Origin: Bugula neritina
Taxonomy: Eukaryota; Animalia; Bryozoa
NCBI GenBank assembly: GCA_964035545.1
Contig: OZ037766.1
Location: 1,426,001-1,490,000, forward strand
Length of the DNA stretch: 64,000 nucleotides
Direction of reading: 5' to 3'
Part shown: positions 1-64,000 of the stretch, in pieces
Numbering within the stretch: position 1 is the stretch's first letter
Layout of the letters: every line of letters starts with the position of its first letter
Translations under genes and position numbers: made by a program
Notes under the pieces: model-generated
The model's database searches: none
The model's input: only the letters and a program-made list of their open reading frames with translations
What the model was told of the DNA's origin: nothing

Positions 1-1190
1 TTATAAATAAGCATTTCACTAAAGTCATGTCTGTTGATCAGCAATTGCATGGTGATCGCTCACATTGGACCTGTGCTAATCAGACTACAAATATATTTAT
101 ATCACAGAAGTCCTCCCCTCCCCAATTTTACTAAACAACACTGTTAATTCCTAACACTTGTCCATGTGTCATGTAACTCTTCAAATTACCTGAGCTAACT
201 CGGGTAATAAACCCACAGGTAACAATTTGGAGTTATGTGCACTTTTTTATTATTCCCAACGGTAGGTATATCCATTCTAGGAATAAAATTTAGCTCGTCT
301 TAAATTTAAATTATTTTCAGTTTATGAGACTCAGTAGCCTGACGGGATTCAGTGAAACTTATCCAATCAACAAAATTTGATGAGAGTCAAGGAGTATTGA
401 ATCACTCAACAAATACAATGAGCTGGTGGTGCTAGTTTAGATATAATAAGACTGAGCAAGGTACAAGTCAATGAGATGCAGAAAATTCGTCTATGACGTA
501 ATGTGAAGTTACTTGATACTGCAAGTGATGATAACTCCAAGTTATACATTAAACTACTTAGATTCTCTAGTGCAGACAGGAAAGAGTTTTTTATTTAATT
601 GGATTTTATTATTTAATAAAAATCAACACAAATAAGTACGAAAAGATACAAAGGGTACTAATCAGTGCGCTAGTAATGATTAATTAACAAAGCTCAGGTT
701 CTAGCTTACATTATTGAGTGGACAAGTGGGGGGTATTGGTAAGTATAGCACCAAAATGTGAGTAACACCATGTAGAACAAAAGCCTCGGTAAAAATAATA
801 AAGCCAGTACAAAATGGTTGATTTAGAAATGGAAGCCAAATGCTAAATACTGTTAGAATAACTTTTTGATTGAAAAGGAAGCCCAGCAAAAAAATCAACA
901 CGCAAATCAGAGTGAAACTTGCCATCTCAAAATCATGAACTTTCAATCAATATCAGGAAGGTGTGTGCAAGTTTAGAAATGTAAAGCTTTAAATAGTATT
1001 ATATACAGTGTAGTATTTTGGTACACTTATAGTACAATGTACATAAAGCAGTTTATTGAATCAATCTGAATCTATGGAAGACAGAAGTGTATAGTACAGA
1101 TGAGAGGCGAGAGAAAGCAGAGAGCCAGGGAGGATAGTAACAGCACAGTAACCACGGAGATGTGTGACACCATTTCCTGTAGGCAGGCCT

Positions 1191-4100
1191 TTACACAATC
1201 TCCTCGAGGGCGTCTTCGTATTCATCATTGCTTCTAATAAGAGAGAACAATCACACCATACATGCATGTGTCACCAACAGTAAGTTATATAAGAGAATCT
1301 ATTACATAATATATTACACAACTATTGTGTGTATAGTACCAGTAATATATTACTCACTCAGTGTCTTCAGATGTAATCGGTGGGCTGAGAGTTTGTTTGA
1401 GAAAAACTACAATTACTGTGATGTTATCAGTACTGCCTTCATTCTTAGCAGCACGAACGAGAACCTCAGCTACACCTATAGCAAGAATAGCAATGTGAAA
1501 CTGCACCAATAATATAGGAGATACAAAGTGAAACTACACCAATAATATAGGAGATACAAAGTGAAACCACACCAATAATATAGAAAACACAAATACGTGA
1601 ACTTATCACCAACAAGATGAATGGATACCCAATAAAAAGTATAGTTAGTTTAGCTAGCCAAGATAGTAGCAGTTGGCCAATCAGAAGCCGACAAGTCACG
1701 AGTACCTACTCTGAAAAGGCTTGCCGGACTGCACGTGCTCGTAGACGAGTTGCGTTGCTTCCTGTGGACTTACGGTGTCCCACAATCCATCACAAGCCAC
1801 GATAACATACTCATCGTCTTGATCTAGAGGGTGGGTCTTAGAGTCAGCCTTACTGCTGATGTATGGTTTGTGGTCAACATCACCTGATAGAAGTACACAT
1901 GGAACATTCCAGAAGGAAATCTACTTTAAATAGAGTGACTGGTAGCTGGTTACTGTGTAGACAATAGTGACAGTTATCAGTCTAGACTTTCTAGACATAC
2001 AGTTACATGAGAGAACAATATATCACTGCATTTGCCACAGATAACTGCAAAGGCAATTCACAGCATGCTACAGTTTAATACACTGCTGATAATATAACCC
2101 ACTACTTGTTTTATAAATAATCTACATAACACACCGATAGCTCTATAAATATTCTACAAAACACACCAATAGCTCTAGAAACAGCCAGGGTTCCATTCAC
2201 TCTCCAAGTGCCGTGCCACAACACAGAGCCGCCAAGAGCTTCGATGCGCTGTTTCTCCTCTTCAGATTCTGGTTTGTGAGGCTTCATTATCTCCACAACC
2301 TGTCCCTCACTCACCATGATAGCCTGTGAATCTCCGAGCCACGCAATATGCAAGATGTTGGGCTCTATGAGAACCACTACGCCAGTAGAACCACTTCGAA
2401 GATTCTGTAATCACAGCTAATTATTATCACTAGTAGTACTACCAGTAGTAGTACTACTACTGGTAGTAGCACTACTGGTAGTAGCACTACTGGTAGTAGC
2501 ACTACTAGTACTACTAGTAGTACTATCACTAATACTATTACCACTGCTGCTGTCTATTTTACCAAAGTTGTTAGAAGTTTGTCAGTTGCATATAAAAAGT
2601 AGTAAAACCAGACACAAGAGATAGAACCTCCACTGGCAATATTCATAAGAGATTTGAATTAACATTTAAGAAAAAAGACAGGTTCACTGCTACTAGTGAT
2701 CAAGAGCATGTATATACACATTTTTCTTTACTGATATGTAAGTATGTATATATCTCACCTCTTTACTAGTAAGTATGTATATATCTCACCTCTTTACTGG
2801 TAAGTATGTATATATCTCACCTCTTTACTAGTAAGTATGTATATATCTCACCTCTTTACTAGTAAGTATGTATATATCTCACCTCTTTAATGGTAAGCAT
2901 GTATATATTATCTCACCTCTTTAGCTGCTTTGGCACTGAAGTCAGCATCAGTCTTGCTAAATGCTGCCTCAAGAGATTTCGCTTTGTCTGTCGGAGAAAA
3001 AGTCTGTCCAATCAGATTGTTGAGAAACTGAGCTGCGCAGTAGTACGAAGCCTCAGGACCCCCATGACCATCATATACTGCATAGAAGGACGTATCCCGG
3101 TACGCCTGCATTACATTGGAGCATTATGTTGAAATTAGGCTACTCTCAGCTGTTTGTTCGCTGATTCAGCACAGATTAAAAGTCTCATTCAGACCAAGCA
3201 AATAAAATGCAAGTGTGTTTTACTGTGAAACTTATTCCAAGTGAGCTATCAATCAATTACCAATAACCGATTATTCAATTAGTTAAATTAATTTCTGTCT
3301 GCATTACAATTTGAATCTGAAAACTTTGTCACGACATTAATGTTATTAGGTTGTCCACACAGTTGGTCATTAATTTTCTACCAATTAAAATAAATTTGAA
3401 GTACTAAGTTTCTGCAAATATAAGATATTTTTGTTAGCCATACACTGAAAGACAGACCTAGCAATGTTTAGGATTTACCTCTGCAGTTGTAAACATTCTC
3501 ATGAGTGGAATCATCGTGTGGCGATCTTCCATTTTACGTCGTGTATTCTTGATGGCGTAATGAGAAACAACATGTCCGCCATGTTCACCAGACTCTACCC
3601 AGCTTACGGGAGGCTCCGACAGCCACTCGGTAATTATATCTTCCACAGTTTGGAATGTGAGATCACAAAGAGTTCTGGCTTCTAACCCTATTGTGAAATG
3701 AGCTAGAGCTATATGCATCATAAATATGTTACTTAAAACCACAAAATATAACCATAAATTGAGTGTAAAAGTAATATTTTTGCGCAGTTTAACCAAAAAA
3801 TGTGACTCAAAAGAAAATATAAATATGACCTAACTCACACGTTTCTGAGTCATTTGAATTGTTGGTTTCGCCTACATCCGGTGAAGGAATGTGACAATAA
3901 GGTTCTGTAAGTGTGACGCGTTTAACAGTTTCCACACATATCTGATTCAAAAGATAAACCGGGCAACGACTGCAAACAAACATAGAAACAATATGACAAG
4001 TCTTAATTATTGTAATTTAATGACTTACCATTCAACATCACAAACTACTCACACAGAAAGTTGAATCGAAATTTATCGATGTTTAGACTGAAACTCAAAG

Positions 4101-4959
4101 CATTACAGAAGTCAGAACTTGAAGCGTATGAAACTCAAGCTAAAAAGTCAAACTGTTGCACAGAAAGTGATATTTGTGCATTTCAATAATAATAGCAATC
4201 TGTAAACCCAGTTCACCATCAGACTGTTGGAAGTCTAAGCACTTACCATAACTAACAGGAAGGTCTTAAAAAGTCATAAGAACTAAAATTATGAATCATT
4301 GATATATGCTAAAAAGAGATCACAAACAACTACTAGGCCGAGAAGCTGCAATTTATCAATTAATTTTCTACTTGAGCAGATTTTAAACTTTGATTTTTGT
4401 GCACTTTCAGTTTCAGCTGCACTTAAATTTACCTTTAGTCTAAGTCTTACAGTTTTTAGTTGCAGTCTATTATGTTCGTACTTATACTTATACTAATACT
4501 TAGTCTTATACTTATGGCCTATGGGCGTATTGATATTTTTATTTTAATTACCATACTCAACACTGATAGTCATTATAATTATGAATATCATCACTTTAAT
4601 TCAAATTTCACTTTGGCGTTCACTGTCAGTGCATATCCTTATCAAATTCAATATCATATTGAATATCAATAAGAATGTGTTTTGAAAAGTTTAGCAATTG
4701 ATCACTCGATAGTTAATACTTGGAAGTTAATGGTATAGTGCTAAATACTATTTAAAATATATGATCAAAATTTCATTTTTTCTTACTGAGTATATAAGTA
4801 TTGTGTAGCCCATTCACAGCAATGCCCGGAGACTTCAAATGGTCGTATTTGAGTTTCTATTAATCGAAAAGGTGGAATCTTTTCATCAGATGGCTTTGAA
4901 AGATGCTCATTCACAAATTGATTTAAAAATATTTTATAGCTTTCGGATACAGAAGACAT
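1191..4959 (-). CDS. PPM1E: PP2C-family Ser/Thr phosphatase, PPM1E/PPM1F (CaMKP/POPX) type; 8 coding exons
   Basis: Exons approx. 4787-4959, 3838-3969, 3479-3686, 2917-3105, 2166-2404, 1708-1883, 1358-1476, 1191-1234 joined at GT-AG. Motifs: [71 protein letters not shown]1E vs PPM1F cannot be resolved (probably a co-orthologue). Confidence 0.9.
2738..2923. repeat. 31-bp minisatellite (6 copies) overlapping a PPM1 splice donor
   Basis: Unit GTAAGTATGTATATATCTCACCTCTTTACTA; the last copy contains the real donor (exon ends 2917). Confidence 0.9.
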
Positions 4960-6253
4960 GCTCTGAAATTTATCGGTGTCTTTTGCTGTTTCACAGTCAT
5001 TTCTATATAACTGACATTCCGAAGAACTGTTTATAGATAATAGTAAATGCACTTGGAGTTAATAGTTTCCTTAGAGCTTTTCAAACAAAATATGACTTTC
5101 GCTTTGTACAAGGTTCCGACAGGAAATTGACATCTCTCTCTTTGTTATCGAAAATATGCAAGAAGAGATCATAGCGAAGCCCGGAAGTTACTCTGAACAA
5201 GCGTGATCTATGAACTTTAAACCTTTTGACTCTGCGCGTTCAGAAATAACGTGTATCGAATAGAGAGCAAACAACTCGTTATTTGTTAATAGCACGTTCT
5301 AGATGTATTGCCCGTTGCAATAGAACTTCAATTGGTTAATAACAGGATATTTCGATTTGAGCACATCATAATCTATTAAATTCAACTAATAGTTTGCATC
5401 AAAATGCTGAATTTTATATTTTGCAGAGGATATTTTATATCTAAAAATATTTGTAAATAAAATCAATATACAAAAGAATCATATATATGGCATGGGTGCA
5501 TTTTCATTATAGATAGCTGCATTACATAATGGTAGAACTGTTTTATACGTGCAGAGAGTTCTTATATAGTTTTATATTACAAAACAAATTTATTGGTGAT
5601 TCATTTAAAATAATCGTCTTAGTCATTTTAAACACACGGGCACGCACCCACACAAATGATGCTATATTGCACTACAGTATGGATAAATACATACCCCAAG
5701 TAAAATGCAGCAATAAATTTGGTTGAAAGTTTGATTTCCACTGAAATTCAAAAAATTATTTGATTGAGTTGAGTTGATCAAGTCAGTAGTTGTATGTAAT
5801 GGTTGCATAGCTGAGGAGGAAAGACAGATACAGGGTCATTATTAGAATGAGTAAGTGTGTCAGTGAAGTGAAGAGCCGATCAGGTGAGCACCAGTGTTGA
5901 AAGAGAGAAAGAGTTAGACAGAGGGTACTAACTGAGTTGTCCCCTTACAGTTGTCCCACTCCCTTTTACCCTCAAGGATTAGAACGACTGCGACATTTAT
6001 TAGTTGTTATATATAAATTAGTGTATAATTTTAATTTCTGGAAATAAAAAACTTGAATGATTATAGAAAAAACATGTAAATGTGTTTATTAGGAAGTATA
6101 TAGAAATATTCAACATTTCCAACTCAATTATATAACTTTTATTGGAACATAAAATTTACACAAAACTCTGTAAAAACTTTTTAAGCTGTAAACTTGTGTG
6201 CATGCATGTCATTTAATTAAGCCCGTATTGTTTTTTCAATTGCGTGTTCATAG

Positions 6254-7729
<1,476 letters not shown>

Positions 7730-8137
7730 ATCTTGGAAGATGTGGACAACAATTATCTGCAAAAGAATATCTCAGTCTAAATTCTAAACCGTATGTCATG
7801 TAACCCATAATTATAATACAACAAGTTTATTCTAATCATCTCTTCAACTGAGATCTATAAAGCAATATACTTTCGTCTCAGCTAATTTTTCATGTGTTTT
7901 TATTTATGAAATTCTTTTAGTTTCTCAAGATGTATTCTTTTTAGATTTTATAGAACAACAAACATAATAAATACAAATAGAATGATAAATATTATAATAA
8001 AGTAATACTAAATATAATGTGGTACAAAATAATTTAGCAAACAAAACTTACTTGAAGCTATGCTGTAGTAGCTATGAATGTATAATGGTTTGGAACTTAA
8101 ACCTGAATATTATATAAATATTATCACCACTCTTCAG

Positions 8138-8350
8138 TAGGGCCGTATACAGCATATGTATCAAAAAGGTGGGAGGGGGGAGGTTCAAAAGAAAGTACTA
8201 AAAAAACTTTAATGATTTCAATTGGTGTTTAAAAATGCATGATTGCAAGTACAAGTAGAGGAGTAGTGAAGTCTTACTTGCACAAATAAAATATGCAGGT
8301 ATAAGGTACCTGATCATGCTAAACTCCAGGGGTCTTTCACTACGGCCCTG
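8138..8350. mobile_element. Possible short MITE (hAT-like ends)
   Basis: AGGGCCGTA near 8139 and TACGGCCCT near 8341 form a 9-bp terminal inverted repeat with an internal G-run; no TSD confirmed. Confidence 0.35.
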
Positions 8351-9603
8351 GAGTAGTCAGTTACATTGCTTGAAGTACCAGCAACGCATGCCAACCCTTG
8401 TCACATTGTCAATTATTGGAAAAATAAAATTATACTGACAGCTTAAAGAGTATATACAACAATGATTTGCATGAAAAAGTCATTGGGGGTCACATTAAAA
8501 GTTCAATATAGATTGAAACCAAGGAAATGTGCCAACACAATGCCTCCCTATCTCTGCTATGATCATATTATTATTCATCTAAGGCCCAGCATACACAAGT
8601 GTCAGTCAGCTATACCAGCACCTTGCTCAAAGTGTCAAATGTGCAATCATATACTAACCCAAAGAGCAGGCAGAACTTTTAATCAGTATAGACAATATTA
8701 AATTAATCTAAAAGTATTTTGCATGAATTAATCACTAATGGCTTAAGAGATTACAAATGGTCAAAACTGCTCAAGAACAATACGACATTATTTGATATGT
8801 TGATCATATTATAATCAAGCTGAAATCTTAATATTCTAAGTTCATTGCAGAGATAGCATATGGAGGTAAGCTAAAAACTTACTAATTATGGGTAGCAGCA
8901 TGGTAAAGCTTTTAATAAAGTGGTGCATGTTGAGAGCTAGTAACTTTTTCACCAATAAAACCACCAAATAGAATCTTCCAGAACAACACAAGGTATATTT
9001 ACAGCAGCAGTTGAAAAGAGCAACTCACCTTATAAACACTACACTGGAGGAATTCCACAAATACACAATATAATAATTCATTATACTGAGTTACCAACAC
9101 AAACTATTGCTCAAAACTGATGTAACATTTATGTGTAAGTTTAGCATTAATTCTTGTTCAATATATTTTACCAAAAACAGCCAACAGTCGAACTACCATT
9201 CAAAACAATGTGTGTAAGAATATAATATATTTGTATATATTTATTATATAAAAGAATAAAATAAAACATTATACTGCAAAGAGAAAATTTCTTCTTGAAT
9301 ATAGTAAATATAACACATAATATTGTAAAGAGATGTCACTATACGAGTGCACACCTTTGAGTATGTGAGAGATACATAGTAATACAGCCCTAATATAGCT
9401 GTAGAATAAAACAATAGAACTTATGCTTCAACAGTGCAACATACGGAGGGTAAAAAGACTAAAAGGTATTCCAAGAGAATAACAGAGTTGAGTAGACAAC
9501 TCTTGGAATAGAGAGTATAAAACTGAGTGTTTATAGAGTTTATAGGAATAATATAGTATCAGATCTGAAGAACACACAGCCTTTACATAGCGGAGTTCCA
9601 AGT

Positions 9604-12600
9604 TTACAAGTAGATGTCTTCCACTAAATCAGCCATGTGTGGAGGACAGGCTCTGAAGTCCTTGACCCCAGAAGGTATCTTCCTCCACGGCACCCAGGCG
9701 TGACCGTGGTACACCGGGGAGCCCCATCTTTCTGTGGGACAGTTTCGAGGAGCCTGAGATCTGTAAGACAAGACTACAGGTTGGTGTCCTGATACAACAC
9801 TCAGCCTATGTATGTGCTGTCTCTATACAACACTCAGCCTATGTATGTGCTGTCTCTATACAACACTCAGCCTATGTATGTGCTGTCTCTATACAACACT
9901 CAGCCTATGTATCTGCTGTCCCCATACAACACTCAGCCTATGTAGTGTCTCTATACAACACTCAGCCTATGTAGTGTCCCCATACAACACTAAGCCTATG
10001 TATGTGCTGTCTCTATACAACACTCAGCCTATGTAGTGTCTCTATACAACACTCAGCCTATGTAGTGTCCCCATACAACACTCAGCCTATGTATCTGCTG
10101 TCCCCATACAACACTCAGCCTATGTAGTGTCTCTATACAACACTCAGCCTATGTATGTGCTGTTTCCATACAACACTCAGCCTATGTATGTGCTGTCTCT
10201 ATACAACACTCAGCCTATGTATGTGCTGTCTCTATACAACACTCAGCCTATGTATGTGCTGTCTCTATACAACACTCAGCCTATGTATTTGCTGTCTCTA
10301 TACAACACTCAGCCTATGTATGTGCTGTTTCCATACAACACTCAGCCTAAGTAATACTACTCTAGACAGATACATGGCTCATAAATGCAACGCGCCGGTA
10401 GAATACCAAACCTATCACTGCTCCTCTGTGAGAAGATGTAATACCACTCCTACCTGCTGGCAACATCAAGCAGACGTTTCACCATCTTCTGCACCAACTG
10501 GGGATGCTGCTGGGCAATGTTGTTGAACTCACATGGATCGTCTACCACGTGGAAGAGACAGGGGGACGTCTCATTGTTGCAGGCGGGTAGGGACGGGTCT
10601 CTGGCCCCACACTTTACTGTAAGGTTGAGTTTAGACACGTCTATGCTCTCGGGCTTGTACCAGTCATCATAGCTTTTTGTAAAGGATCCCTCGCTACCAA
10701 TGACCTTGACATACATAATATGACCTTGACGTGCAGATAATGACCTTGACACACATAATATGTAGAAAATGACCTTGACATGTAGAATATGACCTTGACA
10801 TGCAGTCTTGCCCACGTTGAGCAACTTCAACATGAAGCAACATTTATAAGAATCACACAATATTACAGCAGACGACTCACGATAACTTTGTAGGGACCTT
10901 GTCTAATGGCTCCAGTGGTTCTATCATAGTTGTGAATTATCTCATCTCTGGGAGAAGGCAAATCCTCGCTCAGAGTCTGCCACAGGTTCATCCCATAGAG
11001 TTCTGACTTGTTGTAAGTAGAGTTGGCACCTGCGTATACACACCCGATAAACAACACATTACGACAGTAGCACACAGGCTACAAAGAGTGACGGCTGCTA
11101 GAACAATGTCTCAACTAACCAGCTAAATGCATAATCGTAGGCAACCAATCAGAGACGTGCACCATCTGATTACTGACTCGTCCTTTTTTCTTCAACAATG
11201 GACTCCATATGAAGCCTGTGGCACGCATTCCCCCTTCCCAGTACGTAGCCTTAAGTCCTCTACAACAAGGTAAGAGTAGACAACTTGCACAGAGTCTAAT
11301 GCTGATTGGCCGAACTACATCACATAAGGTACCATAAGCACCAACCTTAAAGGCCAGTTGCAGGCGTGATTCATATCGAACCCGTTAGCTGGCCCGCCAT
11401 TGTCCGTGCTGAAGATGATCACCGAGTTGTCTAGAAGACCTTTCGCTGACAAAGCTGCCGTTACGTTTCCAATGGCATCATCTAGAGCTGACACCATTCC
11501 TATAAGAGCAGTGATTGGGCAATGTGATGGAACGTCTATTCTCATTTGACATGAAGATAAACAAACATTATTTTACAATACTTGTCTCACTTTGTGTTTA
11601 CTGTGAGAAAAAGTAATGATATTACAGAATTAAAATAATTTTAAGAGCGCAATATTATAGGATCAGGAGTTGGTAAAATTTATCGCTTTAGATAGTTACT
11701 TCCCCGCAACAAACAACTGTATATACTACACTCAACAAACAACTGTATATACTACACACAACAAACAACTGTATAGACTACACACAACAAACAATTGTAC
11801 AGACTACACACAACAAATAACTACACAGACTACACACAAAGCATACACAACACACAAACCACTTGCGCTACACCCATGAGGTTCACAGCACTAAAGGAAA
11901 ACTTAAACATAGTTACTGAGTATACTATAAACCTTTACTTCTATCCAACTTTCTCATTAGACAACTTTCATTTGCTATTACTCCTTTTAAACTTTATAGA
12001 ATTAATATTTTTACAAGAGATAGAGCAAATGCAATAGAAACAAATATGAAACCTGTTATATAACCGGGTTAGGAGAATAGAAAATTTTCGTAGTACAAAT
12101 AAATTAGAAAAGCTTTTTAAAAACTAAACATGTGTTGGATTTAATTTGTAAGAACAATTTTAAACCAATTGTTTGTTAGAACTGCTTGTCCCTAAAGGAG
12201 AAAACAACTCCTATTAAATTTAAAAAATGTAGAAAGCTCAATAAAGCTGATAACAGAGCCAACACACACGCACACACTGAACACTTGGCAATGAGCTATG
12301 TTAGTAGATGTGTTGTTATGTTGGAGTAAGTCACGGTAAACAGGAAACACACCAGCAAACAGCTTCCTGTTTGGATCGGAGATGTACGGGAATCTGTCTG
12401 TGTATTTCTTGGGGGCCTCTAAAGGGTTGGATCCAGTAGACAGGGGGTTACCTGAATGCACTGCTTGAAACGGCAGATACAGAAAGAGGGGCTACAATAA
12501 TAATATATAGAGGCGCATGCAGAGAGGTGGTCTAAAGTCAGTCATGCAAACAATAGCTTCAAGAGACACACACATATGTGCAAGTAAATCCTGCTCATAT

Positions 12601-15600
12601 ATAAAACTCACATAAGTTTATAGTCACTATCCCTGTGAGAACTCTATGATAGAAAGGAGCTTTTTGTTAAATTGAGCCAAGGACCTATATTCAGATGAGG
12701 CACAGGAGCAATTATGACTAGATGCTCTTCCTAATATAACCAATGGCCATTGTCGGGGTTCGAACCTACGACTTCGTGCTTACTAGGCAAAAGCTCTAAC
12801 CCTAGACCATGGCTGCTCCCTAAATACTGCACATATATAGAGCAGGTAAATGGTGTACACATACACATATATATAGAGCAGGTAAATGGTGTACACATAC
12901 ACACATATATAGAGCAGGTAAATGGTGTACACTTACACACATATATAGAGCAGGTAAATGGTGTACACACACACACACACACATATATAGAGCAGGTAAA
13001 TGGTGTACACATACACATATATAGAGAGCAGGTAAATGGTGTACACATACATACATATAGAGAGCAGGTAAATGGTGTACACATACACATATATAGAGAG
13101 CAGGTAAATGGTTTACACATACACAGACAAGCAATAGTCCACTGCATACATACAGACAGACACACTCAATAAAATATAACAAGTAGTAGTTAGTTTGACA
13201 AGGGGAAGTAACTACAATTATTAGTGGAAAAGCTGGTTTGTTGGACACTGTAACAAAATGAGTTCGTCTTATTACAAAGGATAAAATTGAGATTTGAAAT
13301 TTATGCCATTCTAAACTGCCAGCATAGATTTACAAGTTGGTTTGATTTCACGCTTTTTGATAGTTTTTAAGATAACGGTTCTTTTATAGAGTGTAGAAAA
13401 ACCATCAAAATATGATGGAGATAAATCAAGCACACAGTACTTAGTAGAAAAAGAATTTTCGTTGAACAAAAAAGTTTACACAAACCAACATAGAGATGTA
13501 TATACTGTGAAAACATATTCTGCAACACTACTGGAACATAAAATGTTCAAAAATATATCATTTAGCTTTACGTAGTGTTTTTATAGGAAACTTTGTTTTC
13601 AAATCAAATTCAATTTCTGATGTACATGCTCATAGGTCAGTAAATCTCAGCCTTAAGTTCGATATACGAAGAACTGGGGAGAGAAAACCTGGAACTCAGC
13701 CTATCCTGGCCAATAGCTTCAAAATGAAGCTTTTCATAACCCAATAAACTCTACAAAAAATGCTTCAATAGCGCTCATTCTTGCACTTGTTTGCTTTCAG
13801 AGTAAAATTGTAAACAAATTTGAAAATTAAGCCAAAAGATTCAAAGTATATCATTTGCCAATCATCCATGTATGTCACTGCTCGATTCAGCGTGCAGCTA
13901 TAATAGCAAACTAACCAGCAAACAATTTCCTGTTTGGGTCAGTTATATGCGGGAATCGGTCAGTGTACTTCTTGGGGGCTTCAAGGGGATTATAGCCTGG
14001 TTGGGAGGGGATGCCAGAGTGCACAGCTTGATATGGCAAGTAGAGGAACAGAGGCTACAAGATGAGTTTACACATCATACCCAGGTGAGAGGGGAGGGGG
14101 ACCACACCCCGCAGCTTCATAGAGAATCCATGGTTAATCAACACAGAGGAGCGGTTAGTGCAACATAAAATATATGATTTTATATAATTCGAGCACTTTT
14201 AGTATTTTGTCAACAGTGAAGGTACATCTCCTGACACCTGTCTACATACTTCTATAAACTTGATTAGAATACAGAAAGCAAATCAGTTAGAAAGATTGAG
14301 TCAGTATATTTCAAAGGAGAAAACTATCCAATAGTTTAGAATTCAACAAGTAAGCTAAATAACTCTAATTTAATAAGAAGCATGTTTTCAGGCTCTCACC
14401 AACCTTACTAGTGTCATGGCTCTGTATAATTCTCTCAGCTCTGGAGGCAAACAACTCGGTTGAGTACGAGCCATTGGCTGACCTATCAAGGTCAATTCCA
14501 TCCCGGAAATCATACCCCCAGTAACCCGCTTCAGCCCAGCCTGTAACGAGTGAATTACTGTATACTCTGTATACTCTACACTGTATACTCTGTATACTCT
14601 ACTCTGTATACTCTACTTTGTATACTCTACTCTGTATACTCTACTCTGTATACTCTACTTTGTATACTCTACTCTGTATACTCTACTCTGTATACTCTAC
14701 TCTGTATACTCTACTCTGTATACTCTACAACATACCCTACCTGTGTGATCTATATAATCTTCAGCCCCCAAGTAGTAACCATAGTAACTGTCGAAACCTC
14801 TGTACAGCGGAGTCAACTCTTTGGCGAAGAAACCCAAGTGCCACTACAATAAATAAATCGTAATCAAGGGTATTCTGCAGCACTTTTCTTTGAATAGCAA
14901 CCTACAGACTCACTGATTCGAACCAGCACAATGTTCTGCACTCTAAAACTACACTCTGTAACACAAGGAGACAAACGTTTGAAGAGATCACTCGTAACAA
15001 CACACGAAGCTTTCCTAGAGCCCTTATACCCTGATTTATGCATATTCTCACTATTTAGATTGTCTCAAACACTCCACTGATAGAAAAAGAGGCGATAACA
15101 AAATAGCATAAAATTACTCAAACAGTTGAAGCTTTCACCAATGACATGCATTTAGTTAAAGAACAAGCCAGGAGAGAGAAACCTGCTAAATAGAAAGTCA
15201 GCATGAAATGTGATAGAGTTAGAGCTGTATAGAAACATACCAGAAATATGGTGTGAAAGATGTCAGAGAAAAGAGTTTAACCAATCAAAAGGCAGGCACT
15301 CGCATTGTGATTCAGACACCAACCAAACTACTACTATGGCAGAGTGGTAGGAATAGGAAAAAGAAAGTAAAGCATGCAGTTGTGAGATATCGCAAACCTT
15401 TCCCACTGCATGAGTGACGTAACCCAACTCTTTGAGGTACTGAGGCAGGATTGTCTCATTGGTACCCAGCCCATAGGGCTCGGGGCCCACAATCACATTT
15501 CTCTGTAAACCTGTAACATACAGCGTACAGTCTGAGTAGAGTCTGAGTAGAGAGGAGATAATCTACCTTTCCAACAGCATGCGTGGCATAGCCTATGTCT

Positions 15601-16526
15601 CTCAGATACTCTGGCATTATTGTTTCATTGGTACCAAGGCCCCAAGGTGCATGCCCGAGTATTACACTACGCTGTAGCCCTGAAACCAAGTAAGACAACT
15701 CTGAAACTGATGCAGTAAAATAAGAAGACATTAATAGACTTTGAGTAAAATAAAAAGACTTCAAAGTTCATGAAACTACAATTTAGTCTGCAGCTTTGAT
15801 TTACATCTATAAAAAGCAAAAGTAATATTTATCATTTTTGCTAAATTATAAAATCAGTTTAATTGTTCTGAATTCTCACAAAAAATAAAATGTCATAAAC
15901 TATAACACAATATAAAATACAATACAATATAAAATATAAAACAATGTAAAATACAACACAATATGAAATAATGTAAAATGTAGCATAATATAAAATACAA
16001 AATAACTGTGAATTTATATTATAAATAATGTGTCATATAATCTGAAAACTAGAATTAACTTTTTTGATAAATTTTCTCCCATTTACATCCACTTCAAGTT
16101 CTATATGACAATATAATCTACCTTATCGGAATTTATTATCTACTAACCCAGTTGCATTGGATGTCGGCCCGTCATCAAGGCCCCTCTCGTTGGAGTACAG
16201 ATGGGAGACACGTAGTAGTTATTCAAAAATATACCCTCATGTACCAATTTGTCAATATTAGGGGTGGGGATCTGAGGCGACCCATGAAAGCTAACATCAT
16301 TCCATCCCTAGAAAGAACCAAAACGTACATCCTACTAGTTATTTACATGCAATGAATATTTCTATAACAAACTGGAAATTTTTGTGATGATTTTTTGAAA
16401 GCAAGCAAAATAATTTGATCTTACCAGATCATCAGCCAATATCACTATAACATTAGGCTTCGCAGCGCATTCTGTCTGTGATATCCATGTGAGATATACC
16501 AGCAGCACAAACTTACAATACTTCAT
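9604..16526 (-). CDS. ARSB: Arylsulfatase B/I/J family sulfatase with signal peptide and two duplicated exon pairs
   Basis: [14 protein letters not shown]...[17 protein letters not shown]; formylglycine motif [12 protein letters not shown]; THAVGKWHLG; RGFDSYYGY; AVH; STDNGG; [15 protein letters not shown]; HVSDWLPT; [11 protein letters not shown]. Exons: 16425-16526, 16148-16307, [15567-15679 or 15398-15510], 14741-14843, 14404-14540, [13916-14054 or 12353-12491], ~11347-11499, ~11120-11259, ~10881-11029, ~10454-10704, 9604-9761. Exact paralogue assignment uncertain. Confidence 0.93.
9790..10350. repeat. ~29-33-bp intronic minisatellite in last sulfatase intron
   Basis: Unit TACAACACTCAGCCTATGTA(TGTGC)TGTCTCTA; begins about 30 bp from the acceptor at 9762. 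Confidence 0.92.
12745..12816 (-). mobile_element. tRNA-derived element (SINE head or tRNA-Thr(AGT) pseudogene)
   Basis: Minus strand GCAGCCATGGTCTAGGGTTAGAGCTTTTGCCTAGTAAGCACGAAGTCGTAGGTTCGAACCCCGACAATGGCC: A box, TGC-CTAGTAA-GCA anticodon-like loop, B box GGTTCGAACCC; acceptor and T stems poorly paired. Confidence 0.6.
12830..13125. repeat. ~36-bp minisatellite
   Basis: Unit ATATATAGAGCAGGTAAATGGTGTACACATACAC, about 8 copies. Confidence 0.9.
14556..14729. repeat. 15-bp minisatellite filling sulfatase intron 14541-14740
   Basis: Unit TGTATACTCTACTC(T). Confidence 0.9.
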
Positions 16527-17889
16527 CCTGAAAATGTGACCATAAAACTCTACAAATTAAAATATTATTATAATCACATAAGTGTGTCTAGCTGATATAA
16601 TGTTATATTTCCTTTACTCTGTTTATGTTGTATTTATATATTTGTATTATGTATAAATATGTTACAATGCTGTTGTAGTGAGTGAAAGAGAAATAGAAGC
16701 TATTATAAATAAACTTCAAAGAGTTATCACAACAGTCGGAACCTGCCTATTCTATATAATTACTGACTATTAGCTAACACAAATACTGGCAAGACACAAG
16801 TGACTATAACTGCATAATCAATGATAAGTATAAGACCATGTATAAGAACAAACTTTGTAGGTATTGAAACTAATTCGAACTAGTTTTTATATTTGAATTT
16901 CTCAACTTGAACTTAATGTTCAGGTTAAACTTAATTATGACATTCATTTATTAACTTAACCTACAACTATAAGACAAAGTGTACCAGATTGCTTCATTGA
17001 CTTTGAGTGATCGCTTTACATAATGATAATGACTATGATATCGATGATCATAATGATAACAACTATGATAATAAATATATTTAATATAATAATAATAATC
17101 ATTATCATCATAATGATGGTTAATTATTATTATATTTATAATCACTAAATTTAATTAGTATAGTAGCAGACTAACAGTAACACTAACAGTATAACCGTGA
17201 TTCACTTTTAGTTTTACTTTTAGATTAAATAACAATTATTAAAGCATTCTCATTATAACTACCACTTTTATTTTAAGTTTAACTCAAACTCAAAGTGATA
17301 ATGTCATAAACTCGTAGACATAATGGTAATGATCATCATAGTCATAATGATAATCATAATCATTAATGATTATGATAATCATAATGATAATGATAATCAT
17401 AATCATAATGATAAGGAAATCCTTTTCATTATCATTATGATGATGAACTTGCAGTTTAGTTTAACTTTAGGTGTATGCTTATTATAAAGAAAATCAATTA
17501 AAAATTTTAGGAATAGCGTGGTTTTTTAAGTTTAATCATACTTTTATAGCACTGAACAAAGTTGTACAGTCTTCAGAAAATTGTAGGCTCTTGCATACAA
17601 ACTATTCAACCTTGAACTTTCTTTTCCAATTTGCCTAGATGGAACCTAGCAATATCTGTGCTTCAACCGTTTGTAAAAGTTGTCCTCTAACTAAAATTCA
17701 AATTTGGCAAGCATTAGCGCAACTGTAAATATTATAAAAAACATTATTGGTTTTTTTATTTTATTAATTTTTTTAAATAAAAAAAATCAAAAGATAAAGT
17801 TTTGTACTTTTGATTTTATTGATGACTTGTATGAAACTGCTGTTTTGTAACCACATCACAAACTCAAAGTGTCTTCCAAAATATGAAAA

Positions 17890-19389
17890 ATGGAAAACCC
17901 TCCTGAAAATGTAACTAGAAGCACAACTATTTTTCAGCCTTCTGTTATTTTCTTAGTTATCAAAAACAGCTATGTGGTTAAAGGGGCCTCTACTGCTTTA
18001 CTATTATTTTATTGTTTATCTTTTATCGATACCGTATTCGACCATTTGTGCGTGGTACCAGGCTATGTCTTGCCACCTAACTTCTGGGTTTGGACTCTCC
18101 TAACGCACAACTTTCTTCAATCACATATATTAATGGTAGTCGTGGACATCTGTGTCGTAATAATGTCTGGTAAAATTCTCGAACCTCTGTGGAGTCTTTT
18201 GCAAATTGGAATTTTCTTTGCAGTTGTTACATCTTCTGCTGCTTTGATCACAGCAAGTTTTTATGTGATCTTTTACTATGTCACAGGGAACACCGACTAT
18301 CTGTTTAAAACTCATATTCATGGACTAGGTGCTTATATTGGTGGATTTTGTGTTACTGTAAAGCAGTTGATGCCCGAAGAAGTATTGATACGACTGCCTT
18401 TTGGAAAAATACGAGCTAAACATGTACCATTAATTTGTCTGAGTATTGCTATAACACTGTCGGCCTGCGGAGTATTAAATGGTCCGTATGCAATTCATTT
18501 TGGGTTCGGTGTACTCATCAGTTGGATATATTTGAGATTTTATCAAAAGCACGGTAATGGGAATACTGGGGATATGGCTGAAGAGTTCTCCTTTGCAAGG
18601 TGCGTACGTAGTTGATTATTTCGCCAGTAACTAATTCATCAACTATAAGTATAATTAAACAGTTTTAAGTACCAAAATGAGGTAGGTGTCATTGAATTTG
18701 ATAACTTTATTAATTTGAAAGTTTTTTTTCTTGATTTTTACTAGTAATGATTAGATATTTATCTTATTAATTATAAATTGAATTAATTATAAATCAAAAT
18801 TGAGGTAAAACTGAAAATTCTTTAATTGCACAATTTTTATTTTACTAAATTCTCTCTGACTTTTTGTTTTAGCTTTTTCCCTCCACCATTAGAGATATTT
18901 GTTGCTATAATATCAAACACCATATTCAGTCTTCTTATTCGAATAAAAGTTTGTAAAAAGCCACAACGTAAATATGATGTTAGCTCTCCCACTACCATAA
19001 CCGTCACTTTGCCTGGTACAGATCCTGTCGATGCAGAGCGGCGAAGGTAACTTCTAGATCTATTTTAGTCTTTTTTACTCAATGTTTCTGCAAATGGTTA
19101 TTTAACAATGTCAAGTTTTTGCTAAAATGGAATGTAGTTATAACTAAAACTTTTATGTTTTACTAAATAACTTTACTATTGCAGACAATTAGCTATCAAA
19201 GCTCTGAATGAGAGACTAAGTAAGGCTGGTGAAGAGACTAGTTGGCCAGGTCTGGAAGATGATGACGATGTGAAGGACATTCCAGAGGTGACTGTTGCTA
19301 CGGAAACCCTGGACAGCTCTACCCCAGCAGTCAATCAAGACTTGGTAGCCACAGACATAAACAATGCTAATATCACATCTAACTCCTAG
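17890..19389 (+). CDS. TMEM115: Transmembrane protein 115 (rhomboid-like Golgi protein)
   Basis: Exons 17890-18599, ~18873-19046, ~19185-19389. Motifs: PPNFWVWTLLTH, LEPLW, SWIYLRFYQKH, GDMAEEFSFASFFP, TLPGTDPVDAERRRQLAIKALNERL. Confidence 0.93.
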
Positions 19390-20671
19390 AATTTCTTTAC
19401 ATTCCATCAATCTCAATTGTTCTCTCTATCTCACTACCTGTATGTGTTTGTACGACTCGCTTGTGTGACGCCACAACTTCAAATAGCTGATAGTTCTTTC
19501 TAGAAGTGGAGATCTTCTACTGCATAACATTCAACTGTACAAATGTCTTAGTAACTTTTGTCTGCCTAGATCATGGAACTTATATCCTTATGTGCAAATC
19601 TTTATGCCAATAGATTTAGTAATTAAACTTGCACAATGCTACTAAATAGAAAACCTTTGAATATAATAGTTTCATTACACCCCCCCCCCCTTTTCTCTCG
19701 CCCCTCCCCCCCCCCCCCCCATGCTTAACCGGCACTCATGAGATTGTATTTATATCTTCTTCAAGGCCTGTATTTCGATATAACATGTCTAAGTTACTAT
19801 AACTTCCATAATAGTTATATTTTCTGTAAGCCCCAATATATTATAGTTATTTTATTATAATAGTATCCTGTTATTGCACATTTAATTTTATTTATTGAAC
19901 ATAAAACAATAATATACAATTTATATGTTCAACTTGAGTTTGGAACATTTTGTTGCATTTAGCAAAGTTGCTTTGGCTTTTCATTAAAGGAAAGCAATAG
20001 TATTAGTGCTCATGTATTTCAACTTGAATAGAAATATGCCGTTGGAGTTTTAATAAGGCAAGAGAGAATTTTCTATGTTGTTTGTGTAAAGTTCTAAATA
20101 TAAAGCATAATGCAATTTTATGACATGAATATATGCAAAATAAATATATAAATAATATTATTATGGACAGAAGAGTTGAAATCGGTGAACCACATATTGC
20201 TGGAAGTGAAACATGCTTTTAAAACTGATAAAAAATAGCATGGAATTACTTAGGAAGATAGAGTAAAACAGCAATACAAATATGAAAGGTCTTTAAATAA
20301 AGATTATATACTATATGTTTATAGATTATGCATTCATGATTATATTCAAAGTGTAGAAGATAAAACAGAGCTAGTAGTAAATGGTTTGTAGCAGCACCAG
20401 TTCTGAATAGCTTATTAGAGGGGAGAAAACTCTCCATTTTGGTGAACAGCACATCTAAAACATGACAGAAATAACAATATATTGTTGCAAGATGCAGTGG
20501 GTAAAGAAAAAACAGAAATGAAACAATCAAATTTATTGCATAGATAAATACCAAGTACAGTAAGCTTACCCATCGGTGTGTAACAAACAAGATATATGTA
20601 ATATAAAACTAGAGTATAGAGTAGAAACATAAAAATACAGAATAGTAATGAAGGTTAGTAATGCAACTGCC

Positions 20672-20995
20672 TAGGATGGTAATAATATAGATATATAGGA
20701 TAGTAATATAAATATATGGGATAGTAATATAGTTATATGGGATAGTAATATAGATATATGGGATAGTAATATAAATATATGGGATAGTAATATAGATATA
20801 TGGGATAGTAATATGGATACATAGGATAGTAATATAAATATATAGGATAGTAATATAGATATATAGGATAGTAATATAGATATATAGGATAGTAATATAA
20901 ATATATAGGATAGTAATATGGATATATGGGATAGTAAAGAGATATATAGGATAGTAATATGGATATATATGATAGTAAAGAGATAATATATAGAC
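20672..20995. repeat. 21-bp minisatellite in putative CTNS 3'UTR intron
   Basis: Unit GGATAGTAATATAGATATATG/A. Confidence 0.9.
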
Positions 20996-21018
20996 ATTTA
21001 TTCTATGGACTCACTTGC

Positions 21019-24000
21019 CTAAATCCTTTCATAATCTTCTAGTCTGTTCCTATACAGGATGTAGTGTTGTACCATAAACAGAATATCGAAGAGAATAGAG
21101 AGCGCTCCCAACCAAAACTTGGCCGGATTAGTGAAAATGGACGCCCAATCATCTGCAACAGGAAACAGCTAGATGTTATCTGCATATGTAATAATTATGG
21201 CATTGAAAACTAAAAAAAATTATTATTTGCTAATAAACCACTTTAACATGAGAGTAACTAAAAATACAGAAGGTTTGTGAATCTAGAGTCAATATCAAGC
21301 AATCATTATATTATAACCTTAAGAAAATCAAAATTAAAAAGTGTAATTAAAAATCTCTGAAAGGCTACACAAGACTGTTTACCGGCAGAAGTTTGGTATA
21401 TTGTTAGATAAACAGCAAAAGTTTCTATAACTTCACACTAAATTCTATTCAGGTCACATAAGAGATAAGTGTGCAGTGGGAGACAACTCACTAAAATTAT
21501 AGGCAAGTAGAAGCATCTGTAGGATACTGCCAGTTCCCCCAGTGAAGTCTAGTAGAATATTCCCTATACTCCAGCCTACTGTACTCTTCCTACGATAATT
21601 CATCCACGCCTGGGCAAACAATCCACAACACAGCAATCAACATAATGTGTTAATATACTGTGTAGTATACAGTGTGCACTACACTACGATGTGTAGATAT
21701 ACTGTGTAGTATACAGTGTACACTACATTAGAATGTAGTATGTACTGCATAGTGTAATAGTGTGTGAAACAACTTGTTTATTCAACTATTACTAAACTAT
21801 CATATCAATAATAAGCTTTTTATATTTCAATATGATATACATTTTTAGAGATAAAAAGCTTAAGATTTACATCTCTCCCATAAATCATTTTTGATCCGTA
21901 TTGGATTAAATTTAGTAAATATTAGCATAGGTTATTTAGCATACTTAATAAAAATTCCATTCAAAAACTTTTAGTGTAGCACATTGGCAGACACGCTTGG
22001 GGTGTGGGTTGAAATTCTCACGAGAACATAACTTCTTGTGTTACATTTTTAATCTAGAACACAAGCTTTTCTCAATTTCTCCATCCCTGCACGTACCTCC
22101 ACAATTACATAATACATAATAATGGAGTACATATTTGCATGCAGGTAAGCTATTAACAAAGTCAACATGCCTGATTGATATAGTCTGAGAAACTGCGTGC
22201 AGGTAAAACTAACCTGAGGCATGTATTTGATTACAGTAATGCCCAGTTTGACGTAGGAGAAGCCGTAAACCATGCTCAGCCAGTTGAATGTAGCAACAGA
22301 AGGCACGGCTGCTAGTATTATAAATATAAATATAGCTAGAACGGCAAGGGAGGCAATTCCAATACATATCTTACTGACTTTCTGAGTTCCTCTCTACAAG
22401 TACAGGTGATAGAGTGTGAAACAAGTCACTTTGATTTTACATCAACTCATAAAATGTAAACATTATAAATAAAATATACCCTTTTGAAATGAATAAACAA
22501 TAAAAATATAAACAACTCTGAGGAATTTTCATCTCCAGAAAAGTAATTGGAATTGACTCTATGTTTAGGTAATGTATTTTCATGATAACAGAACACATAA
22601 CCAAAAATCATGAAATATTCAAGTTGCGCAATCATAAATGAAAAAATAGACAGTTTTGTAAGAAAATTATTTTCTTTACTCAAAATTGACAAAAAAGTTT
22701 TCGTCAAACTTTACTTAACCATTGCATTTTTGCCTAATCCGAAGAAAAAACATGCATTATTATATAAAATAATTTAGTTATTTTAAATCTAACTACTTGT
22801 TTTGTTGTCGCTGAAATAAGAACTCCTGATAACTATCACAAAAACTTATCTCATGAACGTTTAGACATAAATATTTAGAAGTATGAATGAGCTATAAAAT
22901 CAGAGAATTAAGAGAGTTTGCTTTCTAATGAAATAAAACACAGAGAGTGACAATAAAACGTATAAGAAAATAGTATGACTCTACCTCATATATTGCCGTT
23001 TGTCCTATAGTAACACACGTAACGAAAAATGCATGGAGAGCAAACACAACATCATTGACTTCTACAGGTATAACGTCGTGCGGGTGAGCCTGATGATACT
23101 CTTGCTACAATAGACATCAATTTACATTGACCTCTTACTTTCTCAAAAGTGTGAGATATGGAAACCCAGTTTAATAATCTTAACATTTCAACACCAAATC
23201 ACATTTCTATGAAACACAGAATCAAAAATAAACGAAGCATTATTTGAAAGTTACATCTTTTACATATAAAAACATAACAAGTTTCAAGCAGCCAATCAAA
23301 AATAGGTGATCAAAAAGAAAGAGGTAAGCAGTTATTCAATATTTCCTATTACATTGATATAACATGAAAAAGTGGCAATGCGTGTGAAAATCAAAATTAC
23401 GCGGTGGTCACCAACGGAAATCTTGTTACCACCACCAGAGGTAAAACCAGACTCTCTTTTATAAGAAGAAGGAGTCCAAAACTGCTACAACACCTTAAAT
23501 TATACCAAATCAATACTATTTCTTAGTTGTTCAGTGAGAAATAATATACCAGATTATATTGTATTATATCACATTGAGTTATATCAATACTATTACATTA
23601 TATTATATTATGTTACACTAACACTATTATATCATATTATATTATATTACGTTACACTAACACTATTACATTATATTATATTACGTTACACTAACACTAT
23701 TACATTATATTATATTATGTTACACTAACACTATTACATTATATTATATTATGTTACACTAACACTATTATATCCTATTATGTTCTACCTGCACAGTGGT
23801 AGAACTATGGTTACATAGTATATTATGTTCTACCTGCACAGTGGGAATCCAGAACAAGCTGATGTTATAAACAGAGTAGCACAGGAACCCCAAAACATTG
23901 AGCAGCAGGAAGTCAAAGTTTAGTCCGATGACACTACAATCAGTTCATAGGTCACAGGCGATAGGTTACAGGTCATAGGTCATCCAAAATGTTACAGCAA

Positions 24001-25556
24001 AATGGCTGCCATTACTAAACATCAATAATAAGACTGAGGCCACAGTACACTGTAACTGTAATTATGAGGATAAATAGAGGACATTATTGATAACGCTGAG
24101 GCTAAATAAAGTATACCAATTCTCAGGGTGGGTCACCTTTTACGTCGAAAGTTGATGTAAATCTGAGGGTAGAAACTGATTGACCAGGCGACGAAGTAAA
24201 TCCATCCAATCACCTGACTCACCACATTGATGGCCTGACTGTGGTACAGCTGTACTCTGATGTAGCTCTCTTCAGTGCTACAACATGTAATAATGTGGGT
24301 AAAGTATACTGGGGAGTTGTCTTCATATGGGTAGCGCTGTCTTTTATACAACTATGTGAAAGTCTTCACATCAAGTTGAACAGTATTTAGATAATGTATT
24401 TGATAGGGCCACATTCTAAACAAAAGGAATTGGTGATGATGCAAAACTAACTACAATCGATTGTTTAAGGAATACAGCGTATGTTTTAAGCACTTGGAGT
24501 TTCTTACACATCAATATGAGCTTATATATTGGCCTGAAAAAAACATAAAATTAATTCATTTGATAATACTTTAAACTTTCTTTGAACCTACAATAAGATA
24601 TATTAGAGAAAATCTCACCTGTAATTGTGGGTGGAGCTATTGACAGCCCGCAGTGTGAACGTCACATAGCCAGGGTTATTGGCATGCATAGTAAGGTGCC
24701 AGGTGGTGACACCATCCTTGACAGTGGGTGGAGACAAATCATATGACAGCTTGTCACTGTGGGTATTGTTACCATTGTTTTCATATACAAACGATAAATT
24801 AGTGTCTTTCGGGAACACGGAACTGCAACAAAATAAAAGTTGAAAGTTGATTGGTATAATACCATAGGTATAACCACTACTGAGTAATCACAAAGTTCAC
24901 TGTTAGATTCAAAACAAAATAGACTAAATGGACTAACAGCAATTTATCAAAGTGGCAGTTATCACTATTTGCTTGATATTAAATAAAAAATGGTTTCAAA
25001 TCTATTTCAAAAAAATAATAATGACATAAGTCTCAAAGCTCTGAAAACACAAAAAGCTCTTACCAAGAGATCGTATAAGATTACTCTGTGTATAAATTGA
25101 CTCACTTAGCCTGAAGTATGACTGTACTAGTGTGGCCTATCTCTATGTCTAAATCATGAAGAACGTCGCTGTCGGAAGGTGAGTGGAAAAAGAACTCAAC
25201 TTCAGTGCTGCTGCTAACCCCTGCACAGTTTAAACATATTAACAAGTAGTTCTGGGCCTAAACTTTAGATGGTTGCTAAGAAGCAAAAGTAGCCTTTAGG
25301 TATACTTTCCTGCATCATAAGCATACTATGCGGCTAAATTCTGTAGGTGCTAGGCTTTTCTAGGAAACATAAAACAAATCTTCATCATTTTTTATATAAA
25401 TACATATCCACAAAGTCTTATAACTCAGATAATATACATATGGGCTGATTGAATTAACAACAAGCTTTGAAATATAATCTGCAGACTAAATATTATATTG
25501 TTCAACTTACCTAAACCCACAACTAGAAGTAAGAAGTTGATGGCTGTAAAATCCAT
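21019..25556 (-). CDS. CTNS: Cystinosin, lysosomal cystine/H+ symporter (PQ-loop)
   Basis: Signal peptide [16 protein letters not shown]; [33 protein letters not shown]; [10 protein letters not shown]; [41 protein letters not shown]; [13 protein letters not shown]; C-terminal YERI (YxxPhi), stop at 21019-21021. Confidence 0.95.
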
Positions 25557-25702
25557 AGCCTTATGAAAGGGCACAGCAGGCAAATATTCAAGTAAATTAA
25601 CAAGTCTTGGAGAATCCTGAAAGCCTAAATAAACAAACTAAAATTAACTTTAAGGTTACCTATGACTATCCCATTCACTATCAGTACAAGTATTGGTATA
25701 AG

Positions 25703-26038
25703 TACGAGGGTGGTTCAAAAAGTAACGCCTGTTTGCTTTCTGGCTCATAATGATGAACCCAAGGAAGGACTTAGAGGTCAGCGATTCTCTACTGACGAAG
25801 AAGTTAAAACGACTGTACGGTCTTGGCTGCGCTCACAACCATCCTCCTTTTACGAGGCAGGAATACATGCTTTCATAAAACGATGGACAGCAGCTGTGGA
25901 CAATGGAGGAGACTATATTGAGAAATAGAGTGTGTTCCTAAGTTGTTGCTGATCATTTTGATATATAGTTTAAGTATTCAGAAAATAAAAATTCTCTGAT
26001 CTTATACAACAGGCGTTACTTTTTGAACCACCTTCGTA
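25703..26038 (+). mobile_element. Internally deleted mariner (Tc1/mariner) element
   Basis: 31-bp inverted repeats including the flanking TA: TACGAGGGTGGTTCAAAAAGTAACGCCTGTT (25703-25733) and AACAGGCGTTACTTTTTGAACCACCTTCGTA (26008-26038), 1 mismatch. The interior encodes a mariner transposase C-terminus (LRGQRFSTDEEVKTTVRSWLRSQPSSFYEAGIHAFIKRW...GDYIEK*). Confidence 0.93.
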
Positions 26039-26415
26039 TTACTATTAGTATTAGTCTTACATTGATTATGACTTTCATTCTGAGTTACTCATACTGGCAC
26101 TATGACTATGACATTGACTATCAGTATGAGTATCAGTATGACTATCACTATGACTATGAGTGTGACTATGACAGTATCAGTATCAGTATGAGTATGAGTA
26201 TGAGTATCACATTCACCATCACTATAACTATCAGTATTATGATCACTATTAGTATTACACTTACAGTATACTACTAAAGTATTAGTATTTCTATTGAATT
26301 AAGATAAATTTTACAGCAAACCTAAATCTAGTTACTACTGTATTTTAATTTGTAAACTAGAAAGACAATTTCATTAGACTTTAACTTCATGTTCATGATA
26401 AGTTGAGGATTACAA

Positions 26416-26618
26416 TCACGTGCAAGGTCAAAGTTCAAACTAGGGTCTGGCCCGAGTGCCTGTCAACAAGTTCAAAGCCCAAGAATATTATTATTATGCA
26501 CACTGCATAGTATAATAATATTATAAAATATTAATCAAAGTTGTCTTCTCAACTGAGTATAATTTACGGACGTGACGTCACCTAGAGACTCTACAGCAAA
26601 AGCTTATTCATAGCCAAT
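26416..26618. promoter_or_regulatory. Shared CTNS/ARL3 promoter motif cluster
   Basis: E-box TCACGTG 26416-26422; DR1 AGGTCAaAGTTCA 26425-26437; CRE TGACGTCA 26573-26580; X-box-like GTCACCTAGAGAC 26577-26589; CCAAT 26614-26618. Confidence 0.5.
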
Positions 26619-26810
26619 AGAATTGTGTTTAACAACGCGTTAACTTTAACAAAGTAGCTGTTGAACTATCGTTTTGGAATTTTTCAATTTTATTTTAATT
26701 AACGCCCATGTAAAAATATATACCAAAAGCACCTAACAATATACTGCATTATTTGCTTGTAAATCAATTGCTTAAAATTAAAAAAACAAAGTTTTTTCAG
26801 CAGCTAAATT

Positions 26811-29691
26811 ATGGTAAGATTTCTCCTATAAATATCACTGTGACGCTGACTCAGACTGTAGCCATGCCCATAGCCCATAGGCCTAGGGCATAGGCCAAAA
26901 TCGATAATCATAATCACAATGATTATCTTAAAATTCAAATTGAATAAAAATTAAAACTACTAAATAATATAACTATTAGTTTTATGGAAACTTCAGCTTA
27001 CTTTCTTGTATATGCGTGTCTGACTTTTGAATTTTAGATAAGTTTCTGTTGTTTGATAAAAGAATAAGTTTAAGAAACATGGATCGATTTAAATTGACTT
27101 AGACTCAGACTAGATGTCACTCACAGTTATTGCTGTTGCTAGAGAACCGACCTATATTAATATTTTTGTGGTTTATGTAACTGGCAAATTTTAACACGAT
27201 TTTGTTGTATATTACTGATTCATCAAAAATCTCAATTTAATTTAGTTTGAGTTCATGCAGTCTCACTGTGTGTAATCATTTAGATATTTTACTGTTCCTG
27301 CAATTATACAAATATGATGAATAAAAGTGTGTTATATATTTATATTATTGCAATCATAAAGACCATGTTTTCAGGGTTGAGGTGTAGTTTTCAGTATTGT
27401 TTTCTAATGTTCTAACTTGCTTTTTATTATTTCAGGGTTTATTGGCGCTGCTTAAAAAACTGAAGTCTACTCCAGATAAAGAGCTACGGATCTTGCTTTT
27501 AGGTTTAGATAATGCAGGAAAAACTACTTTACTCAAATCTTTAGCATCAGAAGATGTTAGTCATATTACCCCCACTCAGGTTAGATTATTTTGCTTTAAT
27601 TTATTTATGTTTGTACTATACTGTGATATATTACATGCTAATTGTGATGCGGGTTTAAACTTCTGCTTCAACAATTTACACTATCTTGTTTGTAAAAAAC
27701 ACTATATTCTGTCGCCTAGCAATATTGTGTTATTTAAAAAATGCAAAATCTAATCAAAATGGTGCTTGTGTAAACTGTGAATATTATTCTAAAACAGACA
27801 TCAGTATTTTTTGTCAGTCATTTAACTTGATATAATGAGTTTGCAGAGTTTAGTTTTCTGGTGACCATATCTTCATGGCCACCACCAACAGACTAGAGTA
27901 TACTTACAAGTGTGACCTGACACTGACACTGACACTCACACATTGGTCTGCACAGCCACAGGCACTGCTGTTCAGCATAATCATAGGGTGCATTCCATGG
28001 TCGAATCAACCGGCAGAGGCCAAATTCAATTTAATCTTCATGATTAGTACAGTCAGTTTCTAGTTTTTTAATTTAACTAAAATAACTGGAAGGGTGGTCA
28101 AACTATGTATAACTATAAAGCAGGATGTGTATAACTATAAGGCAGGATGTGTATAACTATAAGACAAAGTATGTATAACTATAAGACAGGATGTGTATAA
28201 CTATAAGACAGGGTGTGTATAACTTTAAGGCAGGGTATGTATGTTGCAGGGTTTCAATATTAAAAGTGTGAACTCATCTGGCTTTAAACTAAATGTTTGG
28301 GATATTGGAGGACAGAGAAAGATTAGACCATACTGGAGGAACTACTTTGAGAGAACTGATGTGCTGGTAAGAATTGTCCCTCTCTTTTCTATTTTTAATA
28401 ATTCTCACTGAACCTATCTCGTAGACTGTCAGGTTTATTATTATTTCATAGAATCTTATCCAATGTCCCTGATAAGCAGTTTATAATTAAAAATATTCAG
28501 TAATTTCTATGTTTTATAATAAAAACATGCTACTATTCCAATATTAATTACTATATATATAACATAGCATAATAAATGTTTGCTAGATTAACACTAAAAT
28601 CTAAATACTAAATCATCACTATTTGCAGAGTTTATACTAATAACTATACTATTGCTGTTTGCCAAATTTATACTAATTATTATACCATGTTGCTTGTAGA
28701 TTTATGTAATTGACAGTTCAGACAGAAAGAGATTTGATGAGACTGGACTGGTATGTATGACACAGTAGAATGCATCATCAGGTAGATGTGGAATGGAAAT
28801 AAATTTGTAAAAAGTTTAGAAGAAACACTCCGCAGAGTACAATAATGGTGCTGTTGATTATCAACAGCACCATTATTGTTTTTTAAGCAACATAGTGTAA
28901 GAATCTGCCAGAAATAAAAAACTAGCAAGTTTCTATAAAAGCAATATTGAAGCTTACATAATGAATAATCCCTTAACACCTTAACCTGTCTTCCCATGTC
29001 ATGAAACTGATTTCCCTGATGCTAATATATCTATCATGTTAGACAGCCATAGTAATGACATAAAAGGGTATTCAACTTTAAGCGTTGAGGTGAATGTCTA
29101 CACAAGTTGATGTAATATTAGCCTGTGATCCTAATGCACAGGAACTGAGTGAGCTGCTAGAGGAGGATAAGCTAGGTGGCGTCCCCATAATGGTGTTTGC
29201 CAACAAGCAAGATCTGTTTAACGCTGCACCAGCCACTGAGATAGCCGAGTCTTTAGAGCTCACTAATATCAGAGATCGGCCATGGCATATCCAAGCTTGC
29301 TCGGCCATGACAGGGGAGGGAGTGGAGGTAAGACAACTCTAGTTGTTGTAGTGTATATGCCACTTTCTTGACAGTGGATAAAAATGTATTATATTTGGTT
29401 TATAGCAGTTCAGTTTGAATAAAAATGGAATTCTTTTGTGAGAGGTGCATCTCCTCATGCTACTAAAACTGAATACTGCAATTTCAAGACCACTGCTTTA
29501 TGTATTCTGATAATACAAACTAGGTATCAAAAAATCATTTTTCAGTTTTCACTAATTTTTTTAGGTTTTATGAAATACTATTTTAGCCAGTATTTTGACT
29601 TGTCTATGTTCAAGTATTCCAATCCGTGTGTATTATTTTGCAGCAAGGTATTTCCTGGGCAATAGGCAAAGTTGGTGGGAAGAAACGGTGA
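26811..29691 (+). CDS. ARL3: ADP-ribosylation factor-like protein 3
   Basis: ATG|gt at 26811; exons 27436-27579, 28250-28366, 28700-28750, 29142-29327, 29644-29691. [75 protein letters not shown]. Confidence 0.96.
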
Positions 29692-31115
29692 ACACCAACA
29701 ACCTGGTAGTAACATACATATAACTATGTAGGCTTGGTTTATCTAGTTGTATTAATCATCATATTTTCATTTGAAATTATTGCAATATGAAGGTACAAAT
29801 TATTGCAAGCTAACATTGAGTTTTGTAAAGTGATTCAGTGTTTAAATTTTATTTTCTCGTACAATCATTAGTTTTTCTCTATTTTTGATTGATTATGGAT
29901 TTGTCTATATATGTTCTCAACATTATTAAAATGTAATCAGACCATAGCAATGTGGATATTCCTAAACTGTTTTATTTAATTTATAGTTTTTCTTATATTC
30001 ACAGCGTTGTCAATTTTGTGTTAATCATTGTTTTATGCAACTGGCTATACCGTCCCCTTACTCGATCTGTATATAATATGTAGTATACTGAACTCAATAG
30101 ATGCATTTGAACAGCATTTTGGTATTCTAGCTATGGAGTCCATATTGTAAAATTGTTTTAGCTGCACATTTCCCTTTACACAATACATTATTGTTGCAAT
30201 TAATTATATTTCCTTTGTGGCCCAATAAAGTTATGTTCAGTGACTTAAATTTCCGCTTGTTATAAAATAAATCTTTAGGTTGTTCAAAATCTTAATCTCT
30301 GTGACAGCACCTGATGGTAAGAGTTGTTTTCAAGTGGACTAATCACCTGTTTACTGTGACACAGGAGCGATGTGATTGGATGCCCTTCCTCATATTACCA
30401 ATAGGTCAACTTTGGTTCAGTACTCATGACCTGACCAGATCTCTATTCACAGTACTACTTCACATATACACACACACGCACACGCATTATACCATATCAA
30501 ATATATACTGTATACTCAATACATTCCTATTGCTTCGCATTATGCGAATGGATTTTCATGTTTGGGAAGAGCTGCATCGGATGAAACCGGAAACAGCCAT
30601 CACAAATCCACCCGTACGAGCATCTTACGATCTATTCCAAGCAATAGGAACGCAGTGAAAATGAACACCACAAGGTTCAAATCTAAGCAGGCCCATCGGT
30701 GATGTTAAGAGGGCATCATATCATAATCACTCCTGTGCCACAATAACTAAATTGACGTAAATGATGAAAGTTGTACATATAAATAATTATAAATAGAGAG
30801 GTTTATTAGACATTGAGAGTTAGAGGACACTTGTGTTGACAACAGTATTCACTGATATATGCACAACATATAAAAATATTAGGAGAAAATATAAGACACC
30901 TGGCCCATCTATTAACTTGTCACTTTGCGTACGAGTGGAGGAGTACATCGTTTAAATTATGTAAAGCTACTATTGAACACTTGTATTTGGGGCTACCGTC
31001 ACATCTCCAGTCAAAGCTCAAACTCTACCAAGTTTTTTGATTAGCAAAGGCAAAACATGCCACAACACATTGTGAAGTTATGTATCATTATGACGGAGTG
31101 AGTGAGTGAGCGTGC

Positions 31116-34100
31116 TCAGAGGAGCATCCTGTTGGGACATTCCAGAAGCTTCCTAAACTCAGCCAGCCATTGCGCTCCGACAGCTCCGTCTACAACTCTG
31201 TGGTCACAACTGAGCGTAACTGACATGACCTGAGCTGTCTTGTACCTACAGCAGTATAGTAATACATAGTATACGGTATAGTAATACATAGTATACAGTA
31301 TAGTATTAATACATAGTATACAGTATAGTAATACAGAGTATACAGTATAGTGATACAGAGTATACAGTATAGTAATACATATTATACAGTATAGCAATAC
31401 ATAGTATACAGTATAGTAATACATAGTATACAGTATAGTAATACAGAGTATACAGTATAGTAATACATAGTATACAGTATAGTTGTACAGAGTATACAGT
31501 ATAGTAGTACATAGTATACAGTATAGTAATACATAGTATATACAGTATAGTAATACATAGTATATACAGTATAGTAATACATAGTATACAGTATAGCAAT
31601 ACATAATATACAGTATAGTAATACATAGTATATACAGTATAGTAATACATAGTATATACAGTATAGTAATACATAGTATACAGTATAGTAATACATAGTA
31701 TACAGTATAGTTGTACAGAGTATACAGTATAGTAGTACATAGTATACAGTATAGTAATACATAATATACAGTATAGTAACGAACCCCTCGCGCGAATCTT
31801 CGTCCACCACAACACGTTTCTCTGTACCACCAACTGCCAGAATGCAAGCCTGTGGTGGGTTTATAATAGCTGTGAAGCTTTTCACGCCAAACATGCCCAA
31901 GTTGGAGATGGTGAAGGTGCCACCCTGAAAGGTTCAGCACTACGAGGTAACGATATACAACACAACATGTAACCCGCACTGTGTAGATTAACACTACTAT
32001 GGTAAGATAACAAAGACAATGCATTGTGAGATACCTGAAACTCGTGAGGTTGGAGACGACCTTCCCGCGCTTTGGCTGCCAGAGACGCAACTTCCGTGTT
32101 GATGGAAGCCAGACCCTGGAACAGCAGTTTCAATGTGTTACAGAGTTCCATTAGTCAGTGCAGTATAGTATGATGTAATATCAGCCTCGAGATATGCATA
32201 GTAGATAATATAATATATCTAGTATATAATATAATATATATAGTAGATAATATAACATATATAGTATATAATATAACATATATAGTATATAATATACTAT
32301 ATACTATATAGTATATAATATAATATATAGTATATAGTAGATAATATAATATATATAGTATATAATATAACATATATAGTATATAATGCCGGGCTTACCT
32401 TAGTCTCTGCCTTTGGTACAATAGGAGTTATCAGCCCACCATCTGTAGCCACGGCAACGCAGACGTCTACATTGTTGAATCTATAACATTAGTTGAACAC
32501 AAAATGAGTACACAATATGTGAGTACAAAGTAAATAATCAGGTGGCTCAGTAAACTCTACTGAAATGTAGAGTTTATAGTAATACAAGAGAATAAAAAAT
32601 GTACTCTTGCATTACTATATTCTCCGCACTTCTCTATTATTGTATTTTTAATTTATTGATTTTAAATGCACTGGTTTCTGCTAATTTCATTGCAGAAACG
32701 TAGGCTATGCATATGAGAGAAACGTAGGCTATACATATGAGAGAAACGTAGGCTATGCATATGAGAGAAACATAGGCTATGCGTATGAGAGAAACATAGG
32801 CTATGCATATGAGAGAAACGTAGGCTATACATATGAGAGAAACGTAGGCTATGCATATGAGAGAAACGTAGGCTATGCATATGAGAGAAACGTAGGCTAT
32901 GCATATGAGAGAAACGTAGGCTATACATATGAGAGAAACGTAGGCTATGCATATGAGAAAAACGTAGGCTATGCATATGAGAGAAACGTAGGCTATACAT
33001 ATGAGAGAAACGCAGGCTATGCATATGAGAGAAACGTAGGCTATGGATATGAGAGAAACGTAGGCTATGCATATGAGAGAAACGTAGGCTATGCATATGA
33101 GAGAAACGTAGGCTATGCATATGAGAGAAACGTAGGCTATACATATGAGAGAAACGTAGGCTATGCATATGAGAGAAACGTAGGCTATGCATATGAGAGA
33201 AACGTAGGCTATACATATGAGAGAAACGTAGGCTATACATATGAGAGAAACGTAGGCTATGCATATGAGAGAAACGTAGGCTATGCATATGAGAGAAACG
33301 TAGGCTATACATATGAGAGAAATAGATAGAGTCTTATATCAGAGCACATTGTTACCATTTATAAATAAACTTAGTAGAGAGACCTGGTAGAGAGACTTGC
33401 GATTTCTAACCAACATAGTGTACTGTAAACTGTGAATTCACATACACTATGACAGAGTGATGTACTTTTATACAGCAATTCATACGTTAATATCAACTTT
33501 TAGATATTACCTACACATATATTATATTACCTACACATATATTACATTACCTACACATATATTACATTACCTACACATATATTACATTACCTACACATAT
33601 ATTACATCACCTACACATATATTATATTACCTACACATATATTACATTACCTACACATATATTACATCACCTACACATATATTATATTACCTACACATAT
33701 ATTACATTACCTACACATATATTATATTACCTACACATATATTACATTACCTACACGTATATTACATTACCTACACATATATTACATTACCTACACGTAT
33801 ATTACATTACCTACACATATATTACATTACCTACACATATATTATATTACCTACACATATATTATATTACCTACACATATATTACATTACCTACACATAT
33901 ATTACATTACCTACACATATATTACATTACCTACACATATATTACATTACCTACACATATATTATATTACCTACACATATATTATATTACCTACACATAT
34001 ATTACATTACCTACACATATATTACATTACCTACACATATATTACATTACCTACACATATATTATATTACCTACACATATATTACATTACCTACACATAT

Positions 34101-37100
34101 ATTACATTACCTACACATATATTACATCACCTACACATATATTATATTACCTACACATATATTACATTACCTACACATATATTACATTACCTACACATAT
34201 ATTACATTACCTACACATATATTACATTACCTACACATATATTATATTACCTACACATATATTACATTACCTACACGCATGTATACACGACTCACTGTCT
34301 AATAAACGTATCCATCCACGCAGAGTTGGCAGCTGGCACCTTCTTGCAGGCCAATGCTGCAGCTTTGATCACAAAGTCATTTACGGAGAGCTTCACACCG
34401 TCTCCACTCAGCATGTCATTTAATTCAGATCTCAGTCTAAGAATAAAAGCGCCATATTGTACAGAATGCGAGGAGAGCTTCCTGACTTGTACAATTATAA
34501 TGTGTATTATACATCATATAATATTAATTATATAATATTAATTATATAATATTAATTATATAATGTAGAACATATTATATTTTATACAACATATAACATT
34601 TATTATACATAGAAACATATATATATTATTTTATATAATGTAAAATATATTATACAATACCCAACATAGATTATGTGATGCATAATATATATTCTAAATC
34701 ATATAATATATATTATACATTACATAATATATATACTACGCATCATATAATAATATACTACATCATATAATATAATATATACTATACATCATATAATATA
34801 TACTATACATCATATAATATATACTATACATAATATATAATATACATCACATAAAATGTATAAAATTGAGTAAAGGAAGACATACTTGATGATGCTATCC
34901 ATGTTGACATCTACTGTAAGATAATAGTGTGGGACATTCTGCTTGGACTCAGTCAACCTCTTCGCAATTGTCTACAACATAGAAAGAACGTTCTAGAATA
35001 TCTCAGGAGTGTGACACATGAGAGGTGTGTATGACAGGTGAGTGTGACAGGTGAGAGGAGTGTGACAAGTGAGAGGAGTGTGACAGGTGAAAGGAGTGTG
35101 ACAGGTGAGAGTAGTGTGACAGGTGAGAGGTGTGTGTGACACGTGAGAGGAGTGTGACAGGTGAGAGTGTGACAGGTGAAAGGAGTGTGACAGGTGAGAG
35201 TAGTGTGACAGGTGAGAGGTGTGTGTGACACGTGAGAGGAGTGTGACAGGTGAGAGTGTGACAGGTAAAGGAGTGTGACAGGTGAGAGGAGTGTGGGAGA
35301 GGAGTGACAGGTGAGAGAAGTGTGACAAGTGAAAGGAGTGTGACAGGTGAGAGGAGTGACACGTGAGAGAAGTGTGTGACACGTGAGAGGTGTGTGACAG
35401 GTGAGAGTAGTGTGACAGGTGAGAGGTGTGTGTGACACGTGAGAGTGTGACAGGTGAGAGTGTGACAGGTGAAAGGAGTGTGACAGGTGTGACAGGTGAG
35501 AGGAGTGTGACAGGCGAGAGGAGTGTGACAGGTGAGGGTGTGACACTCACCTTCCTCATGTTGCTGAGATCTAGGTCAGTATATGAGGCAGCAGTTGGGG
35601 CAGCAGTCACTGCAGGAGAAGGTTGGAGATTCTGGAGGTCTTGAGCTATGATTCTACCACCCGGGCCGGTGCCTACCACCCCCTACAATACATCATTTAA
35701 GAGAACTTTTGTCCTAGCTACAGAAAATACTTGACATAAATGGTAGCAAATTTAGTCCAACAAGTAACTGGCCAGTTTTTTATTAAATATGAAGAACTTT
35801 GCTTCAGTTGCAGAAGATATTTAGCCTTAGTTACAGAATCATGTAGCAACGTGAGTAAGTATGAGAAACTAACCGCTAGACTGAGTCCTTGCTCCGCTGC
35901 AAGACGCTTAGCGAGAGGGGAGGCAATCACCCTGCCCGCAGTTGACACCGGCGAAGGAGGAGGTGGCGGAGGTTGTGGAGTTGCGGGTCTCGCTGACGGA
36001 GCTGGTGGAGGGGCGGAGACTGGTTTAGGTGCCGGAGGAGGGGGCGGGGGTGAAGCTGACTCTGCGGCAGCAGGTGGGGGTGCTGCCGACTCAGATGGCT
36101 TGTAGTCTTTGAAGGCAGCAATAGCTGACTCTTCCTCTACCATAACGTACAGCGGCTACAAGACAAGAGAAGTTGGCTAGAGTCAGACTTGGGAATGTGA
36201 GTCGAGAACAAAGAGTTGTCAAGTTTAGACTTAGAATAACAAAGCAGCTACTGCAGAGTCAAGTTACAGTGTCTGTTGAACGGGCATTCCTTTCATACTA
36301 TAAAGGGGGGACAACTTCAAGTATGCACTGAGGAAGCTGGTTAATTGTACTTCTACACTGACTTTCAGACTGCTAAACACCTTTAAACCCACATCTAATT
36401 ACCAAATATTACTTATACTAAAAGATCACCATTCAGTGACCAGCTATTGTAGGGGCTTGTCAATTATGTCTACATTTTCCACTTTGCACTTTTTCGGCTT
36501 TAAACTCAACACAAGAAAACAAACTGATTTGTGAGAGCCAGTAGTTATCATAGACTTAGGTCCATACAGTTCCTATTGGGATGTCTTTGGTACCCTCCTG
36601 TATGAGTATCTTAGCCAGGAATCCTTCCTCTGAGGTGTCCAACACCATCGTAGACTTGTCTGTCTCGATCTCAGCGAGGGCGTCGCCCTCCATCATACTG
36701 TCTCCTGTGCACATGTAATACCAACTATATCAGCACAACAATATCTATCTCCTGTGCACATGCAATACCAACTATATCAGCAAAACAATATCTATCTCCT
36801 GTGCACATGTAATACCAACTATATCAGCACAACAATATCTATCTCCTGTGCACATGCAATACCAACTCTATCAGCACAACACGACATATAATCTGTTTTA
36901 CTCTTGTTTAATTAATTACCCACTACTTGTGAGTTGAGCGGAGAACATAAAGAACTTACTTGGTATAGATAGGCTTACGAAGGCAAACATGATGTGTGTG
37001 AAACTAAAACTTGAAGTTTTAATAAAATGAAAAAAACCTTGTTTTCTACACATAAGATCTTTTTACTATAAACTAAACTGAATAAAACAACAAATAGCAA

Positions 37101-39090
37101 TATTAATAATTATTTTCAATCCTTCTTGTGAGCTATCCACTGTAGTGTGGGAGAATGCAGATAAGCATTTAAAGCTAATAGTTAATTAGCTTTCACCTTT
37201 GTTCTATGTTTAGGCTATAAATTTAGTATTTCTTATTTTACAAACTAACATTAATTTTACATCAAATAAATCCTAAGAAATTTTCCAACTGTTTTATTAG
37301 GAGTTGTCCTCTACCTCAGGGACTAAACAGCAAGCACCTGCGGACCTGACTGATAATTATTATATAATCAAACACAAAGAGTAAATAAACCAGTCGATTA
37401 CTGACCTTCATTCTTCAACCAAGAGATTATAGTTCCAGTCTCCATAGTAGGTGAGAGGTTTGGCATCCCCACCACCTTGTGCTCTGGGAGATCACCTACA
37501 AGCATCAACAGCGTCAACAAGTGAATCTTATTACCTTCTGCTACACTCTTTGTGCTTGAGACTAAAAATGTTTAACTAACATATTGCTGTTTGTTTTTCA
37601 GAAATAAATTTTAACATGTATAAAAGCAAAAATTTCCAAAAATGGAAACACTAAGTTATAAAATATCATTACACAATGTATTTAATTTATAAGACATCCC
37701 CATTCACATATTAGAGACCTTGGACTGTGATAATGGTAAGTAGATCCAAATTGAGTCTCAAACTCTATGTCATATAGACAGAGCTAGGTAGCAGAAAACT
37801 ATCTATCAAACATATGAATGAATTAACTTCAAGAGTATTTTTGAGATTGTCATTAACACATCTTAATTATGCTTAACACACCTGAACAGTAATAGCGTTT
37901 GCTTGCATTTCTTTGAGTGCTCCTTTGCACAAACAGATCTGCTTTGAGTGTAGAAGTTGAAAATAGTTTATGATGTCTGCAACACATGAAAATTTACAAA
38001 AATACAACTTAAAAACATAAGATTCAACAGTCAGAAGTGTTTCAAACAAAGTTAAACAATAAACTACAGTTTACTTGGCCATAGCTTAATGTTGAACTTG
38101 GAATAAATATATAAACCCTAAAATTGTTATAAGTAGCACAGGGTGTGCTTATCAACTATTATAATCTTGCATATTAAAGATTTATACTATATATTACATA
38201 TTCTTATATTAAATATTTTAGAAAGATGAAAGCATTTTGATTTTTTAATAAATTCTTTCAACGAGTCTCTAATTTTGGTTGTTAATCAGTCACTAAACAA
38301 TTTGAAACATCAACAAAGTCAAATATAAACTAAAACGTAATATTTTTGCATGTTATATATTGTAACCTTTCAATATTTTACTCCAAGTCTGTGTATAACC
38401 TATAAGTATTCTAGCTGTAAGACCAATTCCAACGGCAACTGTTGTACGAAAAATTATGTTTAAATTAAAACATGTCACTGTCACAGTGTTAAGAGCAACA
38501 ACTAACTAAATCAGTTAATCATAATGATAATCATAATGAAAATGTAAATAATACTAATAGTAATAGTAATACCTACTGATGATATAAAAAGAAAAACATA
38601 TGAATTTCAAAAATTGATTACTGGAATATCAATATTGGCAATATCAATATGAAAATGAATACTAAATTCAATATGAACATCAATATGAACATGCACTAAA
38701 ATATTAATACTATTATTATAATTATTAATAATATTAATTATTAATTTTAAATTTATCAGACTTAGACTTAGAGTTAGAGTAGGCGTAACGGTTATGATTT
38801 ACTTTTACTTTCAATGATCAATCATTGCAAAGAGATAACGAGAAATTTTTTGTCCCACTTAGATATCTAATCAAACAATTAAAAAGTTGAAACCATATAA
38901 GTATAACTTTAGCTTACTTGATCATAAACGTCGAAGTTTCGTTGCCAGCCACTGCCAGTGATGAAAATAAATGGTCATAGTGATAGTTGCAGGCTAGGAC
39001 TGAACAACTTTGAAAATTTTGACATCTTGTGAGTCTGCGTGAATTAACCGCTATTGCTCCCAACCGGGATATTTTAGCAGCTCTGTGCAT
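31116..39090 (-). CDS. DLAT: Pyruvate dehydrogenase E2, dihydrolipoamide acetyltransferase (single lipoyl domain)
   Basis: Arg-rich transit peptide [11 protein letters not shown]...; [11 protein letters not shown]; lipoyl EIETDKS; Pro/Ala linker; [12 protein letters not shown] and GTGPGGRI E1/E3-binding domain; SKQNVPHYY; [14 protein letters not shown]; catalytic DHRVVDG. Confidence 0.95.
31252..31779. repeat. ~22-bp minisatellite filling the last DLAT intron (31246-31784)
   Basis: Unit CAGTATAGTAATACATAGTATA. Confidence 0.93.
32697..33320. repeat. 24-bp minisatellite
   Basis: Unit GAGAGAAACGTAGGCTATGCATAT, about 26 copies, mid-intron. Confidence 0.95.
33505..34278. repeat. 20-bp minisatellite next to DLAT donor at 34295
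   Basis: Unit ATTACCTACACATATATTAC, about 39 copies. Confidence 0.95.
35005..35545. repeat. Variable 15-20-bp minisatellite filling DLAT intron 34972-35550
   Basis: Core GTGTGACAGGTGAGA(GGA). Confidence 0.93.
36701..36881. repeat. 47-bp tandem repeat (4 copies) overlapping a DLAT acceptor
   Basis: TCTCCTGTGCACA... at 36701, 36748, 36795 and 36842. Confidence 0.9.
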
Positions 39091-39867
39091 ATCAACTTAT
39101 TTGTGTACAAAATTCGAATTGAATTTGATATAAATATAATTTTTATTTGCTACACAAACTCGTAATACCGGTGCCACAGGAAACTATGGATATGGGCATT
39201 AGGCATACTCGCTAAGAAGTAGTCATATCAAAAATATAATAGCCCCGTTAAAATAATAACTCATTTTAGTTTAGAGACGGTTACATACAGCTTCGAATTT
39301 GCTACTATTTACTTTAAAAACTTTGCCATTTTATTTACAAGTTTGCAAGCTGTAGAGGAGACAACTCTTTGTTGGTAACCGCAAGTTTGGACAAAACTTG
39401 ATGTTGGTTCACGCTAATAGCTCGTGACAAAATCATGTCACCACTGCTATAATTGAGAATAGCTGTTAGCTACTGGACAGTAAATATTAAATGTGCAAAA
39501 GACTTTGGCATGTTGTTTTATTTGAAAGTCAGCACATTTGCTGACCACCTGGTGGTGATAGAACTGTGCAATATAGCCAACTTGGGACTACTTTATTCTT
39601 AGTTTGAAAGCAGAGTAATAGTATTCTAGTTATTTTAACTTTAATACTTTACTATTTGTTAATTCTTGCTCCTATTATTTCTTTACAAATAATTGATTGA
39701 TGCCACATAAGAAACTGCCAAAACATGTAATATAGTTTTATTCTATAAATAAAAAACGGATTTTATTGTTTGTAATTTATTTAATGCCAGCATGAAATCC
39801 AAATTTTAAAATTATAACAAGTTTATTTACAAAATACATCAACCAATAGAAAGATAGAAAAATTACG

Positions 39868-42800
39868 CTACAGTGCAATACATCTGTTTAACTTTCGCTC
39901 AGTAAAAAATCGGTGTGAATTCTGTTTAGCAGCTGTTCCTTCACTAGTAAAGAAACTTGATACTTTCCGCTTTTTAGATTTACCTCCCTCTGCTTCCTCA
40001 TCATCGTCCCTAAAGACAGTTATTAGGTGAAAAACCATCTTAACCATTTTACTAGCAGCATTAGTAGTGCCTGGTAACGTGGTAGTATTAGTGATGGTAG
40101 TATTAGTGATGGTAGTATTAGTGATGGTAGTATTAGTGATGGTAGTATTAGTGATGGTAGTATTAGTGATGGTAGTATTAGTGATGGTAGTATTAGTGAT
40201 GGTAGTATTAGTGATGGTAGTATTAGTGATGGTAGTATTAGTGATGGTAGTATTAGTGATGGTAGTACTGGTAGTAGCAACAGCAGTAGCAGTAGTGATA
40301 GTAGTAGTAGTAGCAGTAGTGAATTGTAATACAAACCACTTTACAACAGCCGCTTTTTCATCCAACAGTTTGCTTGCCGTTGACCAACTAAACCTGACAA
40401 TTTTTGAGAAGCCAAACACATGGTCAATATTGTTGGCTAAGAAATCTTTGGTTTTAGGATCTACAAAATAAAGTTAGCAGAATAGAATCGGTGGCCTTAC
40501 AATATAGTTCACGACAACAGACACATGACAAAACCCATGGCAATTATTTTTTAAAAGTAGTGCCAATAGTTTTGTGTGCAATGACCTTAAATTGCAGTTA
40601 TCTTCTTTTTATCCTTGGAAAGATAACTCTTAAATTATAAAAATTACCCTGACGAGGATAAAACTTCAAATATAGATGATGCAGTTTGGTTAACATCAAG
40701 ACATAACTTATACCACTTCAGGTGAAACAACCAGTGCAAGCTAACCTGATGTATAGCCACAGCCAAACCCATTTCTTCTGTCTACTTTCTCAGTGAACTT
40801 CCAGTCCTGCAATGCCTTGTCTCTAGCTACCTGCGGAGCGTATATTCAGTCCATATTACTCAGACTATACAGTATATAATACTCAGACTATATAATATAT
40901 ATTACTCAGACTATACAGTATATACTACTCAGACTATACAGTATATATTACTCAGACTATACAGTATATACTACTCAGACTATACAGTATATATTACTCA
41001 GACTATACAGTATATATTACTCAGACTATACAGTATATATTACTCAGACTATACAGTATATACTACTCAGACTATACAGAATATACTACTCAGACTATAC
41101 AGTATATAATACTCAGACTATACAGTATATACTACTCAGACTATACAGTATATATTACTCAGACTATACAGTATATAATACTCAGACTACACAGTATATA
41201 CTACTCAGACTATACAGAATATACTACTCAGACTATACAGTATATATTACTCAGACTATACAGCATATACTACTCAGACTATACAGTATATATTACTCAG
41301 ACTATACAGTATATATTACTCAGACTATACAGTATATATTACTCAGACTATACAGTATATATTACTCAGACTATACAGTATATACTACTCAGACTATACA
41401 GTATATACTACTCAGACTATACAGTATATATTACTCAGACTATACAGTATATATTACTCAGACTATACAGTATATATTACTCAGACTACACAGTACATAT
41501 TACTCAGACTATACAGAATATACTACTCAGACTATACAGTATATATTACTCAGACTATACAGTATATACTACTCAGACTATACAGTATATATTACTCAGA
41601 CTATACAGTATATATTACTCAGACTATACAGTATATATTACTCAGACTATACAGTATATATTACTCAGACTATACAGTATATATTACTCAGACTATACAG
41701 TATATATTACTCAGACTATACAGTATATATTACTCAGACTATACAGTATATACTACTCAGACTACACAGTATATATTACTCAGACTACACCTTGGCACAG
41801 ATACTGGCAGCGCTGACTATCGAGTATGTAGAGTCAGCTTTCTTGGCCACAGTAATATTTAAGTCGGGAAAGACGGACTTGAGTTTGCTCTGATACTTGA
41901 GAGGGTCGCCCACCGTGTCAAGGTAAACTTCCTTCACCCGCACACCCCTCTCTAGCACACTCCGAATGAGACCTATAGCTGTGTCGTGAGATATCTCGTT
42001 CAAGTTGTACTTTGTTCTGGAAATCATGAGCAAAAAATCAGCTAACGCCAAAACTTACGTTGCCAAATGAGGGCGTAGAGTGCTGTTTAAATGAAACACG
42101 TAGCTACACTTTGAGTGCTGACACACCTCTAATTATACTTTCCATCTAGAGATTCACATATTTATATATCAACCTAACATTTAAATGCAAAAGGGTGAGT
42201 GATACTATACAACTACATTGACACATGTCCTGCATTATTAACACCACCAAGAAGTTTAAACCTTGGTGTGGGAAAAGCAAGCCATCCTTTACACTATATT
42301 AAGTGAAATATAAACTTATTCCTAAATTATTGGCAAGCACAAAATTATTGGAGCAGAATTATTATATAACCAGTCATACAGAAAAATGAAGCAGTCTTGA
42401 ATTAAAAACCTCTCGACGCTACATATCATCAGCAGAAAATTTGTCTCGACTCAACTTGTAACAATAATCTAACATAATTAAACAAAACAGGCTTTTCGAG
42501 ATATAAACTGATTTCCTGTTGAAAATTACTTGTTTTGGAAAAACAACTCCTACAAATGTTCGAGAATTTGAGTTGTGGTATATATAGCTAAATAGTCTCA
42601 CCTGCGTAGCATGCAGGTAGACAAGTAGTTAAGTAGTCTTACCTGCGTAGCATGCAGGTAGACAAGTAGTTAAGTAGTCTTACCTGCGTAGCATGCAGGT
42701 AGACAAGTAGTTAAGTAGCCTTACCTGCGTAGCATGCAGGTAGACAAGTAGTGAAATAGTCTTACCTGCGTAGCATGCAGGTAGACAAGTAGCTAAATAG

Positions 42801-45008
42801 TCTTACCTGCGTAGCATGCAGGTAGACAAGTAGTGAAATAGTCTTACCTGCGTAGCATGCAGGTAGACAAGTAGCTAAATAGTCTTACCTGCGTAGCATG
42901 CAGGTAGACAAGTAGTGAAATAGTCTTACCTGCGTAGCATGCAGGTAGACAAGTAGCTAAATAGTCTTACCTGCGTAGCATGCAGGTAGACAAGTAGTGA
43001 GGAGAGAGCACATGCACCATCCACCCAATCTTCTCAGGGTTATCATTCAGATCATTAAACATACTGTCTCTTTGCTCCTCACTTAATGTCTTTGAATCTA
43101 ACAAGTAAAGTTTCACTCCTAAATGATGTTTTTGTGTTACAACACATATATATTCCCAGTGAGATTTCACTCAATCTCTGCTGGGGTCAAACAACTCCCA
43201 GATCGCAAATTTTTAGACAATCTCAGTAAATAGGTTTTATACAGCAGAGGGGGCAGAAGAATGAAAATGTGTCTTGCAGTCTAGCTGTATGTATGGCAGC
43301 AGAAGGCATCTTTGACTTATTTTTATTTCAAGACGGCAGATGTAGAATTTTAACATCTTCAATCTTTAAGGCTTGTGTTTTTCATTTAGCATAGAAGGCA
43401 CAATTTTCAGTTAATTTTAGTTAGTATATAGAGCACAATTTTTATTTGACATACAGACAGACAGACAGGCTGACTTATCTAAAAGTTTAACCAGTGCTAA
43501 ATTTCGACCCTCATTATGAGAGTGAACAATCCCAGGCCTATCGATACATATAAAGATTACACCATGTTTATAACTGACTGACTAGTTGACTCTCCATAAT
43601 AATAACAGGCGAGATCAATTTCTGATCACTAATTTTTTGCTTACACATTCTCCTCCATTCAGCTGTACGCACATCAATTGTTTATGGCCTAAGTCTCTGT
43701 GAAGAAGCTGAATGCTGAGGGGAGGGCTTGCTCTAAGACCTTGAAACATTTCACTAATGTAGCCTGTGAGCATGCTTACCTGCAAACCCCATAGTCTTCA
43801 AGTCATCTTTGTTTGAGATTGGACTGTAGGCTATGCCATAAACCATAGGCCCTGCAAGCCAAATGGTAAAAAGGGCTTTAATTTCAGCATATGGTGTACA
43901 CACAACTAAATATATAAAATCCCCAGTCAAAATCATACTGGTTGTTAATGAATTTTCAGCATTCTAGTTCATTGTTGTAAATATAAATCAGTGTTGCTTT
44001 CCTCAATAGCATAACTGCCAAGGAATGTATTAGTAACCCCTGAGCTGGTCATGGCAAACTAATACAAAACAAATTAAAATATAACACATATAGTCATAAA
44101 TTTAGGCAAAGTTCACTAGAATTTCTCTGCTAGTGAAAGAAAACAGAAACACTAATAATTATTAATAGGCTTATCATAAGACAAGGTCGTTTTAATCCGA
44201 AAATGGAATTGCATATACTTGGTAACTTGGTTTAGGAGAACCAATAAACCATTCTTATTCTATTATATCTATATTTAGTATAACTCAACTGTTTCATCTT
44301 CTTAGCACAAACTGCACCGTTTGGCGTTTGAAAATAATCACATACCGCAATACACCTACCCTTACTTTTAGCCTTACAGTTACACCAACTAAAATAGCTT
44401 TAGCGTTCATGTTATCAGTTGTAACGCTAACTTAGTCTTCAGCTACTTACTAGTTACACTTACTGACTTAGTCTTACTACTACTGCTAATACTAACTACT
44501 AAGTCTAATCAAAACGTGTAATACTAATAGCAATACTAATACTAATAGTAATACTAAAAGTAAAATTTAAAGTAAACCTGAGAGTAAATTACAACTTACA
44601 ATAAATATAATACTTCAGTAACTACAACAACATCTCTTGACTCTTAGAGTCACTCTAAAAGTAAGAGTAAGACTTTGCTAATTAAATTACATTTTTAAAA
44701 TCAATTTTTAGTTTGATTTACTTTTAGTTTTTCTAAGTTTTAGTGATTTAGTTTTACTTTTAGTTTTACTGTTAGTGTTTTAAACTGTTTTAGTTGAAAT
44801 TTTACTAACCTAAAACAGGCCCTCTACCTGCTTCATCTATTCCTACCCAACAATCATTTTCTTGTGTTATAGAATTAGTATCTGATCCCGTGATAAAATT
44901 TAACGTATTGTTTTCTATATATTCAGAAATGTTTATATTACTACAACATTTGTATGTTTCTTGGGGTGAAACATTTTTCCGCTTCTCAGCTTTTGATTTA
45001 CCCGCCAT
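39868..45008 (-). CDS. RNASEH2A: Ribonuclease H2 catalytic subunit A
   Basis: [95 protein letters not shown]. Confidence 0.95.
40081..40320. repeat. 15-bp minisatellite plus (TAG)n in last RNASEH2A intron
   Basis: Unit GGTAGTATTAGTGAT; source of the TITNT and VVLVM ORFs. Confidence 0.93.
40853..41790. repeat. 23-bp minisatellite filling RNASEH2A intron 40831-41790
   Basis: Unit TATTACTCAGACTATACAGTATA, about 41 copies. Confidence 0.95.
42587..42997. repeat. 41-bp tandem repeat (10 copies) made of RNASEH2A exon end plus donor
   Basis: CCTGCGTAGCATGCAGGTAGACAAGTAG every 41 bp from 42601 to 42970. Confidence 0.95.
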
Positions 45009-45153
45009 ATTTGTATGAATTCAGTCTATACAAAGTGAGCTCTCTTCGTTGTATTAACAATGTCACGATAGGTAAAGCAAAAGTTTTCACGAAGAAAAGA
45101 ACTTAAGCTATGCTATTTTGTGACCTCAAGGATGTTCTGTCACCAATTTCATT

Positions 45154-48100
45154 ATGGCACCAAAAAAGAAAAACCATGTGCAGCAAGCCTCTGCTGATTC
45201 TACTCAAGCTGTCGAACGAAAACTGAGATATGTATACGGTATGTGTTCATTAAATGTATGCAGAGACAAATGAACTACAATGGTAAAGTAAATAAATTTT
45301 TAAGTTTAGTAAATACTAACACTAACAATAACTTTTAGTTTTAGTTTTCACTTTCCAATTTTTATTTTATAAATTTATTCTTATTTTCATTTTGAACTCA
45401 ATTTGAAGTGGAAATTAATTTAAATTGTATAAGAAATTATTTTAATTCATGATAACATATATTCATAACAATGTTAATAATTAGTATTATTAAGTAGGTT
45501 TATTATATTGATTTTAAAATTAATAAATGATAACTTGTTACTATTACTATTAGTATTAGTATTACTATTAGTATTACTATTAGTATTACTATTGGTATTA
45601 GTATTAGTAATATTATTAGTATTACTATTAGTATTACTATTAGCCATTACATTAGCCTTAGGTGTTAGTGTTACTGTTACACTTATAGTTATGAGACTGA
45701 GTTATAGTTATACTAATAGTTATACATATAATTATATTAAATTTAAGAGTAATCATTATAATTTGAATTTCGTCTTTGACTTTCAGTTTGGGCTTAGCCT
45801 TGAGGTTTAGGGTTAGAATAACTGTAAGTTACTAAGTATAACTATAAGTATAAGATTAAGTATAACTGTGAGTATAACTATAAGTAATATTTAATTTTAT
45901 CATTGTGTATGTTAAATAATTTGATCATTTGTTAAGAAGTCAAAGGATTAAATTTAAAGTTTAATCCTTTCATTTTGATTTGGACTCGAATTATTCAATT
46001 TAGGTTGTAGTCTATAGGCCAATTTAAAAAAACTAATGATGTTTTGCAATCCAGTTTACTGCTTTTAGTTCTTGGTCTGACATGGTGGTTTTTCATTACT
46101 CTGTGAAAAAATTCATCTCAAATGTTTTCTATGTCTCTGTTTTAAACATCAATAAAGTGCATTGATAAAATTTCCTTGTTAAAGAGTTTTTTCGGGAACT
46201 TATTGAATTTTGTGTTTCAGACCTTCTTGATTTTGGGAATTACAAAAAGGCTTTGCAAGAAGCAGAAAAAGTTTTAAAGAAACATCCTAACTCCAACAGT
46301 GCCAAGGTAATTGATGAGTATTAATTCAAAGTGCCAACTTTTTAGATGAGCACGCGTTACTGCAGTGAATTGAACCAGGAAATAGAGGTCTGGAAGAGAA
46401 AGCATTAGTGACTGACTGCACTCTATTCAGAACAAACATGAAACTTCTACAGAATGAAGTTGATATCTTTTCTCTTTTAATATCAGTTGTTTGTTTAGTC
46501 TGCACCTATGGGATCTGGCGTATTTATAAAATGTCTTTAGTTCTCATTTGGATAACAAGATTGAAGGTAGTATGCTTTAGCAATGTTCCACAGTTTCTCA
46601 ATTTTTTATGTAGGTGCAAAACCAAGGAATTTTATTAGCTTCAGTTCTTCAAGTTTTTCTAATAAGCTTTTCAGAATATGCCTTTTCATTCTTTTTCTAC
46701 ATGTATGTCTTCTTTATATAGAACACAGGCTTTTCTCAATTTCTTCATTACTGCATCTACCTGATTGTAATTTGTATATTTCTTTTTGGATGGGCTCACC
46801 ATTATTGTAGAGTGTGAGTCAGTAATGTAGAGTCACTATGTAAGTTTGTTGCTATGGACTTTTTTGTAAGACAAATTAATATTCCTTGTTACTAAACAAC
46901 ATTTTCTCAGTATCTTTGCTTTAATAGAAAGTCAAGCTGTTTCCTGTTACTTACAGTCATTAAAGGGGTTGTCACTGATCAGACTCGGGCGTGTGCGGGA
47001 AGGATATGACATCATCAAGGAAGTTCACGACACAAAACCAGCTGATGAGTCAACACTGCAGGTGCTCACTGTTTGTTACAAGGAACTGAATAAGTGTAAG
47101 TGTTATCCTTACTCCTACTTACCCCTACTTACTCCTACTTACTCTCTACTTACTCTCTACTTACTCCTACTTACTCCTACTTACTCCTACTTACTCCTAC
47201 TTACTCCTACTTACTCCTACTTACTCTCTACTTACTCTCTACTTGCTCCTACTTGCTCCTACTTACTCTCTACTTACTCCTACTTACTCCTACTTACTAC
47301 TACTTACTACTACTTACTCCTACTTACTCCTACTTACTACTACTTACTCCTACTTACCCTTACACTCTAACAGTAAACATTTTAGATGTGGAGTTATTCT
47401 GTGTACTGAATAATGAAAAACACACTTTTCTAGTTTGTATGCTTTAGTATTAAAGTTTTTCAAAAGCATCTACTATGTATCTACTCTATATCTACTCTAT
47501 ATCTACTCTATATCTACTCTATATATACTGTGTATCTATTAGATATCTACTCTATATATACTGTATCTATTAGATATCTACTATATACATCTACTGCAGT
47601 ATGGCTAATAGCTGAGTTGTACGAGAATGCCGTGGAGCAGTCCGCAGACAATGAAGAATACCTCTCACACCTCTTCATGGCTCACGTCAGACTCGGCAAC
47701 TACAAGAAGCAGCACCAGACGGCCGTTAAACTCCACAAACTGAAGCCGGACAACAACCCGTACTATTACTGGAGCATCATGAGCCTTATTCTCCAGGTAT
47801 GCTCTACTTTATTCTCCAGGTACGCTCTGCTTTATTCTCCAGGTATGCTCTGCTTTATTCTCCAGGTATGCTCTGCTTTATTCTCCAGGTACGCTCTGCT
47901 TTATTCTCCAGGTACGCTCTGCTTTATTCTCCAGGTATGCTCTGCTTTATTCTCTAGGTACGCCTTGCACTGCGGGATATCTATTCTGCAGATATACCCT
48001 GAGCTATAAATACTAGTGGAAATGGTTATTCTGCAGATATACTTTGCAGTGTGAGAGTTTTCTGCAGATATACCCTTCACAGTGTATAGAAGTGTAGATC

Positions 48101-51100
48101 TATGTAAAAGCATGCTCCTGTTCTATTCTACATCACAATGTCGTTTCTCGTCAATCAGCACTTGACGAAAGACCGCAACTTTGTTGGGGGAGAGAATCAG
48201 ACTAGATACTGTGTTCCCTTCTGATTAGGGGGAGAGAATCAGACTAGATACTGTGTTCCCTTCTGATTAGGGGGAGAGAATCAGACTAGATACTGTGTTC
48301 CCTTCTGATTAGGGGGAGAGAATCAGACTAGATACTGTGTTCCCTTCTGGTTAGGGGGAGAGAATCAGACTAGATACTGTGTTCCCTTCTGATTAGGGGG
48401 AGAGAATCAGACTAGATACTGTGTTCCCTTCTGATTAGGGGGAGAGAATCAGACTAGATACTGTGTTCCCTTCTGATAGGGGGAGAGAATCAGACTAGAT
48501 ACTGTGTTCCCTTCTGATTAGGGGGAGAGAATCAGACTAATGTATTCTCTTCTGATTTCAGGCGAAGGAAGCAGATCCTAAGTTGGCTGCGTCTATGTTG
48601 CTTCCACTGGCTGAAAAGATGGCTCGTACTAATCGTACTAAACTAGCGTCTTTAGAGCTCAATGCAGGTATGCTATACTGTAGAGGTTGTGTTACTATAC
48701 TGTAGAGGTTGTGTTACTTTACTGTAGAGATTGTGTTACTATACTGTAGAGGTTGTGTTGCTATACTGTAGAGGTTGTGTTACTATACTGTAGAGGTTGT
48801 GTTACTGTACTGTAGAGGTTGTGTTACTGTACTGTAGAGGTTGTGTTACTATACTGTAGAGGTTGTGTTACTTTACTGTAGAGATTGTGTTACTATACTG
48901 TAGAGGTTGTGTTGCTATACTGTAGAGGTTGTGTTACTATACTGTAGAGGTTGTGTTACTGTACTGTAGAGGTTGTGTTACTGTACTGTAGAGGTTGTGT
49001 TACTATACTGTAGAGGTTGTGTTACTGTACTGTAGAGGTTGTGTTACTATACTGTAGAGGTTGTGTTACTATACTGTAGAGGTTGTGTTACTATACTGTA
49101 GAGGTTGTGTTACTGTACTGTAGAGGTTGTGTTACTATACTGTAGAGGTTGTGTTACTATACTGTAGAGGTTGTGTTACTATACTGTAGAGGTTGTGTAC
49201 TGTACTGTAGAGGTTGTGTTGCTGTACTGTAGAGGTTGTGTTACTGTGTCTGACGCTGGAGAAGCAGGGGAAGTTCGTCGAGTCTCTGGAGGTGTTGAGG
49301 AGTGACAGAGGCAGCAACCTGATGATAGACAGCATCTTCAAGCAGCAGAGGGTGGCCGAGCTGCTCATCTCTGTTGGCAAAGTGAACGAAGCCATTGACC
49401 TCTACAAGCATCTCATCTTAGAGAGGTAAGAAATAGCGTTTGCCAAATCGTGGCTCGTGTGTTATGTTGAGTGTTCTGTCATCTGACACCGTTTGTAAAA
49501 CTGGAAATATTTGCTGAATTCACGGCACCAGGAATATACGGCAGCGGTGAGTTGCTGTCTTGTCAGCGTGTTATGTCAGACTGAACGAGACTCTAATGTT
49601 ACCTTATTTAGGCATATTTATTTCCCTAGAATATATATTTACAAGCACTGTGTTGTTTGCATTACAAGCTGTCTAATCTTATAAGAGACGACACTGTATC
49701 TGTCTGCAGTGTCTATTTACTCTCCACTTATAGACCAGACAACTGGCTGTTCTACACCAGCTACATCTCCACTAGTCTCCAACTCATTGACTCGTCTGCA
49801 CACAATGGTCTAACTGACCAATCAGATGCTGCCAACTCATCTAAAGAAACGAATGACTCATCTTCGCATCTAAACAATCACAGGTTGGCTTATTTCTATT
49901 TCACACTTTATAAATGTTAGTAGTTATAGTGTAGTCTGTATAGTGTGAACTTAAGACAACCATATGGTCTGTATAGTCTGTATAGCGTAGTCTGTTGAAT
50001 GAAATTATTATTTAGGTTCATAGTTGACTAGGTTTAGAAAGAATACCTTCCACTAACATCTGATTTTCTTCTCCCCTTTAGCTCTGAGGATATCACAGTT
50101 GAGGGTCTAGTCTCATTTCTACGGAAGAATAGTGAAGAGAACATGACTCTAGACAAGCCCCAACGAGCCCCTCTGCTAGCTGTGCTGGAGATACTGTACA
50201 CACTTAGAGGTAGAGGTAAAGGGGAAGTGGAAGACTGTGGTAAGTTTCTACTACACACACCAACACTTTTGTTTTACTGCAGTACGGCTGTATAGTTTTG
50301 CCTGTCTGCCAGTCATACTTTGATTTATTATATTTTACTGTCGGCCATGTTTTACTCTCACAACTTCCTGTACGCTAATCTCAATAACTTGGCTTGTCAG
50401 CTGCTGGTACCTGCAATAACTAAGGGGAAAGCAACTCCCATGAAAATTAGTATTTATTTGCCATTTGTACTGCTGCTTTCACTAAGCAGTTTCTGTAATA
50501 CTGTCAGCTGAAGGCGTGTTTACTGTCAGCTAAAGGTGTGTGTGCTGTCAGCTAGAGGTATGTTTGCTGTCAGCTGAAGGCGTGTTTACTGCCGTTACAG
50601 ATGAACAGCTGCTCACCAATATCTTGAAGTACTGTCAAATGTTTGGCAACAAGCCATGCTGTTACAAAGATCTCTTCAAGTACTTTGACACGCTGCTCAG
50701 TATCTACCCTGCAGAAGAATTGCTAGACAAGGTGTGGACATCATTGGAGGTTGGAACTGACGGAATCAGTAATAATTGCGTGCTCCATTGTAGCGATGTG
50801 AGTATAGACATAGTAGGTGTTGACATAGTAGGTGTTGACATAGTACGTGTTGACATAGTACGTGTTGACATAGTACGTGTTGACATAGTACGTGTTGACA
50901 TAGTCTGATACGTGTTCCATAGGTTCCATAGATAATTTGGTTCTTCTTTTTCTATCTGCTGTGTAATATCTGCCTCTCTCTACTCTCTACTTGTACTACT
51001 TGTACTACAGACTAAAAGTATGCAGAGACATATATTATACAACCAACTGGAGAGGTTGAGTGGTATTCAAAGACATCTAGACTCTAAAGCAAAGATATCT

Positions 51101-54100
51101 AAGGCTAGAGATTTGTACACACAGTTTATCACAGCCTCTTCTACAGGTACCTGGTTACTATGGTTACCGTATACATTTCCTTTCTTAGTTTTTTTGTCAC
51201 ATGGAGCCCTGTATAAATAACTCATTGCTAATAGTTGCCATTTGCGTTGGTCTTTACTAAGTTTTCCTCCAACATATAAATGGGGAATATATGCATGTAG
51301 TATGTAGAGGCGGTGTGCGTTTCACATTATACTGTAAGAAGTAAGATTAAAAACAGCTGTTCTACTCTCTCTGTTAGCAACTATATATATCATGTTGATG
51401 CAGTGGAGAAGGGGGTGCTGAGTACAGAGCTGAAGATATGTGGGGGTTACCTGCTCCTGGCAGCTCACCATCTCATAGATGTGTACGAGGAGACGGGAGA
51501 AGATAACTTGTTAGTTGAGTGTCTCGCCTGGCTGGAGGAGGGGGTGAAGTGTAACCCCGCTAATCACGGCTTCACGTTACTTCTGCTCTACCTCTACACG
51601 TCAATAGGTACTTATTCACCGACATATAGATTATAGATAGTAATCTGTACTTCTGATTTACCTATCTTATTTACATGTTTAACTCCTCTTTTCTTAATTT
51701 ACTTATTTTATTGCTGTATTAGCCACGTCTCTACTGTATTCTACACTTTGCAGGTGCCTATGGTCCCGTCCCGCAGCTTGTCCATCAAATGGAAATCAAG
51801 CAAATTCTCTACGACTCCATGGGGTGAGATCTAGAACTGGGTCTATATTTAGAACTGAGTATATATTTAGAATTGGGTCTATATTTAGAATATCGTTGCT
51901 CGCCTGCAGGTCATAAGAAGTGTTCAAATTATACACTGTGTTTGTGTTGGGTTTAACTGTGAGATATTTGTATACACAGCCACCTGTACAGCACACAAGC
52001 CATGGCGTACGGCTATTTCTCCTCTGCCTCTCTCCTCTACGACCAGATGCTGAAGTACTTCCACTCTGCCAACAGAGAAATTTCTGACGCTCTTATCCAG
52101 TGCTACAAGTTCGGCACTTTCTCCAAGGTAACTCATACTCTGCGTATGTCATACTCTGTGTATGTCATACTCTGTCAGTCAGTAACTCACTCTCTCACAG
52201 TTAGTAACTCACTCACTCTCAGTCTGGCAATTAATAAGCCATACTAGTAACTTATGCCAGTTAGTTAGTAACACTCTTTCAATTATCAAGCATTCTTTCA
52301 GTGTCAGTGTTTCTAACTCAAACTTGTTTGAGCAAGTAATTCTACTGAGTAGAATATTGTTTCAAGTGTAAAACTTAAATTAAACCTTGTTGAATGATTC
52401 CAATGGTGTGATTTATTATGTTTAGCTTCATCCCTATGACCCTTTATATACTAATATATATACTATGTTGTGAGAAGTTCATAAGTATGTAGCCTGAGTA
52501 ACACCTTAGGGCTTAGTGTGAGTAACTGTGTAGTCTGAGTAACTGTATAGTCTGAGTAACTGTATAGTCTGAGTAACTGTATAGTCTGAGTAACTGTATA
52601 GTCTGAGTAACTGTATAGTCTGAGTAACTGTATAGTCTGAGTAACTGTATAGTCTGAGTAACTGTATAATCTGAATAACTGTATAGTCTGAGTAACTGTA
52701 TAGTCTGAGTAACTGTATAGTCTGAGTAACTGTATAGTCTGAGTAACTGTATAGTGTGAGTAACTGTGTAGTCTGAGTAACTGTGTAGTCTGAGTAACTG
52801 TGTAGCCTGAGTAACTGTATAGCCTGAGTAACTGTATAGTCTGAGTAACTGTATAGTCTGAGTAACTGTATAGTCTGAGTAACTGTATAGTCTGAGTAAC
52901 TGTATAGTCTGAGTAACTGAATAGTCTGAATAACTGTATAGTCTGAGTAACTGTATAGTCTGAATAACTGTATAGTCTGAGTAACTGAATAGTCTGAGTA
53001 ACTGTATAGTCTGAGTAACTGTATAGTCTGAGTAACTGTATAGTCTGAGTAACTGTATAGTCTGAATAACTGTATAGTCTGAGTAACTGTATAGTCTGAG
53101 TAACTGTATAGTCTGAGTAACTGTATAGTCTGAGTAACTGTATAGTCTGAGTAACTGTTCAGGTGGAGGAGTTTGGGGAGTTCCAGAAAAGAGTCCCCAA
53201 CTCTGTGCAGTATGCTTTGGCTGTAAACGAGAAACAAATTCTAGACATGATAGTGGACTGTAAGAGTTACGATACCCTGGCCTACACCATCACATGCATG
53301 GAGAACATCCCCGAGCTGGGTGAGTCACACGTGTCAAGGTCATTGAGTCGTTGTAACTTGTTGTTGTCTTCCCCTACCTTCCTCTATTCTACACTGAAGG
53401 ATTTTGTATCATTAATTTCTTATTCAGGCTTTCCCTAGTTTCATAGCAACAGTTTAATAAGAGTATGAATAAGCCAAACTAACTGCTAATTAGTAATAAC
53501 AAAATAATCTAGTTATAGTAAAGTAAAAATTATTTTTAAATTATTTAAAGTTGAACTTGGAGACACCAGAACTGGCAGTTTTATTCTTCTAACCAGCTCT
53601 GTGTGTTAGTCTGTTGTGTAGACAGTGTATTGCCTTGTTCCTTGTAGATACAATAGTCTGGGATGACTTGAGGGATAATAGGGAGTTGTCTGTCTCCGAT
53701 CACTGGGATCAGCTGACCTTCACCTCAGCCAATCAGCTCGCAACTTTTGAAGAGCAGGTGTGTTCCCATTTTACCACAGTGTTTGTGACAGGCAGTAGTA
53801 ATTGGTTACTAGTCGAAGTAGTAAACAGTTACTAGTAGAAGTAGTAAATAGTTACTAGTAGAAGTAGTAAACAGTTACTAGTAGAAGTAATAAACAGTTA
53901 CTAGTAGAAGTAGTAAACGGTTACTAGTAGAAGCAGTAAACAGTTACTAGTAGAAGTAGTAAACAGTTACTAGTAGAAGTAGTAAAACAGTTACTAGTAG
54001 AAGTAGTAAACAGTTACTAGTAGAAGTAGTAAACAGTTACTAGTAGAAGTAGTAAACAGTTACTAGTAGAAGTAGTAAACGGTTACTAATAGAAGTAATA

Positions 54101-55869
54101 AACGGTTACTAGTAGAAGTAGTAAACAGTTACTAGTAGAAGTAGTAAACAGTTACTAGTAGAAGTAGTAAACGGTTACTAGTAGAAGTTATGACTTTGTG
54201 TTACAGAAACATTGGCTTAGACTAAGAAACCTGACTGTGCGGCTGATAGCCACCTCAGTCTACGTCGTAGCCGGGGTGGCTAGCGGGTCCCCCACCCTCC
54301 CAGACTTACTGAAGCATTTAGTGAAGGACTATTCTGAGCAGCTCTCTCTGTGGAAACAGCAGCAGGTTCCCCAGGTACCCCAGCTACTCTCTCTTACAAG
54401 TCGACCTTGACCTTTGTGCACTTCTATTGGTGTTGACATGTTTGACACTGCCCGCAGGTTCCCCGTTTCACCACTCTACACACAAGGCTAGTGCAGCAGA
54501 CACAGTCCAATCACCTGCAACTTCTCCTTGACCTCGTCACCGCTGTCGTCAGAGTTATCGATGTTAGCATGAGCGGCAGCAAGGAAGAGGGTAAGTTCTA
54601 CACAGTAGTTATTGAGAAGACAACGCCTAGTTCTGAAAACAGATTATATTTTCTCGAAGTTTCTCTCTTGTTGTTGCAGAAGGCAGTGTTGAGGAGCTCT
54701 TCACGCAGCTGTCGGACAAACTATCCTCAGGCGTCAAGTCAGTTAGCTCTGAGGCTAAAGAGGCAAAGACTAGCCTTAGAGACATGACCAAACACATATC
54801 AGACTTGAGCTCTCTCGCAGAGGTGAGACGTCGCGGGGAAAGGCCGTCTGTTTGTGTTTCCTGTTTTCTACACAAGCCTTGCGTAGTTATCACGTGTTGG
54901 AATTCTTTAGTAGTTTGTTAGAAATAGACACACGCAGGTAATTGCTGTACTTCTTACTTTTAGCTGCTGAGTTTCGCTACAATATTAGTCAGTGTTCTTT
55001 GGAAACTGTATCTCCCGGTTAGGCAGGCTGCAAACCCCAGGAAGAAAAAGCATGGAGGGCAAAGCAAGCCAGCAGTGCCCAAGGCTATGGTTTGTATTGT
55101 TCTGCCATTATACCGGAGTAGGGTGTGTCTTGTATATGCTCTGTTACAGTATATGCATTCAACAGTATATGTACAAAGCTAAAGAACAATGAAAGAATAT
55201 TACTCTATATAAGTTTTATATTTCTCTATTATATTACCATATTGTACTTGTCATTCACTCTACTTCAACTATTATTGAATCATATTATATTCTGGTAATG
55301 TATTATTGTGTGATATTATTATATTACTCTATGATAACATTATATTACTGTATTATAATATTATGTTATTGTATATTATATGATAATACTATATGATAAT
55401 ATTATATTACAGATGAGCTCACACTCTCAACTCAAGCAACTTGTTAATCATCTGCAGAGTTTAATTCAAAGTGTTTCTCTACTAACTGTCCCAGAATCCT
55501 CTGAATCTTTGCTCAGTCGCATGAGTTCTCTCACCTTGTCACACCCGTCTAGCCCAGCTGACTCACCTAGCCCAGCGGATTCACCTAGCCCAGCTGATCC
55601 AGCTAGCTCAGCTGACTCCTCTAAGGTATGCTTATATGCATTGATATGAAGTCATTGTATCTGTTTTTGAATTTCTAATTTATTTTTTTCAAGCTGATTG
55701 TTGTACTTTTTCATCAACTTTGGTTTTCAAATATGAGTTGTATTTCCAGACGGAGTTTACTGCCCTTGTCTCTAAGAACATTTCACTCAGCTACGAGAAA
55801 ACTGCGAGAGAGATCCACGCTCTACTGGCCAATAAGAAGCTCTTCCTTGACTCTGTGATTACATCATGA
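45154..55869 (+). CDS. NAA25: NatB auxiliary subunit (MDM20/NAA25)
   Basis: ERKLRYVYDLLDFGNYKKALQEAEKVLKKH; NEEYLSHLFMAHVRLGNYKKQHQTA; NPYYYWSIMSLILQ; LLPLAEKM; FGNKPCCYKDL; IKQILYDSMG; LIQCYKFGTFSKVEEF; LRDNREL. Stop at 55867-55869. Confidence 0.93.
47785..47962. repeat. 23-bp tandem repeat (8 copies) of an NAA25 exon end plus donor
   Basis: Unit TTATTCTCCAG|GTAYGCTCTGCT. Confidence 0.93.
48186..48560. repeat. ~42-bp minisatellite ending in an NAA25 acceptor
   Basis: Unit GGGGGAGAGAATCAGACTAGATACTGTGTTCCCTTCTGATTA; the last degenerate copy ends ttctgatttcag|GCG. Confidence 0.92.
48672..49246. repeat. 22-bp tandem repeat (~26 copies) of an NAA25 acceptor plus exon start
   Basis: Unit CTATACTGTAG|AGGTTGTGTTA. 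Confidence 0.95.
52515..53158. repeat. 17-bp minisatellite abutting NAA25 acceptor at 53162
   Basis: Unit CTGTATAGTCTGAGTAA, about 38 copies. Confidence 0.95.
53804..54188. repeat. 23-bp minisatellite near NAA25 acceptor at ~54206
   Basis: Unit GTTACTAGTAGAAGTAGTAAACA. Confidence 0.93.
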
Positions 55870-56449
55870 AGAAGTAAGACTAGGATATGACATTGCCTGG
55901 TAACAATGTGCTACACTAATGGGTGATATTACATGGGAACACTTCTACAAACATTGTTATGAGTAGAAATGGTTTCATCTGGTGGCTGCTATAGTGAAAG
56001 AGTACTGGAGGTACCAGCTTGGTAACATTACAAATAAACTCAATAGTACGTCTTCCTGAATAGTACGTTTATCCAAACAACTTATGGTGTTCAGATTTAC
56101 CTGATCAAATATCTTTAGTGTGCTAGTCTATTGGCTTTAAATTTGTGTATTTGTTGAGAACAAGAACTTTTAGTGTGTTGTCAAAGTAAATGCAGACTAA
56201 GTCATGCATTATCCAATAGTCATTCACCTTCCAAATGTTTGTTTTATTTTGATTTCAGTGTTTTTATTGTAAATATTTTGTTGTTTGAGTCAAGTTATAT
56301 ATGAACAAGCTTTTCTTCAAAATAATTTGTTGGAAATTATAGGCAATACACATGTTTTAATGTTACTTAGAAATGTATAATTAAATACTTGAATCTGGAA
56401 AATAATTTGGAATAATAAATATCTAATAGTGACAATCATTGGTGTTAGT

Positions 56450-59193
56450 TTATGTCTTCCTACGCGTTATGTGATCGTAAATTACTATTTGAATGTACTT
56501 GGGGGAGTCGAGAACCACCCGCGTTGAATTGTCCCCGGGTGCAGATTTTGGGTCTACGTTTAGTATTTTCCTGTCTCGTTTGTTTTTGAAGAGGAGGCCT
56601 GAGGCGTTCTCAGCAATCACCTGGTAGTTGGGTGTCGGGTTGGACGTGGAGGTTTGAGTCTCCCAGTTGTAGAAACTGTAAAAGTGGATCAGCTAAACAT
56701 GTATCGTGTGAAAATAAATAATTATATACATATTCTTGCTTTAAGATTTTATACCAGATTGTTGGTATTGAGCACACATGGTTATGTTATTGTTTTATCA
56801 GCAAATTACAAACACTGAATGTGTAAATACCCTGTGCTCACCTTAAGTCTGAAGGTTTGGGTAGTAGTCGTTTCTTCCCGCTAAAGTACTGCTCGAAGTC
56901 CTCGGTTTTTAGTCTATGAGCGTAGTCTATATAGCCTGAGATCTCTTGTCCCCTTGAGTTCTTGTCTCTTATGAACACTATAGACTACAACATGACATGT
57001 TATTGGCATTCAAGTCGTAGTGATGTGGCAAATTGGGTAGGAGAGATGTAATCATAATTTCATTATGCAGAGAGTAATTTAATTAAAATCGGAAATAATA
57101 AAATATAGTTCATGTACATACAGAGAAATTGTTTCAAATACTCTCAACACTGGAATAAATCAATCAATAGATCAATATACACTTACGGTCATCTTGCCAC
57201 TTCTGTTGGACTCTTCCCTATTAGCTAGGGCTTTTAGAAATGGATCTTTAATATCTTTACCTTGGTGGGCAAGTTGTCTGCAATTTCAATAGGAAAACAT
57301 TTTATAACTGCTTTTGCTAGGCTTTCAATTATATTCCAGTAAAAACTGGCAACTGTGAAAAATAAATTTTATACTATAGAAAAAGTAGAATGACTATTCC
57401 GTAGTGAATACAGACAAGAGAACTAAAGTTAAAGCTTGTGAATAGTTCCCACAAGTGAAATGGAGAATAGTACCAGAAGGGAGGGAGTCAAACGGAAAGA
57501 GCTGAGGTAGTGAGAAGAAGAATTGATAAGAGGATAAAGAGAGTGATGTAATACTACCAGAAATGTATTGTGGAATAAAAGCACTGTCAGTTAAACTATA
57601 AATAAAAAGCAATCTTGAGGCAGGAGCAAGCAAAAACCATTTGGGTAAGTGAATATATAATGTTGAATAAAATAAGTGATGAGAAGTTGCAAGACAGAGG
57701 GGGTAGTATGGCAAGACAGAGGGTGTAGTATGGCAAGACAGATCGGAGGTAGTATGGCTAGACAGAGGGTGTAGTATGGCAAGACAGAGGGTGTAGTATG
57801 GCAAGACAGAGGGTGTAGTATGGCAAGACAGATGGTGTAGTATGGCTAGACAGAGGGTGTAGTATGGCAAGACAGAGGGTGTAGTATGGTAAGACAGAGG
57901 GGGTAGTATGGCTAGACAGAGAGTGTAGCATGGCAAGACAGATGGTGTAGTATGGCTAGACAGAGGGGGTAGTATGGCAAGACAGAGGGTGTAGTATGGC
58001 AAGACAGATGGTGTAGTATGGCAAGACAGAGGGTGTAGTATGGCAAGACAGAGGGTGTAGTATGGCAAGACAAAGGGGGTAGTATGGCTAGACAGAGAGT
58101 GTAGCATGGCAAGACAGATGGTGTAGTATGGCTAGACAGAGGGGGTAGTATGGCAAGACAGAGGGGGTAGTATGACAAGACAGAGGGTGTAGTATGGCAA
58201 GACAGAGGGTGTATTATGGCAAAGCAAAGGGGGTAGTATGGCAAGACAGAGGGTGTAGTTTGGCAAGACAGAGGGTGTAGTATGGCAAGACAGATCGGGG
58301 GTAGTATGGCAAGACAGATAGTCTGGACAAGAGAATAAAGGAGCTAACACTGAGTTGTAATACAAGCAATGTGCATGACGGTGCCAGTAGGGGGGGTTAT
58401 AAGAGGACAGTCAAAGAGAAAGTAGGAAACAACCCAAAAGGAAATGAAAGGTTTGATGTAGAAAAAGACTACAGCAAGAAAATGTTACAAGATTTACCAA
58501 ACAAGTGGTGCAACACTTACTGACAGTAACAGAAATCCACAAAAAGTGGGAGGAGCTTAAAAGACAGTTGAATTATGGCAGTATGAGAGGGAAAGCTGAA
58601 ACTGCATAGAAATAACCAGGTATGGAAAGACTCACTTTGTTTTATTACGTTGTGCAAGACGAGAAGCTTCTGCTTGTTGCTTTCTCGCTTCAAATTCTTC
58701 TCTCTTTAATACTTCTCCACTACCTCGATATCCTAATTCAACTAATTGTCTAGCAAGCTCTTCATCCTAATAGCAAAGGTTAAAGAAAAAAATAAAATAC
58801 TTTGAAGTCACGAAAATGTTTCTTATAAAATCATTTATTTGCTTACCCTATCTTATGTTTGTAATGACATGCAATATGAATAAACTTATAAACATGTTTC
58901 TCGTTTGATGCAAGCAAGTTTTGTTATCTTCAACTTGTACTTTTCAAATTCTTTGAGATTTTAAATCAGACAGTTTAAATGTTTGTTTGACAGCTTTACC
59001 TCTAATTAAAACTTAAAAATACATATAGCTTATACCTACAGAGTACAGATTTAGTCATTTACTGATGAGTGATTTCTGATCATACCTCTAAATAAAAAAG
59101 ATCCAATGGTGTGATTTGAGAGTCTAAAAACTGTTCATAAGTTTCGAATTCTGTTATGACATTGTCTGTACCAGTAGGAGCATCGTCGTCCAT
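56450..59193 (-). CDS. CFAP299: Cilia- and flagella-associated protein 299 (C4orf22, DUF4464); 5 exons, missed by the ORF track
   Basis: [36 protein letters not shown]|[29 protein letters not shown]...[11 protein letters not shown]|[54 protein letters not shown]...[10 protein letters not shown]. Confidence 0.93.
57692..58320. repeat. ~23-bp minisatellite in CFAP299 intron 2
   Basis: Unit GGCAAGACAGAGGGTGTAGTAT. Confidence 0.93.
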
Positions 59194-59900
59194 TGTTTCA
59201 CAACTCTTGGAATGTTATTTTTGCAGAAACAAGTGGTGTATGCCTAGCAAGTATAGTTGATAATTATGGTTGCAGCAATAATACTCATTTCTTGCTTTAA
59301 CCGCTTTACTCAGTCAACAAATTAATGTGTCTGCGCTACGTCACACTAGCATTGATTTGTATAAAAAAAAATATTAGATTATATTTTTATTTTTCATAAA
59401 TAAAGAAAACATTTTAAATTAATATTTCAATGTTTTTGTACAAAATTATTAAATAAATAAGTAAATAAATACCGTTTCAGGGTGTATGTGCACCAATATT
59501 GTTACTAGGTAAAAGTCATAGTCCAAGAACTACAAATTTAGACGAGTGACTTCAACTTAGAGAAAAATGTAGGCTTTTATTCTGGGAAAGAGTGTAGTTA
59601 TTTACGACAATAAAAAGGGGTGGTTTCTACTTTTACGACAAAAAAGCTTGTTGTAAAAGGGTACCTTCGGCCTAAAGAAAAGTTGGAAAATCCTGCACAT
59701 AAATTTCCTCCTGATTCATTCCGATTAGCAAACTCAAGCATAATGAATGTTAATGTGACCGTCCTTGAGATTGAAAGACTGCTATTTTGTTATTTATAAA
59801 CTTTATTGCATTTGAATTTTACTGTTCACGTAGTTTTTAATTGATTGCACTCCAATTTTAAAATTTAAAAAACAATTTGAATTTATTTATCAAAATCAAG

Positions 59901-62900
59901 ATGGATTCAGCCAAAGAGAAAAGCCAAACTGAAACTCAAGCTCAGAGGTTAGTGTAATTATAAGTTAAAGTTGTGCTGTTAGTTTTTGTGTCAGTGAGTG
60001 TAATTAAACTCTTGCAAGACTAGAGCATGTTCTTAAATACAGTGTGAGTAATTGTAAATGAATAATTCACTTTCAGTATCAGTAGCCGTAGGACTATTAC
60101 TATTAGAGTATTACTGTTAGTATAACTATAACTATAAGTATGGCATTGAGTTTGACTGTGGGATTGAGTATGACTATGACAGTATGAGTAAGCGTAGTCG
60201 TAGTTTTCATTATTGCCACGACTTAGTTTTACAAGTTTCCAGTTTTGTTTTTTTAAAGCAAATGTGTAAACTGTGAAGTTTCAACTATAGGTCATTAACA
60301 AAAACTTTTTAAACATTTTGTAGATTTTTTAAGCTGATATGCAATTTTACCTAAGTGCTTCTAGTTACTGTTAGTGATACCAACAGTTTGAGTGCCAGTA
60401 ATCTTCAATTGTGATTGTATCTTGAAATTATCATTATGATTATACTATCATGTCCAGGAAAGAGGGTTATTTATCTTACAACTCAATCAGTTTTGCATGC
60501 ATGTTAATTTTATTCGAATGGTAAGTTAACTACTTGAATATTCTGTTTATTTTAAGGTTGGTGGCACCAATATGCTCTCATTGTTGATATGTTTCTTTGT
60601 ATTAGTAGTAACATTTTATTTTCAACAAACTTTTTGCTGATTTTATCTATTTTCTATTTACCGTTTGCAACTTTGCTAACCTTATCACTCATTAAAGAAA
60701 TAACATAACTTATATAACAATAAAATGTTGAAGTTAAACAAACAGGCTTATGAATTGAAATGATAAATAAACATGGCAATAACAAATGAGTATGTGTTTA
60801 AATAAAATAATGAGGAATGTCAGTGGATGTGTGAAGTTTATAACTTTTTGGTATCTATAAAGTAGTTCTGTATTTTGCTTCAGTGTAAAGAAAAATCAGC
60901 AGAAACTCTTTCACGTTCATGAAAGATTTGCGGCCAAAGATGAAGTTGTTAGTATAATTCACAGCTTAAAGGAAGTTTACCTCCACCAAATAAAAACTGA
61001 AAAGGCAATCGAACGGTTCACTTGTAAGTCTAATGACTTTCAATTGAGTATAATTATCTGGTATTTTAATTCAATTTTTTTATAGTATCAATTTAAAGGC
61101 TCTGTTTAGTGGCGATACTTAGTTTTAATTCTATCAATCACTGTCATGCTTATTTGAGTTTGAGTGAAAAATTTTCATGTAAAATTGACTTTTCTATCTT
61201 TTTCCTTAGGGTTGTCGTAAGCTTATTTTACATTTTTTTAAAGCTCAAGAAGTTTATTTATATTATTATTAACAAACATGATACAGTTTCATAGTCGAAA
61301 TAAATTTTAATAAATTTATTCTTGTGTAATATATAGCATGTATAGGTTTATCTGCATTTCAGTTGGCTGTTTATTTAGTTCTAGTAGATGAATATCAAGA
61401 ACAGCCCCATCTGGTGGATCCTCATCTAGAGGAAATTGTTAGCCTCATTCTCTCAAAAGTATGCGCTAAAGACTGTGAACATAGTCACCGAAGCCTCCTC
61501 TTTACCTGCCTGTATCTGCTTACCAAGGTAGAGAAAATCTATAACAGTTTATATTTGTGCTAATAAAATATTCCAAAAAATTAATTATTAAATTTATTCA
61601 TGCTATATGCCTAAATTATGAAATTACTCGCTTTCGTTTAAGCTCTCATTCTATAGCTTAACTGCTACTTGTGGGCATAGCAGTTATGATTGTTGCGTTA
61701 TCAAATTGATATAACTCTGACTGAGTAAGCATGCGCTTTAGATGAGAGGTTACAAGGTCATTGTAAGGTATTTGCCCCATGAAGCTAGTGACGTGGAGAC
61801 TGTTCTAGATTTACTGGGTGAAGAGGACCCTAGCAGTTGTAAGGTGAGCAAACAGTAAATATCATTCTACTAGTAACCTGAATGTATAAGTAACTAATGA
61901 GATTATAGTAGAACATGTAAATTATGTTCTTCAAGGTGACCAATAATAAATAAGTGTAATCTAGTTGTTAATTAAAACATCTAATAACATACTTTGTATA
62001 CAGAATCTGTATTCAACATCTTTCTTTGAAGAAAATAAAAGTAACTTGAGGTAGATATAAGTATATAGATGGTGCTCAGCCCTCACTATAGTAAACTTTT
62101 AGATTAAAAATTTCCTCATTTGATAAATCAACCCAATTCACTATTCAACTAAATCTAGTTATCTACTATTTTGAAAATGACAACTAATTAAGGATCAGCT
62201 GTCTCAACTATATTTATGTAATAAGGCTAAATTTCAACTCTAGATTTTTTATGCTTATGGGAGTTGTGTATCTGTAACTACGGGTTACCGGTGTCACTGC
62301 CCGTTGACTGGTGTTGTGTTGATGTGTAGAACTGGCAGAACAAGTACTGTCTGGTGCTTTGGCTCTCCATGGTGTCCATGATTCCATTTGACTTGTCTAG
62401 ACTCGACAGTCTGGATACTCAGGCTAAACTTCCTGTTATGGACAGGATACTGCAGATTGGCAAGGTATTGTATAGTAGATTGATAATACTGTATAGTAGA
62501 GTGATAATACTGTATAGTAGAGTGACAATACTGTATAGTAGAGTGATAATACTGTATAGTAGAGTGATAATACTGTATAGTAGATTGATAATACTGTATA
62601 GTAGAGTGATAATACTGTATAGTAGAGTGATAATACTGTATAGTAGAGTGATAATACTGTATAGTAGATTGATAATACTGTATAGTAGAGTGACAATACT
62701 GTATAGTAGAGTGATAATACTGTATAGTAGAGTGATAATACTGTATAGTAGAGTGATAATACTGTATAGTAGAGTGATAATACTGTATAGTAGAGTGATA
62801 ATACTGTATAGTAGAGTGATAATACTGTATAGTAGAGTGATAATATTGCATAGTAGAGTGATAATACTGTATAGTAGAGTGATAATACTGTATAGTATAG

Positions 62901-64000
62901 TGATAATACTGTATAGTAGAGTGATAATATTGCATAGAAGAGTGATAATACTGTATAGTAGAGTGATAATACTGTATAGTAGAGTGATAATACTGTATAG
63001 TAGAGTGATAATACTGCATAGTAGATTGATAATACTGTATAGTAGAGTGATAATACTGTATAGTAGAGTGATAATACTGTATAGTAGAGTGATAATACTG
63101 TATAGTATAGTGATAATACTGTATATTAGAGTGATAATACTGTATAGTAGAGTGATAATACTGTATAGTAGAGTGATAATACTGTATAGTAGAGTAATAA
63201 TACTGTATAGTAGATTGATAATACTGTATAGTAGAGTAATAATATTGCATGATGCATAGCATAATGGAACTGTTTGTAATATACATTTGTGAGATACAAT
63301 GCTTTATAGCATAATAACAAATTGTATTACAAAGAATTCAATAAACTTTTTATTCATATGATGTGAATTGGCTCTCTTTTCCAAGCATAAATTCTGAGTT
63401 GTTTTGAAAGAAAGAAAAATAGCAAAATAGAATGTTGTTTATTGAATATAGCAATCGTTCAACAGCAAAAAAATGATGACGGAATTGGCACATTTATGGT
63501 AGAATGTCGTATTATAACTAATAAGTATTAGCGTTTTCATCATATGAACCGACCAATAAGCTGCCAGTAGTAGCAGAAGTTTCGCTCTACCTGCAGACGT
63601 ACCTCTGTGTGACAGACAAGTCAGCGGACGCCGCTGCCTACATGCTAGCCCGGTTTCTTACCAGACCAGACGTGAAGAAGAGGAAGTTGAAGGAGGTGCT
63701 GGAGTGGGCCATCTCCACCCTCACATCTGGTGCAGGTCGGCTCTGGTTATCCGTGTAGGCAGTTGTGTTCATGGGAGCACAACTCCTCAAATATTTCTGC
63801 GTTTACAAGTTATTATATTATGATTGTTTCAAGGTTACATTGATAATATTCATGTAATATATGATGTCTAATATTTATACAATATATAAAATCTAATGTT
63901 ATTACAATACAACATATAACATATAATACAATACAATATAACATATGAAATACATTACTGTTACAGGTGGTGATGCTAGTGCGTATTTCATGCCCAACAA
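59901..64000 (+). CDS. TBCD: Tubulin-specific chaperone D, 5' part (continues beyond window)
   Basis: ERFTFLVDEYQEQPHLVDPHLE; LYLLTKMRGYKVIVRYLPHEASDVE; YCLVLWLSMVSMIPFDLSRLD; DKSADAAAYMLARFLTRPDV. Confidence 0.93.
62465..63250. repeat. 21-bp minisatellite starting at a TBCD donor
   Basis: Unit CTGTATAGTAGAGTGATAATA, about 37 copies; exon ends 62464. Confidence 0.95.

What the first reader, a model, noticed from the sequence alone, without database searches (positions are those of the whole stretch)
12353..15679. Arylsulfatase with two mutually exclusive exon pairs that swap active-site loops
Seen: exon 3 occurs twice (15567-15679 and 15398-15510, both 113 nt, phase 1-0) and exon 6 occurs twice (13916-14054 and 12353-12491, both 139 nt, phase 0-1). 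All four have intact AG/GT ends and open frames, and many differences are synonymous. Including both copies, or neither, shifts the frame. The amino-acid changes cluster: [14 protein letters not shown] vs [14 protein letters not shown], just after the CTPTR formylglycine helix; and [15 protein letters not shown] vs [15 protein letters not shown], directly after the conserved His. Established: in ARSB-family sulfatases the AVH/SVH His is an active-site residue. Inference: one gene makes 2-4 enzymes with different substrate pockets by combinatorial or coupled splicing. I know of no such arrangement described for a sulfatase.
Basis: partly seen in the sequence, partly recalled or inferred. Interest (0 to 1): 0.85.

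Follow-up and report, generated by a model that had tools for sequence, protein, structure and literature searches.

The report
Sulfatase gene with two swappable exon pairs
A moss-animal (Bugula) arylsulfatase B-like gene carries two old, well-preserved pairs of alternative exons that re-write two loops beside its catalytic residues; the same trick at the first exon is already annotated, but apparently undescribed, in mussels, clams, horseshoe crabs and amphioxus.

Summary
A minus-strand, 13-exon ARSB-like sulfatase gene (CDS 16526-9604) has exon 3 twice (113 nt each, 56-nt intron between) and exon 6 twice (139 nt each). All four have AG/GT ends and open frames. Only one-of-each splicing gives a 534-aa ORF; every other combination gives a premature stop.

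The copies are old: nucleotide identity is 68-71%, synonymous sites are saturated (pS about 0.8) and dN is 0.12-0.18.

- Both pairs are present in Bugula neritina. Exon 6b is 139/139 identical there, against about 83-88% in introns.
- The exon-6 pair is also present in a third, more distant bugulid.
- Watersipora has single exons.
- Spliced mRNA contigs of a fourth relative join exon 5 to a 6b-type exon to exon 7, after an exon 3 with the 3a-type loop.

The arrangement is not unique. RefSeq isoforms of ARSB/I/J-like genes in Mytilus, Mercenaria, Tachypleus/Limulus and Branchiostoma swap the same exon 3, apparently through independent duplications. I found no paper describing this. The exon-6 switch looks bugulid-specific.

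Verdict: a real, functional double cluster of mutually exclusive exons, and a new member of a known kind. The effect on the substrate pocket is plausible but untested.

The parts
9604..16526 (-). Coding span of the ARSB-like sulfatase gene: 11 exon positions, 13 exons counting both copies of exons 3 and 6.
   Evidence: Frame-consistent model with AG/GT at every junction, giving a 534-aa ORF. It is 95-100% identical, exon by exon, to B. neritina EB796_001783 (P0151). Pfam Sulfatase PF00884 matches exons 2, 7 and 8.
16425..16526 (-). Exon 1: start codon, signal peptide and the metal-binding DD motif.
16148..16307 (-). Exon 2: formylglycine motif CTPTR and its helix; ends in phase 1.
15567..15679 (-). 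Exon 3a (113 nt): loop [12 protein letters not shown], ending at the catalytic Lys (VGK).
   Evidence: Differs at 3/113 nt from B. neritina.
15511..15566 (-). 56-nt intron between 3a and 3b (45 nt in B. neritina). It is shorter than any other intron of the gene (the next shortest is 86 nt).
15398..15510 (-). Exon 3b (113 nt): loop [12 protein letters not shown], ending at the catalytic Lys.
   Evidence: Differs at 5/113 nt from B. neritina, 3 synonymous and 2 not. The same exon lies on an independent B. neritina metagenome contig, L106/P0368.
15373..15378 (-). TGCATG (Rbfox-type hexamer) 20 nt downstream of exon 3b.
   Evidence: The same element is present in L022 but 206 nt from the exon.
14741..14843 (-). 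Exon 4, constitutive; starts WH (catalytic His, ARSB His147 equivalent).
14404..14540 (-). Exon 5, constitutive.
13916..14054 (-). Exon 6a (139 nt): AVH, then the loop [12 protein letters not shown]. It replaces the near-universal Asn at His+3 by Ile.
   Evidence: Orthologues lie in L022 and L060/L062.
12353..12491 (-). Exon 6b (139 nt): AVH, then the loop [12 protein letters not shown]; keeps the Asn.
   Evidence: It is 139/139 identical to B. neritina. The b-type exon is spliced into the mRNA contigs L026 and L020 of a relative.
12516..12548 (-). Two TGCATG hexamers 57 and 30 nt upstream of exon 6b.
   Evidence: Both are conserved in L022, at 66 and 37 nt upstream.
11346..11499 (-). Exon 7, constitutive (DNGG metal and catalytic motif).
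11120..11259 (-). Exon 8, constitutive (catalytic Lys in RGLK).
10881..11029 (-). Exon 9.
10454..10704 (-). Exon 10.
9604..9760 (-). Exon 11, including the stop codon.

Best explanation
This is an arylsulfatase B-like (formylglycine-dependent, S1-family) sulfatase gene of a bryozoan very close to Bugula neritina. It contains two clusters of mutually exclusive exons made by old tandem exon duplications. Each mRNA takes one copy of exon 3 and one copy of exon 6.

**How exclusivity is enforced.**
- Reading frame (shown): 113 and 139 are not multiples of 3, so double inclusion or skipping gives an early stop. Removal of such mRNAs by nonsense-mediated decay is inferred.
- Steric hindrance for exon 3 (inferred): the 3a-3b intron is only 56 nt here and 45 nt in B. 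neritina, probably too short to be spliced out.

**What the switches change.**
- Exon 3 re-writes a loop between the formylglycine helix and the catalytic Lys.
- Exon 6 re-writes a lineage-specific 9-residue insertion that starts three residues after the catalytic-acid His. In copy 6a the nearly universal Asn is replaced by Ile.
- The likely effect (inferred) is up to four enzyme forms with the same catalytic core but differently shaped glycan-binding subsites.

**Possible regulation.** TGCATG hexamers beside the b exons hint at Rbfox-type tissue-specific control. This is a weak inference.
For: **Anatomy and frame.**

**Age and selection on the copies.** pS is 0.83 (saturated) against pN 0.13 between copies, Fisher P about 1e-23.

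**Conservation of every copy against B. neritina (L022).**
- Intron identity is about 83-88%.
- Exon 3a differs at 3/113 nt, 3b at 5/113, 6a at 8/139 and 6b at 0/139.
- Splice sites are kept.
- Exon 6b has 0 of 34 synonymous sites changed, against 18% in constitutive exons (P=0.001). Its flanks are 94-95% identical. Both are typical of regulated alternative exons.

**Depth of the exon-6 pair.**
- Clear a and b orthologues lie in a third bugulid, L060/L062.
- The a and b groups separate in the tree (SH-aLRT 91 and 89).
- Watersipora has single exons.

**Expression.**
- mRNA contigs L026 (full ORF) and L020 from two metatranscriptomes join exons 2, 3, 4, 5, 6b-type, 7 and onward with no second copy.
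- Their exon 6 is 86% identical at the DNA level to species X's 6b and 73% to its 6a.
- The B. neritina model P0151 uses 3a plus 6a.

**Position in the fold.**
- The AlphaFold model of the Watersipora orthologue (pLDDT 84.5) puts both variable stretches in coil.
- The best structural match is human ARSB 1FSU, followed by 4-O-sulfatases of family S1_19.
[quoted passage not shown] Phe103 of that enzyme's -1 subsite 'aromatic shelf' lies in the loop aligned between positions 96 and 97 of the orthologue, inside the 3a/3b-variable stretch (PMC6923384).
- The a/b differences fall on family-wide variable columns set between invariant ones.

**Parallel cases.** The same exon is alternatively used in RefSeq models of Mytilus, Mercenaria, Tachypleus/Limulus and Branchiostoma. 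The tandem copies were verified in genomic DNA of Mytilus edulis and Tachypleus.
Against: - There is no RNA evidence from this genome.
- No transcript with a 3b-type exon was found in any species.
- The only mRNA evidence for 6b comes from a different species, for which I cannot show that 6a exists in the genome.
- The exon-3 pair is documented only in the B. neritina group. Exon 3 of the relative's mRNA could be an unduplicated ancestral exon.
- No distances to the active site could be measured, because the tools return no coordinates. The pocket argument rests on alignment to PsS1_19B and ARSB.
- No conserved intronic pairing elements were found for the exon-6 cluster; inverted repeats are at chance level and introns are not alignable to species X.
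- The TGCATG pattern is not kept in species X, where the single motif lies upstream of 6a.
Confidence: 0.75

Rival explanations
1. Both copies of each pair are used, but the isoforms differ in something other than substrate choice. Examples are folding, stability, pH optimum, glycosylation, oligomerisation, or tissue and developmental expression with equivalent chemistry.
For: - Several a/b differences in exon 3 lie on helix 109-115 and strand 119-125 of the model, not in the loop.
- No assay or measured distance links the loops to the substrate.
- The TGCATG motifs suggest tissue-specific regulation, which could be the main point of the arrangement.
Against: - The largest changes sit three to nine residues after the catalytic-acid His, and in the loop that carries a -1 subsite residue in PsS1_19B.
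- Exon 6a alters a position that is Asn in 35 of 41 homologues.
- The same exon was duplicated independently in several phyla, which points to a recurrent functional pay-off at that loop.
Confidence: 0.17
2. One copy of each pair is an unused relic (pseudo-exon), and the gene makes a single protein.
For: - The only gene model of the closest species uses 3a plus 6a.
- No 3b transcript was seen.
- No reads could be examined.
Against: - Synonymous sites between copies are saturated, yet frames, splice sites and 70-83% of residues are kept.
- Each copy is far better conserved between two species than the introns; 6b is identical over 139 nt.
- 6a and 6b are both kept in a third species.
- A 6b-type exon is in mRNA of a relative.
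Confidence: 0.04
3. The second copies act mainly as 'poison' exons: regulated double inclusion shifts the frame and lowers expression through nonsense-mediated decay, rather than producing alternative proteins.
For: - Double inclusion gives an early stop.
- The strong synonymous-site conservation of 6b would also fit an RNA-level role.
Against: - A poison exon needs no protein-level conservation, yet dN is far below dS between copies and between species.
- 6b is the only exon-6 copy in the relative's productive mRNA.
- The 45-56-nt intron makes 3a-3b double inclusion unlikely.
Confidence: 0.03
4. The duplicates are an assembly artefact, such as collapsed or expanded haplotypes.
For: None beyond the general possibility.
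Against: - The copies are only 68-71% identical, with unalignable flanks.
- The same arrangement is present in an independent B. neritina assembly, in a JGI metagenome contig and in ENA contigs of another species.
Confidence: 0.01

Closest known systems
RefSeq isoform models of ARSB/ARSI/ARSJ-like genes in Mytilus spp., Mercenaria mercenaria, Tachypleus/Limulus and Branchiostoma spp. (exon 3 and/or exon 4 alternatives), and in sea urchins (exon 4)
   Same: - The very same exon is swapped, from Gly|LQ after the formylglycine helix to VGK|WH, with identical boundaries.
- The copies lie in tandem in one gene in Mytilus edulis (L107) and Tachypleus (L108).
- The variable positions are the same, including the aromatic residue of P[WYF]GL.
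- Two clusters combined in one gene also occur in Mercenaria and Branchiostoma (exons 3 and 4).
   Different: - None of these has an alternative exon 6; the post-His loop switch is seen only in bugulids.
- Intervening introns are kilobases long (about 3.2 kb in Mytilus, about 8.6 kb in Tachypleus), not 45-56 nt.
- In the exon-3 tree the copies group by lineage, so the duplications look independent (only 37 columns, weak resolution).
- These are automatic annotations. I found no paper describing them.
Human arylsulfatase B (N-acetylgalactosamine-4-sulfatase, PDB 1FSU)
   Same: - It is the best sequence and fold match (E 5e-52 over 210 residues; Foldseek E 3e-54, TM 0.89, 39% identity for the orthologue model).
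- All listed catalytic residues have counterparts: DD, CxPxR, K-x-H, His242 and DN (PMC7404199 Table 3; PMC6282714).
   Different: - Human ARSB has single exons.
- It lacks the 9-residue insertion after His242.
- In the exon-3 loop it has Cys residues where the bryozoan has none.
Classical mutually exclusive exon pairs enforced by a too-short intron or by frame (for example alpha-tropomyosin exons 2/3; genome-wide tandem-exon-duplication MXEs). This comparison is from my own knowledge, not checked here.
   Same: - Tandem homologous exons of equal length and phase.
- One pair is separated by an intron shorter than any other in the gene.
- The exon lengths are not divisible by 3, so errors are out of frame.
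   Different: - The minimal spliceable intron of bryozoans is unknown, so steric hindrance is only inferred.
- No competing RNA structures were found for the exon-6 pair.
PsS1_19B exo-4S kappa-carrageenan sulfatase (PDB 6PRM/6PSM)
   Same: - It is the second-best structural match.
- Catalytic-acid His233 aligns with the AVH His.
- Phe103 of the -1 subsite lies in the loop aligned with the exon-3 variable stretch.
   Different: - It is a bacterial enzyme, about 28% identical.
- Its loop carries a 9-residue insertion that the bryozoan lacks.
- It lacks the bryozoan's post-His insertion.

Membership tests
S1 formylglycine-dependent sulfatase (Pfam PF00884) | C-x-P-x-R formylglycine motif | tested here: met
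   CTPTR is in exon 2. Pfam Sulfatase matches exon 2 at E 3.6e-9, above the cut-off.
S1 formylglycine-dependent sulfatase (Pfam PF00884) | Metal-binding and catalytic residues: DD, K-x-H, catalytic-acid His, DN, second Lys | tested here: met
   - ADDLGWND is in exon 1.
- GK|WH spans the exon 3/4 junction for both 3a and 3b.
- AVH is in both 6a and 6b.
- TDNGG is in exon 7 and RGLK in exon 8.
- These columns are invariant in 41 homologues and align with the ARSB residues listed in PMC7404199 through.
S1 formylglycine-dependent sulfatase (Pfam PF00884) | Sulfate-ester hydrolase activity | not testable with these tools
   Needs expression with a formylglycine-generating enzyme and an assay.
ARSB/ARSI/ARSJ clade of animal sulfatases | Closest solved and named relatives are ARSB-type, over the full length | tested here: met
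   - 1FSU is the top hit by sequence and by fold.
- All close database relatives are named arylsulfatase B/I/J-like by their sources.
- Orthology to one particular vertebrate gene was not resolved.
Cluster of mutually exclusive exons from tandem exon duplication | Adjacent homologous exons of the same length and phase with intact splice sites | tested here: met
Cluster of mutually exclusive exons from tandem exon duplication | Exactly one copy keeps the frame; both or none disrupt it | tested here: met
Cluster of mutually exclusive exons from tandem exon duplication | Each copy is under purifying selection as coding sequence | tested here: met
   Between copies. Between species, for each copy. 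In a third species, for exon 6.
Cluster of mutually exclusive exons from tandem exon duplication | Transcripts carry one copy only | tested here: inconclusive
   The mRNA contigs L026 and L020 of a relative carry one exon 3 and one exon 6. No reads of this genome were available.
Cluster of mutually exclusive exons from tandem exon duplication | Both alternatives are seen in transcripts of one species | not testable with these tools
The databases held only a 3a+6a gene model (B. neritina) and mRNAs of another species with a 3a-type loop and a 6b-type exon.

The most novel reading that the evidence does not exclude
The loop exon after the formylglycine helix of ARSB-like sulfatases has been tandemly duplicated and turned into a splicing switch independently in at least five animal lineages: bryozoans, bivalves, horseshoe crabs, amphioxus and, for the neighbouring exon, sea urchins. 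This would mark the loop as the family's main specificity determinant. Bugulids have added a second, unique switch directly after the catalytic-acid His, one that removes a near-universal Asn. One gene would then yield up to four sulfatases with distinct sulfated-glycan specificities, chosen per tissue by Rbfox-type regulation.
Probability: 0.3. Interest if true: 0.65.

Novelty: new member of a known kind. Interest (0 to 1): 0.5.

Why it matters
Which loops set substrate choice in animal carbohydrate sulfatases is poorly known. For ARSB, ARSI and ARSJ it matters for lysosomal disease and for glycosaminoglycan biology.

Here evolution has marked two short loops as the parts worth varying while the catalytic core stays fixed. 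It has done so repeatedly for the first loop, in unrelated phyla. That gives a small, natural set of variants to express and compare: two by two in Bugula, three by three in amphioxus.

The gene is also a compact system for studying how mutual exclusivity is enforced. One pair has a 45-56-nt intron; the other has a long intron and relies on frame alone.

As a phenomenon, mutually exclusive exons from tandem duplication are well known, and the sulfatase cases already sit unnoticed in RefSeq. The finding is therefore a useful example rather than a new principle.

Tried and rejected
- **Joined isoforms.** Exons were searched one by one by reference. The four joined isoforms were built only inside a local script, to check frames. 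Folding used the full-length Watersipora orthologue P0152 instead.
- I redid it by coordinates.
- **Exon 6a against the PDB.** No hit. The longer P0152:60-270 query was needed.
- **Competing RNA structures for the exon-6 cluster.** Inverted repeats of 14-28 nt at 71-88% complementarity are what chance gives. Introns cannot be aligned to species X, so conservation could not be used. The idea is unsupported.
- **Early reading corrected.** I first took the relative's mRNA to be 3b-type, from the partial exon 3 in L020. The full-length contig L026 shows the loop is 3a-type.
- **Exon 3b in other bugulids.** The search found only B. neritina itself, so the age of the exon-3 pair stays open.
- **Look-ups that returned nothing.** Exact-sequence look-ups of the Limulus and B. 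lanceolatum isoforms found no record.
- **tRNA-like stretch.** ARAGORN finds no tRNA in the tRNA-like stretch of the 6a-6b intron.
- **Haplotype or assembly artefact.** Rejected.
- **GALNS Tyr108.** My mapping of GALNS Tyr108 onto exon 3 rests on a sequence recalled from memory. It is not used as evidence; only the residue list is cited.
Full report
**1. What is in the sequence**

The minus strand between 16526 and 9604 encodes an arylsulfatase B-like protein. Every junction has AG/GT and a consistent phase.
- Exon 1 carries the signal peptide and the metal-binding DD.
- Exon 2 carries the formylglycine motif CTPTR.
- Exon 7 carries DNGG, and exon 8 the second catalytic Lys.
- Pfam Sulfatase matches exons 2, 7 and 8.

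Exon 3 is present twice (15679-15567 and 15510-15398, 113 nt each). Exon 6 is also present twice (14054-13916 and 12491-12353, 139 nt each). Within the window each copy finds only its twin (E 1e-16 and 3e-24), and no other exon is duplicated. The four one-of-each combinations give a 534-aa ORF. Both-or-neither at either position gives a stop in exon 3b, 4, 6b or 7.

**2. The copies are old and both are kept by selection**

Nucleotide identity between copies is 77/113 and 99/139. Of 75 differences, 50 are synonymous. The proportion of synonymous sites changed is 0.83, which is saturated, while dN is 0.12-0.18. The flanking introns are no more alike than shuffled sequence. A dead exon would not keep its frame, its splice sites and 70-83% of its residues over that much time.

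**3. Organism and relatives**

A search with exon 7 led to a metatranscriptome protein (P0003), and from there to Bugula neritina EB796_001783 (P0151) and a Watersipora subatra protein (P0152). The window is 95-100% identical to B. neritina in exons but only about 83-88% in introns. It therefore comes from a very close relative, perhaps a sibling species of the B. neritina complex.

*B. neritina (L022).* It holds both pairs in the same order. The 3a-3b intron there is 45 nt. Differences per exon are:

| Exon | Differences from the window |
|---|---|
| 3a | 3/113 nt |
| 3b | 5/113 nt (3 synonymous) |
| 6a | 8/139 nt |
| 6b | 0/139 nt |

For 6b, none of 34 synonymous sites changed, against 18% in the constitutive exons (P=0.001). 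Its flanks are 94-95% identical. Such extra silent-site and flank conservation is typical of regulated alternative exons.

*A third bugulid (ENA contigs L060/L062, species X).* It is more distant; its exon 7 is 86% identical at the protein level. It also has 6a and 6b, 205 nt apart. The orthology is clear: the a-type loop reads VPNQPGY and the b-type loop NPTSTGA. The a and b groups separate in the tree.

*Watersipora.* It has one exon 3 and one exon 6.

*Paralogues in the window's own genome.* Those on contigs C5 and C9 are separate genes with single exons.

**4. Expression evidence**

Indirect evidence comes from two intron-less contigs of two JGI metatranscriptomes. L026 holds a full 544-aa open frame, and L020 is 98.5% identical to it. 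They come from a fourth bugulid. Both run from exon 2 through a single exon 3, exons 4 and 5, a single exon 6, and exon 7 onward.
- Their exon 6 is b-type. It is 119/138 identical to species X's 6b and 101/138 to its 6a.
- Their exon 3 has the 3a-type loop (RSVILGDAPWGL).

The B. neritina gene model uses 3a plus 6a. So a 6b-type exon is certainly spliced into productive mRNA in this lineage. The a/b combination of the relative's mRNA argues against strict coupling, provided that species also has two exon-3 copies. No 3b-containing transcript was found, and alternation within one species is not shown.

**5. How exclusivity could work**

The frame rule is shown.

For exon 3, the intervening intron is 56 nt, and 45 nt in B. 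neritina. The difference is an 11-nt tandem duplication. It is the shortest intron of the gene by far; the next is 86 nt. That leaves roughly 23-41 nt between the donor and any plausible branch point. This fits the classical steric-hindrance mechanism, which I cite from my own knowledge; the fit is an inference.

For exon 6 the intron is 1424 nt here, 839 nt in B. neritina and 205 nt in species X. I found no convincing pairing elements.

TGCATG occurs six times on the sense strand of the gene, against 1.7 expected. Two copies lie 57 and 30 nt upstream of 6b, both kept in B. neritina, and one lies 20 nt downstream of 3b. In species X the single motif lies upstream of 6a instead, so this remains a lead only.

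**6. Where the differences fall in the protein**

Exon 3 runs from just after the formylglycine helix to the catalytic Lys. It aligns with ARSB 110-145. Exon 6 contains the AVH His, which aligns with ARSB His242. That residue is listed as catalytic in PMC7404199, PMC6282714 and PMC10375594.

The AlphaFold model of the Watersipora orthologue has pLDDT 84.5 and pTM 0.88.
- Residues 89-108, which include the 3a/3b-variable positions 92, 95, 97, 98 and 100, are in coil.
- Residues 214-232, which include the His and the variable positions 220-226, are also in coil.
- The best structural matches are human ARSB and then bacterial S1_19 4-O-sulfatases.

[quoted passage not shown] Using the printed alignment, with the numbering offset checked on Cys77, Phe103 and His233:
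- His233 aligns with the AVH His.
- Phe103 lies in the loop inserted between orthologue positions 96 and 97, inside the 3a/3b-variable stretch.

The exon-6 variable stretch is a 9-residue insertion relative to ARSB that begins three residues after the His. At His+3, 35 of 41 homologues have Asn. Copy 6b keeps it, while 6a has Ile (Val in species X). The a/b differences of exon 3 fall on columns that vary across the family and are set between near-invariant ones.

I could not measure distances because the tools return no coordinates. 'Active-site loops' is therefore well supported by alignment but not proven.

**7. Comparison with what is known**

Full-text searches found no paper on mutually exclusive exons in a sulfatase. 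The public annotation nevertheless holds close parallels. I aligned the NCBI isoforms of ARSB/I/J-like genes with one another.
- The isoforms differ by a block substitution of exactly this exon 3 in Mytilus edulis, M. californianus, M. trossulus, Mercenaria, Tachypleus, Limulus, Branchiostoma floridae and B. lanceolatum (three versions in the last).
- They differ by a substitution of exon 4 in Mercenaria, Branchiostoma and sea urchins.
- In genomic DNA the two exon-3 copies lie in tandem between exons 2 and 4 in Mytilus edulis and in Tachypleus.
- In a tree of the 37-residue exon the copies group by lineage. This suggests independent duplications, though resolution is weak.
- None of these genes varies exon 6.

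**8. Verdict**

The reading as a double cluster of mutually exclusive exons is strongly supported by evolutionary evidence, and partly by transcripts of a relative. The substrate-pocket effect is plausible but untested.

As a kind of system it is known, and the exon-3 switch already exists unremarked in RefSeq for other phyla. The exon-6 switch after the catalytic His, and the very short intron between 3a and 3b, are the new elements.

Noticed in passing
P0155-P0159, P0381-P0386 (Branchiostoma); P0191, P0387-P0391 (Mercenaria); P0221/P0406 and other Mytilus isoforms; P0170/P0431, P0428/P0429 (horseshoe crabs); P0208 and following, P0409/P0417 (sea urchins); loci L107, L108: RefSeq isoforms of ARSB/I/J-like genes in five other animal groups swap the homologue of exon 3 and/or exon 4. 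Tandem copies were verified in Mytilus edulis and Tachypleus DNA. Mercenaria and B. floridae also have models that include both exon-4 copies in frame.
   Followed up: partly
window 12577-13011 (intron between 6a and 6b): About 430 nt is absent from the B. neritina orthologous intron. It consists of extra copies of a 36-nt tandem repeat (12830-13125) plus a stretch that resembles the 3' half of a tRNA (about 12740-12830), possibly a SINE fragment. ARAGORN calls no tRNA there.
   Followed up: partly
window 15511-15566 versus L022 3524-3568: The 3a-3b intron differs between the two species by an 11-nt tandem duplication, giving 56 versus 45 nt. The very short length is therefore not strictly fixed.
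   Followed up: partly
window 15625-15635 / 15456-15466, and 13969-13979 / 12406-12416 (runs inside the exon copies): Islands of 11 identical nucleotides are shared by the two copies of each exon, although silent sites are otherwise saturated. Examples lie over G-T-N-E in exon 3 and A-P-K-K in exon 6. Possible causes are short gene-conversion tracts or shared splicing enhancers.
   Followed up: no
window 9792-10353 (intron 10): A 33-nt unit is repeated about 17.6 times, where B. neritina has about one unit. Other arrays lie nearby: a 14-nt array in intron 4 (14563-14728) and a roughly 900-bp (CA)n tract at about 6575-7480.
   Followed up: no
window 17890-18615 (+), and the start of L021 and L022: The upstream neighbour is a DUF1751/TMEM115-like gene on the opposite strand. 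This neighbourhood is conserved in B. neritina and Watersipora.
   Followed up: no
L020 266-268: The metatranscriptome contig L020 has an in-frame TAA in exon 5 where L026 (98.5% identical) has a Leu codon. It is either an allele or a sequencing error. It explains why the database protein P0003 starts inside exon 6.
   Followed up: partly
G000 C5:2908351-2915844 and C9:7157779-7688696: The genome holds further ARSB-like paralogues: two tandem genes on C5 and about three on C9. Each has a single exon 3 and a single exon 6.
   Followed up: partly
P0151 (B. neritina EB796_001783): The deposited gene model is incomplete. It lacks exon 1, most of exon 2, the end of exon 4 and the start of exon 9, compared with the frame-consistent model here and with the relative's mRNA.
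   Followed up: partly
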